NCBI GenBank assembly: GCA_963815215.1
Contig: CAWFFU010000011.1
Coordinates: 416,001-480,000, forward strand
From: an uncultured Trueperaceae bacterium
GTDB taxonomy: Bacteria; Deinococcota; Deinococci; Deinococcales; Trueperaceae
Reading direction: 5' to 3'
Length of the DNA: 64,000 bases
The first letter of the stretch is position 1. The number at the start of each line of letters is the position of its first letter. The notes beneath the pieces were generated by a model that saw only the letters and a program-made list of their open reading frames with translations, had not been told where the DNA came from and did no database searches. Made by a program: the position numbers and the translations under genes. This document shows, one piece after another, positions 1-64,000 of this stretch.

Positions 1-1
1 G

Positions 2-769
2 GCACTCGAGGCGGCCGGCGCCGAACCGCATCGCGGGGGCCTCGCCGACCTCGATGCACTGCGGGCGGGCGCTGCCCGGGCCGACGGGCTGATCCACCTG
101 GCCTTCGGCCACGACTTCACGAGCCCCGACGCCATCGCGCGAGCGATCGCCGAGGAGAACCGCGCCCTCGAGGCCCTGGGCGACGCGGTGATCGGCAGCG
201 GCCGCCCCTTGGTCACCGTCTCGGGGACGCCGCAGGTTCCAGGACGCCCCTCCACCGAACGCGACCCGTTGCCGACCGACGGCCCGATGGCCGGCCGCAG
301 CCGCTCCGTGGCGGCCGTACTGGCCCTCGCCTCTCGTGGCGTCCGCAGCAGCGCGGTGCGCATGCCGCGCACGGTCCACAGCCAGGGCGGTGGCGGCTTC
401 GCCGGCATGTTGACGCAGATCGCGCGCCGCACGCGGGTCTCCGGCTACCCGGGCGACGGCACCCAGCGCTGGCCTGCCGTCCACGCACGCGACGCCGCCG
501 TCCTCCTCCGTCTCGCCCTCGAGCGAGCAGAGCCGGGCACGAGCTGGCATGCCGTGGCCGACGAGGGCGACGCGGTACGCGACATCGCCACGGTCGTCGG
601 CCGGCGCCTGGGCCTGCCGGTCAAGGCCGTGCCTCAGGAAACCTACGGACCGCTCGGGCCGGTCTTCGCCGCGGATCAACCCTCTTCCAGCACGCACACC
701 CGTGCCACCCTCGGGTGGCAGCCGACCCACCCGAGCCTCCTCAGCGACCTCGAGAACCTCCAACCCTGA
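2..769 (+). CDS. NAD-dependent epimerase/dehydratase (extended SDR), 5' part outside window
   Basis: Frame is open from base 2 (ALEAAGAEPHRGGLADLDALRAGAARADGLIHLAFGHDF) into the 188..769 ORF; typical C-terminus (WPAVHARDAA, SSTHTRATLGWQP). Confidence 0.85.
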   Translation, partial: ALEAAGAEPHRGGLADLDALRAGAARADGLIHLAFGHDFTSPDAIARAIAEENRALEALGDAVIGSGRPLVTVSGTPQVPGRPSTERDPLPTDGPMAGRSRSVAAVLALASRGVRSSAVRMPRTVHSQGGGGFAGMLTQIARRTRVSGYPGDGTQRWPAVHARDAAVLLRLALERAEPGTSWHAVADEGDAVRDIATVVGRRLGLPVKAVPQETYGPLGPVFAADQPSSSTHTRATLGWQPTHPSLLSDLENLQP

Positions 770-817
770 GCGGCGCCAGCCTCGACGGTGCGTGAAGGGT
801 TCTCGCGCGGCGTGGCC

Positions 818-880
818 TCACCCCCGCAGGCGCCCGCGCGACTCCTGGGCGGGGTGCTGGATGATGTACGCCAACCACCC
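818..880 (-). pseudogene. Isolated 3' fragment (last 20 codons plus stop) of a paralog of the 17251..17724 gene
   Basis: Encodes GWLAYIIQHPAQESRGRLRG* versus GWLAYLIQHPDQESRGRLRG* at 17251; 52/63 nt identical by manual alignment. Confidence 0.8.
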
Positions 881-1193
881 GGTGGTGCAACGATCCCTAG
901 AATCCGCCTCCGGTTTCGTGGACAGGAACGAGCTTGGCAACGGACGCCTGACCGCGAGCCTTCCGAACACCGGCCCATTCCGGCATCCGGGGTCATAGGA
1001 ATGGGCCCACAGGCAGCTCATGCGCTCGCAGCGCGATCTCAAACCGAGTGGCGCGACGCTAGCGACGCTGGCAGCCCATCACCCGCAGACTCCATGCGAA
1101 CCCAGCGAGCGCCATGACGGGAGAACTACGCCCTAAACGTCTTCGAGGGCGGACGCCAAACCAGATACCCGCTGTCGGTCGCACCTTCCGACG

Positions 1194-2504
1194 CTATGGC
1201 GTGTGGATCGGCAAGTTCGCCGGTGGTGGACTGAATGCGATCATCATTCCATCGGCGGCCGGCACCGAGGGAATGACGACATCCGGTGTGGGCGATACGC
1301 TGCCAATCAATGCGCCGGGATTGGTGAACCGCAGCAGCTGCTGCGCGCCGGAATCCCCGACCCACAAGGCGCCGCTGGCATCGAGGGCCACGCCTCCGGG
1401 CTGGGCGCCGCTACTGAACGAGCCCCCACCGATGGTCGCAGCCGGCGTAGGGTTGCCCGTCGACGCCAGCTGGGCGGCGTCGAAGCGCACCACCGTCGGC
1501 GAGCTGGTGGTGTAGTTCGCAACCCACAGGTTCCCGGTGGTGTCAAAGGCGAGTCCGACCGGATTCACCAGGCTCGGCGTGGAGTCCGCGCTGATCGTCA
1601 CAGCTGGCGTAGGGTTGCCCGAAGCAGCCAGCTGCGAGGACGTGTACTGTACCAGCGTCTTGGTGGTGAAGTTCGCGACCCACAGGTCGCCAGAGGCGTC
1701 GAAGGCAATCCCGGTCGGGCTTGCCAGGCTCGGTGTAGAGTCCGCGGTGATCGTCACCGAAGGCGTGGGGCTGCCCGAAGCAGCCAGCTGCGAGGGCGTG
1801 TAACGCACGAGCGTGCTGGCGCTATAGTTGCTGACCCATAGGTTGCCGGAAGCATCAAAGGCAAGGCCAATCGGATATGCCAGGCTCGGCGTGGAGTCCG
1901 CGCTGATCGTCACCGAAGGTGTGGGCGTACCAGAGCTACCGAGATCGGCCGCGTCGTACCGGTACACGTGGCCGGACCAGTCGTCGACCCACAAGTTGCC
2001 CGAACCGTCGAAGGCTACCGCCTCCGCCTGGTTGCCGCCGCCAGCGATGGTCACGTCCGGGCTGGGCGAGCCCGACGCAGCAAGGCTGCCGCCCGGGTAC
2101 GACACGGCCAAACCACTCCCACCAAATGACGGCACCCAAAGATGACCCGAGCCGATCCGCAGCATGTAACTCGCGACCGTGGACGCGGTCGCGTTGGCCG
2201 CCACCGCTATCGACGAGGATGTCGCACTGCCGTCGTACGAAGTCGGCACGATTGCATCCGTGTTCGACACCGACCCGACTGCCACCGAATACGTGCCCAG
2301 TTCGAGATTGGACAACGTGGTCGTGGCCGTGACGGCCATCGAGTACCCGCCCGGGCCCGTCACCATCACGCTTCCGTCGATGCCTGCCGGCAAACCGCTG
2401 ACCGTCACCTCGAGACTACCCGTCGGGCTGGAAGAACAGGCGGCCAGCACCAGCACCAGACCGGTCGCGAGCACCGACAGCACAACAACACGTACACGAC
2501 GCAT
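1194..2504 (-). CDS. Lipoprotein with Ig-like N-terminal region and NHL/Vgb-like beta-propeller repeats
   Basis: Signal peptide with lipobox LAAC; repeated GLAFDxSGNLWVxN blades; GAAGGGAG SD before MRRVRV. Confidence 0.8.
   Translation of the reverse strand: MRRVRVVVLSVLATGLVLVLAACSSSPTGSLEVTVSGLPAGIDGSVMVTGPGGYSMAVTATTTLSNLELGTYSVAVGSVSNTDAIVPTSYDGSATSSSIAVAANATASTVASYMLRIGSGHLWVPSFGGSGLAVSYPGGSLAASGSPSPDVTIAGGGNQAEAVAFDGSGNLWVDDWSGHVYRYDAADLGSSGTPTPSVTISADSTPSLAYPIGLAFDASGNLWVSNYSASTLVRYTPSQLAASGSPTPSVTITADSTPSLASPTGIAFDASGDLWVANFTTKTLVQYTSSQLAASGNPTPAVTISADSTPSLVNPVGLAFDTTGNLWVANYTTSSPTVVRFDAAQLASTGNPTPAATIGGGSFSSGAQPGGVALDASGALWVGDSGAQQLLRFTNPGALIGSVSPTPDVVIPSVPAADGMMIAFSPPPANLPIHTP
1568..1912. 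repeat. Intragenic 156-bp (52-aa) tandem repeat, three close copies
   Basis: CCAGGCTCGG(C/T)GT(G/A)GAGTCCGCG(C/G)TGATCGTCA starts at 1568, 1724 and 1880. Confidence 0.9.
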
Positions 2505-2940
2505 GGAGACTCCCTTCATATTGTTCTCACGCGCCCCACCCTAGCAGAGGTGCGTTCGGCAAGCCAGCGAGCATCTTGGGACGTCCACGAAGCCCCTCGT
2601 CCCCCAACAGGTGGTCCTTGCAGCCTGAACAGACGACAGTGTCCTGGAGGAAGCAACACACGTCAGGACGTGACCGAGTACGGGTATGGCACGATCACAG
2701 CTTGACAAGTGCGCAATCCCGGCAACCACTCGCTGGATAGCGTCCGCCGCGCTCGATCGGGCCGGTCGAGTTGTGTGCCAGTATGCGTGCGAGCTCACGA
2801 GACGGCACGGCCCGAACGCGTGCGCAAGTCTGGGTTTCGTCTCGGCTCGAAAGTGGGCCGTCGCACTGTCGTTCGCGGGAACAGCCATCGCCGCGACGCC
2901 GGGTGTTCGACAGCGACGTCGGCAGGTCCTCGGAATCCCC

Positions 2941-2984
2941 ACCTGTGGAGATGCTCTCTGCGTCTCGAGGGAGCATCTCCAGGT
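2941..2984. other. Intergenic hairpin
   Basis: GGAGATGCTC (2947-2956) pairs with GAGCATCTCC (2971-2980), extendable by ACCT/AGGT. Confidence 0.5.
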
Positions 2985-3397
2985 CCTCCGAGCCCGAACA
3001 TCGGCAGCTACGTGCAGGTGCGCCGGCCGGAAGGGGCACCACATGGCGTGGGGCAAGACGGATCAGAATCCATGCACGTTTGACCTAAAGCGACGCCGTG
3101 GCACGCCGCTCAGTGCGAACCGTTGACCACCTTCCGAAGGAGCGTCGCTACCGGCGATGGCACCGGTTCTGACTCTTGCATCTAGAGTCGAATCCCCGCG
3201 TAGGCTCTCGCGACCCGGCCGCCAAGCCGTCCACTCCTGCCGCCGACGCTCAGACGCGCCCTGGCTTCCGCGAACAGCCTGCCCGAACCTCCACGTCCGC
3301 CGCACCCTTCGGAACCGCCCACGGAAGCCCACCGGTCCCATGAAGCCGGAAGCCACAACTCGTTCGTGTTGTTAACCGACTGTGTACGACTCCTCCT

Positions 3398-4129
3398 CTA
3401 CGAACGGGCTAGCGGCAATCTCGCTTGGATTCCATCCAGCAGGCATGAAAGCCCGCGTTCGAACAGCTCATCTGGATGGGCATGCTCGGCCTGCGTGACG
3501 ATCCTCTCCAGCATCGGGAACTCGCCTGTGGCCAGTTGCCGTTGAAGGTACGGCCAGGTGGCGTTCTCCCATTGGTATCGGCTCACGCCGGTGTTGAACT
3601 CGCTGCTCTCCGTGCGGATCGCTCCGACCGCGTAGGCGTTGACGGCGCTGACTGCGAACATGGCGATATCGATGTCTTCCATAGCGCTCGTCCGATCAAG
3701 CGCCTGATAGCTGGCCTCCAGGAACCTCAACGCGTTGGGACCGAGATGGGGCCGGCCGCCCAGCAGATCGACGAACCACTTGTGGGCCTGCCAGGCTCGC
3801 CGCGTGCGCCGCGCCATCTCAGCAAGCACCTCACGCCAATCTCCACCGAGTGGCCCCATGTCTGCGATCTCTCCGAACACCTCGTCCGTCAACAGATCGA
3901 GAAGTTCCTCCTTGGTCGCCACGAATCCATACAGGCGCATGTGTGAGGCCTTCACGGCCGCCGCAACATTTCGTATCGAGACGGCGTCCAAGCCGTCTGC
4001 ATCCGCGATCTCCATGGCAGCGGCCACGACCTTCACCCGGCTGAGTGGCGTCGGCGCCGCGCGGCTGACAGGATCGGCTCTCTCCCAGACGATGGGCGCG
4101 CTCTTCTTGGACTTCCGCTGAGAACTCAT
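3398..4129 (-). CDS. TetR family regulator (TetR_C-type C-terminus)
   Basis: HTH AAAMEIADADGLDAVSIRNVAAAV...LYGFVATKEELL; C-terminal FERGLSCLLDGI. Confidence 0.9.
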   Translation of the reverse strand: MSSQRKSKKSAPIVWERADPVSRAAPTPLSRVKVVAAAMEIADADGLDAVSIRNVAAAVKASHMRLYGFVATKEELLDLLTDEVFGEIADMGPLGGDWREVLAEMARRTRRAWQAHKWFVDLLGGRPHLGPNALRFLEASYQALDRTSAMEDIDIAMFAVSAVNAYAVGAIRTESSEFNTGVSRYQWENATWPYLQRQLATGEFPMLERIVTQAEHAHPDELFERGLSCLLDGIQARLPLARS

Positions 4130-4195
4130 CGCTCAACTTCGCATGTGCGGCTCACGTTCCGCAAGAGCCTGGTGAAGTCTACACCGTCCGTCACA

Positions 4196-4206
4196 ATACA
4201 CTGTAT
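4196..4206. promoter_or_regulatory. Putative TetR operator between divergent genes
   Basis: ATACA-C-TGTAT palindrome in the tetR/esterase intergenic region. Confidence 0.5.
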
Positions 4207-4309
4207 ACTCGATGCTGGCGCCCGAACCCGGCAAGGTCTCGCCAGGAGACCCATGAGCTCGGACGCGGCCGTCCATCGGCTCTAGCGGACGCCTGGAGAG
4301 GAGATCACG

Positions 4310-5353
4310 ATGACGAAGCAAGACCATGCCAACGACACCCTGCCGCGCATGGACAAGCTCGCCCAGCTTCGTGTCGACGAGGACGGAACCGTCCACGTGC
4401 CGCAGATGACGGTCCCCGTGTCGCCCTACCTCAGCCCGGAAGCCAAGGCATGGGTCGCCGAGCACCTGCGCCAGAACCAGACACCCGAGTTGCAGCGACG
4501 AGTGGACGGAAACCCTGTCTTCCTTCAGCCATACATCGACCGCATGCACGAGCTGTATCCCACCGAGCGGAGCGACACCAGCATCGGTGGCGTGCACGTC
4601 TACGACTACACGCCCGCCGAAGGGATCTCAGAGCGCAATCGGAACCGCGTCCTGATCGAACTGCACGCAGGGGCCTTCCACGAGGGCTGGCCGTCGACCG
4701 CAGAGCTGCAATCGATGCCCATCGCAAGCCTCGCACGCATCCGGGTCATCGCGGTGAACTACAGGAAAGCTCCGGAACACACCTTCCCCGCAGCCAGCGA
4801 AGACGTGGCAGCGGTCTACAAGGAGCTATTGAAGACCTACCCGGCAGAGAACATCGGGATCTTCGGTTACTCGGCCGGCGGCCAGCTAGCGGCCATGGCG
4901 ACCGCGTGGTTCCAGATGCACGGCCTGCCACGACCAGGCGCCCTCGGCATCTACTCGGCAGGCGCCACCCCAAATGGGCCCGGCGACAGCAGCTACATTG
5001 CCGCACCCATCGGCGAAGCCGCGCCGCCACCACGCCCGAACGGCAACGACTCCAGACGGAAACCATCGGGATACCTCGGCAACGCTGACAGAAACGACCC
5101 ACTCGTCGCTCCCGTCAGATCAGACGAGGTGCTGTCCCGTTTCCCGCCGACCCAAGTGATCACCGGAACCCGGCACTTCGACCTCAGTTCCGCTGTCTAC
5201 ACCCACACCCGCCTCGTCAAGCTCGGCGTTGAAGCAGACCTGCACGTCTGGGAAGGTCTATTCCACGTCTTCTTCATCAACCCCGATGTCCCGGAGTCAC
5301 GCGACGCCTACGACGTGATGATCCGCTTCTTCGACAAGCACCTGGGGCAATGA
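4310..5353 (+). CDS. Alpha/beta hydrolase, HSL-like esterase
   Basis: HAGAF oxyanion-like motif, YRKAPEH, GYSAGG nucleophile elbow, C-terminal WEGLFHVF. Confidence 0.88.
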   Translation: MTKQDHANDTLPRMDKLAQLRVDEDGTVHVPQMTVPVSPYLSPEAKAWVAEHLRQNQTPELQRRVDGNPVFLQPYIDRMHELYPTERSDTSIGGVHVYDYTPAEGISERNRNRVLIELHAGAFHEGWPSTAELQSMPIASLARIRVIAVNYRKAPEHTFPAASEDVAAVYKELLKTYPAENIGIFGYSAGGQLAAMATAWFQMHGLPRPGALGIYSAGATPNGPGDSSYIAAPIGEAAPPPRPNGNDSRRKPSGYLGNADRNDPLVAPVRSDEVLSRFPPTQVITGTRHFDLSSAVYTHTRLVKLGVEADLHVWEGLFHVFFINPDVPESRDAYDVMIRFFDKHLGQ

Positions 5354-5524
5354 TTCCCAACGATTCACGCGGGCACGGCGACTTGATCAGCGGAGGCCGT
5401 ACACCCCCCCTCGACGACCCGAGCCCCACCAACGTCGACACGGCAGGCAGACACTCGACACCGGATCCCGCCAAGGCAGACCAAGCGAAAGCACCGTCTC
5501 CGCAAGGCCCAGTGCGGTTCCCGA

Positions 5525-6367
5525 TCAGGTGGGGATGCGATTGAACGAGTCGGGATTGGGACCGGTGCGCCCGGCCTCTCCGCGGTCCAGCCCGGTCAGT
5601 GCCTGCATGGCGGGGTTGTCGAGCTCGAAGTCGAAGAGCGCGAGGTTCTCGCGCATCCTGGACGGCGTCACCGTCTTCGGGAACACCACGTCCCCGCGCT
5701 GGACGTGCCACCGGAGCACCACCTGTGCAGGCGTTCGCCCGACCCGGTCGGCGATCCCGCGGACGGTGGGATCTCCCAGGACCTCCCCTTGCGCGATCGG
5801 CGACCACGCTTCGGTCACGATGCCGTGCGCCTGCCCGTAGGCTCTGACCTCATCGTTGGCGAAGTAGGGGTGAACTTCGATCTGGTTGACCGCCGGCGTG
5901 GTGTCGGTGTCTGCGGCCAGGCGCTCGAGGTGAACGATCTGGAAGTTCGACACGCCGATCGATCGCGCGCGGCCATCGCGCTTGAACTCCTCGAGCGCCC
6001 GCCAGGTGGAGACGAAATCACCGTCGTAGAGCCCGGGCAGCGGCCAGTGCACCAGGAACAGGTCCACCTCGTCGAAGCCGAGCTCCACCAAAGTGCGATC
6101 GAAGGCCCTGCGGGCGTCGTCGGGACGATGGAAGCCGTTGTTCAACTTGCTCGTCACGAACACCTCGGACCGGGGCACGCCCGAAGCGCGGATGCCTTCG
6201 CCGACCCCGCGCTCGTTGCCGTACATCTCGGCGGTATCGATGTGCCGGTAGCCGACATCCAGAGCCTGTGCGACGGCCTGCGCCGTGTCCGCAGGGGGGA
6301 TCTGGAACACCCCGAATCCGAGCTGCGGGAGGGGGCGGCCGTCGTTGAGCTTGATGGATGGGATCAC
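5525..6367 (-). CDS. Aldo/keto reductase (2,5-diketo-D-gluconate reductase-like)
   Basis: GYRHIDTAEMYGNE, LFLVHWP, SIGVSNF, NQIEVHP, AWSPI. Confidence 0.92.
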   Translation of the reverse strand: MIPSIKLNDGRPLPQLGFGVFQIPPADTAQAVAQALDVGYRHIDTAEMYGNERGVGEGIRASGVPRSEVFVTSKLNNGFHRPDDARRAFDRTLVELGFDEVDLFLVHWPLPGLYDGDFVSTWRALEEFKRDGRARSIGVSNFQIVHLERLAADTDTTPAVNQIEVHPYFANDEVRAYGQAHGIVTEAWSPIAQGEVLGDPTVRGIADRVGRTPAQVVLRWHVQRGDVVFPKTVTPSRMRENLALFDFELDNPAMQALTGLDRGEAGRTGPNPDSFNRIPT

Positions 6368-6461
6368 GTTGTACCTACCTTCGCTGAAGAGGCCGCGCGC
6401 TCGATCCGGTCGAGCCAGGCCCGGGATGGTGTCGCGCCCCCGATATCCTGCCGAATCGCCG

Positions 6462-7991
6462 TCATGATCGGACGATACCGTGCCTGCTGGGTAGATCCGT
6501 CAGCCGGTGCACGACGCCACGCGTCTGCTCGTAGAGTTCGAGGTACGAGCTGTACAGATCCTCGTAGAGGTCCGCGTAGTCGCTCCTGGGTTCGACCTGC
6601 CGCCCCTCGCGTACCCAGTGGCGCAGGTCATCGCGCGAGACCAGACCGGCACCGAGCCCCGCAAGGAAGGCGTCGCCGTAGCTCGCCCCGATCGTCGTCT
6701 CCGGGATCTCCTGCACGACGCCGCTGATGTCGGAGACGATCTGCGGCCAGAGGTCGGTCCGTGTCCCGCCACCGACCGAGACGACGCGCTTCACGGGCAT
6801 GCCCAACGACTGGAAGGTCTCGAGATTGTGCCGGATCCCGAAGCCCACGCCCTCCAGCGCAGCTCGGAAGACGTGGCCCCGCCCGTGGGACAACCCGAGC
6901 CCGGCCAGAACGCCCCGCGCCTTGGGATCCTGGATGGGGGTTCGTTCGCCACTGAAGTAGGGCAGCAATAGCAAACCGCCGGCCCCGGGTCCAACCTCCC
7001 TGGCCTCCTCGAACAGGACGCGGTATGCCTCCTCAGCGCCCAGTTCCTTCGCCATCGTGTCTCGAAGCCAGCGCGTAAGCTCACCGGTCGTTGCCATTCC
7101 CGCAGCCATGTTGTACTGCCCCTTGAAGGCGCCTGCCGTCGTCCATGTGATCGGGTTCGGCCTCGGTTCGTCCAACACCAGGATGAAGAACGTCGTCGAG
7201 CCGTACATGATCATGAGGTCACCCTGATCGACAACGCCCACGCTGATCGCTTCGCTAAGCGCGTCGACCGCCCCTGCCGTGACCGATGTCCCTTCCGGGA
7301 GGCCGGTCTGCCGAGAGGCTTCGGCCGTCACAAGGCCCGCCACCTCATCGGACCACTTGAGGTCGGGCAACATGGCTCGCGGGGCCACGTGCTCCATGTA
7401 GGCGTCCGACCATTCGAAGGTTCGATGGTCGAACAGCGGCACGTAGTGACTCGCGGTGTGACGGTCCATGACCAGTTCACCCGTAAGCTTGGCGATGATG
7501 TACGACGAAGCCGTGGTCAGGTAGCGCGTCTTCTTCCAGACATCCGGTTCCTCCTGTTGGATCCATCGGATCTTCGGCCCAACGGCCTGACTCGTCAGCG
7601 CCATCCCCGAGATCTCCATGATCGCGTCGGGACCGATGGCCTTGTTGAGCTCATCGATCTGGCTCGATGCGCGGACGTCGACGCCGTACAGGATGCCCGG
7701 TCTCAAAGGGCGGAAGCTTGCGTCGAGCGGCACCACGCACGGCCCGATGGCACTGATCCCAACCGCACGGACATCCGAGCCCCGGAACGTCCCGTTGCCG
7801 AAGAAGCTGCTGCAGACCTTCACGACGTCCCCCCACCACGTGCCCTCAGCGTCGTGCTCGGCCCAACCCGGTCGCGGCACCTGCATCCCGTGGGGTACTT
7901 CGTGCCTGGCGACGATGTCACCCGCCTGCGTCACCAACACTCCCTTGGTGCTGTTGGTGCCGACGTCGATGCCCAACAAAAGGTCACCCAC
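6462..7991 (-). CDS. FGGY family carbohydrate kinase (xylulokinase-like)
   Basis: GIDVGTNSTK, PYFSGERTP, GGG, GASYGDA. Confidence 0.92.
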   Translation of the reverse strand: MGDLLLGIDVGTNSTKGVLVTQAGDIVARHEVPHGMQVPRPGWAEHDAEGTWWGDVVKVCSSFFGNGTFRGSDVRAVGISAIGPCVVPLDASFRPLRPGILYGVDVRASSQIDELNKAIGPDAIMEISGMALTSQAVGPKIRWIQQEEPDVWKKTRYLTTASSYIIAKLTGELVMDRHTASHYVPLFDHRTFEWSDAYMEHVAPRAMLPDLKWSDEVAGLVTAEASRQTGLPEGTSVTAGAVDALSEAISVGVVDQGDLMIMYGSTTFFILVLDEPRPNPITWTTAGAFKGQYNMAAGMATTGELTRWLRDTMAKELGAEEAYRVLFEEAREVGPGAGGLLLLPYFSGERTPIQDPKARGVLAGLGLSHGRGHVFRAALEGVGFGIRHNLETFQSLGMPVKRVVSVGGGTRTDLWPQIVSDISGVVQEIPETTIGASYGDAFLAGLGAGLVSRDDLRHWVREGRQVEPRSDYADLYEDLYSSYLELYEQTRGVVHRLTDLPSRHGIVRS

Positions 7992-8065
7992 GGTCTACCC
8001 ACCCCCCTCTTCTGGCGCGGAAGATGCAATGCCAGGATGCACGAAGCGAAGGAAGCCTCTCATGA

Positions 8066-8833
8066 TCACCAGGCGGTGTATCCGCCATCGACCACCACGT
8101 TGGAGCCCGTGACGTACCGCGCAGCGTCCGACGCGAGGTATTGAACGGCTGTCGCCACGTCGTGCGGATCGCCGACGCGCCCGAATGGGGTCATCTCGAA
8201 CCAGGTACGTCGCCACGCCTCGTTGCTGAGCCCTAGCTTCGTCAGTTCGGTGCCGATATAGCCTGGGGAGACGGAGTTCACGCGCACGTTGAACTCCGCC
8301 CACTCAACCGCAAGCGATTTCGTGAGCATGATGACGGCCGCCTTCGAGGTGTTGTAGTGCGACTGGGGCTGCGGCTTGTTCACCACGAGGCCCGACATGG
8401 ACGCGATGTTGACGATCGAGCCCCGACCCGCGGCCACCATCTTCCTGCCGAACTCGCGAGAGCAATAGAACACGCCGTTCAGGTTCACATCGAGGATGTC
8501 CGTCCACTCCTCATCGCTGATTTCGAGCACGGGCGTGTTCCTCACGATGCCCGCGTTGTTGACGAGAACGTCGACCTTGTCGAACGCCTCGAAGACGCGC
8601 TCCACGACGTCCCTGACAGCGGCCGAGTCACGTACGTCGAGTTCGAACGCCAGATGGCCACGTCCGTTCTTCTCGCGCAGTTCCTGAGCTGCCGCTTCCG
8701 CCTTGGCACCATCGATATCGAGCAGAGCGACGGTAGCTCCTGCCTCCGCCAGCGTCCTGGCGATCTCCCAGCCGATGCCCTGGGCGGCCCCTGTCACGAC
8801 GACGTGTTGACGGTCTAGCTGGAAGTCACTCAC
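8066..8833 (-). CDS. SDR oxidoreductase, polyol dehydrogenase-like
   Basis: TGAAQGIG, NNAG, SMSGLVVNKPQPQSHYNTSK (YxxxK). Confidence 0.9.
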   Translation of the reverse strand: MSDFQLDRQHVVVTGAAQGIGWEIARTLAEAGATVALLDIDGAKAEAAAQELREKNGRGHLAFELDVRDSAAVRDVVERVFEAFDKVDVLVNNAGIVRNTPVLEISDEEWTDILDVNLNGVFYCSREFGRKMVAAGRGSIVNIASMSGLVVNKPQPQSHYNTSKAAVIMLTKSLAVEWAEFNVRVNSVSPGYIGTELTKLGLSNEAWRRTWFEMTPFGRVGDPHDVATAVQYLASDAARYVTGSNVVVDGGYTAW

Positions 8834-8941
8834 TCTGGTCTCCTACCGATCGCGATCGCTCGCGGCGGGCTCTGCGCCACATCCTGGAAGCGAACCGGAT
8901 CCTCGACCCGAGCCGCCGCAGCGAGGGAAGATAACGGCACC

Positions 8942-8968
8942 GGCGGGTGACGCAGTGCGTCACCCGCC
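8942..8968. other. Intra-operon perfect 13-bp inverted repeat
   Basis: GGCGGGTGACGCA-G-TGCGTCACCCGCC. Confidence 0.7.
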
Positions 8969-8974
8969 CAAGGT

Positions 8975-9700
8975 TCACACCAATTTGAGGATCCTGGCGA
9001 TGTTCCCCCCCATCACGAGATCGTACGCAGCCTCGTCGGGAGCGACGCGCTCCATCTTCTTCACTTCCCACTCGTAGTCGACGAACGGCGAATCCGTGCC
9101 GAAGATGACCTTCTCCGGACCCAGCGCCTTGACCGCTTCCGTAATCTCGAAGACCGGCGCGCGCGATGTCTCCAGGAACAGGTTTCCCAGTCCCTTGGCC
9201 AGCTCTATGGCCTGCTGGAAGAGCCAGAAGGTCCCCATGTGCGCCATGAGCAACGGCACCTCGGGGAACGTCCTGGCCATCTCCGCGAACTCGAGCGGGC
9301 TGTTGTAGAGGTCGCTCGCGCCGTGCACGATGATCGGAACGTCATGGTCGGCCGCGACCCTGAAGATCGGGTCCACCATCCCATGGTCGGCAAGGTGGTA
9401 GCCGTGCAACGTCGGGTGGAGCTTGACCCCCTTGAACCCTGCCTCGCCGAGCCAGCGGCTCGCCTCAGCGACCGCCTTGTCGCTGTCCCACGGGTTGACC
9501 GAGCAGAACGGGATGAGACGCTCGGGGAAGGCGCGCGCATACTCCTGCATGGGCTCGTTCGAGAACGACCCCTCGACGAACGGGAAGATGACCGCCCTGT
9601 CGATGTGCGCGGCGTCCAGTTTCGCGACCAGGTCCGCTCCGGTCTGCTTCGCCCCGTAGCGGATACCGGCATGGTTGTGTGCGTCGATTCTCATCGCCAT
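8975..9700 (-). CDS. Amidohydrolase family 2 protein
   Basis: IDAHNH, GVKLHP, IIVHG, LMAHMG, FGTDSPF metal-ligand motifs. Confidence 0.88.
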   Translation of the reverse strand: MAMRIDAHNHAGIRYGAKQTGADLVAKLDAAHIDRAVIFPFVEGSFSNEPMQEYARAFPERLIPFCSVNPWDSDKAVAEASRWLGEAGFKGVKLHPTLHGYHLADHGMVDPIFRVAADHDVPIIVHGASDLYNSPLEFAEMARTFPEVPLLMAHMGTFWLFQQAIELAKGLGNLFLETSRAPVFEITEAVKALGPEKVIFGTDSPFVDYEWEVKKMERVAPDEAAYDLVMGGNIARILKLV

Positions 9701-9727
9701 GTACGTTCCCCTTTCCAGCTCCGACCC

Positions 9728-10750
9728 CTAGACACTGCGGAGTCTGTTGACGGCGATAGCTGCAAGGATCGCCGTCCCATACACCAGGTACTTCACCGAA
9801 GCGCCGAGCCCCAGGAGCGTGAGGCCATTGCCCAACAGGCTCACGAACAGCGCTCCGCCGATCGTTCCCAGCACCGTGAAGTTCGACCTGGGGCTGAGCA
9901 CGGTCCCCAAGAAGACGGACACGAAACTGTCGAGTAGGTAGACTTCGGCGCCACGGGGCACGGCGATCCCCGCTCGAGATACCAGGATGATGCCGGCGAT
10001 GGCCGCCAGCACGCCACTCAACACGAAGCCCCAGCCGAAGGTCGCGCGCATGTTGACACCGGCCAGGTAGGCGGCACGTGCATTTCCCCCTACGGCCTCC
10101 ATGCGACGACCCAGAGTCGAGCGGTCCATCAGCAAGACCACCAGGCTCATGAGCACGACGACGAGCACGATGGAGGCAGGTACACCGAGGATCTTGCCCC
10201 TTCCGAGGAAGAAGAACACCTCCGTGATGGACGGCGGCAACGTGAACAGGATCTGGGGCTGTGCGCCGTGGGAGAACATCAGTTCACCTCCGCGCACGGC
10301 GAACATCATGCCCAAGGTACCGATGATCGCGGGCACGCCCAGATACGCCATGAGCACGGCGTTGACCGCGCCCGTGGCGAGCCCGAAGCCAACAGGCGCG
10401 ATGAAAGCCAGCCAGAGTGGCTGACCAGCCACGATCAGCGCGGCCGCAAGCAGCCCGGACGCATCGGCCACCTGCGCAACGCTCAGATCCACGCCGCGCA
10501 TGGACATCGTCAGCATGAGCCCGACGGCCATGACGACGAGGATGGTGCTCTGCGTCGCGACGCTGATCAGGTTCGCGGGGCTCAGGTAGATAGGGCGCAT
10601 CACCTCGAACGCTACGAGGACCAGCACCATGCCCACGATGCCGCCGTTCTGGCGGAGCCACCGCGCAACGGGCGAGCCGCTCCTGTGCTTGCGATCGGGC
10701 GTGGTTGATTCCTCGCCCTGCAGTTGTGCTCTCTGTTCCAGTTTCGACAT
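9728..10750 (-). CDS. Sugar ABC permease (RbsC-like)
   Basis: Multiple TM segments, GVDLSV, GRRMEAVGGNARAAYLAGV. Confidence 0.92.
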   Translation of the reverse strand: MSKLEQRAQLQGEESTTPDRKHRSGSPVARWLRQNGGIVGMVLVLVAFEVMRPIYLSPANLISVATQSTILVVMAVGLMLTMSMRGVDLSVAQVADASGLLAAALIVAGQPLWLAFIAPVGFGLATGAVNAVLMAYLGVPAIIGTLGMMFAVRGGELMFSHGAQPQILFTLPPSITEVFFFLGRGKILGVPASIVLVVVLMSLVVLLMDRSTLGRRMEAVGGNARAAYLAGVNMRATFGWGFVLSGVLAAIAGIILVSRAGIAVPRGAEVYLLDSFVSVFLGTVLSPRSNFTVLGTIGGALFVSLLGNGLTLLGLGASVKYLVYGTAILAAIAVNRLRSV

Positions 10751-10767
10751 GGACCGATCCAGCCCTC

Positions 10768-13317
10768 TCAGAAGATGTTGATCTGCCCGATGTCCCGCTT
10801 CTGGATCACCGAAAGCAACACCGAGACCACCAGGATCCCGCCCTGGATCGCAGGCAAGGCGAGGTTTGAGACGCCGTTCAGGATCAGACCGTTGCTCAGG
10901 GAGGTGATGAACATGGCGGCGATGGTGGTGCCGACCACGTCCAGCTCACCCGTCCGTGAGAAGGTGCTGCCGAGGAACGCCGCGGCCAGCGCACTGATCA
11001 TGAAGTCCAACCCCGTCGGAACGGCCGTAGCTCCATAGCTGTACGACGTCTGCAAGACTCCGGTCAGCCCCACGAGCAACCCAGCCCCGACGAACCCGTA
11101 CACCAGCGAACGCGCCTGGCTGATGCCCCGCAACCTGGCGGCCGGCAGGCTCTCGCCGACCGCGTACATGCGCAGACCAGGACGAGTTCGCTTGAGGACG
11201 ATGTGAAGGAGCGCCAGGATCAGCCCTAGCAACACCACGACGAACGGTACCGGACCCAGGTAACCCTGCCCGATGAAGAAGAAGCCGGGGAGGTCGTGAA
11301 GGGTCAGCGCCTGACCCCCGTTGTACGCCAGCATGCCTCCCGTCAGGACGAACATCATGCCGAGCGTGGCGATGAACGGCGGCATCCGGAAGACGATGAC
11401 CAGGAATGCGTTGATGAAACCGACCACGACGCCGACCACGCCACCGAAGGCGAACGACAGCGCAGTGCCGATACGTCCGACCACCCCGGCCGCCAGGTTC
11501 GACGTGAGCTGCGCCAGCGCTCCGGCGGACATGTCGAAGCCGCCGGCGATGAGGACCAGGGTCTGGCCGTAGCCGATGAGCGTGAGGATGCTCCCCTGCT
11601 TGAGGATCTCCAGCAGGTTGGACGGCCGGAAGAAATCTGGAGCGCCGATGCCCATGGCCAGGATGGAGAGGATCATGCCGAGAGACGTACCCCAACGGAT
11701 GAGGAACCGCGTTGGGGACAGGCCCGTGCGTAACTCGGCCCGGCCTCCGGCGACGGCCTTCTGCGGCGTCGCGTCGGTCGCGCTTCCCGGATCGGCCGAC
11801 GGGCCCGCCGCGGTCGGACCGGAAGCGCGCGTGCCCGCTGTCGTCCAGAAGAGCAGGGTCTGGAGGTCGAGGTCCTCGCGAGGGATCTCCTTCTCGAGGC
11901 GCCCCTTGGCGACCACGCCCACTCGGTCGCACATGCCCACCAGCTCTTCCAGATCGGAAGAGATGAAGACGACGGCTGCACCGGCCCGAGCGAGCTCGAT
12001 CATCTCCTTGTAGATCTCGACCTTGGCGCCGACGTCGACCCCGGTGGTCGGTTCGTCGAACAGGAACACCTCGGACTGTCCGTCGAGCCATTTGCCGATG
12101 ACGACCTTCTGTTGGTTGCCGCCCGACAGGGTCTCGGCAGCCTGTTCCGAGCTGGTCGCGGCGATGGATAGCCGTGCCATGAGCTGCGTGACCCGCTCGG
12201 CCTCCTTCCGCAACGACATCAGCCCCAGGTTGGACCACCACGACAGGTTCGGGATGGCCATGTTCTTCCGGATGCTGAGGGGTCCGATGAGCCCCTCGCC
12301 GCGGCGGTCCTCGGGGATGAGCGCGAATCCATGATCTCTTGCGCGAGCGGGGCTGGCGTTGTGCACAGGCTTTCCGGAGAGCTTCACGCTGCCGCCGCGT
12401 AGCCGACCGGCGCCCATGATGGACAGCGCGATCTCGGTGCGGCCGGCCCCCACGAGCCCGGCGAGCCCGTAGATCTCGCCCCGACGCACACGGAAGCTGA
12501 CGCCCTCGAAGCGGTGACCGTCCGAGATGTTCTCGACCGCCAGCAGCTCGTCCCCGGCTTCGACCGGCTCTTTGGGGTAGAGACTCTTGAGGTCGCGACC
12601 GACCGTGAGCCGCACGATCGACTCCCGGTCCGTATCCTTGGTGTTGAGCTGCCCCGCCACCTTGCCATCCCGCAGGACCGTGATACGCGACGAGATGCGG
12701 AAGACCTCATTGAGATGGTGTGAAATATAGATGATCGACACGCCGCTATTGCGAAGGTTCTCGATCACCTCGAACAGACGATCGATCTCGCGTTCGCTCA
12801 ACGACGCGGTGGGCTCGTCCAGGATCAGCACGCGCGGCTCTTGCAGTAGGGCCGCCGCGATCGCCACCTGCTCGCGCTGACCCACGCTCAGATCGTTCGC
12901 CAGGTGGTCCGGAGAGAAGTCGGCGCCGATCCGTTCCAGCGAAGCCGTCGTCGCCTTGCGCATCGCGTCGAAGTCGAGCAGCCCACCAGCCGTTGTCAAC
13001 TCACGGCCGAGGAAGACGTTCCGCGTGACATCGAACTGAGGAACCAAGTGTTGGTCCTGGTGCACGATGGCGATCCCGTGCGCTTCCGCATCGGTGGGCG
13101 AGCGGATCTCGATAGGCTCGCCCTCGAGCACGATCTCGCCGGCATCCAGGGTATACACGCCGGTGAGAATCTTGACGAGCGTCGACTTGCCCGCGCCGTT
13201 CTGCCCGACCAGCGCATGGACCTCGCCGAGTTGCAACTCGAAGGCCACCTCATCGAGCGCACGGAGTCCGGGGAACTCCTTGACGATCCCCGTGCATTGA
13301 AGAATCACGTCAGTCAC
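10768..13317 (-). CDS. Fused sugar ABC ATPase (two NBDs, RbsA-like) and permease
   Basis: GQNGAGKS, LDEPT, LSGGNQQK, FDEPT, then an Ala/Pro-rich linker and an RbsC-like TM domain (GGFDMS, GLRMYAVGE). Confidence 0.88.
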   Translation of the reverse strand: MTDVILQCTGIVKEFPGLRALDEVAFELQLGEVHALVGQNGAGKSTLVKILTGVYTLDAGEIVLEGEPIEIRSPTDAEAHGIAIVHQDQHLVPQFDVTRNVFLGRELTTAGGLLDFDAMRKATTASLERIGADFSPDHLANDLSVGQREQVAIAAALLQEPRVLILDEPTASLSEREIDRLFEVIENLRNSGVSIIYISHHLNEVFRISSRITVLRDGKVAGQLNTKDTDRESIVRLTVGRDLKSLYPKEPVEAGDELLAVENISDGHRFEGVSFRVRRGEIYGLAGLVGAGRTEIALSIMGAGRLRGGSVKLSGKPVHNASPARARDHGFALIPEDRRGEGLIGPLSIRKNMAIPNLSWWSNLGLMSLRKEAERVTQLMARLSIAATSSEQAAETLSGGNQQKVVIGKWLDGQSEVFLFDEPTTGVDVGAKVEIYKEMIELARAGAAVVFISSDLEELVGMCDRVGVVAKGRLEKEIPREDLDLQTLLFWTTAGTRASGPTAAGPSADPGSATDATPQKAVAGGRAELRTGLSPTRFLIRWGTSLGMILSILAMGIGAPDFFRPSNLLEILKQGSILTLIGYGQTLVLIAGGFDMSAGALAQLTSNLAAGVVGRIGTALSFAFGGVVGVVVGFINAFLVIVFRMPPFIATLGMMFVLTGGMLAYNGGQALTLHDLPGFFFIGQGYLGPVPFVVVLLGLILALLHIVLKRTRPGLRMYAVGESLPAARLRGISQARSLVYGFVGAGLLVGLTGVLQTSYSYGATAVPTGLDFMISALAAAFLGSTFSRTGELDVVGTTIAAMFITSLSNGLILNGVSNLALPAIQGGILVVSVLLSVIQKRDIGQINIF

Positions 13318-13427
13318 TGGGAACCCACGTTCACTTGGGTGCGGCGCCGGCGAGGCGCCGATGACCGTTCACTAGATCGGGGCCCTTCCTGCCGACCGGC
13401 GACACCGAGAACGCGTGCCGGGAGGCC

Positions 13428-13460
13428 GTCGGGTCCACGCGCGTACGGCGTGGACCCGAC
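13428..13460. terminator. Stem-loop after the binding-protein gene (partial terminator or mRNA stabiliser)
   Basis: Perfect 13-bp arms GTCGGGTCCACGC / GCGTGGACCCGAC, 7-nt loop. Confidence 0.65.
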
Positions 13461-13477
13461 AGAAGGTGCGGGGACGG

Positions 13478-14542
13478 TTACGGAGCGACAGGATGCACGA
13501 CGACGACATCCTGGTACTGCGGGTAGCGCGACTCGATCTCCTTGGGATCCATCTTGATGTCCTGCCAGACGTTCGCACCCCACCGCATCTCGGCCGCCTT
13601 GATGCCGTTGTGACGCGTCGCCAGCCAGGCGTTCGTGAAGGTCGTGGTGGGAACGTTGTCGGCATTGCCGTTGATCGCATGGATGATCGTCTGCGCGGCC
13701 AACTCCCCGATATGAGGAACGTCCTGCGCCACGGTGGCTACGAACGGGCTACCCTTCTGGAAGAGCATCTGGAAGCCGAGCTTGTCGCCGTCGATCGAAG
13801 CTACCTTGATATCGGTGCGGCCGGCCTGCATGATCGCCTGCACCGCGCCGGACGTGATCTGGTCGTAGGCGCCCCACACGGCGGCGATGCTGCCCTTCTG
13901 CGGATGAGCCGTCAGAAGGTCCTGCATCTGGCTGAACACCTTGGACGGGCTATGTTCGGTCGGGACTTCGTGCACGGTCACCTGCGGGTAGTCCTTGACC
14001 ATGGCCTGCAAGATGCGGCGGCGAGTCTCGAGCAGGGGCGCTCCGGGGACCCAGAAGGCATACACGTCGCCCTGGTAGTCGATGCTCTGCAGCAGCGCCC
14101 GAGTCATCATCTCGCCCATCAGCGCCTCGTCGCCACCGACCTCGGTGAGCGAGCCTGGTACGTGAGCACCGACGGACGTCGTCACGACGGGGATGCCGGC
14201 GGCGGTCGCCTTGGCGACCACAGGCGCCAGTTGCTGCGCGTCGCCGAGCTCGATGATCAGCCCGTCCACGCCGGAGTTGATCAGGTTCGTGATGTTGTCG
14301 TTGTGCTTCGTGGGATCGCCCTGTCCATCCGTGACGACCATCGTGCCGCCCGCCGCCTCGATCACCTGGCGAGCGCCCTCGATGACCCCACGGTTGTAGT
14401 CGTTCACGATCTCACGACTGGCGAATCCGATCTTGTAGGTCTTCCCGCTGGGGAACTTGAGGTCCTGCCCGAAGGCGATCCCCGCGAGCAATACCAGCGC
14501 CATCACTGCGCCGAGGGCCATCCGAATTCTACGTGGCGTCAT
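13478..14542 (-). CDS. Sugar ABC substrate-binding protein (RbsB-like)
   Basis: Signal peptide ending AFG; VDGLII, AAGIPVV, IKVASIDG; AGGAG SD. Confidence 0.92.
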   Translation of the reverse strand: MTPRRIRMALGAVMALVLLAGIAFGQDLKFPSGKTYKIGFASREIVNDYNRGVIEGARQVIEAAGGTMVVTDGQGDPTKHNDNITNLINSGVDGLIIELGDAQQLAPVVAKATAAGIPVVTTSVGAHVPGSLTEVGGDEALMGEMMTRALLQSIDYQGDVYAFWVPGAPLLETRRRILQAMVKDYPQVTVHEVPTEHSPSKVFSQMQDLLTAHPQKGSIAAVWGAYDQITSGAVQAIMQAGRTDIKVASIDGDKLGFQMLFQKGSPFVATVAQDVPHIGELAAQTIIHAINGNADNVPTTTFTNAWLATRHNGIKAAEMRWGANVWQDIKMDPKEIESRYPQYQDVVVVHPVAP

Positions 14543-14984
14543 AATTCGCTACTCCTCCTAAGAGTGGATCTTCCGACGGCTGGAGTCCGACCCCGCCCAT
14601 GAACAGCCAGGGTCGCCAGATACATTCCGCTCCTCTTCCACCTCCCAACGCCAAACAATCTGCAGCAGCCCCGCGACCCCGCTCAAGGGGACCGAGCGCC
14701 ATCCCAGATGTCCTAAGCCGCTGGCCTTCCACTCATCAACGGAAGCGAAGGCGGGGCAATCGCGCGAGGACGCCCCAAGTATCCAGGTCCGGTTCTTGCG
14801 TCCTAGACGGCATGACCTCGTGGACATTCTGTTGTCAAGAATGATACGCAGAATCGGCCCGCGTGTCTAGCCCCTTGAGTCCGAAGCACAGTACAACCTC
14901 GCTGGAGCCAGATGCGCCCTACGAGAGCGACGATCGCAACGACAACCTCGTTCGGTCTGCGCCAGTAAACAACAGGGGCCAGGA

Positions 14985-16004
14985 CTAGCCAGTTCGAGGC
15001 GGTGGAGCCGTACTCCCACGTCCGATGAAGGTGCCTGGGAACACCTGCCGCACCGGGACGTCACCACTGGGCCCCTCGACTGCCGACACCACGATCCTGG
15101 CGGCCGCCCGTCCCATCTCCCTCGTCGGTTGCTCGAAGACGTCGATCGGCGGATCCACGACTTGCATCCACGTGTAGTTGTCGAAGCCGATCAAGGAGAC
15201 ATCGGCAGGGATCCTCAGACCGGACTCCGAGATGGCACGGAACGCACCGAGCGCCCCTGAGCCGTTGAGCGCGAACAGCGCCGTAGGCCGGTTCGGCAAT
15301 CGGAGCAGATAGTGCGTCAACTGGTAGGCTTCGTCCTCTGTCAGGGAGATGATGCGCCGGTACTCATCCGGTAGCGAGAGCCCTACCTCCCTCAGCGCTG
15401 CCGGGAAGACCTTCGAACGCTCATCGGGATTGATCAATCGGTCGTAAGCGCCCAACGCCGCGATCCGCCGATGTCCGAGGTCATGAAACCGGCGAACGCC
15501 CTCGCGCACGCAGCTCTCGTTGTCGAGCATCACCCGGCTGAACGGGCTGTCGGGGTAGTAGTAGTCGATCTCGCAGACGTAGGTCCCCCCCTGCGCCATA
15601 TGGAGCAGATAATCCAGGTTCGACGGGCCGTAGGCGGAGCGGATGATCAGTCCACTCACACGGTGCGCGTACAGGTGTTCCAGGTTCTTAAGCTCGAGAC
15701 TGCCACGGTACGCGCTGTCGAGCACGAGCACGCCGTACCCGGCCTCTCGCACCTCCTGCGAGATGACGCTCACGAGCTCCGCGAAGAACGGCTCTCGGAT
15801 GTTCCCCACGACCAGGCCGATCGAGTAGTTCTTCCCCCTCCGCAACCCGCCCGCGGCCTGGTTCGGAACGTACATCAATTCGCTGGCAGCGCTCTTCACC
15901 CGCTTCAGAGTGTCCGGGGCCAAGAGATGCGGCGCTCGGAAGGCACGCTTCGCCGTCGCATCGGAGACGCCCGCGAGCTTCGCGACATCGAGAATCGTCG
16001 CCAT
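14985..16004 (-). CDS. LacI family regulator
   Basis: MATILDVAKLAGVSDATA HTH, YVPNQAAGGL hinge, IPADVSLIGFDN; TAACAT box 7 nt upstream of the 16004 ATG. Confidence 0.92.
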   Translation of the reverse strand: MATILDVAKLAGVSDATAKRAFRAPHLLAPDTLKRVKSAASELMYVPNQAAGGLRRGKNYSIGLVVGNIREPFFAELVSVISQEVREAGYGVLVLDSAYRGSLELKNLEHLYAHRVSGLIIRSAYGPSNLDYLLHMAQGGTYVCEIDYYYPDSPFSRVMLDNESCVREGVRRFHDLGHRRIAALGAYDRLINPDERSKVFPAALREVGLSLPDEYRRIISLTEDEAYQLTHYLLRLPNRPTALFALNGSGALGAFRAISESGLRIPADVSLIGFDNYTWMQVVDPPIDVFEQPTREMGRAAARIVVSAVEGPSGDVPVRQVFPGTFIGRGSTAPPPRTG

Positions 16005-16393
16005 CGGGGCCATGTTATGCGACGGCACCAACTCCGTGCCAACCCCCAAGGACGTAGGCCGACGAGAGCCAGTTCAGAGTCCGTTACCAGATGCCAGGGC
16101 AAGCTCGGGCCGCGACGACCGCACAGACCGAAGCCCCCCTTGGACCCAAGAAGTGGCGGGGCTCACGCAGCGCGGACAACAGAACCAGGCTTCGGACTGG
16201 TCCGGGCCCAAGTGCTCCAGACCAAATGAAGCCGTGCCATGCGGCTGCCAGCAAAGGCAACGCCGCGGCCACGACATCTTGAAGGTGCGCAGAAGCGGAC
16301 CTTCCTTCCCCACGCCATCCGCGGCCCTGAGGAGCGCTGATAGGACCCTCGCGCGCCAACCATCCACAGGCCCGACGTCCCCACGCCACCGCG

Positions 16394-16942
16394 CTAGCGA
16401 TCGACCAGCAGCGGGTAGGGGTTGACGGCATGCCAAGCGCACGTGTCGGCCGGGCCCTCGTACACGCCGAAGTGCAGATGGGGCGGCGTGGTTGCGGCGT
16501 CACCGGTGTTGCCGACGTAGCCGAGCACGGTATCGGTAGTGACGTGCTGCCCCTCGCGCAAGTCCTCCGCAAAGGCGCTCATGTGGGTATAGAAGTAGCG
16601 ACGTCCACCACCTCCCACGACGGTGACGGAGTTACCGCCCAGGCTCAGGCTCTCGATGCTGTACACGAAGCCCGGCGCGGCGGCCCGGATCGGCGTTCCG
16701 GTCGGCGCGAAGATGTCGACCCCCTCATGCGAACGCCCCCCGGCGCGAGCGGCCCCCCAGGTGTCGCTCACCTGCCGCACGCGCACCCCGCCCACCGGCA
16801 TGAGAAGGTCAACCCTATCTGACACCTTGTCCCGACCAATTCGGCGCGGGTTCGGGCGGCGTGGCGAAGATTCCCGCAAGACGACCATCACCGCCCGCGA
16901 CCCTGTCGCGCCGAGTCCCGATTGGTTGGAAATGGCTGCCAT
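16394..16942 (-). CDS. M23 family metallopeptidase, likely 5'-truncated (homology only below ~16810)
   Basis: HEGVDIFA (HxxxD), YFYTHM, GYVGNTG, PPHLHF (HxH); no signal peptide in the upstream frame. Confidence 0.75.
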   Translation of the reverse strand: MAAISNQSGLGATGSRAVMVVLRESSPRRPNPRRIGRDKVSDRVDLLMPVGGVRVRQVSDTWGAARAGGRSHEGVDIFAPTGTPIRAAAPGFVYSIESLSLGGNSVTVVGGGGRRYFYTHMSAFAEDLREGQHVTTDTVLGYVGNTGDAATTPPHLHFGVYEGPADTCAWHAVNPYPLLVDR

Positions 16943-16963
16943 GACCGATATTCAGGTCTCGGT

Positions 16964-17007
16964 CTCTTGGTCAGCGAGTTGTAGGTTCGAGTCCTATGCG
17001 ACCCACC
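16964..17007 (+). pseudogene. Degenerate 3' half of tRNA-Lys(CTT), probable attachment-site remnant
   Basis: CTCTTGG-TCAGC-GAGTT-GTAGG-TTCGAGT-CCTAT-GCGACCC-A-CC follows canonical spacing of anticodon loop, stem, variable region, T-arm and acceptor 3' strand; no matching 5' half upstream. Confidence 0.75.
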
Positions 17008-17250
17008 CTAGGAGTCACGCGAGGGACGGGCTTCTTGGGAGCTCGTCCCCGCGCACTGTGATCGCTTGCAGCCCTGGCTCGATGGGCCACCACGTCCAAG
17101 ACTCGGTCGAACCGACTCGTGCCCGGATCCGCGACGTCCGCTACCCACGGCCGACGCTCGAGAGCGTCTTGGGCGGCGCCGGACGGGGCCGTCTCCGTCC
17201 GCACAACACGCTCGTGCGGAGGGCCGACGGCCCCACCGGGGCGGCAAGCA

Positions 17251-17724
17251 TCAACCGCGCAACCGCCCGCGGGACTCCTGATCGGGGTGCTGGATCAAGT
17301 AGGCCAGCCACCCCCGGACGCTCAGGTCACCCAGGTCGTTGTGCGGCACGATCGTCGCGGGGTCGATGCCGCGCTGGTCCAGCTGGCGAGCCAGGGCGAC
17401 CGTCTCGGCCCGTGTCTCGGCGAAGGCCGCGCGCAGGGCCTCGAAGCCCTCGTCGACGTCGGGCCGGTACGGGTGGTACGTGTCCTCGACGAAGGGCTCG
17501 CCCAGTGCCACGCGCAAGCGCCGCTGCCCCCAGCGTTCGATACCGACCCAGTGCGCCACGGCTTCGCGGTTCCCCGGCGTGTCGGGCCGGCCGTTCATGC
17601 GCTGGTCGAGCTCCCGGCCCGAGACCTCGAGCTCGTCCGCGAGCTCGGCGATGCCTTTGCCGCGGGCGTGCCGCTCGGCCATCGGCCTGCGCACGAGTCC
17701 GATCAAGCCTTGGATGATCCTCAT
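17251..17724 (-). CDS. DinB/YfiT-like helical protein
   Basis: MRIIQGLIG start; AVAHWVGIE, HNDLGDLSVRGWLAYLIQH His pattern resembling the DinB superfamily. Confidence 0.65.
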   Translation of the reverse strand: MRIIQGLIGLVRRPMAERHARGKGIAELADELEVSGRELDQRMNGRPDTPGNREAVAHWVGIERWGQRRLRVALGEPFVEDTYHPYRPDVDEGFEALRAAFAETRAETVALARQLDQRGIDPATIVPHNDLGDLSVRGWLAYLIQHPDQESRGRLRG

Positions 17725-17794
17725 GGCCCAACCATCCCATGGCGAAGACGGGGACACCGCAAGCCGGGATGCGGGCCGCGGCCTCGTGCGTCGG

Positions 17795-18616
17795 CTACGA
17801 TCGGGGCGCGACCAGCTCTTCGCTGCGCTCCCAGAGTCGACGCGCGACGCCGCCGTCGTCGTCCTTGAACCTGACGGCCATCGGCTTGCTCTTGTCGTAG
17901 ACCTCGCCCGGCTGCCAGTCGACACCAGGCGTACCCTCGGCCAGCGCCGTGAGCCTGCGCCCGCTGGCCTCGGGGCTGATCATCAGATACTTCACGGGCG
18001 AGTGGTACACGAACCGCATCAGGCCGGTGCTGTCGCTCCCGAAGTTGGAACGAACCACGCCAGGGTGGAACGCCACGGCCGAGATCCCGTCCGCATGGTG
18101 CCTTCGATGCAGCTCGCGCGTGAACAGGATGTTCGCGAGCTTGCCGTTCCCGTAGGCGAGTTGCGGCTGGTAGGCGCGCTCGGTGTTGAGATCGGCGACG
18201 TCGAACTTGCCTCCGTACGTGTTGGCAGCAGCGCTCGTTGTCTGAATGACTCTCGCGCGGCCCGCGATGAGGCGCTTCAGCAACAGCTTGGTCAGGAGGA
18301 ACGGTGCGAGGTGGTTGACTTGGAAGGTCATCTCGAAGCCGTCCTCCGTCACCTGGCGCTTACCCATGATCCCACCGGCATTGTTGGCCAGGACATCGAT
18401 GCGGTCGTAGCGCTCGAGCTCCGAAGCAAGCCGTCGAACCTCGCTCAAGCTGGCGTAGTCGGCCACATGGAACGGTGCAGCGAGTTCGCGGGCGAGAGCC
18501 TCCGTCTTGGTTCGCGAACGCCCGACGATGACGACCTGATGCCCCTTGGCCGTCAGCTGGCGCGCGCTTGCCGCACCGATGCCGTCGCTGGCCCCTGTGA
18601 TGACGATGGTATCCAC
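17795..18616 (-). CDS. SDR oxidoreductase (retinol dehydrogenase-like)
   Basis: ITGASDGIG, NNAG, FQVNHLAPF, YGNGK, FHPGVV; GTG start after a purine-rich SD. Confidence 0.9.
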   Translation of the reverse strand: MDTIVITGASDGIGAASARQLTAKGHQVVIVGRSRTKTEALARELAAPFHVADYASLSEVRRLASELERYDRIDVLANNAGGIMGKRQVTEDGFEMTFQVNHLAPFLLTKLLLKRLIAGRARVIQTTSAAANTYGGKFDVADLNTERAYQPQLAYGNGKLANILFTRELHRRHHADGISAVAFHPGVVRSNFGSDSTGLMRFVYHSPVKYLMISPEASGRRLTALAEGTPGVDWQPGEVYDKSKPMAVRFKDDDGGVARRLWERSEELVAPRS

Positions 18617-19194
18617 GTTCGTCCTTTCCCCTCCCCGGTGACGGATCGCTCGCCCATGCGCCGCTTCGCGCATGACCCTCACGGCTGCGACGGCACGTCG
18701 TCGATACTCCGCTGAACTCTACGTCCTCTGTTCCATGCCTTCGGAAGCCGCCGAAACGCGCTCGGCAAATCCATCACGGCGAACCCTCCAGCCTGCCATC
18801 GCACCCGAACGCGAGCCATACGACGAGACCGTCCGTTGCCTCGCCTGCCCCTTGTGGGCTCGTCGAGGACCGCGTCCAAGCGCCGCCTACCGGCTGGCGC
18901 GATCCACGAAGTGAAGGGCGTGCCTCACGAAGGCGCCACCCTCGTTACGCCTCGACGGATCCAGCGGGACAGCGGCAGGATCGACCTTGCCGCGTCGAAC
19001 GAACGTCGCCGGCGTAGGCATGCCACGGACGTGGCGGCCGCCGCGGGCCTGCACGTTCTTGCGGTGAAGACTCGCTCAGGCGCGCGGGTCGTGCGTGGAA
19101 CGCGAGATCCACACCGCTCGCGCGATCCCGGACGTGAAGGCGACCGAGCGCGCGCCGGATTGACACGACCTCCGTACGATTCTTAACATGACAC

Positions 19195-20508
19195 ATGAAA
19201 CGTACAGTTTGGTTGGGATATTCGCTGCTCGTCGCGACCATCGCACTTGCGCTCGCGTCGGCATCCTTCGCACAGTCGGGCCCTCCGACGTGTGGCAGCA
19301 GTCCTGTCACACTGAACGCCTACTTCGAGACGGGATTCGATCTTCCGTTCAAGCTCTCCGACGAGTTCACGAAGCAGTTCCCGAACGTCAAGTGGGACAT
19401 CAAGCAGGATCAGTTCACGAACCTGATCAACGAGACGCCGCGCTTGCTTTCGGGCGACAACGCGCCTGATCTGATCCGTCTCCCTACCATGGTTTCCTTC
19501 GCCAAGGAGGGCCTGCTCAAGAACCTCGATCCGTACGCCAAGGCGTTCGGGTGGAACGATTGGCCGGTGCCGCAGCTCAACCAGAACCGGGTGGCGGCCG
19601 ACGGTACCCGTGGTTCCGGTTCGCTGTACGCCATGGGGCTGAACTACAGCCTGACAGGCGTCTTCTACAACAAGAAGCTGGCAGCTGAGATCGGGATGAC
19701 CCAGCCGCCCAAGACGATCGCAGAGTTCGACGCGCTCCTGGCGAAGGCGAAGGCCGCGGGTCTTCAACCGATCATGCAGTGGGGGAGCGCCAAGAGCGGC
19801 ATGGGGCTTGCGTTCCCGCTGCAGCAACTGATGGCGGCGTACGGACCGGTTGGCCCGATCAATAACTGGATCTTCCAGAAGCAGGGCGCCACCATCGACA
19901 CCCCGTCGAATCTGAATGCGGCCCAGCACCTCCAGATGTGGATCGACAAGGGGTACTTCCCGCCGGACATCAACGCTATCGAGTACACGGACTCCAATGC
20001 TCGCTTCACCAAGGGCGAAGGCGTGTTCACGTTCAACGGCGACTGGGAGAACGCTGATTACGATACGAACATGCCCGGGAACATCGGGTTCTTCCTCATG
20101 CCGCCGGCGCAAGAAGGAGGCAGCCCTGCAGCGATGTCTGCCCCCCTCACCTTCGGCATCGCCGCCAATGCGAAGCACGCCGACTGCGCCGCATTCTTCC
20201 TCAACTGGGTTGCGACCAATCCGATCGCGAGGCAGATCGATGTAACCGTCGGCGGGTCCAATCCTGGCGGACCTGCGGACGCCTCCACGCCTTCGGTTCC
20301 GGAAGGCGCCGTGACCGCTCAGACCCTCGCCGCAGGCAACGTTATCGGCAAGGCCGGCACGGCGATGGACTTCATCGCCAATGCGACGAGTGCGATCTTC
20401 GCTCAGGGCTGGACCCCGGAGCTCCAGAAGATGGTAGGCGGCAGACAGGACCCGGCCGGCCTTCTGAAGGCTGTTCAGGCCGAGTACGGGCGAGAGTTGA
20501 ACCCGTAG
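19195..20508 (+). CDS. Carbohydrate ABC (CUT1) substrate-binding protein
   Basis: Signal peptide ending SFA; APDLI, GVFYNKKL, FTFNGDW. Confidence 0.9.
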   Translation: MKRTVWLGYSLLVATIALALASASFAQSGPPTCGSSPVTLNAYFETGFDLPFKLSDEFTKQFPNVKWDIKQDQFTNLINETPRLLSGDNAPDLIRLPTMVSFAKEGLLKNLDPYAKAFGWNDWPVPQLNQNRVAADGTRGSGSLYAMGLNYSLTGVFYNKKLAAEIGMTQPPKTIAEFDALLAKAKAAGLQPIMQWGSAKSGMGLAFPLQQLMAAYGPVGPINNWIFQKQGATIDTPSNLNAAQHLQMWIDKGYFPPDINAIEYTDSNARFTKGEGVFTFNGDWENADYDTNMPGNIGFFLMPPAQEGGSPAAMSAPLTFGIAANAKHADCAAFFLNWVATNPIARQIDVTVGGSNPGGPADASTPSVPEGAVTAQTLAAGNVIGKAGTAMDFIANATSAIFAQGWTPELQKMVGGRQDPAGLLKAVQAEYGRELNP

Positions 20509-20549
20509 TCGATGACGTGCGGTCCGGCGTCGCACCCGGTACGACCTAG

Positions 20550-21500
20550 GTGAGCAAGACAACGAATTCCGGTATCGGCGACCCGACTTCCAGCCTCACG
20601 CGGCGGACCTCTCTTCGGAGCACGGTCCGCCGCCGTTGGGGTAAGAACGTCGGTTGGCTGTTCGTGGTTCCGGCCCTCTTGATGTACGCGACGTTCGTGC
20701 TTCTTCCGCTCGTGTTGAGCGTTCAGTACTCGTTCTTCCGGTGGAACGGCATCGGTGCCATGACGTGGGTAGGGCTCAAGAACTACGCGGACATCGTGAC
20801 GATCCCAGATCTGTTCGGCACCGTACTCAACGCGTTCAGGCTCATCGTCTTCTTCAGCATCATTCCGGTGAGCATCGGGCTCGTCGTTGCCGCCATCATG
20901 CAGCGAATGGCACGCGGGAGGTTCGGTTCAGTGGCCCGTACCGTCCTGTTCCTGCCGCAGGTCATCCCCCTGGTAGCAGCGGGAATCATCTGGGGCTGGT
21001 TGCTCTCCCGCACCGGCCTCATCAACGAGATCCTGAACGGAATCGGCCTGATTCATTTCACGCGGGCGTGGCTTGGCGATTTCGATTGGGCACTGCCTGC
21101 CGTCGGCTTCATCGGAACGTGGGTTCTCCTCGGACTGTGCACGGTCTTGCTTCTGACGGGGATGACCAAGATCGAGCCCGCCCTCTATGAGTCCGCGCGG
21201 ATCGACGGCGCGGGATGGTTCCGCGAGTTCTTCGGGATCACGGTTCCGCTCATGCGCCAAGAGATCGGCGTGTGCCTCACGGTTACGGTCATCGCCGCGC
21301 TCGCAACCTTCGATATCGTCTACGTGACGACGGGCGGCGGTCCCGGCCACTCGACCGCGGTTCCTGGGATACAGATTTACATTCTCGCGTTCACCGAGCG
21401 TCGTATCGGGTTGGCCTCCGCCTTGGCGGTCATGCTGATGCTCCTCGTGCTCATCGTTATCCTGCCTATCCAGCGTCTGACGAGGGACACCGGCCAGTGA
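20550..21500 (+). CDS. Carbohydrate ABC permease (MalF-like)
   Basis: WVGLKNY, EAA loop LYESARIDGA, TTGGGPG. Confidence 0.92.
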   Translation: MSKTTNSGIGDPTSSLTRRTSLRSTVRRRWGKNVGWLFVVPALLMYATFVLLPLVLSVQYSFFRWNGIGAMTWVGLKNYADIVTIPDLFGTVLNAFRLIVFFSIIPVSIGLVVAAIMQRMARGRFGSVARTVLFLPQVIPLVAAGIIWGWLLSRTGLINEILNGIGLIHFTRAWLGDFDWALPAVGFIGTWVLLGLCTVLLLTGMTKIEPALYESARIDGAGWFREFFGITVPLMRQEIGVCLTVTVIAALATFDIVYVTTGGGPGHSTAVPGIQIYILAFTERRIGLASALAVMLMLLVLIVILPIQRLTRDTGQ

Positions 21501-22321
21501 AGGTCGGAACGGGCGAGCTCATCGCGGGTCGGGCGGTCCTCGTTCTGTTGATGGCGGTCACTGTCCTGCCCTTCATCAGTATCTTCACGACGGCGCTCTA
21601 CCCGTCAGGCACAGTGCCCGCTGGTCTCGGGTGGCCCGCCCATCCTCACTGGGAGAACTTCGTGAAGGCGTTCGAGGTCGCGAACATGACGGCCTTGCTC
21701 GCCTCGAGCTCGTTCATCGTCGTCGCCGTGGTCCCGGTCGCCCTGACGCTCGCTACGATGGCCGGGTTCGCGATCGGACTTCTGAGGATCTCCGGTTCCC
21801 GACTACTTCTGTTCCTCTTCGTATTCGGGTTGACGCTGCCGTTCGAAGGCATCATCGTCCCGCTGTACTACCTTGAGCGCTTCATCGGTGTCTACAACAC
21901 GCGACTCGCCATCGTTCTTCCCCTGATCGCACTCTATATGCCCTTCGGAGTCTATTGGATGCGTGCTCACTTCGTCGGGATGTCGAACGAGCTCACGGAA
22001 GCCGCACGTTTGGACGGCGCGGACACGTGGGCACTCTTCTGGCGGATCCACTTGCCACTCGCACGGGCCCCGATCGCGTCGCTCGGCATTCTGATGTCGG
22101 TATGGACCTGGAACCAGTTCCTGCTCGCGCTCGTCCTGGTCGAGGATCCGACCAAGCGCACGATGGCAGGCGCGCTCGGCGCGTTCCAGGGCCACTACGC
22201 AACCAACGTCCCCCTGTTGTGTGCGGGCACGGTCCTCATCCTCGTGCCGACGCTTGTCATCTTCATCCTGTTCCAGCGCCAGATCATCACTGCGCTCATG
22301 CAGGGATCCGTGAAGGGGTGA
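21497..22321 (+). CDS. Carbohydrate ABC permease (MalG-like)
   Basis: GTG overlapping the upstream TGA; WENF, ELTEAARLDGA, WNQFL, GSVKG end. Confidence 0.92.
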   Translation: MKVGTGELIAGRAVLVLLMAVTVLPFISIFTTALYPSGTVPAGLGWPAHPHWENFVKAFEVANMTALLASSSFIVVAVVPVALTLATMAGFAIGLLRISGSRLLLFLFVFGLTLPFEGIIVPLYYLERFIGVYNTRLAIVLPLIALYMPFGVYWMRAHFVGMSNELTEAARLDGADTWALFWRIHLPLARAPIASLGILMSVWTWNQFLLALVLVEDPTKRTMAGALGAFQGHYATNVPLLCAGTVLILVPTLVIFILFQRQIITALMQGSVKG

Positions 22322-22425
22322 GCGGGCTGCTCGACGTCAGCACCGCTCGCCTAGGATCCAGACCCTCAAGATCCGCTGCTCGAAGTCGAACCTAGGCCGG
22401 GCCTCAGTAGAGCCGGAGTCGTGCC

Positions 22426-23253
22426 GTGAGCAAAGAACTCGACAATTCACTCAGGTACATCCACCCCCGTCGACTCTGCTCGGCCCTACCGGGTGTCGAG
22501 AAGATGGCCGCCGAGAACCCAGCCGCCCTCTACGGTGTCGAGGAGGCAACCTTCCTGTCAGCACGCGAACGCCTCCGTACCCACCAGTCGCAAGCCGTCC
22601 GCCAGCTGATCAAGACTCCGGAGTTCGAGGCGTTCAGCAGACGGCCGCGACTCGACCGCGGCGACGTCGTCCTCGCGATCGGTGACAGCCTCACAGACGA
22701 CAGCCTTTCTTGGATTGAACTCATCCGCGGATCGATCCTCGAGGCGAAAGGCCCGTCCTACGCAAGCGTGATCAACGTTGGCGTGTCTGGATTCACGACG
22801 AGCGACGTGCTGAGCAACCTCATACCCCACCTCAAGGCATACCCCAACTGGGTCATCTTCATGATCGGTACCAACGATGCCCGCCGTCACGGTTGGAACC
22901 GATCACACCCGTTACACGGTGCCTCCCAAACCCAACAGAACCTCGCGGCAATCGTTGCTCTCACATCCGAGAAGACTACGGCCGAGCAATTGTGGCTCAC
23001 CCCCCCACCGGTCCTGGAGGGCCAGCAACACGACCACTGGCTACTGCGCGACCAAGAGATCTGGTACTCGAACCAGGACCTCGGCGTCATCGCCTCGCTC
23101 GTGAAGCGGCAGCCCGCGGCCACGATCGATCTCTGGCCTGACTTCACAGGACAACGGCGAGGAGTCTTGTACTCGGAAGATGGGGTGCACCTCACGGCAG
23201 AGGGGCAGATCGTCGTGGCGCGTCGCGTCCTTGCACACCTCACGAGTCCGTAG
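22426..23253 (+). CDS. SGNH/GDSL hydrolase
   Basis: GDSLTD, NVGVSG, GTND and DGVH blocks. Confidence 0.88.
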   Translation: MSKELDNSLRYIHPRRLCSALPGVEKMAAENPAALYGVEEATFLSARERLRTHQSQAVRQLIKTPEFEAFSRRPRLDRGDVVLAIGDSLTDDSLSWIELIRGSILEAKGPSYASVINVGVSGFTTSDVLSNLIPHLKAYPNWVIFMIGTNDARRHGWNRSHPLHGASQTQQNLAAIVALTSEKTTAEQLWLTPPPVLEGQQHDHWLLRDQEIWYSNQDLGVIASLVKRQPAATIDLWPDFTGQRRGVLYSEDGVHLTAEGQIVVARRVLAHLTSP

Positions 23254-23551
23254 GCGAGAAGAACGATCCTATGGCACGTGACTTTGGGCGGGAGAGCGGT
23301 GACGGTGCGCCAGGGCATGGCGCCGGTTGTCAAGGTCGCTCGGCCGCAACGGCCGTGGAGCCTGATAGCCGATCAGTGTCGGTACACGGGACCCGCACGC
23401 GTTGGCGTGACCCCGGAATCGAGGTTCCCGCGAACGTCCGGCAGGGTACCGGCGGCGAGCAGTGGAACGGCATCGAGCGAATCCTCTCCGACGCGGCCGG
23501 GGTTCGGGCCAGTGGACACCGTTCGGTGGCCACGTCCTCGCGGCACGCTCG

Positions 23552-23991
23552 TCACGAAGGCAGCGGCATCTCCATGACGGGAAGGAGTCGGGCGTCCTCG
23601 ATCGCGGCGGTGCGGTGACCGAGACCGGCGAGATAACCCTCGTGGCTCTCGAAGGCGAGGAACGACGCCACGCTGTTCTGCCGGACCAACATCACGAGGT
23701 CCCAGGTCTCCTGTTCGGGACCGATCAGGAACGGCCCACCGGAACCGAGGAACGCGAGATCCCCGCCGCTCTCACGGAGGAACGGGAGCGTGTGACGTAT
23801 GTAGCAGTCGAAGGCTTCGGCGCCGCTGATGGGCGTCTCGGGACCAGTTCCGGGTGGGCGGCGTAGTCGCCCACATCCCGGAAGCGCAGCAGGTTCAGCA
23901 TGACGACGCTGCCCTCGAGGCCGCGCAGTACGAAGGCCCTGCCGGCAGCTTGCGACGGTCCGAGATAGCGGATGGGGTCGGTTGCGCTCAT
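23552..23991 (-). pseudogene. DUF1330-like protein split by a 1-nt frameshift near 23840 (possibly a sequencing error)
   Basis: First frame VVMLNLLRFRDVGDYAAHPEL; second frame ETPISGAEAFDCYIRHTLPFL...FLIGPEQETWDLVMLVRQ...GHRTAAIEDARLLP*. Confidence 0.8.
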
Positions 23992-24362
23992 GGCGGCACT
24001 CCTCGGCTCGCGCGATCGGGCTCGGCCCGGATTGGCACGGGCGGATGCCCTGAGGGGTTCAACGCCGCGGTCCACCACATGCCTCGACGCACGCCTCCAC
24101 CGTGGAGCGGCGATGATCGAACGGGGGCTCGCCCCCTCGTACGCCCTCCGATGCCGATCGAGATGCTCATGCGCGCCGGCCCGGTCGCCACCACGTTGCC
24201 CCTGCAGCCCGTGCTGACGGACATCGCTGCACGAACCGACACCAGCCAGCGACGTGAAACCGGGGCCGCATCGACGGCGCTCGACCGCTACGCTCGCTCC
24301 ATCGCAACCTGAGGCGCAGGGACGGTCCCATTGGCGTCGTCGTGTTGCGAAAGGACGAGTCC

Positions 24363-26120
24363 ATGAAGAAGGGGTCCCGTTCGTCCACATCTGCGCGCCG
24401 ACGACAACGTTCCATGCGCGCGGGGACCGGGGGCGCATTGTTCGCCCTCAGCGTTCTGTTGGCGGGCTGCGGTGGAGGCGCCCCCGACAACGTCGACGCG
24501 TTCGTACGGGGGTTGCCGTCCTGGTCGAGCGTCTCACCGTTGGCACCGGAGAACGACGGCGTGCCCACGACCGATCCGCCCTCAACGGACTGGGCTCGCT
24601 GCTTCCCAAGGTGGTCGACAAGAGTCGACGCGGCCCCATCAGCATCTCGATCGCCGGAGGCGGCGTCCTCGGGATCCCGGGCCGCGTGAGCGACACCATC
24701 GACCAGCCCGCGCCCAGCACCGTCCGGGAGGCCATCAACCAGCTCGTCGTCAACGCCATCCAGTCCAACGTGGCCGTGGGTGCGGGCATCAGCAGCTTCA
24801 CGTCGACCGAGAGCTTCAGCGGCACGCAGACGGCGATCTCCGTAGACTCTGTCGGGGCGCTACCTCGGTGCCACGCTCGACACCAACCTCGATTACAGCG
24901 CCAGCGCCAGTCAACACACGTACACCGCGTACTTCATCCAGCGCCTGTTCACGGTGGCCATGGACCCGCCACAGAACCCGTCGGACATGTTCGCACCCGA
25001 TGTGAGCCCGACCGAGCTCGAGCAACTCGGCGTGAGCGCGTCGAACCTGCCCCTCTACGTCGCGTCGGTCAGCTACGGTCGCGTCCTGATGTTCTCGCTC
25101 AAGTCCACCGTCAGCAAGCAACGCATCCAGGCGGCGCTCGACTTCGCCTACGACGGCGTGGTGGCGAGCGGAAGCGCGTACACCGACGTCGAGCTGCGGC
25201 AGACGCTGAGCCAGTCCCAGATCAAGGTGGTGGCCATCGGCGGCCCCAACACCGGCGTGGAGAACCTCATCAAGGACGCCAACCTCAAGTCGTACTTCGA
25301 GTCCAGCCTGCAGATCGACCAGGTCGAGCCGATCTCCCTCGTGCTCAAGAACCTGGCGGACAAGACCGTCGCCAAGGTGGTCAACACGACCGAGTACGAC
25401 CAGCGTGAGTGCGCGCCCGCCGTGGCCCTGCCGACCCCGGACTTCTGGTGGCGCGGCGAAGGCAACAGCGATCTGCAGCCCAATGCACTCGGGATCACGA
25501 ATTCGTTCGAGAACAACCTCACTTTCGGGGCGGGCCGGTTCGGGCAGGCGTTCTCCCTCAACGGCATCGATGCCTACGTGGCGAGCTACCTGACGCCGGA
25601 CCCCAACTCCGAGTACCTGCTCGGCACCACCGGGGCGTTCACCGTGTCCGCCTGGGTGAACCCGCGCATGACCTCGGGCTACGGCACCATCGTGGCCGAG
25701 ATCGGTCCCTCCGCGCGCGCAGGAAACTTCTCACTGGGTGTGTGGAACACGGGCGCCGTCTCCTTCCATCGCCGGCCGCTCGACAGCACCGGCGTCGACG
25801 GCGTCACGACCGCCGGAAGTGCGGCTCCCGCCAACCAGTGGAGCCTGGTCACCGCGGTCTACGGCGGCGCGCAGCCCGGACAGCCCGACCTCCGCATCTA
25901 CGTCAACGGCGTGTACAAGAGCGGCGCCATCTACACGGGCACCATCCCGACCACGTACAGCGACGGGCGCACGCGCGTCGGCACCCGCGGCTACAACGCC
26001 AGCGTCGTCCACTACAACCCCTACGAGGGCTACATCGACGAGGTCATGCTGTTCGGCCGGGCCTTGGGTGAGGACGAGATCCTCTCGATGTACGCCAACT
26101 TCGACAAGATGATCCCCTGA
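24363..26120 (+). pseudogene. Thiol-activated cytolysin family (CDC-like) lipoprotein with C-terminal LamG domain, two frame breaks
   Basis: Lipobox LLAGC; core motifs YFIQRLFTV, LPLYVASVSYGR, IGG, PISL; LamG motifs GRFGQAFSLNG, FTVSAWVNP, IYVNG, GYIDEV; frame changes near 24583 and 24846. Confidence 0.8.
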
Positions 26121-26141
26121 GGACGAGTGCCCGGTCCTCGT

Positions 26142-26179
26142 CGGGTCCGCCCGCGCCTTCCGAGGCGCGGGCGGACCCG
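26142..26179 (+). terminator. Strong stem-loop downstream of the cytolysin-like gene
   Basis: Perfect 17-bp arms CGGGTCCGCCCGCGCCT / AGGCGCGGGCGGACCCG, 4-nt loop. Confidence 0.7.
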
Positions 26180-26483
26180 CTTCGGACGTTCGCCGGAATC
26201 GGAGGGGCAAGCTAGGCGAGCAAGCGGACGAGGGGCTGGGCGTAGCGAGCGGACGCCTTGTTGCCCGATGCTTGCCCGATGGTTGACCGCCGGACTCGTC
26301 CTACCCGATGGATCGCTCGCGGCCGCGGGACCGCCTCGAAGGCCTCAGGCAGCCGCGACGGACAGCGTCCGGATCATCGGTCTTGTCATGCCTTGTCGCC
26401 AGCGGGACAAAACACACTGGTGCCGGAGCGCGGGTCTCACGACGATGTCGTGGAGCTTCGAGGGTGACGTGAGAGGGGTGCGT

Positions 26484-27386
26484 ATGCGATCGGGCGGAGT
26501 TCTCTCGCCAAGTCCTGTGGGGGTGCGCGGTTGGCGGGGCGTTGCGCGCCGTGCGCCGCTGACGGCGTTCTTCGGTCTAGCCTTCGGTCTGACCTGGGTC
26601 TATCACCTGGTGGTGTTGGGCCTCCTGCATGCGGCCGTGGTCCCCTGGGCCATCCCCGGCACGTTCGGGCCTGCGGTTGCGGGCTTCCTCATGGTGTGGG
26701 CCGTCGACGGCCGCGAAGGCGTCCGCGATCTCCGGCGGAGACTGCGGATGCACAACGTCGGTTGGCGCTGGTACCTGCTCGGCGGCGTGGGCCTCCCGGT
26801 GCTGGTGGTGGCCTGCGGGCTCTTCCTGCCCGGGGGGCTGGACGCCTTCGCGAAGCCGGCGGGGGTCATCGCCGTGACCTATATCGTCCAACTCGTGGTG
26901 ATCTTCTTCGGCGGTGGCGGTCTCAACGAAGAGCCGGGCTGGCGCGGGTTCGCGCTGCCGCGATTGCAGCGGATCGCCGGGCCACTCAAGGGATCGCTCG
27001 TCCTGGGGGTGCTCTGGGGGATCTGGCACGTGTCCCTGTACGTGTACACGCCGAACTACAACGGTGAAGGCTCGACCTTCGCGAGCGCAGCGCCCATGTT
27101 CCTGGCGTTCCTCGTGTGCACGACGGCCCTCTCCGTACTGTTCACGTGGCTCTACAACAGCACGGGCGGGAGCGTCTTCTACACGGCCTTCGCTCACGCC
27201 TCGTTCAACGCGGGGTCGATGTGGGCCCCCGCGACGAGCCGCTACATGCTCATCGTCTTCGCCATGACGGTCGTAATCGCGCTCGCGGTCCTCGCGGGGA
27301 CGCGCGGCCGGCTGGGTTGGGGAGCGAACGTCGGTGCCGCGCGCGCTGACGCGGCCGGCGCCGGAAACGTGCGCACCGCGGCCTAG
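26484..27386 (+). CDS. CPBP (CAAX/Abi) intramembrane metalloprotease
   Basis: EEPGWRG, WGIWH, HASFN motifs; many TM helices; start chosen after GAGAGGGG. Confidence 0.9.
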   Translation: MRSGGVLSPSPVGVRGWRGVARRAPLTAFFGLAFGLTWVYHLVVLGLLHAAVVPWAIPGTFGPAVAGFLMVWAVDGREGVRDLRRRLRMHNVGWRWYLLGGVGLPVLVVACGLFLPGGLDAFAKPAGVIAVTYIVQLVVIFFGGGGLNEEPGWRGFALPRLQRIAGPLKGSLVLGVLWGIWHVSLYVYTPNYNGEGSTFASAAPMFLAFLVCTTALSVLFTWLYNSTGGSVFYTAFAHASFNAGSMWAPATSRYMLIVFAMTVVIALAVLAGTRGRLGWGANVGAARADAAGAGNVRTAA

Positions 27387-27621
27387 CGCGGTGATGATCG
27401 GCCGGACCACGGTCATGCTCTCGCTGCACTACGGCCTGCTCGCGTTCTTCGGCGTCCGGTCGACCTCACCCGCAGGGAGCGCGACGAGGTCGCGCGCGAC
27501 GAACGCGACTGCGAGGTGGCGATGAGCGCGCCGTTCGCTGCCTTCTCGGCGACGTTCGGACGCGCTCTCGAGGCGGTACAACCGGGCAACGGCCGCTCGC
27601 GGCCGGGGAGGAAGGTTTCCC

Positions 27622-27954
27622 ATGATCACCGTTGCCAATCGCATCCAGGTCGCACCAGAGAACGCCGAGGCGTTCGAGCGCGCATTCCGTCAACGGGCGG
27701 GGCACGTCGACGAGACGCCGGGCTTCATCCGTAACCAGGTCCTGCGGCCGACCCGGGAGGGCGACCCCTACGTTGTGCTCACGACCTGGGAGAGCCGCCA
27801 GGCGTTCGAGGCGTGGACCCGTTCGGAGTCGTTCAAGAAGGCGCATGCCAACGCCGGGGCCACGCCCACGGGGACGAGCCGGCTGGAGGTCCATCAGATC
27901 ATCCAGGACAGCAACGTGCCCGATCTCGAGGTCGAGCCGGTTCCGACGGCGTAG
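27622..27954 (+). CDS. Antibiotic biosynthesis monooxygenase (IsdG/HmoA-like)
   Basis: MITVANRI, FERAF, PGF, YVVLTTWES, AWTRSESFKKAH. Confidence 0.85.
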   Translation: MITVANRIQVAPENAEAFERAFRQRAGHVDETPGFIRNQVLRPTREGDPYVVLTTWESRQAFEAWTRSESFKKAHANAGATPTGTSRLEVHQIIQDSNVPDLEVEPVPTA

Positions 27955-27984
27955 ACCGTCGGCCGGCCGCTGCGGGTCCGGTCC

Positions 27985-28959
27985 CTAGGCGCCCGGCGGA
28001 CCGCCGACGGCCAGCAGGCGGCGTTCGTCGTCGGGCTCGAGGCCCACCTGGGCGTTGCCATGCTCGTCATGCCAGGCGAGCGTGTCCCGAGCCGTGTCGG
28101 CGAGCGGCGTGAACCTCAGACCCAGGGCCACCGCGCTTCCCGTGGCGTAGGGCTCGCCACCGCGGAAGGGGAAGGGCGTCACCATCGGAAGGCCGCTCCG
28201 CGGCAGGCCCAGGGCATCGAGGCGCTCGAGGGGAACCCACGCCGGGCGGGCGTCGCTGTGCGTCACTTCGGCCACCTCCCGAAGCACCGCTCCCCAGGTC
28301 GTCGGCTGCGCCGGCCCGGACACGTTCACGGCGCCCACGCTGTCACCTTCCGCCTGGTCGATGGTGAAGCGCGCCAGATCGCGTACGTCGACGAAGGCCA
28401 GGGGGAGCGCGGGGTCGATGGGCGCCGCGAAGGCGCCGCCGCGGCGCACGCGCCGCAACCAGTACGTGAAACGGTCCGTCGGGTCGCCCGGTCCCACCAC
28501 GTAGGTGGGGCGGATGGCGAGGCTGTGGTCCGTGAAGGCCGCTTCCGCCTCCCGCTCGCACAGCACCTTGAGACCGCCGTAGCTGTCGGCGTCGATGGTC
28601 TCGGTGGTCGGGTCGTCGAGCGTACGCAGGGGCGAGCCGACGTCCCGACCCGGCGCGTCGACACTCGCGTAGACCGAGCAGCTCGAGATGAACAGGTAGC
28701 GCTCGGCGCGCTCACGCAACTTGCTCGCGGCGGCTCGCACCTGCCGCGGCAGGTAACCGCTCACGTCGATGACGACGTCCCAGCGCCCCGCATCCAACGC
28801 CGACAGGTCGCCGTCGCGGTCGCCCAGCAGCGTCGTGGCGCCCTCCGGCGTGGCGCTGCGGCCGCGGTGGAAAGTGTCGACCCGGTGACCGCGCGCCAGC
28901 GCATCGAGCACCATGTGGAGGCCCACGAAACGTGTGCCACCGAGAATCAGGATGCGCAT
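27985..28959 (-). CDS. NAD-dependent epimerase/reductase (isoflavone reductase-like)
   Basis: MRILILGGTRFVG, YGGLK, RPTYVVGPGDPTDRFTYW. Confidence 0.9.
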   Translation of the reverse strand: MRILILGGTRFVGLHMVLDALARGHRVDTFHRGRSATPEGATTLLGDRDGDLSALDAGRWDVVIDVSGYLPRQVRAAASKLRERAERYLFISSCSVYASVDAPGRDVGSPLRTLDDPTTETIDADSYGGLKVLCEREAEAAFTDHSLAIRPTYVVGPGDPTDRFTYWLRRVRRGGAFAAPIDPALPLAFVDVRDLARFTIDQAEGDSVGAVNVSGPAQPTTWGAVLREVAEVTHSDARPAWVPLERLDALGLPRSGLPMVTPFPFRGGEPYATGSAVALGLRFTPLADTARDTLAWHDEHGNAQVGLEPDDERRLLAVGGPPGA

Positions 28960-29257
28960 GCAGACCTCTCCCCGGCCCGGCCCCGGCGGGGCGGGCGCTC
29001 CTACGAGATGCTGCATCACACCACGGGCGGCAACGACTTGCGGTCGGGCCCGACGAAGCGCCGACGGGCCGGCCACCACCTCGGCGATCGTCCACATCCC
29101 GACGACCTCCGCGCAGAGCGTTCGGGAGCGTGGCAGGCCTCCCGAGGACGCCATGCGGTCGAACTCGTCGACGCCGAAACCGACACGGTGGGGGCCCGCA
29201 CCCTCCGACCGTCACCCGCAGGACGCGCCCCGGGCCACGGCGCCCTTAACCTGAGAC

Positions 29258-29671
29258 GTGGGCGACGACGTTCCTACCCCAGAGGTCGACCTCGACGATG
29301 CGGCCGTCAAGGACCGCATCTCCCCTCAGGCCTACCGAGTGCTCCGCCATGAGGCCACCGAGCGTCCCGGCTCGAGCGCGCTCAACCACGAGTGGCGGCC
29401 GGGCACCTACGTGTGCGCCGCCTGCGGGCATCCCCTGTTCCGGGGCGACGTCAAGTTCGACGCCCATTGCGGCTGGCCGTCGTTCTCGGAAGCGCTCCCG
29501 GGAGCGTTCGAGACGAAGACCGACCACCACATCGGCTATCCGCGTACCGAGTACCACTGTGCTCGCTGCGGCGGGCATCACGGACACGTCTTCGACGACG
29601 GACCGGAACCCACCGGGCTGCGGTACTGCAGCAACGGTGTGGCCCTGAGATTCGTGCCCGACGCGGGTTGA
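29258..29671 (+). CDS. msrB: Peptide-methionine (R)-S-oxide reductase
   Basis: ATERP, CAAC, GWPSF, CARC, GHVFDDGP, RYCSN. Confidence 0.95.
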   Translation: MGDDVPTPEVDLDDAAVKDRISPQAYRVLRHEATERPGSSALNHEWRPGTYVCAACGHPLFRGDVKFDAHCGWPSFSEALPGAFETKTDHHIGYPRTEYHCARCGGHHGHVFDDGPEPTGLRYCSNGVALRFVPDAG

Positions 29672-29828
29672 TCGGAATGCCGCCGGCTCGCCAGGGCATC
29701 TGCGCGTCCGAGCGGCACCAGACCCCACCTACAACGGTGTAGCGAGCGGTAGCTCGTACATGGGCATCGGGCTGCGGGACTGGCTGAGCCAGCCCTGGCA
29801 GCCTTGACCCGACAGTCCTGGAGTCGTA

Positions 29829-29848
29829 TTGTCATGACAACATGACAA
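29829..29848. promoter_or_regulatory. Putative GntR/HutC operator
   Basis: Perfect palindrome TTGTCATGACAA (29829-29840) plus a repeated CATGACAA, directly upstream of the GntR gene. Confidence 0.7.
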
Positions 29849-29894
29849 GCTGTCCAAACGAGCGGGATCTCATCGAGGCCAGGCAGGGACCCCG

Positions 29895-30626
29895 ATGAAG
29901 CGCCTTGACCGGACGTCTTCGATGCCCCTACATGCGCAGCTCGAGCGGATCCTGCGGGAGGACATCGTGAGCGGTAGCTATGGCGCCGGCTCGCTGTTCC
30001 CCACCGAACGGGAGATCGCCGAGACCTACCACGTCAGCCGAACCACCATCCGTTCGGCCATGGAGGAGCTGGTCCGCCTCGGCTTCCTCACCCGCCAGCA
30101 AGGCAAGGGGACCTTCGTCACGCGCTCACGGAAGGCCTTCGACGCGACGCGGTTGTCGAGCTTCACCGAGGACATGGAGAAGGAAGGGCGCGTCGCCGCC
30201 GCACGGGTGCTCGCGTTCCGGCGCGAGCCGCCGCCGGCCGCCGCACAGGATCACTTCGGGACAAACGTCGACAGGGTCTGGAAGATCCGGCGGCTGCGGA
30301 CGGCGGACGGTGAGCCGGTCGCCATCCAGACCTCCCACATCCGAGCCGACCGTTACCAGCTGGCCGCCGGCGAGCTCGACAACGCCTCGTTGTACGAGCT
30401 ACTGAACGACAAGTACGGCGTCGTCACCACGTCCGCTGACGAGGTCATCACGGCACAGGTGGCCAATCGTCGCGACGCCGGCCACTTGCAGATCCGCCCC
30501 GGCGAGCCGCTGTTGTGCGTTGACCGCTTCGCCTTCACGCAGCACGGTGAGCCGCTCGAGTTCGTCCAGATCCAATACCGTGCCGACCGCTACCGGTTCT
30601 TCGTCCATCAACACCGAGGAGGTTGA
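29895..30626 (+). CDS. GntR family regulator, HutC/UTRA subfamily
   Basis: PTEREIAETYHVSRTTIR, QGKGTFV, UTRA C-terminus YRADRY. Confidence 0.93.
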   Translation: MKRLDRTSSMPLHAQLERILREDIVSGSYGAGSLFPTEREIAETYHVSRTTIRSAMEELVRLGFLTRQQGKGTFVTRSRKAFDATRLSSFTEDMEKEGRVAAARVLAFRREPPPAAAQDHFGTNVDRVWKIRRLRTADGEPVAIQTSHIRADRYQLAAGELDNASLYELLNDKYGVVTTSADEVITAQVANRRDAGHLQIRPGEPLLCVDRFAFTQHGEPLEFVQIQYRADRYRFFVHQHRGG

Positions 30627-30629
30627 CGT

Positions 30630-31391
30630 ATGTCGGTCGACAACGCCGTACGGGTCCTGCTGGCAGGCGAGAGTTGGACCAGCCACACCACCCACGTCAA
30701 GGGCTTCGACAGTTTCACGACGAGCGAGTACGCGGAGGGCGGCGCTCAGCTTATCGAGGCCCTCGAGCGCGCCGGGATGCAGGTCACCTACCTGCCGAAC
30801 CATGTGGCGGCCCGCGACTTCCCCACCACCGTCGAGGCGCTACAGCACTACGACGTGATCCTGCTCAGCGACATCGGTAGCAACACGCTCCTGCTCCACC
30901 CGGAGACGTTCACGCGTTCGCGGTCCCTGCCAGACCGAACCCGCCTGCTTCGTGATTTCGTGGTCGCAGGCGGCGGGTTGGCCATGATCGGCGGCTATCT
31001 CTCCTTCTCCGGCATCGACGGCAAAGCCCGATACCAGCGAACCGCGCTGGCCGACATCCTGCCGGTCACGATGGTGGAAGGCGACGACAGGGTCGAGTGT
31101 CCTCAAGGAGCGACGCCGGCCATCCTCGAAGGCAGTCACCGCGTGCTGGCCGGCATCGATGGCCCCTGGCCCCGGTTCCTGGGCTACAACCAGCTCCGCC
31201 CCGGGAAACGCGGAACGCGCCTGGCCAGCGTGGGCGACGACGTCTTCCTGGCCGTGGCCGAGATCGAGCGGGGACGCACGGCGGCCTTCGCCTCGGACTG
31301 CGGACCCCACTGGGGTCCGCCCGAGTTCGTGCAGTGGCAACACTACGGCAGGCTCTGGGTGAACCTCGTGTCCTGGCTGGCCCGCCGTTGA
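30630..31391 (+). CDS. Class I glutamine amidotransferase-like protein (DUF1355 type)
   Basis: LLAGESW, HVKGFD, ILLSDIGSNT, GGLAMIGGYLSF, SDCGPHW. Confidence 0.82.
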   Translation: MSVDNAVRVLLAGESWTSHTTHVKGFDSFTTSEYAEGGAQLIEALERAGMQVTYLPNHVAARDFPTTVEALQHYDVILLSDIGSNTLLLHPETFTRSRSLPDRTRLLRDFVVAGGGLAMIGGYLSFSGIDGKARYQRTALADILPVTMVEGDDRVECPQGATPAILEGSHRVLAGIDGPWPRFLGYNQLRPGKRGTRLASVGDDVFLAVAEIERGRTAAFASDCGPHWGPPEFVQWQHYGRLWVNLVSWLARR

Positions 31392-31478
31392 TCGAAGGGT
31401 GGTGGTGATCGAGTCGAGTCTCTCCCCTACGAGCATGTGAAGGCCGAAACCCCCTCATTCAGCACCTTAGGAGGAAGC

Positions 31479-32416
31479 ATGAGGAGATTCATCCAGTTCG
31501 CGGTCGCTGTAGCGCTGCTCGCCGGCGCGCTCGCACCCGCGGTCTTCGCGCAATCCCAGAAGAAGGTCGGTCTGGTGACCATCAACCTCCAGGCCCTGTT
31601 CTTCAACCAGATCAACGACGGGGCCAAGAAGGCGGCAGGTGAGAGCAACGTCGCCCTCACCATCGTCGACGGCAACAACGACCCGGCCCGACAGGTCCAG
31701 GCCATCGAGGACTTCATCACCCAGAAGATGGACGCGATCATCGTCGTCGCCATCGACGTCGAAGGCATCAAACCCGCGGTCCAGGATGCGCGTGACGCCG
31801 GGATACCGGTCGTTGCCATCGACGCCAAGGTCGCCGTTCCCCCGGCCAACGGCTTCATCGGGGTCGACAACTACGGTGCCGGCGTCGAGGCCGGCGCCTA
31901 CACGCTTGGCTACATCCAGGGTTCGCTCGACGGAAAGGCGAACATCGGCATCGTCGGCGCCCTCAACTCGTTCATCCAGAACCAGCGCAAGGACGGCTTC
32001 ACCGAGACCGTGAAGGCCAACCCGAACATCAAGGTGGTCGGTGTCGTCGACGGCCAGAATGTACAGGAGGTGGCTCTCTCGGCGGCCGAGAACCTCGTGA
32101 CGGCTAACCCCGACATGAACATCATCTACGCTACCGGCGAGCCGGCCCTGATCGGCGTGATCGCGGCGGTCCAGTCGCAGGGCGTTCAGGATCGGTCCGC
32201 GTCATCGGATGGGACCTCACCAAGCAGGCCATCCAGGCCATCGACAGCGGCTACGTCACCGCAGTCGTGCAACAGAACCCCTACGAGGAGGGGTACCAGG
32301 CGGTCCTCGCCGGCCTCAAACTCTCCAACGGCCAGGCCGTCCCTGAAGAAACCCTCATCCCCATCACGATCGTCACCAAGTACAACGTGGACCAGTTCAG
32401 GAGTCTGTTCCAGTAG
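31479..32416 (+). CDS. Sugar ABC substrate-binding protein, 1-nt frameshift at ~32194 (likely artefact)
   Basis: Signal peptide and RbsB-like body; restoring one G (CGG GTC CGC) gives RVRVIGWDL...QQNPYEEG...SLFQ*. Confidence 0.85.
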
Positions 32417-32425
32417 GGAACGGAT

Positions 32426-32456
32426 GCGCTGTGGGGGGTCGGACCCCCCACAGCGC
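32426..32456. terminator. Stem-loop after the binding-protein gene
   Basis: Perfect 15-bp arms GCGCTGTGGGGGGTC / GACCCCCCACAGCGC. Confidence 0.65.
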
Positions 32457-32463
32457 CCCGACC

Positions 32464-33204
32464 ATGGCAGAGACCCCCATCCTCGAACTGCGCGACATCG
32501 CCAAGAGCTTCGGGCCGATCACCGCTCTCAGAGGCGTCAGCCTCACCCTCCAGGCCGGGGAGGTCCTCGGCCTCGTGGGGGACAACGGCGCGGGCAAGTC
32601 CACGCTCATGAAGGTGATCTCCGGCGCCTACATCCCAGACCGTGGCGAGTACCTGCTGGACGGGAAGCCGGTCCACTTCCGCTCGCCCAGGGACGCCCGC
32701 AGAGAACGGGTCGAGATGGTCTACCAGGACCTGTCTCTGTGCGACACCATCGACGTCGCGAAGAACATCTTCCTGGGGCGCGAACCCGTCCGCTATCTCG
32801 CCGGCCTCCCCTTCATCGACGACCGGAAGCTCCACCATGAGGCCCGGAAGATCCTCGATCGACTGCATATCAAGGTCGCGTCCACCCGCATCACCGTCAA
32901 GAACCTCTCCGGCGGTCAACGCCAGGCCATCGCCATCGGCCGAGCCGTATCCTTCGCCCCGAAGGTCCTGATCCTCGACGAACCCACGGCAGCCCTTGCC
33001 GTCAAGGAAGTCGGAGAGGTCCTGGAGCTCATCGACCGGCTCCGCCAACAGGGCGTGGGCGTGATCCTCATCAGCCACCGGTTGCAGGACGTGATGCAGG
33101 TGAGCGACCGAATCATGTTCATGTACGAAGGCAAGAAGGTGGCGGAGCGCGCCACGCACGAGACCGATCTGGAAGAGGTCATCCGACTCATCGTGCAGGC
33201 CTGA
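32464..33204 (+). CDS. Sugar ABC ATPase (single NBD)
   Basis: GDNGAGKS, LSGGQRQ, ILDEPT, ISH. Confidence 0.93.
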   Translation: MAETPILELRDIAKSFGPITALRGVSLTLQAGEVLGLVGDNGAGKSTLMKVISGAYIPDRGEYLLDGKPVHFRSPRDARRERVEMVYQDLSLCDTIDVAKNIFLGREPVRYLAGLPFIDDRKLHHEARKILDRLHIKVASTRITVKNLSGGQRQAIAIGRAVSFAPKVLILDEPTAALAVKEVGEVLELIDRLRQQGVGVILISHRLQDVMQVSDRIMFMYEGKKVAERATHETDLEEVIRLIVQA

Positions 33205-33227
33205 CGCCGCGCCGAGAGCGAGCTCCC

Positions 33228-34217
33228 ATGAACGACACCCCCACCCGCGCTACGGCTCCACGGCGAACCGAGTTCAGCGACCCGAACATCATCTTCCAAC
33301 GCACGCTCGCCGTGATCTTCATCGCCGCGTTCGTGCTCCTGTCGGTCCTCGCCAACAACTTCTTCACCGTCAACAACCTTCTCAACATCGTGCGACAGGC
33401 AGCACCGACGCTGATCGTCGCCGTAGGCATGACGCTCGTCATCACGACCGGCGGCATCGACCTGTCCGTGGGGTCCGGGCTCGCGGTCATCGCCGTGCTA
33501 TCGGCGATCCTGCTCGCCGCTGGGTGGCCCGTGTGGCTGACCGTCATCACCATGCTCGCCATCGGCAGTCTCATCGGCCTTCTCAACGGGTACTTCACCT
33601 CCTACCAACGGATCCCTGCCTTCATCGTGACGTTGGCCACCCTGTCCATGTTGCGGGGTCTGGCTCAGCTCCTCACCAAGGGCTACTCGATCCCCGTTGA
33701 CCCATCGAGCGCATTCCTCGTCATCGGCCGCGGCCGCATCGGGATCGTACCGGTGCCCGCCATCATCGCCGTGGGCGTGGTCGTCATCGGCTTCATCGTG
33801 CTCAACAACACGCGCTTCGGGCTCTACGTTACGGGTATCGGCAGCAACGAGGAGGGGGTTCGCCGATCGGGCATCAACGTGCGCCTCATCAAGGCCTCGG
33901 TCTACATCTTGAGCGGTCTCGTCGTCGGCCTCGGCGGGATGGTGACGGCGGCCCGCCTCGCCTCCGGATCTTCGTACACCGGCGTCGCGTTCGAACTCCA
34001 GGTGATCGCCGCCGTCATCGTGGGCGGCACCAACCTCTTCGGCGGAGAGGGGCGAATGCTGGGTACCGTCATGGGGACGCTCCTGCTCGCCATGATCACC
34101 AATGGACTCATCCTCATGCACATCTCCCCCTTCTACGAGCAGATCATCGAAGGGGCCATCATCCTCACCGCAATCTGGTTCAACCTCACCATCGGGAGAC
34201 GCGGTCGCTCCGGCTAG
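33228..34217 (+). CDS. Sugar ABC permease (RbsC-like)
   Basis: GGIDLSVGS, IPAFIVTL, ELQVIAAVIVGGT. Confidence 0.93.
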   Translation: MNDTPTRATAPRRTEFSDPNIIFQRTLAVIFIAAFVLLSVLANNFFTVNNLLNIVRQAAPTLIVAVGMTLVITTGGIDLSVGSGLAVIAVLSAILLAAGWPVWLTVITMLAIGSLIGLLNGYFTSYQRIPAFIVTLATLSMLRGLAQLLTKGYSIPVDPSSAFLVIGRGRIGIVPVPAIIAVGVVVIGFIVLNNTRFGLYVTGIGSNEEGVRRSGINVRLIKASVYILSGLVVGLGGMVTAARLASGSSYTGVAFELQVIAAVIVGGTNLFGGEGRMLGTVMGTLLLAMITNGLILMHISPFYEQIIEGAIILTAIWFNLTIGRRGRSG

Positions 34218-34230
34218 GAAGGCGACAGCC

Positions 34231-35309
34231 ATGTCAACGGCATCGATCCAGACCGTCCTCGGCCGGATACCGGTGGAGGCCATGGGCATCACCCTTGCAC
34301 ACGAGCACCTGCTGCTCGATGCCCGTCCCTCCTGGCATCGACCGCGCGAAGCATCGCGCCTGCACCTGGCGTCCGGGCCCGTCGAGCCGTCGATCCTCCA
34401 CGAGTTACGCAACGATCCCTTCGTCAACCTCGACAACTGCGGCCTGTTCCGCGAGGACCACGCCACCGAGGAGGCCGGCCAGTTCGCGGCGCTGGGCGGC
34501 GGCACCATCGTCGATGCCACCTGCCGGGGCATCGGCCGAGATCCGCGAGCGTTGCAGCGCATCGCCCGTGCGACCGGGCTCCACATCGTCATGGGAACCG
34601 GCTACTACCTCGAGCGCACCCACCCCCCGGAGGTTCGCGGGCTCGAGCTGGACGACCTAACCGACGTCCTCGTTCGCGACCTCGAGACCGGCGACCCCGC
34701 GACCGGCGTGCGTTCCGGGTTCATCGGCGAGATCGGCATCAGCGAGACGTTCACGGCTGCCGAGCGGAAGGTCCTGCGGGCGGCGGCCCGCGCCCAACGA
34801 GCCACCGGCGTTGCGCTCGCGTCCACCTGCCCGGTTGGCACCGCCTGGGGCACGCCGTCCTCGACGTCATCGAGGAGGAGGGCGCCGACCCCAGCCGCAC
34901 CATCCTCGACCACATGAACCCCAGCCATGCCGACAGCGACTACCAGCACGCCCTCGCGGACCGCGGGGCCTATCTCGAGTACGACATGATCGGCATGGAC
35001 TACTACTTCGCCGACCAGGAGGCGCAATCACCCTCCGATGCCGCGAACGCCGCCGCCATCGCTCGCCTCGTGACCGCGGGCTACGGCCCGCGCCTGCTCC
35101 TCTCCCACGACGTGTTCTTGAAGATGATGCTCACGCGCCACGGGGGCAACGGCTACGCGTACCTCTTGCGGCACTTCGTGCCGCGGCTGGAGCGCGAAGG
35201 GCTCTCGCACGAGGCCATTCGCGCCATGCTCGTCGACAACCCCGCCCACGCGTTCGGCACGCCGCAATCGAAAACGCCCGGATCGACCCTACCTTCGAGG
35301 AGACCATGA
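34231..35309 (+). CDS. Phosphotriesterase-family protein 1, 1-nt frameshift at ~34821 (likely artefact)
   Basis: TLAHEHL, GTGYY, IGEIG; restoring one G (GCG GTC CAC) gives AVHLPGW...LDHMNP...LLSHDVF. Confidence 0.85.
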
Positions 35310-36349
35310 TGTACGCCATGACCGTCCTGGGTCCGATGCCGGCGGATCGGCTCGGCACCACCCTCATCCATGAGCACGTGCTCTTCGACTTCAGCGACTA
35401 CTGGCAACCACCGACCACGGCCACCGACCTGGCACTCGCCGAGCGACCGCTCGCGATCGACGTCCTCGGGCGCGTCCGCTACGCCCCCTTCCTGCTTCGC
35501 GACAACCTCGTCCACGGTGACGAGGAGCTCGCGGTCGACGAGCTCCTCGCCGTCGCCGCCAGGGGTGGCTCCACCATCGTGGACCCGACGAACGCTTCGC
35601 TCGGCCGCGACCCGCAGGCGCTTCAACGCATCGCCCGACGGACCGGCCTCCACATCGTGATGGGAGCCGGGTACTACACCGACATCTCCCTGGACGAATC
35701 GTTCGCACGCCGCAGTGTCGAGGACATCGCCGCCGAGATCGAACGCGACGTCACGGTGGGCGTGGGTGATACCGGTGTACGTGCCGGAATCATCGGAGAG
35801 ATCGGTACCGGCGCACCCATCACCCCCGCCGAAGAACGTTCGCTTCGCGGCTCGGCACGCGCACAGGGGACCACGGGCGCGCCGCTGATGGTGCATCTGG
35901 ACGGCTGGGCCCGCGAGGGCCACCACGTCCTCGACCTCATCGCCGAGGAGGGCGGCCAGGTACAGCGCACCATCCTCTGCCACATGAACCCCTCCTGGAA
36001 CGATCCCACCTACCAAGCGGAGCTCGCGTCACGCGGCGCCTACATCGAGTACGACATGATGGGCATGACGTACTTCTATCGGCCCGCCAAGTACGCGCCC
36101 GACGATCCGAGCGCCCTCGCCGGCATCGGTTCGCTGATCGCCGCCGGCCACCGCGAGCGCGTGCTCATGAGCCACGACGTCTTCCTGAAGTCGATGCTGC
36201 GAACGTACGGCGGTCTGGGTTACACCCACATCTTCGACAACCTGGGGCCGCTGTTCGAGCACCACGGCATCGACGCTGCCGACCTCGACGGCATCCTCGT
36301 GCGGAATCCCGCCGGAGTTCTGGCGTACCTGCAGGGAGACGCACCGTGA
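35306..36349 (+). CDS. Phosphotriesterase-family protein 2
   Basis: TLIHEHV, GAGYY, IGEIG, MVHL, LCHMNP, MSHDVF; GAGGAG SD. Confidence 0.9.
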   Translation: MMYAMTVLGPMPADRLGTTLIHEHVLFDFSDYWQPPTTATDLALAERPLAIDVLGRVRYAPFLLRDNLVHGDEELAVDELLAVAARGGSTIVDPTNASLGRDPQALQRIARRTGLHIVMGAGYYTDISLDESFARRSVEDIAAEIERDVTVGVGDTGVRAGIIGEIGTGAPITPAEERSLRGSARAQGTTGAPLMVHLDGWAREGHHVLDLIAEEGGQVQRTILCHMNPSWNDPTYQAELASRGAYIEYDMMGMTYFYRPAKYAPDDPSALAGIGSLIAAGHRERVLMSHDVFLKSMLRTYGGLGYTHIFDNLGPLFEHHGIDAADLDGILVRNPAGVLAYLQGDAP

Positions 36350-37191
36350 ACGATCCATCCGTCTACAGGCCCAAGCGAAACGCCCTCGCGGAGATCTTCG
36401 GCCGAAGCAGGAACGTCGTGATCGGGGTACTCCATTGCCCACCGTTACCCGGCTCTCCGGGCTACGAGGGCGAGAACATCCAGGACCTCATCGAACGCAC
36501 GACCGAGGAAGCGACGCGCTACCAGCGCGGCGGCGTGCACGGCATCATCGTGGAGAACCACGGCGACATCCCCTTCGCCAAACCGGAAGACCTGGGCCAC
36601 GAAACGACCGCCTCGATGGCGGTGATCGCCGACCACATCCGCCGCCACACGACCATCCCGATCGGCGTCAATATCCTCGCGAACGGCGCCCGCCCGGCCA
36701 TCGCCGCCGCCAAGGCCGCGGGCGCCACCTTCGTTCGCGTCAACCAGTGGGCCAATGCCTACGTCGCCAACGAAGGCATCATCGAAGGCGAAGCTGCCCG
36801 CAGCACGCGTTACCGCGCCTGGCTCAGGGCGTCGGAGATCCGCGTCTTCGCCGACGTGCATGTGAAGCACGGCGCCCACGCCATCGTCGCCGACCGCAGC
36901 ATCGAGGAGATGGCACGTGATGCCGAGTTCTTCGACGCCGACGTCCTCATCGCCACCGGCCAACGCACCGGGAACGCCGCCTCGCTGGACGAAGCCCGCA
37001 CCATCCAAGCCGCCACACGACTCCCGACCCTCGTAGGCAGCGGCGTGACCGTCGACAACGTGGCCGACCTCCTCGGCATCGCCGACGGCGTCATCGTCGC
37101 CAGCTCACTCAAGGAGGAGGGCGTCTGGTGGACCCCGGTATCCGAAACAAGAGTGCGCGCCTTCATGGATACGGTCGGCGAACTGCCGTGA
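36346..37191 (+). CDS. BtpA/SgcQ family TIM-barrel protein
   Basis: PLPGSP, VENHGDIPF, GVNIL, ADVHVKH, IATGQRTG, VGSGVT. Confidence 0.9.
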   Translation: MNDPSVYRPKRNALAEIFGRSRNVVIGVLHCPPLPGSPGYEGENIQDLIERTTEEATRYQRGGVHGIIVENHGDIPFAKPEDLGHETTASMAVIADHIRRHTTIPIGVNILANGARPAIAAAKAAGATFVRVNQWANAYVANEGIIEGEAARSTRYRAWLRASEIRVFADVHVKHGAHAIVADRSIEEMARDAEFFDADVLIATGQRTGNAASLDEARTIQAATRLPTLVGSGVTVDNVADLLGIADGVIVASSLKEEGVWWTPVSETRVRAFMDTVGELP

Positions 37192-37264
37192 GCAACGGCG
37201 GCACCGACACGGCGCGCCGACCACCTCCGAGTGGCTCCACCGTTGGCGCGACGGACACCTCACC

Positions 37265-38191
37265 GTGAACGCACCCGCCCCGGACCAGGGAATCGGTCCC
37301 GTGCACCTGCCTCTCCTCATGCTCGGGTACGTCAACGTCGACCTCGTCGCGCGCGTGCCGCGGCTTCCCGTGGACGGCGACCGCGTGACGGCCACTGCCG
37401 TCGACACCCACTTCGGAGGCATGGCCGCGAATGCCGCCTGCGCGGCCGCCCAGGCTGGAACCCGTCCCATCTTCTTCGGCTCGTTCGGCACGGACGCCTT
37501 CGGCCCACTGGCCGCGGCGGACCTGGCTTCCCATGGCGTGGACGTCACGCACGCATCCCATACCGCTCCGTCCACGACGAAAGCCTTGATCCTCGTCACC
37601 CCGGCGGGTGAACGCGCCATCGTCAGCGAACCCACCAGTTACGACCCCGAGCCCCTGCGCACCTTCCTGGATGGCTATCGGAGCCAGCCGGGCCTCGTCT
37701 ACACGGACGGCTATCACGTCGGCTGGGCCCACCGTGAGCTCCGGTTGGCGCGCCGCCGAGGCTTCCGGATCTACTGCGACCTCGACGGCGCCCCCGACAC
37801 CTACGACCCTGCAGACCTGTGGCAGGCGCTAGAGGTCGTCGACATCGCGCAGCTCAGCGCCTCCCTGGTGGAGCGGCTGGGACCTGCCGCAGGTGCTGCG
37901 GACGCCATCGACCGGTTGGGCGCGGTCGTGCCCGTCGTGATCCGAACGGCCGGCTCCCGTGCCGTCGCCCTCATCCGCGACGGCAACCGGACGTCGCTGC
38001 CGGTGCGCGCCGTGGACGCCGTCGACGCCACCGGAGCCGGCGACACCCTAGCGGGCACGACGCTGGCGTGGCTCGCGCGCGGTGCGCCGCTCGACGATGC
38101 CGTCCTGAACGGCATGGAGGCAGCGCGGCACGCCGTCAGGTACGTTGGTGCGCGTACTCCCGCTTCCGCCCGGCACGACGCTCGCGACTGA
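37265..38191 (+). CDS. PfkB/ribokinase family carbohydrate kinase
   Basis: GYVNVD, GGMAANAA, VDATGAGD. Confidence 0.9.
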   Translation: MNAPAPDQGIGPVHLPLLMLGYVNVDLVARVPRLPVDGDRVTATAVDTHFGGMAANAACAAAQAGTRPIFFGSFGTDAFGPLAAADLASHGVDVTHASHTAPSTTKALILVTPAGERAIVSEPTSYDPEPLRTFLDGYRSQPGLVYTDGYHVGWAHRELRLARRRGFRIYCDLDGAPDTYDPADLWQALEVVDIAQLSASLVERLGPAAGAADAIDRLGAVVPVVIRTAGSRAVALIRDGNRTSLPVRAVDAVDATGAGDTLAGTTLAWLARGAPLDDAVLNGMEAARHAVRYVGARTPASARHDARD

Positions 38192-38216
38192 TCTCGGGAC
38201 GGATGCCGGCGAGCCC

Positions 38217-38270
38217 CACACCGTACGCAAACACGCGGCACACTCCGACCAAACACCGCCACTCGATACT
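38217..38270 (+). promoter_or_regulatory. Four 11-bp-phased CA(A/C)AC boxes plus a -10-like hexamer upstream of the response regulator
   Basis: CACAC 38217, CAAAC 38228, CACAC 38239, CAAAC 38250, GATACT 38265. Confidence 0.65.
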
Positions 38271-38480
38271 CCCCGTGGGAGGCGCCCCGGCAGCGGCGCC
38301 GCCATCGGAGTAGGAGCCTCGCATGCAGGGAACCGTCCAACCGATCGCAGCCGCGCCACGCGCATCCGCGGACCGGCACCGGTGCCGACGGTGGACCGGG
38401 GGGTCGCCGTGAGCCACGAGTCGTCACCGCCCGACCAAGACGGCCGGCGAGACGCCTGCCAGGCGCTATCGTTGACAGAG

Positions 38481-39191
38481 ATGGCGGCAGCGCCCGAGGT
38501 CCCCGCGGTTCAGCGCGTTCTCGTGGTCGAGGACGAGTTGACCCTCGCCCAGACGATCGAGATGTACCTGCGCCAGGAGGGCTACCGGACCGAGCGGGCG
38601 CGTGACGGCGTGCGCGCCTTGGAGCTGTTCCGTGCCGCCCGCCCCGACCTGGTGCTGCTCGACCTCGGCCTGCCAGTCCTCGACGGTACCGAGGTCCTGC
38701 GCGTCATCCGCCGCGAGTCGGACGTGCCCGTCGTCATCCTGACGGCACGTTCCGAGGAGGTGGACGAACTTCTGGGGCTCGGCCTGGGTGCCGACGACTA
38801 CCTCGTGAAACCGGTGAGCGCGCGCATGCTGATGGCCCATGTGAGGGCGGTCCTGCGACGATCCGGCAGCAGCGCCGGTACCGCGGAGCCCGAGGAGATC
38901 GCCGTGGGTCCGCTGACCGTCGACACCTACCGCATGCAGGTCCGCGTCGACGACCGGATCCTCGACCTCACTCCCACCGAGTTCCGCGTGCTCCACCATC
39001 TGGCGCGAACCCCCGCCCGCGCGACCTCGCGCACCGAACTCTACGAAGCAGCGCTGCCCGAAGGCGACGCGTTGGAGCGCGCCGTCGACATCCATATCAC
39101 CAACCTGCGACGCAAGCTCCGGCAGGCAGGGGCCGACGGCATGATCGAGACCGTGCGCGGCATCGGCTACGCCCTGGTCGAGCCAACGTGA
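38481..39191 (+). CDS. OmpR/BaeR family response regulator (alternative GTG start at 38409)
   Basis: VLVVEDE, LLDLGLP, GADDYLVKP, wHTH ending ETVRGIGY. Confidence 0.93.
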   Translation: MAAAPEVPAVQRVLVVEDELTLAQTIEMYLRQEGYRTERARDGVRALELFRAARPDLVLLDLGLPVLDGTEVLRVIRRESDVPVVILTARSEEVDELLGLGLGADDYLVKPVSARMLMAHVRAVLRRSGSSAGTAEPEEIAVGPLTVDTYRMQVRVDDRILDLTPTEFRVLHHLARTPARATSRTELYEAALPEGDALERAVDIHITNLRRKLRQAGADGMIETVRGIGYALVEPT

Positions 39192-40429
39192 ACCGGCTCA
39201 GCATCCGGCTCGCGCTCGCCATGCTGTTGGTGGCGATCGTCTCCTTCGCGGCCGTCCCGGTCGCGGAGACGATCGCCTCGCGCACCACCTTCGCAAGCCT
39301 TCCCAGCGCCTTCCGGAAGCAGGTCATCGAGCGCACCACACCCCATCTGTTCTTCCGGACACCGTCGGGTCCCCACCAGGTCGGCGCCTCCGGGAGCCGG
39401 CTCCCGCGGCCCCCGACCGCCGCCGACGGTGAGGCCACCGACCAGGCGCTCGCCACCCAGAACGAACGACTCTTCGAGCTGCTCGGCTCGTTCCGTGCCG
39501 CGCAGCAACGAGCGGTCGTCATCGGCGTCGCCGCCGCCCTGCTGCTGGGCGTCCTACTCGCCCTGGCGCTCTCGCGCAACATCGCCGTCCCCTTCGAGGC
39601 GCTCACGCGAGCCGCTTCCAAGATCGCCGCCGGTGACTTCGGGACGCGCATGGGCCTCCGCGGTCGGCGCCTGCAGACCCGCGAGGCACGCCAGCTCACC
39701 GATGGCTTCAACGCCATGGCCGCGTCGCTGGAGACGTACGAGCATGAACGCAAGGCCATGGTGGCCGATATCGCCCATGAGCTCCGAACCCCCTTGGCGA
39801 CCATGCAGATGCGCCTGGATGCCATCCAGGACGGCCTCGTGCCCTGGGACGACAGCGAAGCGGAGCTCCTGAAGCTACACATGCGCCAGCTCGCGCGTCT
39901 GGTGGACGATCTGCGCGTCCTCTCGCTGGCCGACGCGGGCCGGCTCTCACTGCGACTCGAGGACGTGGAGCTGCGCGAGTGGCTCGACGGCGTGAGTGAG
40001 GCCCTGCGCGACGTGGCTCGGCGGGGCGGTTGCGACCTGGAGATCGACGCGACCTCCGCCGATCTGTGGGTGCGCGCCGATGCCGACCGGCTGTACCAGA
40101 TCCTGCGCAACCTGGTGGACAACGCCGCTGAGGCGATGGAGAGTGGCGGGGCGGTCCGCGTCAGCCTGCGTTTCGAAGGCTCCGAAGCGGTGTGGAGCGT
40201 CCGCGACCGAGGACCGGGCATCGACCCCTCCCAGATCGGCACCCTCTTCGAGCGCTTCTCCCACGGCCGTCGACGCGACACCCGAGGGGGAGCGGGCCGG
40301 GGCCTGGGCCTCGCCATCGTCCGTACCCTGGCTCTGCTACAGGGCGGCTCGGTGACGGCCGCCAACGTCGAGCCGGGAGCCGAGTTCACGGTCCGGCTGC
40401 CCGCCACCGAGGCCCCGGGCGCAAGCTAG
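39188..40429 (+). CDS. Sensor histidine kinase (BaeS-like, HAMP)
   Basis: Two TM segments, DIAHELRTPL, NLVDNA, DRGPGI, GRGLGL. Confidence 0.93.
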   Translation: MNRLSIRLALAMLLVAIVSFAAVPVAETIASRTTFASLPSAFRKQVIERTTPHLFFRTPSGPHQVGASGSRLPRPPTAADGEATDQALATQNERLFELLGSFRAAQQRAVVIGVAAALLLGVLLALALSRNIAVPFEALTRAASKIAAGDFGTRMGLRGRRLQTREARQLTDGFNAMAASLETYEHERKAMVADIAHELRTPLATMQMRLDAIQDGLVPWDDSEAELLKLHMRQLARLVDDLRVLSLADAGRLSLRLEDVELREWLDGVSEALRDVARRGGCDLEIDATSADLWVRADADRLYQILRNLVDNAAEAMESGGAVRVSLRFEGSEAVWSVRDRGPGIDPSQIGTLFERFSHGRRRDTRGGAGRGLGLAIVRTLALLQGGSVTAANVEPGAEFTVRLPATEAPGAS

Positions 40430-40505
40430 CGAACCCCCTTCGCCCGAGCGCCGCTGCGCCCGTGCGCGACACCGCGGGAACGGGCTCGCCACCGCGACCC
40501 TGCGG

Positions 40506-40563
40506 CATCCAAACGAACCGCAAACATCCTCTCAGTCACATCCAAACGGCGCCCGGCCACGAT
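40506..40563 (+). promoter_or_regulatory. Phased CAAAC boxes plus a -10-like hexamer upstream of the efflux operon
   Basis: CAAAC at 40510, 40521 and 40543; CACGAT at 40558, the same 15-nt offset as in the 38217 promoter. Confidence 0.65.
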
Positions 40564-40648
40564 GGCTCCATAGGGCACGGAGTACCCGCGCCGGAATGGA
40601 GCACGCCATGACGCCCTCATCCAGAACGATCCCCGCCTCCCAGGGAGG

Positions 40649-42079
40649 TTGACCGTGAGCAGCCCCGCAGCGATCCAACCGCGCCACCCTCGCCGCCGCG
40701 CCCGCCTCGTCGTCATCGCGGTCCTCGTGGCAGGAGCGCTCGTAGCGGGCCTGTTGGCCCTCGGCGTGATCCCCTGGCCGTTGCGCAGCGCACCCGCCGA
40801 GACCGCCAGCGTGCAGACGATGACCGTGACCACCACGAGTTACCGCGTCACCGTCGCGGGTCCCGGATCCCTCGAGGCCGCCCGCACGCTCGACGTCACC
40901 AACGAAACCGCCGGCACCATCGCCAAACTCGCCAGCGTGGGGCAGCGCGTGGCCAAGGGCGACGTCCTGGCCCAGCTCGACCCGACGCCGCACGAGCGCG
41001 CGCTACGCGACGCCAACCTGGCCCTCCAGAAGGCTCAAGTGCAGCAGGCGGCACTTCAGGCGAACCAGGACGATAACGCCGCCACCGTCGTCAAGCAGAT
41101 CGCGGAGGCCCAGGCCACCGTGACCGCCCAGGAGCGTTCGGTCTCCCGCGCCGGCGACACCGTCGCCCTGCAGGAGCGGCTGTTGGGGCTCGGCGCGGTC
41201 AGCGCGTCGGAGGCCCAGACCGCCCGCGACGACCTCGCCGACGCCACCCGCTCGCTCACCGACGCGCACCGCTCGCTCGCGAACCTCCAGGCGTCGCGAG
41301 AGCTCCAGGCGACCTCGGCGGCCCAGAACCTCAAGAACGCCCAGCTCGCCGTCGAACAACAGCGGATCGCCGTCGAGCAGGCACAGGAGGACCTCGATGC
41401 CATCACCACCACGGCGCCCTTCGACGGCGTCGTCGCCAGCGTCGCCACCGAGGTCGGCGCCTACGTGCCCGAGGACGGGACCGTCCTCACCCTGATCGAC
41501 GACACCAGCCTCGAGCTGCCCGCTCAGATCGACGAGACCGAGATCTCCAAAGTGAAGGTCGGCCAGAGCGCCTCGGTCACGCTCGACGCCATGCCCGATC
41601 GGACCTTCACGGGCACCGTCACGGCGATCGCCCCCACGGGCGAGTCCGTGTCGAACATCCCCATCTTCAAGGTGACGGTCTCGCTCGCGAACACGGACCT
41701 CGCGCTGCGCCCCGGCATGACGGCCGAAGCCGACATCGTCGTGCGGAACGTCGCCAACGCCGTCACGCTGCCACTGACCGCGCTGCAGGAGCTCCCTACC
41801 GGCACGCCGGCCGCCGCTTCGACCGCCCCCAGGGCCGACCTTCGCGCCGTGATGGTGCAGCAGCCGGATGCCAGCTTCGCCCCGGCCACCGTCGAGCTGG
41901 TCGACTCGGTGGGTTACAACGCCGTCGTCAGCGGCAAGCTGCGCCAGGGTGACGTAGTGCTGTTGACCTCCTCCGCGAGAACGACGCCTTCGAGCCCGAC
42001 CGGCACCGCCACCCAGCGCACGGGGAACCCCACGGGCATCCCAGGCATGGGCGCCGGCGGCGGGCGAGGCATGCCGTGA
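40649..42079 (+). CDS. Efflux periplasmic adaptor (MacA/HlyD-like)
   Basis: N-terminal TM, GQRVAKGDVLAQLD, long coiled coil, APFDGVV, IDETEI, LRPGMTA. Confidence 0.92.
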   Translation: MTVSSPAAIQPRHPRRRARLVVIAVLVAGALVAGLLALGVIPWPLRSAPAETASVQTMTVTTTSYRVTVAGPGSLEAARTLDVTNETAGTIAKLASVGQRVAKGDVLAQLDPTPHERALRDANLALQKAQVQQAALQANQDDNAATVVKQIAEAQATVTAQERSVSRAGDTVALQERLLGLGAVSASEAQTARDDLADATRSLTDAHRSLANLQASRELQATSAAQNLKNAQLAVEQQRIAVEQAQEDLDAITTTAPFDGVVASVATEVGAYVPEDGTVLTLIDDTSLELPAQIDETEISKVKVGQSASVTLDAMPDRTFTGTVTAIAPTGESVSNIPIFKVTVSLANTDLALRPGMTAEADIVVRNVANAVTLPLTALQELPTGTPAAASTAPRADLRAVMVQQPDASFAPATVELVDSVGYNAVVSGKLRQGDVVLLTSSARTTPSSPTGTATQRTGNPTGIPGMGAGGGRGMP

Positions 42080-42813
42080 AGCCGACCGTCCTCTCGCTCC
42101 AGGACATCACCAAGGCGTACCCTTCGGGCGGCAGCGAGTTCTGGGCCCTGAAAGGCGTGTCGTTCGAGGTGACGGCCGGCGAGATGGTCGCTCTGATGGG
42201 ACCGTCCGGCTCGGGCAAGTCGACGTTGATGAACATCCTCGGCATCCTCGACCGGCAGACGAGCGGGCGCTACCTGCTGAACGGCACCGACGTCACCGAT
42301 CTGAACGAGGACACGCGCGCCGAGGCCCGCAACCACGCCATCGGCTTCGTGTTCCAGGCCTTCCACCTGCTGCCCCGCGCCAGCCTGCTCGAGAACGTCG
42401 AAGTCCCGCTGACCTATGCCGGGGTACGGCCCCGTGCACGCCGCGAGCGCGCCATGGAGCTGCTCGAGCGCGTCGGCCTCGCCGACAAGAAGTCCAGCAC
42501 ACCGTCCGCCATCTCCGGTGGCCAGAAGCAACGCGTGGCGGTCGCCCGGGCCCTGGCCATGAGTCCCGCCCTGCTGCTCGCCGACGAGCCTACCGGCAAC
42601 CTCGACAGCACCACCGGCAACGAGATCATGGGACTCATCCACGACCTCAACGCCGAGGGGGCCACCATCCTGCTCGTCACGCACGAGCACGACATCGCCG
42701 ATCAGGCCGCCCGCACCATCGTGCTGCGCGACGGTCGGATCGAGAGCGATACGCGCCAGGCGCCGCGCCTGCCGGTGGCGATGGACCGGACCGTAGCGAC
42801 GAGGGCGCCGTGA
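42076..42813 (+). CDS. ABC ATPase (MacB/LolD type)
   Basis: GPSGSGKS, GFVFQAFHL, SGGQKQRV, ADEPTGNLD. Confidence 0.94.
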   Translation: MKPTVLSLQDITKAYPSGGSEFWALKGVSFEVTAGEMVALMGPSGSGKSTLMNILGILDRQTSGRYLLNGTDVTDLNEDTRAEARNHAIGFVFQAFHLLPRASLLENVEVPLTYAGVRPRARRERAMELLERVGLADKKSSTPSAISGGQKQRVAVARALAMSPALLLADEPTGNLDSTTGNEIMGLIHDLNAEGATILLVTHEHDIADQAARTIVLRDGRIESDTRQAPRLPVAMDRTVATRAP

Positions 42814-44111
42814 GCGACCTCCACCTGACCCGTCCGACCGAGGCGGCGTCCGTAACGCAACCGAAGCGCCCACGGGTGCGGGTCCAGCCCCGTGAGGTGC
42901 TGGCCATCGCCTGGCGCAGCATCCGCGCCAACGTCATGCGCAGCGTCCTCACGACCATCGGGGTCGTGATCGGGGTCGCCGCTGTAGTCGCCCTCACCTC
43001 CATCGGGGCCGGCGTCACGGCGAGGATCACGAGCAGCATCGCCAGCCTCGGCACCAATCTCCTAACGGTCCAGAGTGGCTCCGCCGGGTTCCACCCGGGG
43101 CTCGTACGTAGCGCGCCGACCCAGAGGGTCACCGTCGGCGACGCTGAGGCCATCGTGGCGCTGAACGATCCGCGCGCCGCGGGCATCGCCCCGGTGGCGC
43201 AGACCAGCACCCAGGTCAAGGCGGGCGCCAACAACCTCAACGCCACCGTGCTGGGAACGTGGGCCAGTTACGCCGATGTGCGCAACAGCCAACCCGAGAC
43301 CGGCACCTTCTTCAGCACGCTCGACGTCGATAACCGCAACCGCGTCGCCGTCATCGGCTCCGACATCGCCAGCGAGCTCTTCCCGGGTCGAGCGGCGGTC
43401 GGTTCCACGCTGCAGATCAAGGGCGTGTCCTACGAGGTGGTAGGGGTCCTGCCCGACAAGGGCAACAGCTTCGGAAGCACCAACGACAGCGTGCTCATCC
43501 CGCTCTCCACCTTCCTGCAACGTGTCCATCGCGATTCGCTGCTCGGCTCCACGACCCTGTCCGCCATCTACGTCGAGGCCACCAGTCCCGACACCATCGA
43601 CGGTCTCCAGAGCCAGCTGACCCAGCTCATCGCCGGCCGCCACGGGACGCTGAGCGCGAGCGAGTACGACTTCCGGATCCAGAACCAGACCGACAGCTTG
43701 GAATCGCTCAACAGCGTGACCCGGACGCTCACCCTCTTCCTCGGCGCGATCGCGGGCATCAGCCTGCTGGTCGGAGGCATCGGAATCATGAACATCATGC
43801 TGGTATCGGTCACCGAGCGCACGCGTGAGATCGGTGTCCGCAAGGCCCTCGGGGCGAAGCCGCGGCACATCCTGGCGCAGTTCCTGACCGAGTCCATCGT
43901 GCTGTCGGTCGGTGGCGGCGTGCTCGGCGTCGCGCTCGGGCTCGCCATCGCCCTGCTGATCGTCCCCCACTTCGGGATCACTGCGGTCCCGTCGATGGGA
44001 AGCGCGCTGATGGCGTTCGCGTTCGCGGTCACGGTCGGTGTGTTCTTCGGCTACTACCCGGCCCGCCGCGCCGCCGCACTCGATCCCGTGGCCTCCCTGA
44101 GGTACGAGTGA
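42810..44111 (+). CDS. ABC permease (MacB/FtsX type)
   Basis: RSVLTTIGVVIG, GGIGIMNIMLVSVTERTREIG, LDPVASLRYE. Confidence 0.94.
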   Translation: MSDLHLTRPTEAASVTQPKRPRVRVQPREVLAIAWRSIRANVMRSVLTTIGVVIGVAAVVALTSIGAGVTARITSSIASLGTNLLTVQSGSAGFHPGLVRSAPTQRVTVGDAEAIVALNDPRAAGIAPVAQTSTQVKAGANNLNATVLGTWASYADVRNSQPETGTFFSTLDVDNRNRVAVIGSDIASELFPGRAAVGSTLQIKGVSYEVVGVLPDKGNSFGSTNDSVLIPLSTFLQRVHRDSLLGSTTLSAIYVEATSPDTIDGLQSQLTQLIAGRHGTLSASEYDFRIQNQTDSLESLNSVTRTLTLFLGAIAGISLLVGGIGIMNIMLVSVTERTREIGVRKALGAKPRHILAQFLTESIVLSVGGGVLGVALGLAIALLIVPHFGITAVPSMGSALMAFAFAVTVGVFFGYYPARRAAALDPVASLRYE

Positions 44112-45511
44112 TGCGTGTCCTCCCGGTCCTCCTCGCCACAGCCGCCCTCCTGACGGCCGCGCTTGCGGCCGCCCAGGGAACGGCAGGCGGAACCGACGCC
44201 ACCACCACGACGGCCGCACCGACGACCGCACCGACCGGTGAGGCGCGGTCCGCCACCGGCGCCAACCTGACCTTCGAGCAGGCCCTGCGATCGGCGATGA
44301 GCGCACCCGACGTGCAGAGCGCCGAGGCCGGCCTCACCATCGCCCGCAGCCGGCTGGCGGCGCGCACCGCCACCGTTCAGGGCAACGTCTCGGTCGACGC
44401 CGGTTCGAGCTGGGACCTCGCCAACGGCGGGAACACGCTCTCCGCCAGCGTCGGCGCCAACGCGACGTTCAACGTGCTGCCCTACGGCCCCTCCCAGGAC
44501 GCGCTCGACCGGGCGCAGGCCAGCGTGACCCGTGCGCAAGCCGCGCTGCGCTCGACGACCGGCGCCACCGTGGTCGCGGTGGCCACCGAGTACCTGACCG
44601 CGCTGCGGGCCGACCAGCAGGTCACCGTGCAGCAGGAGGCGCTGGCCCTGGCCCAGGCGAAGCTGCAGGCCGAGCAGGCCCGCAACCAGGCGGGCGCCGC
44701 CAGCGACGCCGACGTGCTGGCCGCCCAGCTCGATGTCGCCGGCGCCGCCGACGATCTCGCCAGTGCCCAGCGCAGCGCGCGTCGGGCCCTCTCAGCCCTC
44801 TCCCAGACGCTCGGCGTGCAGGTCGGCGCCGCGGACGGGGGAACCGGCGCCGCGATCGACGCCGCGGCACTGACCGCCGACGCCGACCTGTCCAAACGCA
44901 ACGACGTCATCGGCGCCACCCTCGACGTCGCGTCGGCCCGGCTCGACCTCCAGGGAGCCCGGCGCGACGCCGGGATCAGCCTCGACACCGCGCTCAGTTT
45001 CAGCGGCTCGACCGACACCACAGGCGTCAAGCTCTCGGCCGGATTCGACACCGCCAGCTTCCAGCCCACGGTCGGGGCCACGGTGAGCGTCACTACCGGT
45101 GGCAGCGCCTCCAGCTCGCTGAGCGCGGGCGTGGGGCTCAGCATCCCCATCGACGGCGGCAGCGGCGCCACCCTCGCCGCCTACCAGACGGCGCTCGAGC
45201 TCGCCAACGCGCAACTGGTGCGTACCCGCGACGCCGCCTCGGTCGACGTCGCCGACGCCCGGCGCAACCTCGAGGGCGAGGCCCAACAGCTGAGCCTGCA
45301 GGAGCAGCTCGCGGCTCAGGCCGAAACCATCCTCGAGCAGACACGACAGCGCTTCGAGCTGGGCCTCGTCTCCGTTCTCGACGTCCAGACCGCCAGCCTC
45401 TCGCTCCACCAGGCCCAGCTCGCCCGGGATCGTTCCGGCGACGCCGTGCTCATCGCCGGGGTCCAGCTCGCCCAGGCCATGGCCCTCGACCCCATGGAGG
45501 TCCTCAAGTGA
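44108..45511 (+). CDS. TolC-like outer membrane efflux protein 1
   Basis: Signal peptide, alternating helical repeats and beta-strand segments, RFELGLVSVLDV; coupled to the permease gene. Confidence 0.75.
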   Translation: MMRVLPVLLATAALLTAALAAAQGTAGGTDATTTTAAPTTAPTGEARSATGANLTFEQALRSAMSAPDVQSAEAGLTIARSRLAARTATVQGNVSVDAGSSWDLANGGNTLSASVGANATFNVLPYGPSQDALDRAQASVTRAQAALRSTTGATVVAVATEYLTALRADQQVTVQQEALALAQAKLQAEQARNQAGAASDADVLAAQLDVAGAADDLASAQRSARRALSALSQTLGVQVGAADGGTGAAIDAAALTADADLSKRNDVIGATLDVASARLDLQGARRDAGISLDTALSFSGSTDTTGVKLSAGFDTASFQPTVGATVSVTTGGSASSSLSAGVGLSIPIDGGSGATLAAYQTALELANAQLVRTRDAASVDVADARRNLEGEAQQLSLQEQLAAQAETILEQTRQRFELGLVSVLDVQTASLSLHQAQLARDRSGDAVLIAGVQLAQAMALDPMEVLK

Positions 45512-46575
45512 ACCGCTCCACCCCACCCCTGCTCGCCCTCGCGCTCGCCGCCATTCTCGGCATCGCGGGCACCGTCACGGCTCAGAGCGCCCCCGCCGCC
45601 CAGGGCGCGGCCACCACCTCGGACGCGCAGGCGATCTCACTGACCCAGACGCTCTCCGCCGCAGTCGAGCGCGCAGCGGACGTCATCACCGCCCGCAGCA
45701 CGCTGCAGGCGGCCCAACGCACGCTCGAGCGAACCCAGGCGGACCCGCTCGCCCTGAAGGTCGGTCTCCTCACCGCACAGAATGCCGCAGCCCAGGCCCA
45801 GCAGGTACTCGCCACGGCCGAGGCGACGGTACGCAAGAGCGCGGCCCAGGCGTACACCGCGCTGATCGAGGCCGACACGGCCCGCGCCGAGGCGCGCGAG
45901 GCCGAGGCCATCGCGAGCGCCAAGCTCGAAGCCACGCAGGCCAAGCAGGATGCAGGCGCCGCCACCTCGATCGACGTGGCCGAGGCCAAGGACACACTGG
46001 CATCGGCCCAGCGCGACAGCCGTGAAGCGGCGACCGACTACGATCTCGCTCTGAGCGAGCTGCAGACACAGACGGGCCTGGACGCCGGCGCCCTGATCGC
46101 CCTCAGCCCGTCGGATCTCCCGGCCGTTCCGAGCCTAGAGGACGCGCTCCGCGAAGCCCGCGGCTCCAGCGCCTCCCTCCAGGGAGCCACGCGCAAGCTC
46201 GCGCTGGCCCAGGCCCAGCTCGCCGCCGTCGACAACGCCTTCAGCGCCGCCTCGGACATCGAATCCGCCCGTGACGATGTTGCCGCCGCCAGAACCGCCC
46301 TCGACGCCGCCGCCTCCAACGTCGATGTGACGGTGGGCCAGGCGTTCGCCGGCGTCACCGCCGCCCAGCACCGCTACACGAGCGCGCAGGAGAGCCTCGC
46401 CACGTCCTCCGAGGACCTCGCCGCGCAGAAGGCCCGATCCGACGCCGGCACCCTCGCGCCGCTCGCCTATCAGGAGGTCCGCTTGAGCCACGCCAGGACG
46501 GTGGCTTCGGCCGCCACCACCCTCCACGACTGGATCCTGGCCGCCTTCGACCTGCAGCTCGCCATCCTGAAGTGA
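45508..46575 (+). CDS. TolC-like outer membrane efflux protein 2 (mostly helical)
   Basis: Signal peptide, two OEP-like repeats (DAGAATSIDV, DAGTLAPL). Confidence 0.7.
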   Translation: MNRSTPPLLALALAAILGIAGTVTAQSAPAAQGAATTSDAQAISLTQTLSAAVERAADVITARSTLQAAQRTLERTQADPLALKVGLLTAQNAAAQAQQVLATAEATVRKSAAQAYTALIEADTARAEAREAEAIASAKLEATQAKQDAGAATSIDVAEAKDTLASAQRDSREAATDYDLALSELQTQTGLDAGALIALSPSDLPAVPSLEDALREARGSSASLQGATRKLALAQAQLAAVDNAFSAASDIESARDDVAAARTALDAAASNVDVTVGQAFAGVTAAQHRYTSAQESLATSSEDLAAQKARSDAGTLAPLAYQEVRLSHARTVASAATTLHDWILAAFDLQLAILK

Positions 46576-46597
46576 GGCGGCGGGCGGCGATCGGAGC

Positions 46598-47194
46598 TCA
46601 CCCCGGTTCGGACGCCGCCCCCGCCAGCGCTGCATGATGCATCGCGATCAGCCGCTCGAAGCTGACGTCCAGATCGAGCGGGAGACCGAAGCCGCCGGCA
46701 CTCTCGAGCGCGACGAAACCGTGCAGCGAGCTGCGCAACGCCCGCGTGGCGTGGAGGGCTTCGTCGCCCTCGAGGGCATACCCCTGCAGCACACTCACCA
46801 CTACTTGCACCAGCCTCTCGGCGGCCGCCGCGGCGGCCTGCCGGTCCCGCGCGGACGTCGACGCATCGCCCGCGGCGCTCAGGGTCAGGGCGTAGAGACC
46901 CGGGTGTCGATGGGCGAACGCGCGGTACGCCTGCGCCAGCGCGACCAACGCGTCGCGCCCGGACCGGCCTACCGCGGCCCGCTGCAGGCCCTGCTCCAGG
47001 GCTTCCAGGCCCCTGAACCGGAGCGCACCGCGCAGATCGCCGAGTCCGTCGATGTGGTTGTACAGCGACGGCGTCCGCACGCCCAAAGCCTGCGCCAGCG
47101 CGGCCAGGGACAACGCCGACGGGCCCTCCCGGTCGAGGATCTCGGCGGCCCGCTCGACCAGCCGCTCCCGCGTGACGCCGGGTCTACGCGCCAC
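46598..47194 (-). CDS. TetR family regulator (WHG-like C-terminus)
   Basis: LSLAALAQALGVRTPSLYNH, AYRAFAHRHPGLY, SSLHGF; GTG overlaps the upstream gene end. Confidence 0.9.
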   Translation of the reverse strand: MARRPGVTRERLVERAAEILDREGPSALSLAALAQALGVRTPSLYNHIDGLGDLRGALRFRGLEALEQGLQRAAVGRSGRDALVALAQAYRAFAHRHPGLYALTLSAAGDASTSARDRQAAAAAAERLVQVVVSVLQGYALEGDEALHATRALRSSLHGFVALESAGGFGLPLDLDVSFERLIAMHHAALAGAASEPG

Positions 47195-48116
47195 GCCGCG
47201 TCCGCTCGAGGAACGCGAGCACGGGCGTGGCAACAGCCTCTGGCATCTCGCTGTGCGGGTAGTGGCCGGCTCCCTCGATCATCAACGACTCGCCCCGGAG
47301 GCCGTCGGCCAGCCGGCGAGCCTCGTCGGCCGGATCGGTGAAGTCGGGGTCCTTGCTGCCCATCACCACTAGCGTGGGCGCCGCCACCTCAGCGAGGCGC
47401 TGTGCGATGTCGGGCTCGCTACTGAACATCATGGCCTTGACAGCCTCGAAGCGCCCTGGCTCTGCCAGGTTGGCGCGCAGCGCGGCCCGGTAGGCGCGGA
47501 AGTCCGCGGGCTTGCGGGTCGGGAAGAGGGTGCCGAAGTACGCGCTCCAGGCCGCCACCTTCCAGGGGCCCGCGAACAGCACCCGTGTCAGCGCCTGCAG
47601 CAGCGGCTTCGCCGGTTGCGGCAGCACGAACGGACCGATGAGCACCAAGGCGTCGACCGCGTCCGGCCGCTCGGCGGCCGCCCAAACGGCGGGCGCGGCA
47701 GAGAACGAGTTGCCGACGATGGTGGCGGGCCCCGCATCCAACGCCTCGATGAGCGCCAGAAGGTCGCCGCCCGCGGCCTTCCTGCCGTAGTCGTCCCACC
47801 CCACGCTCGAGCCTCCGTGGCCGCGCAGGTCGAGGCTCACCGTCCGGTAGCCGGCGGCCACCAGCTCGCGAGCGAGGAACCGGTACTCCTGCCGAAGGTC
47901 GCCCAGGCCCGGTACCAGGACCACCAGCGGACCGGTCCCCTCGTCGTCGTAGGCAAGCGTGCCGCCTTCGACCTGGAGACGCCGCTCGGACGCTCCCTTG
48001 GCGGGCCCGGTCGACGCGGTGTGGGTCGACGCGGTGCCGGTCGAGGCGGTGCCGAGGGTCGACGGAGGCGGCGTGACCCCTTCTCTGTTCGGATCTGTTC
48101 CGTTCGTGGAAAACAT
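47184..48116 (-). CDS. Alpha/beta hydrolase
   Basis: DLRGHG, GNSFS, GSKDPD, AGHYPH. Confidence 0.9.
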   Translation of the reverse strand: MFSTNGTDPNREGVTPPPSTLGTASTGTASTHTASTGPAKGASERRLQVEGGTLAYDDEGTGPLVVLVPGLGDLRQEYRFLARELVAAGYRTVSLDLRGHGGSSVGWDDYGRKAAGGDLLALIEALDAGPATIVGNSFSAAPAVWAAAERPDAVDALVLIGPFVLPQPAKPLLQALTRVLFAGPWKVAAWSAYFGTLFPTRKPADFRAYRAALRANLAEPGRFEAVKAMMFSSEPDIAQRLAEVAAPTLVVMGSKDPDFTDPADEARRLADGLRGESLMIEGAGHYPHSEMPEAVATPVLAFLERTRRGA

Positions 48117-48117
48117 G

Positions 48118-48143
48118 ATTAGGTTATATACTAATGTCCTTAG
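48118..48143. promoter_or_regulatory. AT-rich promoter/operator of the hydrolase-TetR pair
   Basis: ATTAG...CTAAT and CTAA...TTAG inverted repeats directly before the ATG. Confidence 0.55.
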
Positions 48144-48164
48144 TTCGTCAACCCCTCCATGCCC

Positions 48165-48520
48165 CGCTCCTGGTCGGCATACCGACCCTGGCCGACCAAC
48201 GCCTGACGCAGGGGGCGCTGGCTTTCGGCCTGCTCATGCCCGCGTTCTCGGGCGGCAACCTGATCGGCTACCTGCTGGCCGGATCGCTGCCCCGCATCGC
48301 CGGCAGGGCCAGGCCGATCCTGATCGCCGCGCTCTTCGCGGCCTTCGGAACGGTCATCGGATCGCTCGGCTTCATCGCGTCCACCTGGGTCGACTTCGGT
48401 CCGCTGTTCGGGCTAGGGGTGGGCAACGGTTACGTCGCCATCCTGCTGTACACGTGGGTGCAGACGCGTACGCCCAGGGCCATGCCGGGGCGCATGATGA
48501 GCATCCTGATGCTCGCCGGC
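48165..48520 (+). pseudogene. Internal fragment of an MFS transporter
   Basis: About four TM segments and QTRTPRAMPGRMMS; homology ends at a 12-bp tandem duplication (48517-48540). Confidence 0.7.
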
Positions 48521-48770
48521 ACCGACCGCGGCACCGACCGCGGTCGGAACGAGCGAAGCGTGAACCTGTGGGGCTCACGCGCGTGCAGAGCGCTCCTGCA
48601 GCAGGGCAATCGTCCCTGCCGGGGCCGGTGGCAGGCGCCTACCATCGAGGGCACGGCATGGCCGAGAACCCGGGCTTCGCAGCTCCGCGGTCGCGATCAC
48701 GGAGGACCTCGAGCCCGCTCCCGGCCCCACACCGGCGCGCATGCGCACGGGCACGACGCGTCCGCGGATC

Positions 48771-48875
48771 GGGCTTCAGCTCGCGCTGCTCGACCTGGCA
48801 TTCGGAGTGACCTTCGAGCGCGCCCGTAACCTCGTCGTTCCCTCCGTGGCCCACGTGCCGGTGAACGGCCTCGAT
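48771..48875 (+). pseudogene. C-terminal remnant of a CPBP protease
   Basis: LAFGVTFERARNLVVPSVAHVPVN resembles the final HxxxN motif of the family. Confidence 0.5.
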
Positions 48876-48925
48876 TGTGTTCCGCGGCCGCAGGCCGCGC
48901 AACCGGGAGAAGGGGTACCGACTTC

Positions 48926-49483
48926 ATGGACGCTCACGCGCTGGGTCTGCTCGATATCGTGATCCGCACCGTCGCGGCGCACACCGTGACCTACACCGTG
49001 GTCGGCATCGCCGCCATGAACGTCTTCCGCTACACCCGGGCCCTCCGGGAAGACCCCGTGCGTCGGGCGACGCTGCGTGACACCTCCAACCCGTGGGTGA
49101 TGGCCGGTCCGCTCCTCCAACCGCTTCGCGGCGCGCTCTTCGGGCTCGTCTTCTACCTGCTCAGGGACACGCTCTTCGCCCCGAACGGCTGGCTCGTCCT
49201 GTGGGTCATGCTCGTCTCCGTCGGCATCCTCGGCACCTTCGCCCCGGCCCCCTCCTCCATCGAGGGCTGGATCTACCTCGAGCGCTCCGCGAGCGGCCCT
49301 CTCTGGGGCGGCCTCGTCGAGATCCTGACCCAGTCGTTGTTGCTGTCCGTGGTGAGCTTCCTGTGGATCACGAACCCGGCTGCCGCGTGGCTCGATTGGG
49401 TCCTGGGGGTCCTCTTCGTGCTGACGTTGGCGATGCCCGCCCTGGGCCTGGTGGCGGCGCGCGCCGCGCGCCGTTCAGCGTAG
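48926..49483 (+). CDS. Hypothetical membrane protein (about 5 TM)
   Basis: Hydrophobic segments, GC-rich third positions, GPLLQPLRG and PAPSSIEGWIY motifs. Confidence 0.8.
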   Translation: MDAHALGLLDIVIRTVAAHTVTYTVVGIAAMNVFRYTRALREDPVRRATLRDTSNPWVMAGPLLQPLRGALFGLVFYLLRDTLFAPNGWLVLWVMLVSVGILGTFAPAPSSIEGWIYLERSASGPLWGGLVEILTQSLLLSVVSFLWITNPAAAWLDWVLGVLFVLTLAMPALGLVAARAARRSA

Positions 49484-49668
49484 AAGGGCCGGGAGCGTCC
49501 CGGGGCGCCCACGGCAGACCGCTCCGGCCGATCCCGACGCACCCGACCCGATCGCCAGGCTCCCATCGCCCGGCCAGGCGCCCCGGCCCTGAGGGCCAAA
49601 CGCCATCTCGCTTCCGGTGCGCCGAACCTCTACACTACGGGCGGAGCGGCCGTCGAGGGAGTCCCACC

Positions 49669-50850
49669 ATGGCGGACGTCGGAGCAACCCCCCTGCAGTA
49701 TCTCGACAGGGCCCTGGGAACGGTCCGCGAGCTCGGCCTGATGCCCGAGCACAGCGGCGACCAGGAAGCGCCCATCACGGCTCTGCTGAAGCGGATCAGC
49801 AGCCTCGACGAGGCGAAGGTGGTCGTGATCGCCCGCACGCTCGACCAGGCGTCGCTGTTCAACGACGTCGTGCGCGAGCAGGTGGGCGCCAGCGACATCG
49901 CCACCCGCTACGAGACCATCACCCACGCCTTCAACAGCATCCGCGACGACGCCAAACGCATGGTGGACCAGATCGAGGACGGCAAGATCACCACTTTCGA
50001 GCGCCTCGCCAACGTCTGGATGAAGGTGACCCGCGGCGACGTCGCCTCCCGCTTCGACACCATCAAGCGCAGCTTCCTCGAGGTCACGCGGTCCACGCTG
50101 GATCAGGTCGAGCGTGAGCGGCGCATCCTCGAGGCCTACCAGGACTTCCGAGGGGCGTTGAAGGAGGCCGAGATCCTGGCGCTGGAGGTGCTGAAGGCCG
50201 CCGACGCGGAGCTGGCCGGCGCCCGGCAGGCGGTCGCCGATGCCGCCGACCATGTGACGGCCGCCCCGGCGGACGACCTGACGGAGCGGGCGCGGCGCGA
50301 GCTGGCGCGCGACGAGCGCGTGCGGGCGCTCCAGACGTCGGAGGCGCGCTACCAGATCGCCAAGGACCTGTCCGACAACCTGACCGTCGCCTACCACACC
50401 TCCGAGGTCATCATGACCCGGCTGCTGCAGACCACCAACGCCAAAGAACGCGTGCACGCGCAGTCGGTCAGCTTCTTCTCCACCAACGAGACCGTCCTCA
50501 CGGCGCTCAGCGCCTCGTTCACCGGCATGTTCGGCCTGCACGAGAGCACCCGCACCATCGAAGCGATGAAGGAAGGGGTCGGCAAGTCGCTCGAGGACCT
50601 CGCAGAGGTCGGCGGTCAGGTGCAGGAAGCGGCCCTCCGGGCCGGCTACGGGCCGACGATCCGCGCCGAAGCCGTGAAGAAGCTGGTCGAGTCGGTGGTG
50701 GCCTACCAGACGCACGCACGCGAGATCATCGAGGAGATGCGCGCGAAGAGCACGGCGAACGCGCGTGAGATCCGGGAGGCGGTGGAGGACGGCAAGCGCC
50801 GCCTGGCGCGCCTGGCCGAGCAGGGCGAGGCGTCCGCGCCGACGGCATGA
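49669..50850 (+). CDS. Uncharacterised all-helical coiled-coil protein (TelA-like size and composition)
   Basis: 393 aa, GAGGGAG SD, heptad-rich, no signal peptide; stop overlaps the next ATG. Confidence 0.8.
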   Translation: MADVGATPLQYLDRALGTVRELGLMPEHSGDQEAPITALLKRISSLDEAKVVVIARTLDQASLFNDVVREQVGASDIATRYETITHAFNSIRDDAKRMVDQIEDGKITTFERLANVWMKVTRGDVASRFDTIKRSFLEVTRSTLDQVERERRILEAYQDFRGALKEAEILALEVLKAADAELAGARQAVADAADHVTAAPADDLTERARRELARDERVRALQTSEARYQIAKDLSDNLTVAYHTSEVIMTRLLQTTNAKERVHAQSVSFFSTNETVLTALSASFTGMFGLHESTRTIEAMKEGVGKSLEDLAEVGGQVQEAALRAGYGPTIRAEAVKKLVESVVAYQTHAREIIEEMRAKSTANAREIREAVEDGKRRLARLAEQGEASAPTA

Positions 50851-51752
50851 CGGAAGCGCCCGCCACCCGGGCCGGGGCCCCGCTCGACGACATCATGCTC
50901 GCCATGGACGTGGTGGACACGCTGCGCCAGCGACGCCAGCTGGTGGAGCAGGAACTCGACGAGCCGGCGCGCGCCCAGGACCTCATCGAGCGTCTGCGGA
51001 AGATCTACGCCGCACAGGGGATCGAGGTTCCCGACGACATCCTGGCGCAGGGCGTGGCCGCCCTGGCGCAGGAACGCTTCGTCCATCGACCGACACCGCC
51101 GTCGCTCGCGACCGCGCTCGCCAGGATCTACGTCACGCGGCGCCGGTGGGGCGCATGGCTGGTCGCCTGCCTGGCGCTGGCCGCCGTGACGTACGGCGCC
51201 TATCGGACCGAGGTCGTCGCCCCGCGCGCCGCGCTGTCTGGGGAGCTGACGGCCGCGCACGCCGCGGTCCTGCGGCTCGCGGCCGTACCGGAAGCCACCG
51301 ATCGCGCCGACACCCTCTACGACGCGGCGCGCACGGCCCTGGGACAGCGCAGCTATGCGGCGGCCCGGGCCGGTCTGGCCGACCTTCAGGCGCTCACGGC
51401 GACGCTCGAGCAGACCTACACCGTGCGCGTGGTCAACCGTCCCGGCCAGCCGTCGGGAGTCTGGCGAATCCCCGACGTGAACCCCACGGCACGGAACTAC
51501 TACCTCATCGTCGAGGCCCGGGGGCCCGACGGGACCTCCGTGACGGCCACCGTACGCAACGAGGAGACCGGCGACAGCGTGCCGGTCGAGCGATGGGGCG
51601 TTCGCGTCGACGAGGCCACCTTCCAGGCCGTGGCACGGGATAAGCAGGACGACGGCATCATCCAGGCCGACATCGTCGGCCTCAAGCGCCGCGGCGCACT
51701 GGACCCCAGCTACACCATCCCCACCACCGGAGCGGCCATCACGCACTGGTAG
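50847..51752 (+). CDS. DUF6384-like single-pass membrane protein
   Basis: LDDIMLAMDVVDTLR N-terminus recalled as typical of this family; one TM (WGAWLVACLALAAVTYGAY); C-terminal RNYYLIVEA, WGVRV, AITHW. Confidence 0.75.
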   Translation: MTEAPATRAGAPLDDIMLAMDVVDTLRQRRQLVEQELDEPARAQDLIERLRKIYAAQGIEVPDDILAQGVAALAQERFVHRPTPPSLATALARIYVTRRRWGAWLVACLALAAVTYGAYRTEVVAPRAALSGELTAAHAAVLRLAAVPEATDRADTLYDAARTALGQRSYAAARAGLADLQALTATLEQTYTVRVVNRPGQPSGVWRIPDVNPTARNYYLIVEARGPDGTSVTATVRNEETGDSVPVERWGVRVDEATFQAVARDKQDDGIIQADIVGLKRRGALDPSYTIPTTGAAITHW

Positions 51753-51771
51753 CGCTCGGAACGGACACGGC

Positions 51772-53187
51772 ATGATCTCGGGACGACAACCCCTGGCCTC
51801 CATCGAAACGGAGGTCGAAAGCGAGCGCAAGGCCAATGAGGAACTGGACCGTCGCGTGGCCGAGGGCAGTGCACGCCTCATGGAGGTCGGCAAGGCGCAG
51901 ACGGCTGCCTACCGCGAGCTGGCCCGGCTGCGCGTCGGCTCGCTGGCAGCCGGGACCGTCACCGAGACGCTCGACGCCGCCGAACAGCGGGTGAGCGCAC
52001 TGTTGCGCAGCCGCGAGGCCGCCACCGAGGCGCTGGCCGACGAACTACGCACCGCCGACGAGGACCGCTCCGCGCTGGAGGCCCAGCGCGCAACGCAGGC
52101 TAGGACCCTGGAACAGGCCGCCGCCGCTGTCGACGCCGCCGAGGCGCGCACGCAGGAGCGCCTCACAGCGCAGCCGGCCTACCGCTCGCAGCTCGATCGC
52201 GCCGAGAAGCTCGACCGCATCGCGAAGCACGCCGAGGAGAAAGCCACGCGGAGCGAGCAGGAGCTGGACGAGAAGGGGCGGGCGTACCGAGAGGACCCCC
52301 TGTTCATGTACCTGTGGAAGCGGCGCTTCGGGACGTCGGACTACCGGGCCGCCCCGCTGTTCCGCTGGCTCGACGGGAAGGTAGCGCTCCTGGTGGGCTA
52401 TGCGGAGCCCCGGGCCGACTACGCCCGCCTCCTGGAGATCCCCGTGCGCCTCCGGGAGCACGCCACCGCGTCCCGCCGACGCGCCGACGTCGAACTCGAC
52501 GAGCTCGCCGAGCTCGACCGGAGAGCGCGCGCTGCCGACGGCATCCCTGCCCTCGAGTCGATCGCAGCGGAGGAGGCGCGGCGGCTCGAGACCCTGGACC
52601 GGGGGCTCGAGCAACGGGCCGCGGCGGTCCAGACGCTGCTCGATCGCAGACAGCGGTTCGCGGCCGGTGAAGACGACGCCTACCGCGAGGCGATCGACGT
52701 CCTCGCCGCCGGTCTGCGCACCGAGCAGCTCCAGGCCCTGCGCCAGGAGGCGCTGGCGACCCCCTTCCCCGAGGATGACGTGGCCATCGGACGTCTGATC
52801 GACCTGCAACAGGAACAGCATCGTCTCGAGACCGCTGCACAGGAGCTCACCGCGGCGTTGCAGCAGCATCGCGACCGCCTCCGTCAGCTCGAGTCGCTCG
52901 GCTCGGAGTTCAGGCGGCGTCAGTACGACCTGCCCGGGCACGGCTTCCAGGACGGCGCCCTGGTCGCGACTGTGCTGGCCAACGTCATCGGCGGGATGCT
53001 CTCCCGCGATGCGCTGTGGCGCGTGCTGGAGCAACAGCGCCGCTACGCCCCGCCGCGGTCCAACCCGACGTTCGGTTCCGGCGGCTTCGGCCGGGGCTCA
53101 CCCTGGGCCGGTGGGCACGGCCCACGCGGGGGCGGCGGCCATGGCGGCGGTCATGGCGGCGGGTTCCGTACCGGCGGCAAGTTCTGA
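51772..53187 (+). CDS. Long coiled-coil protein with Gly-rich tail
   Basis: Heptad repeats, central DPLFMYLWKRRFGT motif, amphipathic LVATVLANVIGGML, tail GGGFRTGGKF. Confidence 0.8.
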   Translation: MISGRQPLASIETEVESERKANEELDRRVAEGSARLMEVGKAQTAAYRELARLRVGSLAAGTVTETLDAAEQRVSALLRSREAATEALADELRTADEDRSALEAQRATQARTLEQAAAAVDAAEARTQERLTAQPAYRSQLDRAEKLDRIAKHAEEKATRSEQELDEKGRAYREDPLFMYLWKRRFGTSDYRAAPLFRWLDGKVALLVGYAEPRADYARLLEIPVRLREHATASRRRADVELDELAELDRRARAADGIPALESIAAEEARRLETLDRGLEQRAAAVQTLLDRRQRFAAGEDDAYREAIDVLAAGLRTEQLQALRQEALATPFPEDDVAIGRLIDLQQEQHRLETAAQELTAALQQHRDRLRQLESLGSEFRRRQYDLPGHGFQDGALVATVLANVIGGMLSRDALWRVLEQQRRYAPPRSNPTFGSGGFGRGSPWAGGHGPRGGGGHGGGHGGGFRTGGKF

Positions 53188-53453
53188 ACGCGCACCTGCT
53201 CCTGCGACCTTGACGTAGCGCGATCGAGCGCGACTGAGGGCGACCGAGCGCGACCGGCGCGCACAGGACGACCGGCCGCGGCCCTCATCGTCCTCCCACC
53301 CATCCTGCACGGTCCTTGCACCTGGCCTCCACCGCTTCCTCGAATCCGACGCCTACCCTCGGAGGCATCGGGAGGCGCCCGGAGCAACCGCCGGGTGAAC
53401 CCCGCACGGCCCCCGCCCCAGCGACCCGCGGTGCGGCCAGGAAGGGAAGGACC

Positions 53454-54131
53454 ATGACCACGATCACCCCCCATCTGAAGCGAGCCACTGTCCGGTTCGG
53501 TACGACGCTTGCCGTGGCTCTCGCGCTCGGCCTAGGACTGGCGTTCGCACAGCCCAGCATCGCCATCGGCAACCTGACGATGCAGAGCGGAACCATGGCG
53601 TCCTACCTCACGAACAGCGCCACCGGCGGCACCACCGGCCTATGCTTCCATAACAGCACCGGCAGCGGCAGCACCAGCTACGCCTGCTTCGAACGTGCTC
53701 TGAGGGTCAGCGGACTCGGCGCCATGGTGAACGGTTCGAAGCCGGTCACCGTCTTCGCGCCCACCGACGCGGCCTTCGCCCACCTCGAGGACACCGTCGG
53801 CGTCGGCGCATTCCAACGCTTCATGGCCAGCCCGACGGCTATGGCCGCCTTCGTCAGGAGCTCGATCGTGAACGGTACCATCACCGTCAACGACCTCGCC
53901 TACCACGCTCCCATCGCGACGGCCGCGACCTCCGTCACCACGGTGGCCGGGACGCCGCTCGCCGTCTCCTTCGGCTCGGTCGGCTACGGCACCTCGAGCA
54001 CTACGGTCGACGTCGGCCCTTCGGGCGCGGTCGACGGCCAGAGCTTCGTCATCGGGACCACCGTCATGTTCGCCGACGGTAGCGCACTGATCCCGCTCGG
54101 CCGCATCACCCTCACCTCCTTGGGCGCCTAG
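53454..54131 (+). CDS. Secreted fasciclin (FAS1) domain protein
   Basis: Signal peptide ending AFA; H1 motif PVTVFAPTDAAF. Confidence 0.75.
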   Translation: MTTITPHLKRATVRFGTTLAVALALGLGLAFAQPSIAIGNLTMQSGTMASYLTNSATGGTTGLCFHNSTGSGSTSYACFERALRVSGLGAMVNGSKPVTVFAPTDAAFAHLEDTVGVGAFQRFMASPTAMAAFVRSSIVNGTITVNDLAYHAPIATAATSVTTVAGTPLAVSFGSVGYGTSSTTVDVGPSGAVDGQSFVIGTTVMFADGSALIPLGRITLTSLGA

Positions 54132-54175
54132 CGACCCCGAGAAGGACCTCGCCCCGAGGGCACGCGGAGCGAGGT

Positions 54176-54206
54176 TGGGCGCCGGGACCGGTGGTCCCGG
54201 CGCCCA
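54176..54206. terminator. Hairpin between convergent genes
   Basis: Perfect 14-bp arms TGGGCGCCGGGACC / GGTCCCGGCGCCCA. Confidence 0.7.
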
Positions 54207-54275
54207 CGTCTTGCGGGCGCCCGCCGGCACGTCGCCACCGGCGACCGGCCGGCCACAACCACCGGCCGACGACCG

Positions 54276-55196
54276 TCACTCCGCCTCACCCGGGCCGAGC
54301 CGCTCCTCCCACGCCTCCAGCGACCGCGGCCAGTCCTTGCCGAGCAGCCTTGACAGCGAGCGGTCGGCGAGCACCGTGCCGCCGGTCTGACAGGTGGCGC
54401 AGTAGTTCGTCTCCCGATCGACGTAGCGGATGCGCTGCACGGGATCGCCACAGCGGGGGCAGGGCTCGCGGTAGCGACCATGTACCGCCATCCCCTCCTG
54501 GAAGGCGGTGAGCTTCGGCCAGCGGCCCCCATCGACGCCCTCCGACAGGCGCGCGATCCAGGTCGCGAGCACCTCCCGAGTGGCGTGGTGGAGGCGATCG
54601 ATCGCCTCCTCGTCGAGCGAGCTGGTGAGCGCGACCGGGGAAAGACGGGCGGCATGCAGGATCTCGTCGGCGTAAGCGCCGCCGATGCCGGCGAACAGGC
54701 TCGGCGTGGTGAGGGCGCGTTTGAGCGTGTGCCGTTCGCTCCGCAGGACCGCGGCGAAGCTCCGCCGGTCGGCCTCGAGCGGCTCCAGCCCGCCGGCGTC
54801 GTGCGGGACCAACCCCGCCTCGCCCACCACCGCGTGCAGCGATGCCATGCGCCGCGTGCCGGCCTCGGTCAGCAGCAGTGTGCCGTGCCCGAAGTCGAAC
54901 GCGGCCAGCCCGCGCTTGCCGGGCAGCCCCGCTCCGGGCTTGCCCCACGACAGGCGCCCGGCCAGCATCAGATGCAGCACCAGGAACAGCGGCGGTGCCG
55001 GCTCCTCGAACGCCAGCACCAGCCGTTTACCGATCCGGCGCGTGCCGGTGACGAGGCGCGCCCTGAAGGCGTCCAGCCCGGGCTCCACCGAGCGCAACAG
55101 GAACACGCTGCGCAGGCGCACCCCGATGAGCTCATGGCCGACGACGCGCTCCGACAGCGCCGCGCGGTAGGCCTCGATGTCGGGCAACTCGGGCAT
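54276..55196 (-). CDS. Fpg/Nei family DNA glycosylase/AP lyase
   Basis: MPELPD, RIGK, HLMLAG, AGIGGAYADEIL (H2TH), CPRC...CATCQ zinc finger. Confidence 0.92.
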   Translation of the reverse strand: MPELPDIEAYRAALSERVVGHELIGVRLRSVFLLRSVEPGLDAFRARLVTGTRRIGKRLVLAFEEPAPPLFLVLHLMLAGRLSWGKPGAGLPGKRGLAAFDFGHGTLLLTEAGTRRMASLHAVVGEAGLVPHDAGGLEPLEADRRSFAAVLRSERHTLKRALTTPSLFAGIGGAYADEILHAARLSPVALTSSLDEEAIDRLHHATREVLATWIARLSEGVDGGRWPKLTAFQEGMAVHGRYREPCPRCGDPVQRIRYVDRETNYCATCQTGGTVLADRSLSRLLGKDWPRSLEAWEERLGPGEAE

Positions 55197-55524
55197 GATG
55201 CGCTCCCCTCCCGGCCCGGTCGCGGGGCGCGCCCGGGCGATCTGTGCGACTCCTCCCCCGATGATAGGGGCGCCCATCGCCCGGCGCGCGCCGGGCCCCG
55301 CCGGGGAGATAGATGAAGCGCATTACACTCCCGCCGGTGGCGCGGGCATAGTCTGAATCCGGTCCACACCTGAGGGGACCATTGAAGGGACGCTCGAGGA
55401 GGCCGCGCGCACGCCGTGGCGTTGCGACTCCCCGCCCACGCTCGGCTGCGCCGCCGCATCGGCCGCGCCCACGTACCCGCCTGCTCGCAGGCGCGGCGCG
55501 GGCGACGCCCGGGGAGGACCCTTC

Positions 55525-55872
55525 ATGAGCGACTTCTTCCACGACCCCACGACCGACGATTCAGGCGATACCTTCGTCATCCACACCGCGGACGGGCTGA
55601 CGATCGAGCTCTGTCCTAGCTGCCTGACCGTGCGGCCCCGTGGCGCGGCGGATACGTTGGCGCTGGCGCGCGTGCCCCTCAACCTCGATCGCATCGAAGG
55701 CGTGGCGGCGGGGAGCCAGGTCACCGCCCACGCCACGCACGCCCACCTGCTCACCGTCCGCCGCGAGCCCGGAGGACTCGACGTGTGCGTCAGCACGCCG
55801 CACCTCGAGGTCTTGCGCCGCCACCTGCCGATCCCGCCCCAGGTTCGACCCGCGGCCACCGGCCGGCCCTAG
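55525..55872 (+). CDS. Hypothetical protein
   Basis: GGAGG SD 8 nt before ATG; fills the gap between neighbouring genes. Confidence 0.65.
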   Translation: MSDFFHDPTTDDSGDTFVIHTADGLTIELCPSCLTVRPRGAADTLALARVPLNLDRIEGVAAGSQVTAHATHAHLLTVRREPGGLDVCVSTPHLEVLRRHLPIPPQVRPAATGRP

Positions 55873-55893
55873 ACCCACGGGCGGCCCCGGGCC

Positions 55894-56700
55894 TCAGCGG
55901 TGCCGCTCGAGGCCCGCCCGCTGCAGCACCAGCGCCGCGAGCTCCTCCACCGACAGCGCGCTGGCATCCTGGAACGGGATGCCGTGGCGCCGGAACAGGC
56001 GTTCGGCCTGGCCCACCTCGAACGCGCAACGACGCTGCGCCGCGTAGGCGCTCCCGGGCCGGCGCTGCTCCCGCAGCTCGTGCAGGCGCTGCGGCGCGAT
56101 CGTCAACCCGAAGAGTCGGCCGCGGTACGGCGCCACCGGTTCCGGTAACCCGTCTCGCTCGAAGTCGTCCTCGGCCAGCGGGTAGTTCGCCGCCCGCACT
56201 CCGTACTGAAGCGCCAGGTAGAGGCAGGTCGGGCTCTTCCCGACCCGCGACACCCCGATCATCACCACTTCGGCATGCCCGTAGCGCCCCACGTTGGTCC
56301 CGTCGTCGGTGGCCAGCGAGTACTCGACCGCATCGATGCGCGCCTGGTAGCTCGCCAGATCCCGGATGCCATGGTAGGCGCCCACGCGCGCCTGCGGCGG
56401 GCTCCCGAACAGTTCCGCCAGCGGTCCCAGGAAGGGCTCGAACAGGTCGAAGTGGGCGCACGGAGCTGAAGCGATGCGCGCCCGGATCGCCGTGTCCGTG
56501 ATCGTCGAGAACACCACCGCGGTCTCGGGCAGGGCCGCGAGCTCCGAGGCCAGCGCGTCGGCACGCTGCGGCGTGTTCACGAACGGTCGCGTGGAGGTGC
56601 GGATGACCAGGCCGGCGAAGCGGGCCAGCAGGCTGTGCCCCAGCACCTCGGCGGTGACGCCGGTATGGTCCGAGACGAAGTACACCGGCCGAGCGGTCAC
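55894..56700 (-). CDS. ppsR: PEP synthase regulatory kinase/pyrophosphorylase
   Basis: FVSDHTGVTAE, RIDAVEYSLATDDG, GVSRVGKSPTCLYLA; divergent from ppsA. Confidence 0.93.
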   Translation of the reverse strand: MTARPVYFVSDHTGVTAEVLGHSLLARFAGLVIRTSTRPFVNTPQRADALASELAALPETAVVFSTITDTAIRARIASAPCAHFDLFEPFLGPLAELFGSPPQARVGAYHGIRDLASYQARIDAVEYSLATDDGTNVGRYGHAEVVMIGVSRVGKSPTCLYLALQYGVRAANYPLAEDDFERDGLPEPVAPYRGRLFGLTIAPQRLHELREQRRPGSAYAAQRRCAFEVGQAERLFRRHGIPFQDASALSVEELAALVLQRAGLERHR

Positions 56701-56924
56701 GGGCCCTCCCAACAGCCTGGCGGCGGCCGCACCGCCCGGACTCCGCCCCCGCGGTGCAGGCGTCGTGTGGGCCGTGTACCTCGGCCGGAACACGCGGACC
56801 GCTGGGTGCGGTAGCTTGGGTCCGGACCGAGCAGGTAAAGGCCAGGGGAGCAGCGCCGCTTCGAACTATCGTCGCTTCGGACCATCGTCGCTCCAGAGCA
56901 TAGGCCGCGCCGGGAGGAGACGTC

Positions 56925-59303
56925 GTGGAGTACATCGTCCCGTTCGAGGAAGTCGGGCTCGCCGACATCGCGAGGGTGGGGGGCAAGAACGCGTCGATAG
57001 GTGAGATGATCGGCCACCTGCGCGACGCCAACGTGCGGGTGCCGGAGGGCTTCGCTACCACCGCGGCGGCGTTCGAGGCCCACCTGCACGACACCGGCCT
57101 GAAGGAGCGCATCGCTGCGTTGCTCGAGGACGTCGACGAGCAGGACGTCGGCCGCCTGAGTGAGCGGGGCCGGGAGGTGCGCGCGCTGGTGCTCGCCACG
57201 CCGCTCCCCGCCGAGCTGGCGGACGCCGTGCGTCGGGCCTACCGCGCCATGGGCGGGGTTGCCGAGGCCACCGTGGCCGTCCGCTCGTCGGCGACGGCCG
57301 AGGACCTGGCCGAGGCGTCGTTCGCCGGTCAGCAGGAGACCTTCCTCAACGTGCGGGGCGAGGCGTCGGTGCTCGAGCACGTACGCAAGGTGTACGCCTC
57401 GCTCTTCACCGACCGCGCCATCGCCTACCGGCTCCACCACGGCTTCGAGCACACCGAGGTCGCCATCTCCGTCGGCATCCAGCGCATGGTCCGCAGCGAT
57501 CTCGGCGCCAGCGGCGTGGCCTTCACGCTCGACACCGAGTCGGGGTTCGACGGGGTGGTCTTCGTCACGGCTGCCTACGGGCTCGGGGAGCTGCTGGTGC
57601 AGGGCGCGGTCAACCCCGACGAGTACTACCTGTACAAGCAGGGCCTGCGCGCCGGCAGGCCGGCCGTGCTGCGGCGGCGCCTGGGCTCCAAGGCCGAGAG
57701 GATGGTGTACGGCACGGGCGACGCCCTGGTGGAGACGGTGCCCGTCCCCGAGGACGAGCGGCGCCGCTTCGCCCTCGCCGACCCGGACCTCGCCGACCTG
57801 GGGCGCCAGGCCCTGGCGATCGAGGAGCACTACGGCCGTCCCATGGACATCGAGTGGGCCCGCGACGGCGAGGACGGCCTCATCTACGTGCTGCAGGCGC
57901 GGCCGGAGACCGTCCGGAGCCGCAGCGGCCGGGTGCTGGAGCGCTTCCGCCTGCTCGAGCAGGGCGACATGCTGGTGACCGGCCGCGCCGTCGGCTCGCG
58001 CATCGCCGCCGGCACGGTGCGGGTGATCGCGTCAGCCGACGAGATGGACCGCGTCGAGAAGGGGGACGTGCTGGTCACGGACATGACCGATCCCAACTGG
58101 GAGCCGGTGATGAAACGCGCGGCCGCCATCGTCACCGACCGCGGGGGCCGCACCTGCCACGCCGCCATCATCGCGCGCGAGCTCGACATCCCCGCCGTGG
58201 TCGGTACCGGCGACGGCAGCGAGCGGCTGGCGACCGGCGACGAGGTGACCGTGAGCTGCGCCGAGGGCGACGAGGGACGCGTCTACCGCGGGCGCCCGCG
58301 CTACGACGTGGAGCGCATCGAACTCGACCGCATGCCTCCGCTGGCCGTCGATCTGATGATGAACGTGGCCTCGCCCGATCGCGCCTTCGCCTTCGCGCAG
58401 CTCCCCAACCGGGGGGTGGGCCTGGCCCGGCTGGAGTTCATCATCAACAACGACATCGGCGTTCATCCGCGTGCTTTGCTCGCCTACCCGGACGTGCCGC
58501 CCAAGGTACGTGAGGGCATCGAGCGGCGCAGCGCGGGTTACGGCTCCCCCGCGCGCTTCTTCGAGGAGAAGATCAAGGAGGGCGTCGCCACCATCGCCGC
58601 CGCCTTCGCGCCGGCTCCCGTCATCGTGCGCATGAGCGACTTCAAGTCCAACGAGTACGCCCACCTGCTGGGGGGCGAGGCCTTCGAGCCGCACGAGGAG
58701 AACCCGATGATCGGGTTCCGCGGCGCCTCGCGCTACCGGGCGGCGAGCTTCGCCGACGCCTTCGCCGCCGAGTGCCGCGCGCTGGTGCGGGCGCGCACCG
58801 AGATGGGCCTCGCCAACATCAAGGTGATGATCCCGTTCGTACGCACCGAAGGGGAACTCCTCGACGTGTTGGAACGCATGGCGGAGCACGGCCTGCGTCG
58901 CGGCGAGGACGGTCTGCAGATCATCATGATGTGCGAGGTGCCGTCGAATGCCATCCGGCCCGACGCCTTCCTCCAACACGTCGACGGCTTCTCGATCGGT
59001 TCCAACGACCTCACGCAGTTCACGCTGGCGCTCGACCGCGACTCGGGTCTGGTAGCCGATCTCTTCAACGAACGCGACCCGGCCGTCAAGGAGCTGATGG
59101 CCAACGCCATCGGCGCCTGCCGGAAGGCGGGCAAGTACATCGGCATCTGCGGCCAGGGCCCGTCGGACCACCCGGACCTGGCTCAGTGGCTGCTGGAGCA
59201 GGGGATCGACAGCATCTCGCTCAACCCGGACACGGTGTTGAAGACCTGGCTCTACCTGGCCGGCGAGCGCGACGCCTCGGGCGCCGATCGGGTGGAAGGC
59301 TGA
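56925..59303 (+). CDS. ppsA: Phosphoenolpyruvate synthase
   Basis: [62 protein letters not shown]. Confidence 0.97.
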
Positions 59304-59381
59304 GATCCCGGCGCCGCCCGCACGCGCTCTGCGGCGGGCCGGCCGACGCACTCACGCCGGCCGGCCCGCTACAGTGGACGC

Positions 59382-59966
59382 ATGAGCGAACCGAGCGCAC
59401 GCTCCGCTGACGTTCCCGCCCTCGCTACCGCCACCCTGGCGGGCGGTTGCTTCTGGTGTCTCGAGGCCGTGTACATCGAGCTGGACGGCGTTCGGAAGGT
59501 TGAGTCTGGGTACACCGGCGGTCACGTTGCGGCCCCCAGCTACCAACAGGTCTGCAGCGGCGCCACCGGCCACGCCGAGGCGGTGCGCATCCACTTCGAT
59601 CCCGGCGTCATCGGGTACCGCGATCTGTTGCGGGTGTTCTTCTCGATCCACGACCCCACCACCGCGGACCGCCAGGGCAACGACGTGGGCACGCAGTACC
59701 GCTCGGCGATCTTCTACCACGACGACGCGCAGCGTGCCGACGCCGAGGCGGTCATGCGCGAAGTCGAGGAAGCGGCCCTCTACGACGCTCCGCTGGTGAC
59801 CGAGCTCGAGCCTGCAGGCAGCTACTACCCGGCGGAGCCGTACCACCGCAACTTCTTCGCGCAGAACCCCGACCAGGCCTACTGCCGCGTCGTCATCGCC
59901 CCCAAGGTGGCGAAGTTCCGCAAGCAACACGTGGGCCGCTTGAAGCGACCCGTCCGCAGCGACTGA
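59382..59966 (+). CDS. msrA: Peptide-methionine (S)-S-oxide reductase
   Basis: GGCFWCLE, SGYTGG, GHAEAV, HDPT, QGNDVGTQYRS. Confidence 0.96.
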   Translation: MSEPSARSADVPALATATLAGGCFWCLEAVYIELDGVRKVESGYTGGHVAAPSYQQVCSGATGHAEAVRIHFDPGVIGYRDLLRVFFSIHDPTTADRQGNDVGTQYRSAIFYHDDAQRADAEAVMREVEEAALYDAPLVTELEPAGSYYPAEPYHRNFFAQNPDQAYCRVVIAPKVAKFRKQHVGRLKRPVRSD

Positions 59967-59991
59967 GCGCGCCGGTCCGAGCCGGGAGACG

Positions 59992-60023
59992 GGTGCGGGG
60001 CCTGCCGTGGCAGGCCCCGCACC
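59992..60023. terminator. Bidirectional hairpin between msrA and cytochrome b
   Basis: Perfect 15-bp arms GGTGCGGGGCCTGCC / GGCAGGCCCCGCACC. Confidence 0.75.
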
Positions 60024-60045
60024 TTCGTCGTGGATGCAGCGGCGG

Positions 60046-61308
60046 TCAATCGCCCGGGGTGGCGTCCGATCCCGGCCCGGAGGACTCGCGCGCGGAGGCC
60101 GGGTAGATGGCGCGCAGCACGCCGTAGGCGATGGCGCCGACCACGAGCGGCCCGCCGAGCACCAACAGCCACAGCAGCCCGGTGGTCAGCCCCAGGTCCT
60201 CCTTGTACGCACCTATGGTGGCGGCGATGAAGAACGTCAGCACGCCGAACACCGTCGCCGTACGCACGGGGTGCTCGCTCGGCAGCTCGATGTAGCGCAG
60301 CTTCTTCTCCGACGGCTGCAGCAGCGGGAACGCGAAGCCGAACAGGATGAGCACCGTCGGGATGAGCACGCCGATGAACTCGGGGCCCACGAACACGCCG
60401 AACACCTTGAAGTGCCACGCCGCCGGGATCATCTTCAGGAAGCCGTAGAGCCACAGGAAGTACCAGTCCGGCTTGACGTTGGGGGTGGCCGGCCCCGGAG
60501 GCCCGAAGTGCTCGATCGGGTTGGCGTTGAACAGGCCTCCGACGAGCGCCAGCACCGCCACCATGACGGCGAAGAGCACCCCCATGATGAGCGCCTGCTG
60601 CGGCCAGAACGGCACGCCGAGGATCTTGTTGGGCGCGATCTTCTCGGCGTACTTGGGCTGGGTGTGCTTCTGGAGGAACATGATCAGCACGTGCGCGCCG
60701 ATCAGCGCACCGATGACGAGCGGCAGCCACACCATGTGGATGGCGGTCAGGCGCGGGATCGAGTGCTCGGTCGGGAAGGTCCCGCCGAAGAAGAGCTGGG
60801 CGATCCAGCTCCCGATGATCGGGATCGACGAGGCGATCTCGTAGCCGACCTTGGTGGCGGTCGCGGAGAAGGCGTCGAAGGGCAGCGAGTAGCCTGTGAA
60901 GGCGGCCACCACTGCGAAGCTCAGCAGCGCCAGGCCGATCAGCCAGTTGATCTCGCGCGGCTTCTTGTACGCGCCCGTCAACAGGATCCGTATCATGTGC
61001 AGGAAGGCAGCCGCGATGAACACGCTGGCGGCCCAGTGGTGCATGCTGCGGATCACCAGCCCGAAGGGCAACGAGTCGATGAATTGCACCGAGGCGTAGG
61101 CGGCGGGGAGCTGCTTCGCACCTACCTGCACCATGCGGATGGATGGCTCGAAGTTGATCGACAGGAAGATACCGGTGAGCACCAGGATCACGAACGAGAA
61201 CATCGTGATCTCGCCGAGGAAGAACGAGTGGTGCACCGGGAACATCTTGCGGAAGAACTTCTTGTACATCCTGGACAGAGCCAGGCGCTCATCGAGCCAC
61301 TTACCCAT
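60046..61308 (-). CDS. fbcB: Cytochrome b of the bc complex
   Basis: WLDERL, RSMHHWAA, FLHMIR, GYSLP, AIHMVWLP, GAHVLI, Qo motif PDWY. Confidence 0.93.
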   Translation of the reverse strand: MGKWLDERLALSRMYKKFFRKMFPVHHSFFLGEITMFSFVILVLTGIFLSINFEPSIRMVQVGAKQLPAAYASVQFIDSLPFGLVIRSMHHWAASVFIAAAFLHMIRILLTGAYKKPREINWLIGLALLSFAVVAAFTGYSLPFDAFSATATKVGYEIASSIPIIGSWIAQLFFGGTFPTEHSIPRLTAIHMVWLPLVIGALIGAHVLIMFLQKHTQPKYAEKIAPNKILGVPFWPQQALIMGVLFAVMVAVLALVGGLFNANPIEHFGPPGPATPNVKPDWYFLWLYGFLKMIPAAWHFKVFGVFVGPEFIGVLIPTVLILFGFAFPLLQPSEKKLRYIELPSEHPVRTATVFGVLTFFIAATIGAYKEDLGLTTGLLWLLVLGGPLVVGAIAYGVLRAIYPASARESSGPGSDATPGD

Positions 61309-61320
61309 GATCCACCCCCG

Positions 61321-61998
61321 TCAGCTGCATCCGACGCTCGTCATGAATCCGCCGGCCACGGCCAGCTGACCGCCGGCGATCTTGAGCGGGATGAGCGGGA
61401 GCGGTCGGGGCGCCGGACCGCCCATGACCTTGCCGTCGGCGCGCGGGTCGAACTGGGAGTGGTGGCAGGGACACAGCATCCAGCCGTTCTTGGCGTCCCA
61501 GTCGCTCACCGTGCAGCACAGATGGGTGCACACGGCCGAGTATCCGACCACGCCCTGGGCGGCGTGCGGCGCCGTATCGGGGCCGAGCTGGGTCGGGTCG
61601 AAGCGGGCCAGCATGATCAGGTTGTTGTCGGTGCCGCTCTTCACCACGCCCGACTTGGGATCCTTCGGGTAGCACAGCGTCTGCTTGGCGTTCGTCTGGA
61701 CGTCGCTCGCCTGGACCAGCCTCTTCTGGTCGTCGGCGTACACCAGCACGTCGCCGTCGGCAGGCGGCTCCTGCTGGGGAGTGGTCTTGGCGATCGGCCG
61801 GAGGCTGCCGGTGACCGTCAGCGCCGACAGGCCGGTCACCGTCAGGGCGACGGTCACGCCGACGCTCGCCTGCAGGAAGCGGCGCCGCTGGATCAGGTTC
61901 TCGCGCTCATCGGCCTCGGGCGGCTCGACGATCACCGCGTCGCCGTTGCGCTCCGGGTCCCCCTGCGGGGCAGCCGTGCGCTCGTCATCGTTCGGCAT
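61321..61998 (-). CDS. fbcF: Rieske iron-sulfur subunit
   Basis: Tat motif RRRFL, CTHLCC and CPCHHS boxes, GPAPRPLP; ATG overlaps the upstream TAA. Confidence 0.92.
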   Translation of the reverse strand: MPNDDERTAAPQGDPERNGDAVIVEPPEADERENLIQRRRFLQASVGVTVALTVTGLSALTVTGSLRPIAKTTPQQEPPADGDVLVYADDQKRLVQASDVQTNAKQTLCYPKDPKSGVVKSGTDNNLIMLARFDPTQLGPDTAPHAAQGVVGYSAVCTHLCCTVSDWDAKNGWMLCPCHHSQFDPRADGKVMGGPAPRPLPLIPLKIAGGQLAVAGGFMTSVGCS

Positions 61999-62477
61999 TA
62001 CCAAGGCACCTCCGAATCCTCGGACTCGATGTGGACCTCATCGTCCTGGTAGTAGTTCTTGTACAGCATCAGCAGCCCCGCCACGCACAGGCTGATGGCG
62101 GCGAAGATGATGCCCTCCGCCGCCGGGTGGGTCTCCTGCGTCCTGAGGCTATGCACGATGGCCTGGACGAACAGCCCGGAGAGCGCGACGGCCAGCACCG
62201 AGAGCGCCATGCCCACCCACTGAGCGCGTCCGGGACGCGCCTTGTGCACGCCGGGCCGCAGCTCGGAGCCCTCGAGCCACACCGAGATGAAGCCGATCAC
62301 ACCGTAGACGAGGAAGACCATCCCCAGGCTGATGAGGCCGATCTGCCCCACCGACAGCGGTTGCGGCTTACCGCCCGACAGCGCGGTGATGTAGCGGCCG
62401 TCCATGTACGACATGAAGAACAGGGCCGCCGCGATGACGAGGGTGAAGAACGGGATCACGCGGTCGTTGCGATACAT
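61998..62477 (-). CDS. Four-TM hydrophobic subunit (FbcX-like)
   Basis: Four hydrophobic segments; position between cytochrome c and Rieske genes as in Thermus fbcCXFB. Confidence 0.75.
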   Translation of the reverse strand: MYRNDRVIPFFTLVIAAALFFMSYMDGRYITALSGGKPQPLSVGQIGLISLGMVFLVYGVIGFISVWLEGSELRPGVHKARPGRAQWVGMALSVLAVALSGLFVQAIVHSLRTQETHPAAEGIIFAAISLCVAGLLMLYKNYYQDDEVHIESEDSEVPW

Positions 62478-62546
62478 ATCACCACCCCTTCCCACGGCCG
62501 ACGACGCCCGAGCGCGAGTGTCGCCGGCGCCGCGGGCCCATGGCGA

Positions 62547-63851
62547 TCACTGCGCCGCCTTGGGCGCGGCCTGCGCCGCTTGGTCGACGCTGACGGGGCC
62601 GAAGCTGTTGCCCCAGCTGTTGCGGATGTAGGTGGCCACGTTCGCCAGGTCCTTGGCGGTGTAGCCCGGGTGCGACGGCATCGTTCCCTTGCCGTCGAAG
62701 ATCCGCTGCACCACGGCTGTGGCGTCGCTCAGGAAGTTGTTGCTGGCCAGCGCCGGGAAGGTCGGCGGCATACCCGCGCCGTTGGGCTGGTGGCAGCCCT
62801 GGCAGTCGGCGCTGTAGAGCTTCCCGCCGGCCTGCATCGCCTCCGATGCGGCGGCGGACGCCGTCGCAGGAGCGGCGCTCGCGGACGACCCGCTCGCGGA
62901 CGACCCGGTCGTGGACGTGGCGGTAGACGGGGCGGTGGACGACGGGGCGGTGGACGACGGGGCGGTGGACGACGCAGCGGACGCGGTCGTGGACGTGGCC
63001 TTGGCCGGCGCAGCCCCTCCGGAACTCGCCGCAGGCGCGGCAGCGGAAGCGTCGGCGACGCTCACGCCGCCGTAGGTGTTGCCCCAGGTGTTGCGGACGT
63101 AGGTGGCCACGGCCGCCAGTTGCGTGGCCGAGTACGAGTGGTGCGAAGGCATCGCTCCCGAACCGTCATAGATCCTCTTGACGACGGCCGAAGCATCGCT
63201 CAAGAAGCTGTTGCCGGCCAGCGCCGGGAAGGTAGGGGGCATGCCTTCACCGCTCGGCTTGTGGCAGCTCGCGCAATCCGAGGTGTAGAGCTGCTCCCCG
63301 GACTTCAGGAGGGCCTGATCGACCGGCGGTCCGGCGACCTGGGCGCCGGCCGACGCCGCACTCGGCGCCGGCACCAGGCTGCTGTAGATGGGCACGATCA
63401 TGAAGAACACCCAGATGCCGCCGAGGATGAGCACGGTGGCGAGCACGTAGAGCCAGGTCGCGGGACCCCGTACCGGGGCCGCGCCAGACGCGGGCGCGGA
63501 CGCCGCAGCAGACGCCGCAGCAGACGCCACTGCGGACGCCACTGCGGACGCCGCGGCGGGCGCCACCACATCGATGTCGACGCGGCCCGTCACGGTGGCG
63601 CCGGGCTCGAGCCCCCGCACCTCCAAGCCGGGTCCGCGCTCGACGGTGAAGGGGATGGTTCGCTCACGCCTGCGCCCGCCGGCGTCGACGCGCACCAGGC
63701 GCAGCGTGTGGTCCCCTTCCTCCAGCGCCGCCGTGTCGAGCTTGAAGCGGAAGGGCGGCGCGACCAGGACCTGCACCGCTTCCGCCCGACCGTCGAGGTA
63801 CACCTCGACGCGGACGGCCGCGTCGGACGAACTGGAGCCTTGTCCACTCAC
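62547..63851 (-). CDS. Membrane-anchored diheme cytochrome c (FbcC-like) with N-terminal Ig-like domain
   Basis: CASCH and CQGCH, each followed by MPSH; central TM; GTG start after GGAGG; N-terminal APPFRFKLDTAALEEGDHTLRL. Confidence 0.88.
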   Translation of the reverse strand: MSGQGSSSSDAAVRVEVYLDGRAEAVQVLVAPPFRFKLDTAALEEGDHTLRLVRVDAGGRRRERTIPFTVERGPGLEVRGLEPGATVTGRVDIDVVAPAAASAVASAVASAAASAAASAPASGAAPVRGPATWLYVLATVLILGGIWVFFMIVPIYSSLVPAPSAASAGAQVAGPPVDQALLKSGEQLYTSDCASCHKPSGEGMPPTFPALAGNSFLSDASAVVKRIYDGSGAMPSHHSYSATQLAAVATYVRNTWGNTYGGVSVADASAAAPAASSGGAAPAKATSTTASAASSTAPSSTAPSSTAPSTATSTTGSSASGSSASAAPATASAAASEAMQAGGKLYSADCQGCHQPNGAGMPPTFPALASNNFLSDATAVVQRIFDGKGTMPSHPGYTAKDLANVATYIRNSWGNSFGPVSVDQAAQAAPKAAQ

Positions 63852-64000
63852 GACAGATTTCCTCCCAACGCTGAAAGCTTGCGCGTCAGCAAGTTCTCGT
63901 TTCCCGGGCACCCCGGCACGGCCGGACCGGCGACCCCACGTGGGCCCCGCGGCAGCTGCCACGGCCGCCGGGGCACGGCCCGCACCGTAACGCGGCGCCG

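Follow-up and report, generated by a model that had tools for sequence, protein, structure and literature searches.

TelA/KlaB/YaaN proteins (PF05816) are all-helical, non-enzymatic proteins of ≈390 residues, usually paired with a small membrane protein, and a review passage (PMC11765107) connects TelA in Listeria with antimicrobials that act on the envelope. The toxins of the ClyA family (ClyA, XaxAB/YaxAB/PaxAB, AhlABC/SmhABC, Hbl/Nhe, and MakA/E) are elongated bundles built on two very long antiparallel helices with a distal segment, and some are encoded as three-gene operons. PspA–PspBC, LiaIH, and Vipp1, the membrane-repair systems of ESCRT-III type, include no enzymes; in them, single-pass anchors recruit soluble coiled coils to the inner membrane. 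The Pfam family DUF6384 (PF19911) is entered as one protein of unknown function, with no record of the obligatory partners described here. Neither name, DUF6384 nor PF19911, occurs in the literature searched, and none of the three proteins considered below was found there under a family name.

The locus studied here comprises three genes, g1, g2, and g3, in a 64,000-nucleotide stretch of genome from an uncultured Trueperaceae bacterium (the window). The elements of the locus, and the basis on which each was assigned, are as follows.

49655..49661, + strand: Shine–Dalgarno-like GAGGGAG, 7 nt before the g1 ATG (read from the sequence)
49669..50850, + strand: g1, 393 aa (translated ORF)
50041..50535, + strand: g1 residues 125–289, antiparallel helix pair forming the core of the bundle (DSSP on the model)
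50521..50661, + strand: g1 residues 285–331, Gly-containing near-invariant segment (alignment, model)
50847..51752, + strand: g2, 301 aa (translated ORF)
50880..51131, + strand: g2 residues 12–95, conserved N-terminal helical domain, predicted cytoplasmic (alignment)
51147..51203, + strand: g2 residues 101–119, single transmembrane helix preceded by RRR (Kyte–Doolittle)
51375..51749, + strand: g2 residues 177–301, conserved C-terminal domain, predicted extracytoplasmic (alignment)
51772..53187, + strand: g3, 471 aa (translated ORF)
52285..52464, + strand: g3 residues 172–231, near-invariant aromatic core motif (alignment)
52945..53013, + strand: g3 residues 392–414, hydrophobic/amphipathic helix (Kyte–Doolittle, model)
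53065..53184, + strand: g3 residues 432–471, Gly-rich disordered tail with conserved aromatic residues (alignment, model)

The three same-strand ORFs are translationally coupled in the window, with the g1 stop and the g2 start overlapping in ATGA at 50847–50850 and 19 nt (51753–51771) separating g2 from g3, exactly as an initial annotation made from the sequence had described. Alignments of homologues begin at residue 1 of g1, which supports its start at 49669. A 185-nt intergenic region lies between the preceding ORF and the GAGGGAG motif, and a sigma-70 consensus scan of 49300–53500 found no promoter and identified no stress promoter or regulator for the trio. The initial annotation saw no enzymatic motifs, and Pfam/NCBIfam-type searches agree in that they return no enzymatic or catalytic family for g1, g2, or g3; g1 and g3 match no Pfam, NCBIfam, PADLOC, or PHROGs family at all. 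The trio consists of three non-enzymatic proteins without a characterized counterpart.

The initial annotation had placed similar trios in other phyla, and this is borne out by 80 loci of other genomes, from several phyla, in which order and strand are the same in every case as far as the contigs reach. g1 is present in 78 of these loci and g3 in 79, with the two g1 misses and the single g3 miss all falling at contig ends; one further locus (L076) shows only the central motif of g3. The 4-nt g1/g2 overlap is identical in 31 of the 78 loci with both ends placeable. DUF6384 occurs in 12 (≈3%) of 401 genomes sampled evenly from one class. All 12 carry g1 and 11 carry g3; the remaining one is cut by a contig end, such that the trio is complete wherever the contig allows. 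Recurrence of the trio is far beyond chance. The module is found in a third of the genomes of the window's own family (20 of 60), DUF6384 is single-copy in the window's genome by genome-wide search, the species representatives include at least 573 genomes with a g2 relative, and scoring of 8000 candidates yielded at least 1823 such relatives. Carriers are mostly free-living sulfur oxidizers, Trueperaceae, and sulfate reducers from sediments, and in most of them the trio is chromosomal, among unrelated genes. The flanking genes (115 ORFs from 31 loci) are not conserved and encode housekeeping functions both there and in the window, with occasional envelope-related neighbors (MscS, LemA, BON-LysM, and YhdP in a few of the 31 loci). 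No defence gene recurs among these 115 ORFs and none is found in the window, nor do secretion-system genes recur beside the trio in the 31 loci. PADLOC-DB 2.0 gives the trio no defence-model match, the best scores (E 0.0011–0.23) going to unrelated models (Cas6e, ZorA, and JetC among them) in coiled-coil regions. Of the two neighborhood checks that had been proposed, the one for a defence-island association thus came out negative, and the one for conserved linkage reveals a trio that is coinherited and matches no characterized complex, so that neither of the refuting conditions named in the initial annotation holds. The trio is a genuine unit, complete in itself and strongly conserved across several phyla.

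g1 is the best conserved of the three, at 64 to 81% identity across phyla in the 78 loci and with a mean column identity of 71%, and is certainly under strong functional constraint because identity stays this high between phyla. A profile search with g1 retrieves 698 clusters at 50% identity (E≤1e-3). The family is unnamed; some records call g1 homologues “cell surface protein,” and “merozoite surface protein 3b” is also found among the source names of homologues of the trio. Translation, hydropathy, and an all-helical predicted model (pLDDT 73) agree with its first description as a soluble helical protein of 393 residues. Two very long helices, H125–198 and H204–289, form a block of pLDDT 84 to 96, and are followed by the near-invariant segment 285–331, in which G286, G289, L290, E292, T294, M300, K301, G303, S307, G315, E320, A322, and G326–P329 are invariant. 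This segment is not hydrophobic, has pLDDT <50 in the model, and, judging from helix order, may sit at the end of the bundle that corresponds to the ClyA head. No 19-residue Kyte–Doolittle window in g1 exceeds 1.2 (maximum 1.03). An N-terminal hydrophobic segment is absent from both g1 and g3 by the same scale, and a signal-like N-terminus is seen in none of the three proteins.

The links of g1 to TelA are weak. The two share length, all-helical character, the lack of enzymatic function, and a gene beside that of a membrane protein; unlike TelA, g1 is partnered by DUF6384, a predicted bitopic protein whose external domain is large, and by an obligatory third protein, a coiled coil. The Pfam TelA model (PF05816, gathering score 30 bits) is absent from the g1 matches at E≤1 and from those of 15 divergent relatives of g1 at E≤0.1, and a genome-wide search finds no TelA gene in the window's own genome at E≤10. 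Profile–profile alignment of g1 with a TelA alignment of only 10 close sequences gives a probability of 0.5%, and a broader g1 alignment against the same 10 sequences gives 3.6% (hhalign, E 0.012) over 93 colinear columns, with g1 275–371 aligned to TelA 274–369. Of the 30 nearest Atlas clusters of g1, 25 belong to a set carrying PF05816, and in the best cluster of that set 52% of members have it; predicted phage TelA models appear at BFVD ranks 13, 25, and 50 (E 0.036–0.15, TM 0.24–0.36). There is no solved TelA structure, and so no direct fold comparison with g1. The TelA analogy proposed at the outset has a set of weak signals in its favor, fails in the Pfam model test, and receives low profile–profile probabilities.

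Chains of the ClyA family, including Hbl-B and MakE, fill much of the top of the g1 fold list (Z 8.7–13.6, 191–274 residues aligned), led by XaxA (Z 13.6, 274 aligned, rmsd 5.6) and followed by ClyA (12.7), YaxB (12.0), PaxB (11.8), AhlC (11.8), HblL1 (10.2), and AhlB (10.0), values of the size that shape alone can give a long helical bundle, with a Z below ≈13 perhaps reflecting no more than a common arrangement. Sequence identity to these toxins is 4 to 11%, and Foldseek returns nothing for g1 at E≤0.001, with weak matches to AhlB, AhlC, SmhB, and MakA at E 0.03–0.2. The suggested ClyA/Hbl likeness may thus hold for the shape of the bundle in the model (Z 10–13.6) and does not extend to the hydrophobic head, the paralogy, or a signal-like N-terminus. 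Two specific models of this kind are not borne out. A ClyA-type g1 with a hydrophobic head or β-tongue is countered by the Kyte–Doolittle maximum of g1, and a tripartite toxin of three paralogues (as in AhlABC, SmhABC, Nhe, and Hbl) by the hhalign probability of 0.8% between g1 and g3, by the identity of g2 as a DUF6384 membrane protein, and by the generic coiled-coil matches of g3. Also unlike ClyA-family operons, the trio includes a predicted integral membrane anchor and its carriers are environmental bacteria.

The label “DUF6384-type,” given in the initial annotation, proved correct, since g2 is a full-length member of PF19911 (E 3.5e-113 and 378.2 bits against a gathering cutoff of 25 bits, profile positions 3–308 of 308). 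A conserved N-terminus and one membrane span had likewise been anticipated: invariant columns of the N-terminal domain include M17–T25 and I53–V61, and the only hydrophobic stretch, residues 101–119, has a 19-residue Kyte–Doolittle maximum of 1.43 at residue 101 with RRR on its N-terminal flank. By the positive-inside rule, g2 would be a bitopic anchor with the N-terminus in and the C-terminus out. Its C-terminal domain harbors invariant columns from Y191 to W301, the last residue being an invariant Trp, and by itself the domain shares 45% identity with a cyanophage protein and 30% with gene product g191 of Yersinia phage phiR1-37 (see below). The helical stalk that precedes it differs in length among relatives, with insertions in P0096 and in the 440- to 476-residue g2 forms of phage and plasmids.

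g3 represents an unnamed family, of which none of 72 members matches a recurrent Pfam family, and all elements first reported for it (a 471-residue coiled coil, an aromatic center, an amphipathic helix, and a tail ending in FRTGGKF) are confirmed. In the predicted model (pLDDT 87) its fold matches are generic coiled coils, the best being the arms of SMC, Rad50, and MukB with poor rmsd. The core motif reads DPLFMYLW..R..G...Y ... RWLDGKVA ... EIP.RLREHA, with F178, Y180, L181, W182, R184, Y191, R198, L200, D201, L220, P224, and L227 invariant or near-invariant, and is the region that aligns with megaplasmid and phage homologues. Residues 392–414 reach a 19-residue Kyte–Doolittle value of 1.38, with a helix at 395–406 in the model, and may contact the membrane. 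The tail (pLDDT <50) has near-invariant P432, F434, G435, S436, G437, G440–G442, W445, F465, T467–G469, and F471, and the family consensus of its end is FRTGGGF.

The N-terminal domain of g2 is proposed to be the docking site for g3. Prediction of a complex of g1, g3, and g2(1–125), with the g2 N-terminal domain (g2N) as the partner, scored 0.36 against 0.01 for the best of three controls, and the score fell to 0.01 when g2N was kept and g3 replaced; at least 90% of the contacts are common to the runs, with a partner pLDDT of at least 73. In calibration, 116 of 157 solved complexes attain the complex-score mark applied here, as do 2 of 215 mismatched pairs, with 18 of the 157 and both passing mismatches scoring ≤0.60. 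The multimer prediction suggested at the outset thus lends weak support to docking of g2N to g3, at a level where most passes are false unless the pairing was already likely on other grounds. An analogy to PspA and ESCRT-III, offered at the same time, finds neither a Pfam match nor a specific fold match: PspA_IM30 is not matched by g1, g2, or g3 at E≤1, the 50 best fold matches of g1 and of g3 include no PspA or Vipp1 chain, and the lone ESCRT-III entry in these lists pairs g3 with Shrub over a 93-residue hairpin (Z 9.6). A family may nonetheless apply even where it goes unlisted. What the trio shares with PspA–PspBC, LiaIH, and Vipp1 is the concept.

The module is also found on 11 plasmids of 0.32 to 1.39 Mb, where g2 adjoins g1 in 10 of the 11 records with g1, and in the 262-kb Yersinia jumbo phage phiR1-37, which carries it as g190–g192. 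This phage is described, in a passage of one report (10.1101/2023.02.24.529968), as being without a chimallin nucleus shell. Its g1 homologue ranks eighth of 367 genes by mid-infection reads, and g190–g192 are highly transcribed at all stages, already early, and are not labeled as virion proteins (PMC4848604, Table S2). Contigs of a salt-marsh RNA library cover parts of g1, g2, and g3 at 85 to 99% identity, where DNA carry-over is possible.

We tentatively favor, at somewhat less than an even chance, an inner-membrane-anchored, non-enzymatic scaffold that serves in envelope stress or membrane remodeling. The three proteins would assemble together at the inner membrane, on its cytoplasmic side, in a complex in which g2 acts as the anchor through its cytoplasmic N-terminal domain, one transmembrane helix, and a periplasmic stalk of variable length; its C-terminal domain would contact some common envelope component, whereas its N-terminal domain would dock the coiled coil g3, placing the hydrophobic helix and Gly/aromatic tail of the latter at the membrane. 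g1 would be the third subunit, an elongated and probably oligomeric bundle of the TelA/ClyA shape class; many contact surfaces fit the mean column identity of g1 across phyla. The most likely job of such an assembly would be to stabilize or remodel the cytoplasmic membrane under envelope stress, in a manner like that of the TelA–XpaC and PspA–PspBC modules while outside those families. The predicted transmembrane stretch of g2 and the hydrophobic helix of g3 would provide the membrane link. Coupling and coinheritance of the genes speak for a single unit, and the complex prediction, the g1 fold matches, the weak TelA signals with the Listeria link of TelA, and the phage and salt-marsh expression data are also on the side of this reading. 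Of its elements, gene structure, coinheritance, family assignments, and the fold class of the models are results, and topology, binding partners, and a stress role are inferred. By sequence comparison, homology to TelA or PspA passes no test, and g1 lacks a hydrophobic or clearly membrane-inserting segment, both of which count against this scaffold, as do fold scores explicable by shape, the weakness of the complex score, the lack of a stress promoter or regulator in the scan, neighbors that vary and are seldom envelope-related, and the high, untimed expression in a lytic jumbo phage, which is not what a stress-induced repair module predicts.

A pore or lysis device, in which a ClyA-type g1 opens the producer's inner membrane with g2 and g3, either as abortive-infection defence or to time permeabilization in phage, would account for the ClyA-family chains at the top of the g1 fold list and the weak Foldseek matches, for a conserved and perhaps conformation-changing segment at the ClyA head position, and for a module that is accessory and patchy (3% of one class, 20 of 60 in the window's family) and travels on plasmids and in a phage. 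We consider it unlikely, given a g1 without hydrophobic head or β-tongue, a g1 and g3 that are not paralogues as tripartite toxins are, and the absence of PADLOC matches and of recurring defence genes in the neighborhoods surveyed; furthermore, the cross-phylum identity of g1 is unusual for defence or toxin proteins, and early, high expression in phiR1-37 fits poorly with a lethal pore. Another reading is an envelope-spanning positioning scaffold, whose anchor would connect a cytoplasmic lattice of coiled coils with the cell wall or the outer membrane; the lattice would organize some large structure, be it a big replicon, a site of replication or assembly, or a cell pole. In its favor, expression in the phage is high and constant, the module rides on large plasmids and in a jumbo phage without chimallin shell, g3 is a long coiled coil with SMC/Rad50/MukB arms as best matches and an Arg/Gly/aromatic tail, and the g2 stalk varies in length like a spacer. 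Even so, family searches find no DNA-binding or ATPase domain in the trio, the SMC-like matches are generic, most carriers keep the trio on the chromosome among unrelated genes, and many accessory genes ride on large replicons anyway, all of which makes this quite unlikely.

Finally, ClyA-family proteins can be exported without signal peptides, which by analogy might favor g1 and g3 as exported surface or host-interaction proteins with g2 as export or attachment partner, as might the surface-protein names of some homologues. We regard this as very improbable: those names are automatic labels on coiled-coil-rich proteins, g1 and g3 lack an N-terminal hydrophobic segment, the carriers are mostly free-living or sediment bacteria, and no secretion-system genes recur nearby in the 31 loci.

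Returning to the membrane-stress scaffold, a bolder form of it, which we hold to be doubtful, would make the trio an undescribed class of envelope machinery: a submembrane lattice of TelA/ClyA-shaped g1 and Gly-tailed g3, which bitopic DUF6384, spanning the membrane, clamps onto the cell wall or outer layers, and which was captured by megaplasmids and a nucleus-less jumbo phage since it protects or reorganizes the host membrane during long, demanding replication cycles. If true, such a lattice would join PspA/Vipp1, flotillin/SPFH, and dynamin-like proteins as a fourth kind of membrane maintenance. The module is common enough to be of consequence, with ≈3% of one class and hundreds of species-representative genomes encoding a g2 relative, and phiR1-37, which invests heavily in it, gives experiments a direct way in. 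Should the trio prove to be a pore or defence device, the ClyA shape would have a new use, within the cell that makes it; should it prove to be a scaffold that maintains the membrane or spans the envelope, bacterial cell biology would gain a new player, and TelA-type proteins, which are poorly understood, might be placed in a structural context.

The trio encodes an all-helical protein (g1), a DUF6384 membrane anchor (g2), and a coiled coil (g3) in three adjacent open reading frames (ORFs), as follows:

49669-50850, forward strand: g1, ORF of 393 aa
50847-51752, forward strand: g2, ORF of 301 aa
51772-53187, forward strand: g3, ORF of 471 aa

The g1 stop and g2 start overlap in ATGA, and 19 nt separate g2 from g3; these features are all read in the window and bear out the tight packing described in the initial annotation. 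A GAGGGAG motif lies 7 nt 5' of g1, where the intergenic region spans 185 nt; g3 and the next ORF are ≈260 nt apart, and the G+C content of the trio region (≈70%) is that of its surroundings. A scan of positions 49300-53500 for sigma-70 promoter and intrinsic-terminator consensus patterns only returned neither (shuffle means of 0.1 promoters and 1.0 terminators). The neighbors in the window are ordinary: upstream, a MacB-type permease, two OEP genes, a TetR regulator, a hydrolase, an MFS remnant, and a small family-less membrane protein; downstream, a fasciclin-domain protein, Fpg/Nei, a PEP synthase regulator, and PEP synthase. The two consecutive OEP/TolC-like genes (44108-46575, forward strand) follow the permease, each with a 4-nt overlap with the preceding gene, and the second is a short one of 355 aa that aligns to just half of the OEP profile. 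The MFS remnant, just 5' of the trio (48134-48829, forward strand, 231 aa), matches MFS_1 at profile positions 222-339 of 347 (E 5e-7), only the C-terminal third, and may be what is left of a transporter gene after truncation or a frameshift. The hydrophobic 202-aa protein encoded directly 5' of the trio (48875-49483, forward strand) has no Pfam family, and flank clustering of 80 loci reveals that it is not kept beside the trio in other genomes.

g2 is a full-length member of Pfam family PF19911 (E 3.5e-113; 378 bits against a cut-off of 25), and the DUF6384 label given in the initial annotation is thus right. Neither g1 nor g3 matched any family above noise in Pfam, NCBIfam, PADLOC, or PHROGs; PHROGs gave no match for g2 either, and the PADLOC and NCBIfam searches with the trio proteins returned noise only. 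When Pfam was run on all 72 g3 family members, no family was matched by more than one of them. The 120 listed g1 relatives are named “hypothetical protein” or “cell surface protein” in their sources and carry no precomputed Pfam domains. Solved structures searched by sequence, using either g1 alone or profiles of g1, g2, g3, and TelA (PF05816), yielded only noise and no TelA structure. The literature searched under DUF6384 and PF19911 contains no mention of them, and that searched for TelA with ClyA, for g190 (the g1 counterpart of Yersinia phage phiR1-37), and for phiR1-37 toxic-protein screens holds nothing on the trio genes. The gene set therefore stands in the catalogues as one DUF and two unnamed families, on which the searched literature is silent. 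Among fused DUF6384 forms, no fusion to g1 or g3 was seen, which the tool rates as weak evidence; one longer DUF6384 protein (547 aa) was found in this search.

To place the trio across genomes, we used a one-genome-per-species scan, which returned at least 573 stretches encoding a DUF6384 relative, the best 80 of which were analyzed as loci. By tblastn, 78 of these 80 loci have g1 directly upstream of g2 and 79 have g3 directly downstream, without exception in this order and on one strand. A 4-nt g1/g2 overlap recurs in 31 of 78 loci in which both gene ends could be placed. In the two loci lacking g1 (L037 and L080), the contig begins inside or just 5' of g2; in the sole locus lacking g3 (L045), it stops right past g2; and in four further loci g1 is partial, limited to what the contig holds. 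In locus L076, from an alphaproteobacterial bin, the g3 ORF (L076:6899-7453) is just 184 aa long and aligns through the central motif alone (aa 167-231, 62% identity); this g3 may be truncated or frameshifted. In 401 genomes drawn evenly from one class, DUF6384 occurs in 12 (3%), with an adjoining g1 in 12/12 and g3 in 11/12, the twelfth ending at a contig edge; the three genes are thus conserved together, as had been proposed. The flanking genes are not conserved: the most frequent flanking family is present in just 8 of the 80 loci, in a clustering that used naive ORF calls, including antisense shadow ORFs, and in which the three trio families fell into one cluster. Pfam run on 115 flanking ORFs from 31 loci shows metabolic, transport, and regulatory genes. 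A few flanking genes are envelope-related and encode MscS and DUF533 (L004), LemA (L017 and L032), BON-LysM (L025 and L036), and YhdP (L032).

Carriers include Deinococcota (Trueperaceae, Deinococcales), many Gammaproteobacteria (Chromatiaceae, Ectothiorhodospiraceae, Sedimenticolaceae, and Competibacteraceae), Desulfobulbaceae, Alphaproteobacteria, a Pirellulales bin, an Omnitrophota bin, and a bin labeled Bdellovibrio. Closer to the genome of the window, DUF6384 is found in seven of nine other genomes of the genus and 20 of 60 genomes of the family, and above cut-off in none of 40 genomes from the other four families of the order. In a maximum-likelihood tree of the three concatenated proteins (64 rows; 16 of the 80 loci were omitted for an incomplete or oddly sized ORF), all Deinococcota fall in a single clade (support 98) that lies among those of the Gammaproteobacteria, and the Thermodesulfobacteriota are likewise one clade. 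Phylum labels require four changes on this tree versus 15.3 when shuffled; transfers between phyla were therefore few and old, and the idea of a recently spreading mobile element was rejected. The trio is thus an accessory unit that made a few moves between phyla and is otherwise vertically inherited. In 36 other genomes of the family searched for both, TelA is found in 6, DUF6384 in 14, and both in none (≈2.3 expected by chance); because these genomes are related to one another, this is no more than a hint that the TelA and DUF6384 modules substitute for each other.

The trio is also found on large replicons. g1 relatives are encoded on 11 plasmid records of 0.32-1.39 Mb, seven from Pseudomonas and the others from Microvirga, Bradyrhizobium, Methylorubrum extorquens AM1, and Rhizobium, and g2 adjoins g1 on 10 of the 11. 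On a P. aeruginosa IncP megaplasmid, the trio is annotated as “merozoite surface protein 3b,” “DUF6384 family protein” (476 aa), and a hypothetical protein whose alignment to g3 spans 293 residues (E 1e-9) and whose Gly-rich tail resembles that of g3. The 262-kb Yersinia phage phiR1-37 harbors counterparts of all three: g190 shares 38% identity with g1 over 98% of its length (E 1e-75), g191 matches g2 in its two terminal domains (E 2e-12 and 0.001), and g192 shows a weak alignment to the core motif of g3 (E 0.022). Among IMG/VR viral contigs, patterns from the g1 profile found no relative and a g190 query found only phiR1-37 itself, by a pattern method that reaches close relatives only.

Transcript data are available for the phage genes. 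Mean total gene reads in the early, middle, and late phases are 32,683, 39,000, and 41,993 for g190; 13,922, 14,582, and 16,006 for g191; and 16,261, 20,881, and 24,416 for g192, counts that are not length-normalized as far as the table shows (Leskinen et al. 2016, Table S2, 367 genes, PMC4848604). In the same table, only seven of the 367 genes exceed g190 in the middle phase (g144, g283, g304, g305, g326, g331, and g332), and g190-g192 carry the pattern “NO” (not temporally classed), with none labeled a virion protein; they go unmentioned in the main text of PMC4848604. The top-read phiR1-37 genes are the adjacent g304 (AAA_5 ATPase) and g305 (DUF2201), whose mean reads are ≈300,000 and ≈130,000 in every phase (PMC4848604). 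phiR1-37 is cited as having multisubunit RNA polymerases and no chimallin homologue (10.1101/2023.02.24.529968). For the bacterial trio, one salt-marsh metatranscriptome run contains contigs over parts of g1, g2, and g3; of 15 pieces, one is ≥99% identical, four are 95-99%, five are 90-95%, and five are <90%, and the source is therefore the organism or close relatives. As contigs assembled from an RNA library, they do no more than suggest that the bacterial trio is transcribed.

From its N-terminus, g2 comprises a conserved domain (aa 12-95), a single hydrophobic stretch (aa 101-119) with RRR before it, a length-variable helical region, and a C-terminal domain (≈aa 177-301) that is highly conserved and closes with an invariant Trp; the positive-inside rule predicts a cytoplasmic N-terminus. 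The stalk between the membrane helix and C-terminal domain is highly variable in length across DUF6384 proteins, with an insertion of ≈120 residues in one genome (G456; L109 and L111) and a repeat-like insertion of ≈74 residues in a relative in alignment A1 (P0096); a phage form has 440 aa (L094:7226-8545) and a plasmid form 476 aa (L095:8127-9557). Dolichospermum phage Dfl-JY45 (209 kb) encodes a 442-aa protein (L097:4020-5345) with the DUF6384 C-terminal domain only (45% identity over 125 residues, E 1e-28) and a different N-terminus; the adjoining gene is not g3-like and no g1 relative was detected in this phage, and the external domain therefore also travels alone.

g3 is modeled as long helices (pLDDT 87); its aromatic core (aa 172-231) is nearly invariant, a helix at aa 392-414 is hydrophobic, and the Gly/aromatic tail is disordered. 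Foldseek found no match in the PDB at E≤0.001, and the Foldseek and VIA-align fold matches are generic coiled coils only, e.g., SMC, Rad50, and MukB arms and chemoreceptors; paralogy with g1 is not detectable (hhalign probability 0.8%). A complex prediction of g1, g3, and g2(1-125), the last being the scored partner, gave 0.36 versus 0.01 for the best of three controls, which is graded as weak support. Of 157 solved complexes 116 pass the mark, as do 2 of 215 mismatched pairs; the passes at scores ≤0.60 comprise only 18 of those 157 complexes and both of the mismatches. Runs share ≥90% of contacts with a partner pLDDT of ≥73. Replacing g3 while keeping g2(1-125) dropped the score to 0.01; as a lead, this suggests that the modeled contact of the N-terminal part of g2 is with g3.

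g1 is predicted to be soluble, with no 19-residue hydropathy window above 1.2. It is exceptionally conserved (mean column identity of 71% over 72 sequences; relatives 64-81% identical to the protein of the window), and a profile search of 1.84 billion representatives returned 698 clusters at E≤1e-3 and 266 at E≤1e-30. The all-helical model (pLDDT 73, pTM 0.67) has long helices at 125-198 (74 residues), 204-289 (86), and 333-388 (56), and residues 285-331 are of low confidence though many are invariant. An analogy to TelA had been drawn and fares unevenly. The Pfam TelA model matches neither g1 nor any of 15 divergent g1 relatives, and hhalign against an alignment of true TelA proteins from related genomes gives a probability of 0.5% with a narrow g1 profile and 3.6% (E 0.012, 93 colinear columns) with a broad one. 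On the other side, 25 of the 30 Atlas clusters nearest g1 belong to a set with TelA on some members (52% in the best cluster), and weak BFVD hits include three predicted phage TelA models. These three weak, partly independent signals hint at distant kinship, with membership in TelA not established; “TelA-type module” may describe a mode of action, family membership having failed the sequence tests. The parallel with PspA found no such backing: the trio proteins have no Pfam match to it, and the g1 and g3 lists contain no specific fold match.

The fold of g1 bears on a further proposal, that of a ClyA/Hbl-like pore. Foldseek against the PDB and BFVD gave no match at E≤0.001, its weak rows including AhlB, AhlC, SmhB, MakA, and YaxAB. 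A Foldseek-independent fold search ranks ClyA-family chains high, led by XaxA (Z 13.6, 274 aligned, rmsd 5.6) and ClyA (Z 12.7, 234 aligned), then YaxB (Z 12.0), PaxB and AhlC (both Z 11.8), HblL1 (10.2), AhlB (10.0), Hbl-B (9.8), and MakE (8.7), at Z values that, as the tool warns, helical bundles can reach through shape alone. Because a designed helical bundle ranks first (Z 13.7) and bundles score by shape, we term g1 ClyA-shaped rather than a member; the hydrophobic head that defines the ClyA family is absent from its hydropathy profile. A ClyA-like device that permeabilizes its own cell or serves in defense is improbable, and the suggested defense-island association did not materialize, with no recurrent defense genes among the 115 flanking ORFs of 31 loci. 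An envelope-tethered scaffold that positions large replicons or assembly sites, a reading that would sit beside the megaplasmid and jumbo phage occurrences, seems more improbable still, and that the trio encodes exported surface proteins is very hard to credit. A sizeable share of the probability goes to functions other than these and the scaffold favored below.

The trio forms a strongly constrained, self-contained unit of three non-enzymatic proteins that is anchored in the membrane. The reading we tentatively favor, at somewhat short of even chances, is an inner-membrane scaffold with a role in membrane stabilization or remodeling: the DUF6384 anchor would extend from this scaffold out into the periplasm, and the scaffold would stabilize or remodel the membrane. 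TelA-type systems, themselves poorly understood, share the architecture of a helical TelA-shaped protein with a membrane partner, to which the trio adds an obligatory coiled coil and a large external domain. That this amounts to a new class of envelope machinery is a real, if less likely, prospect, and the trio makes a strong case for experimental follow-up, above all via the phage.
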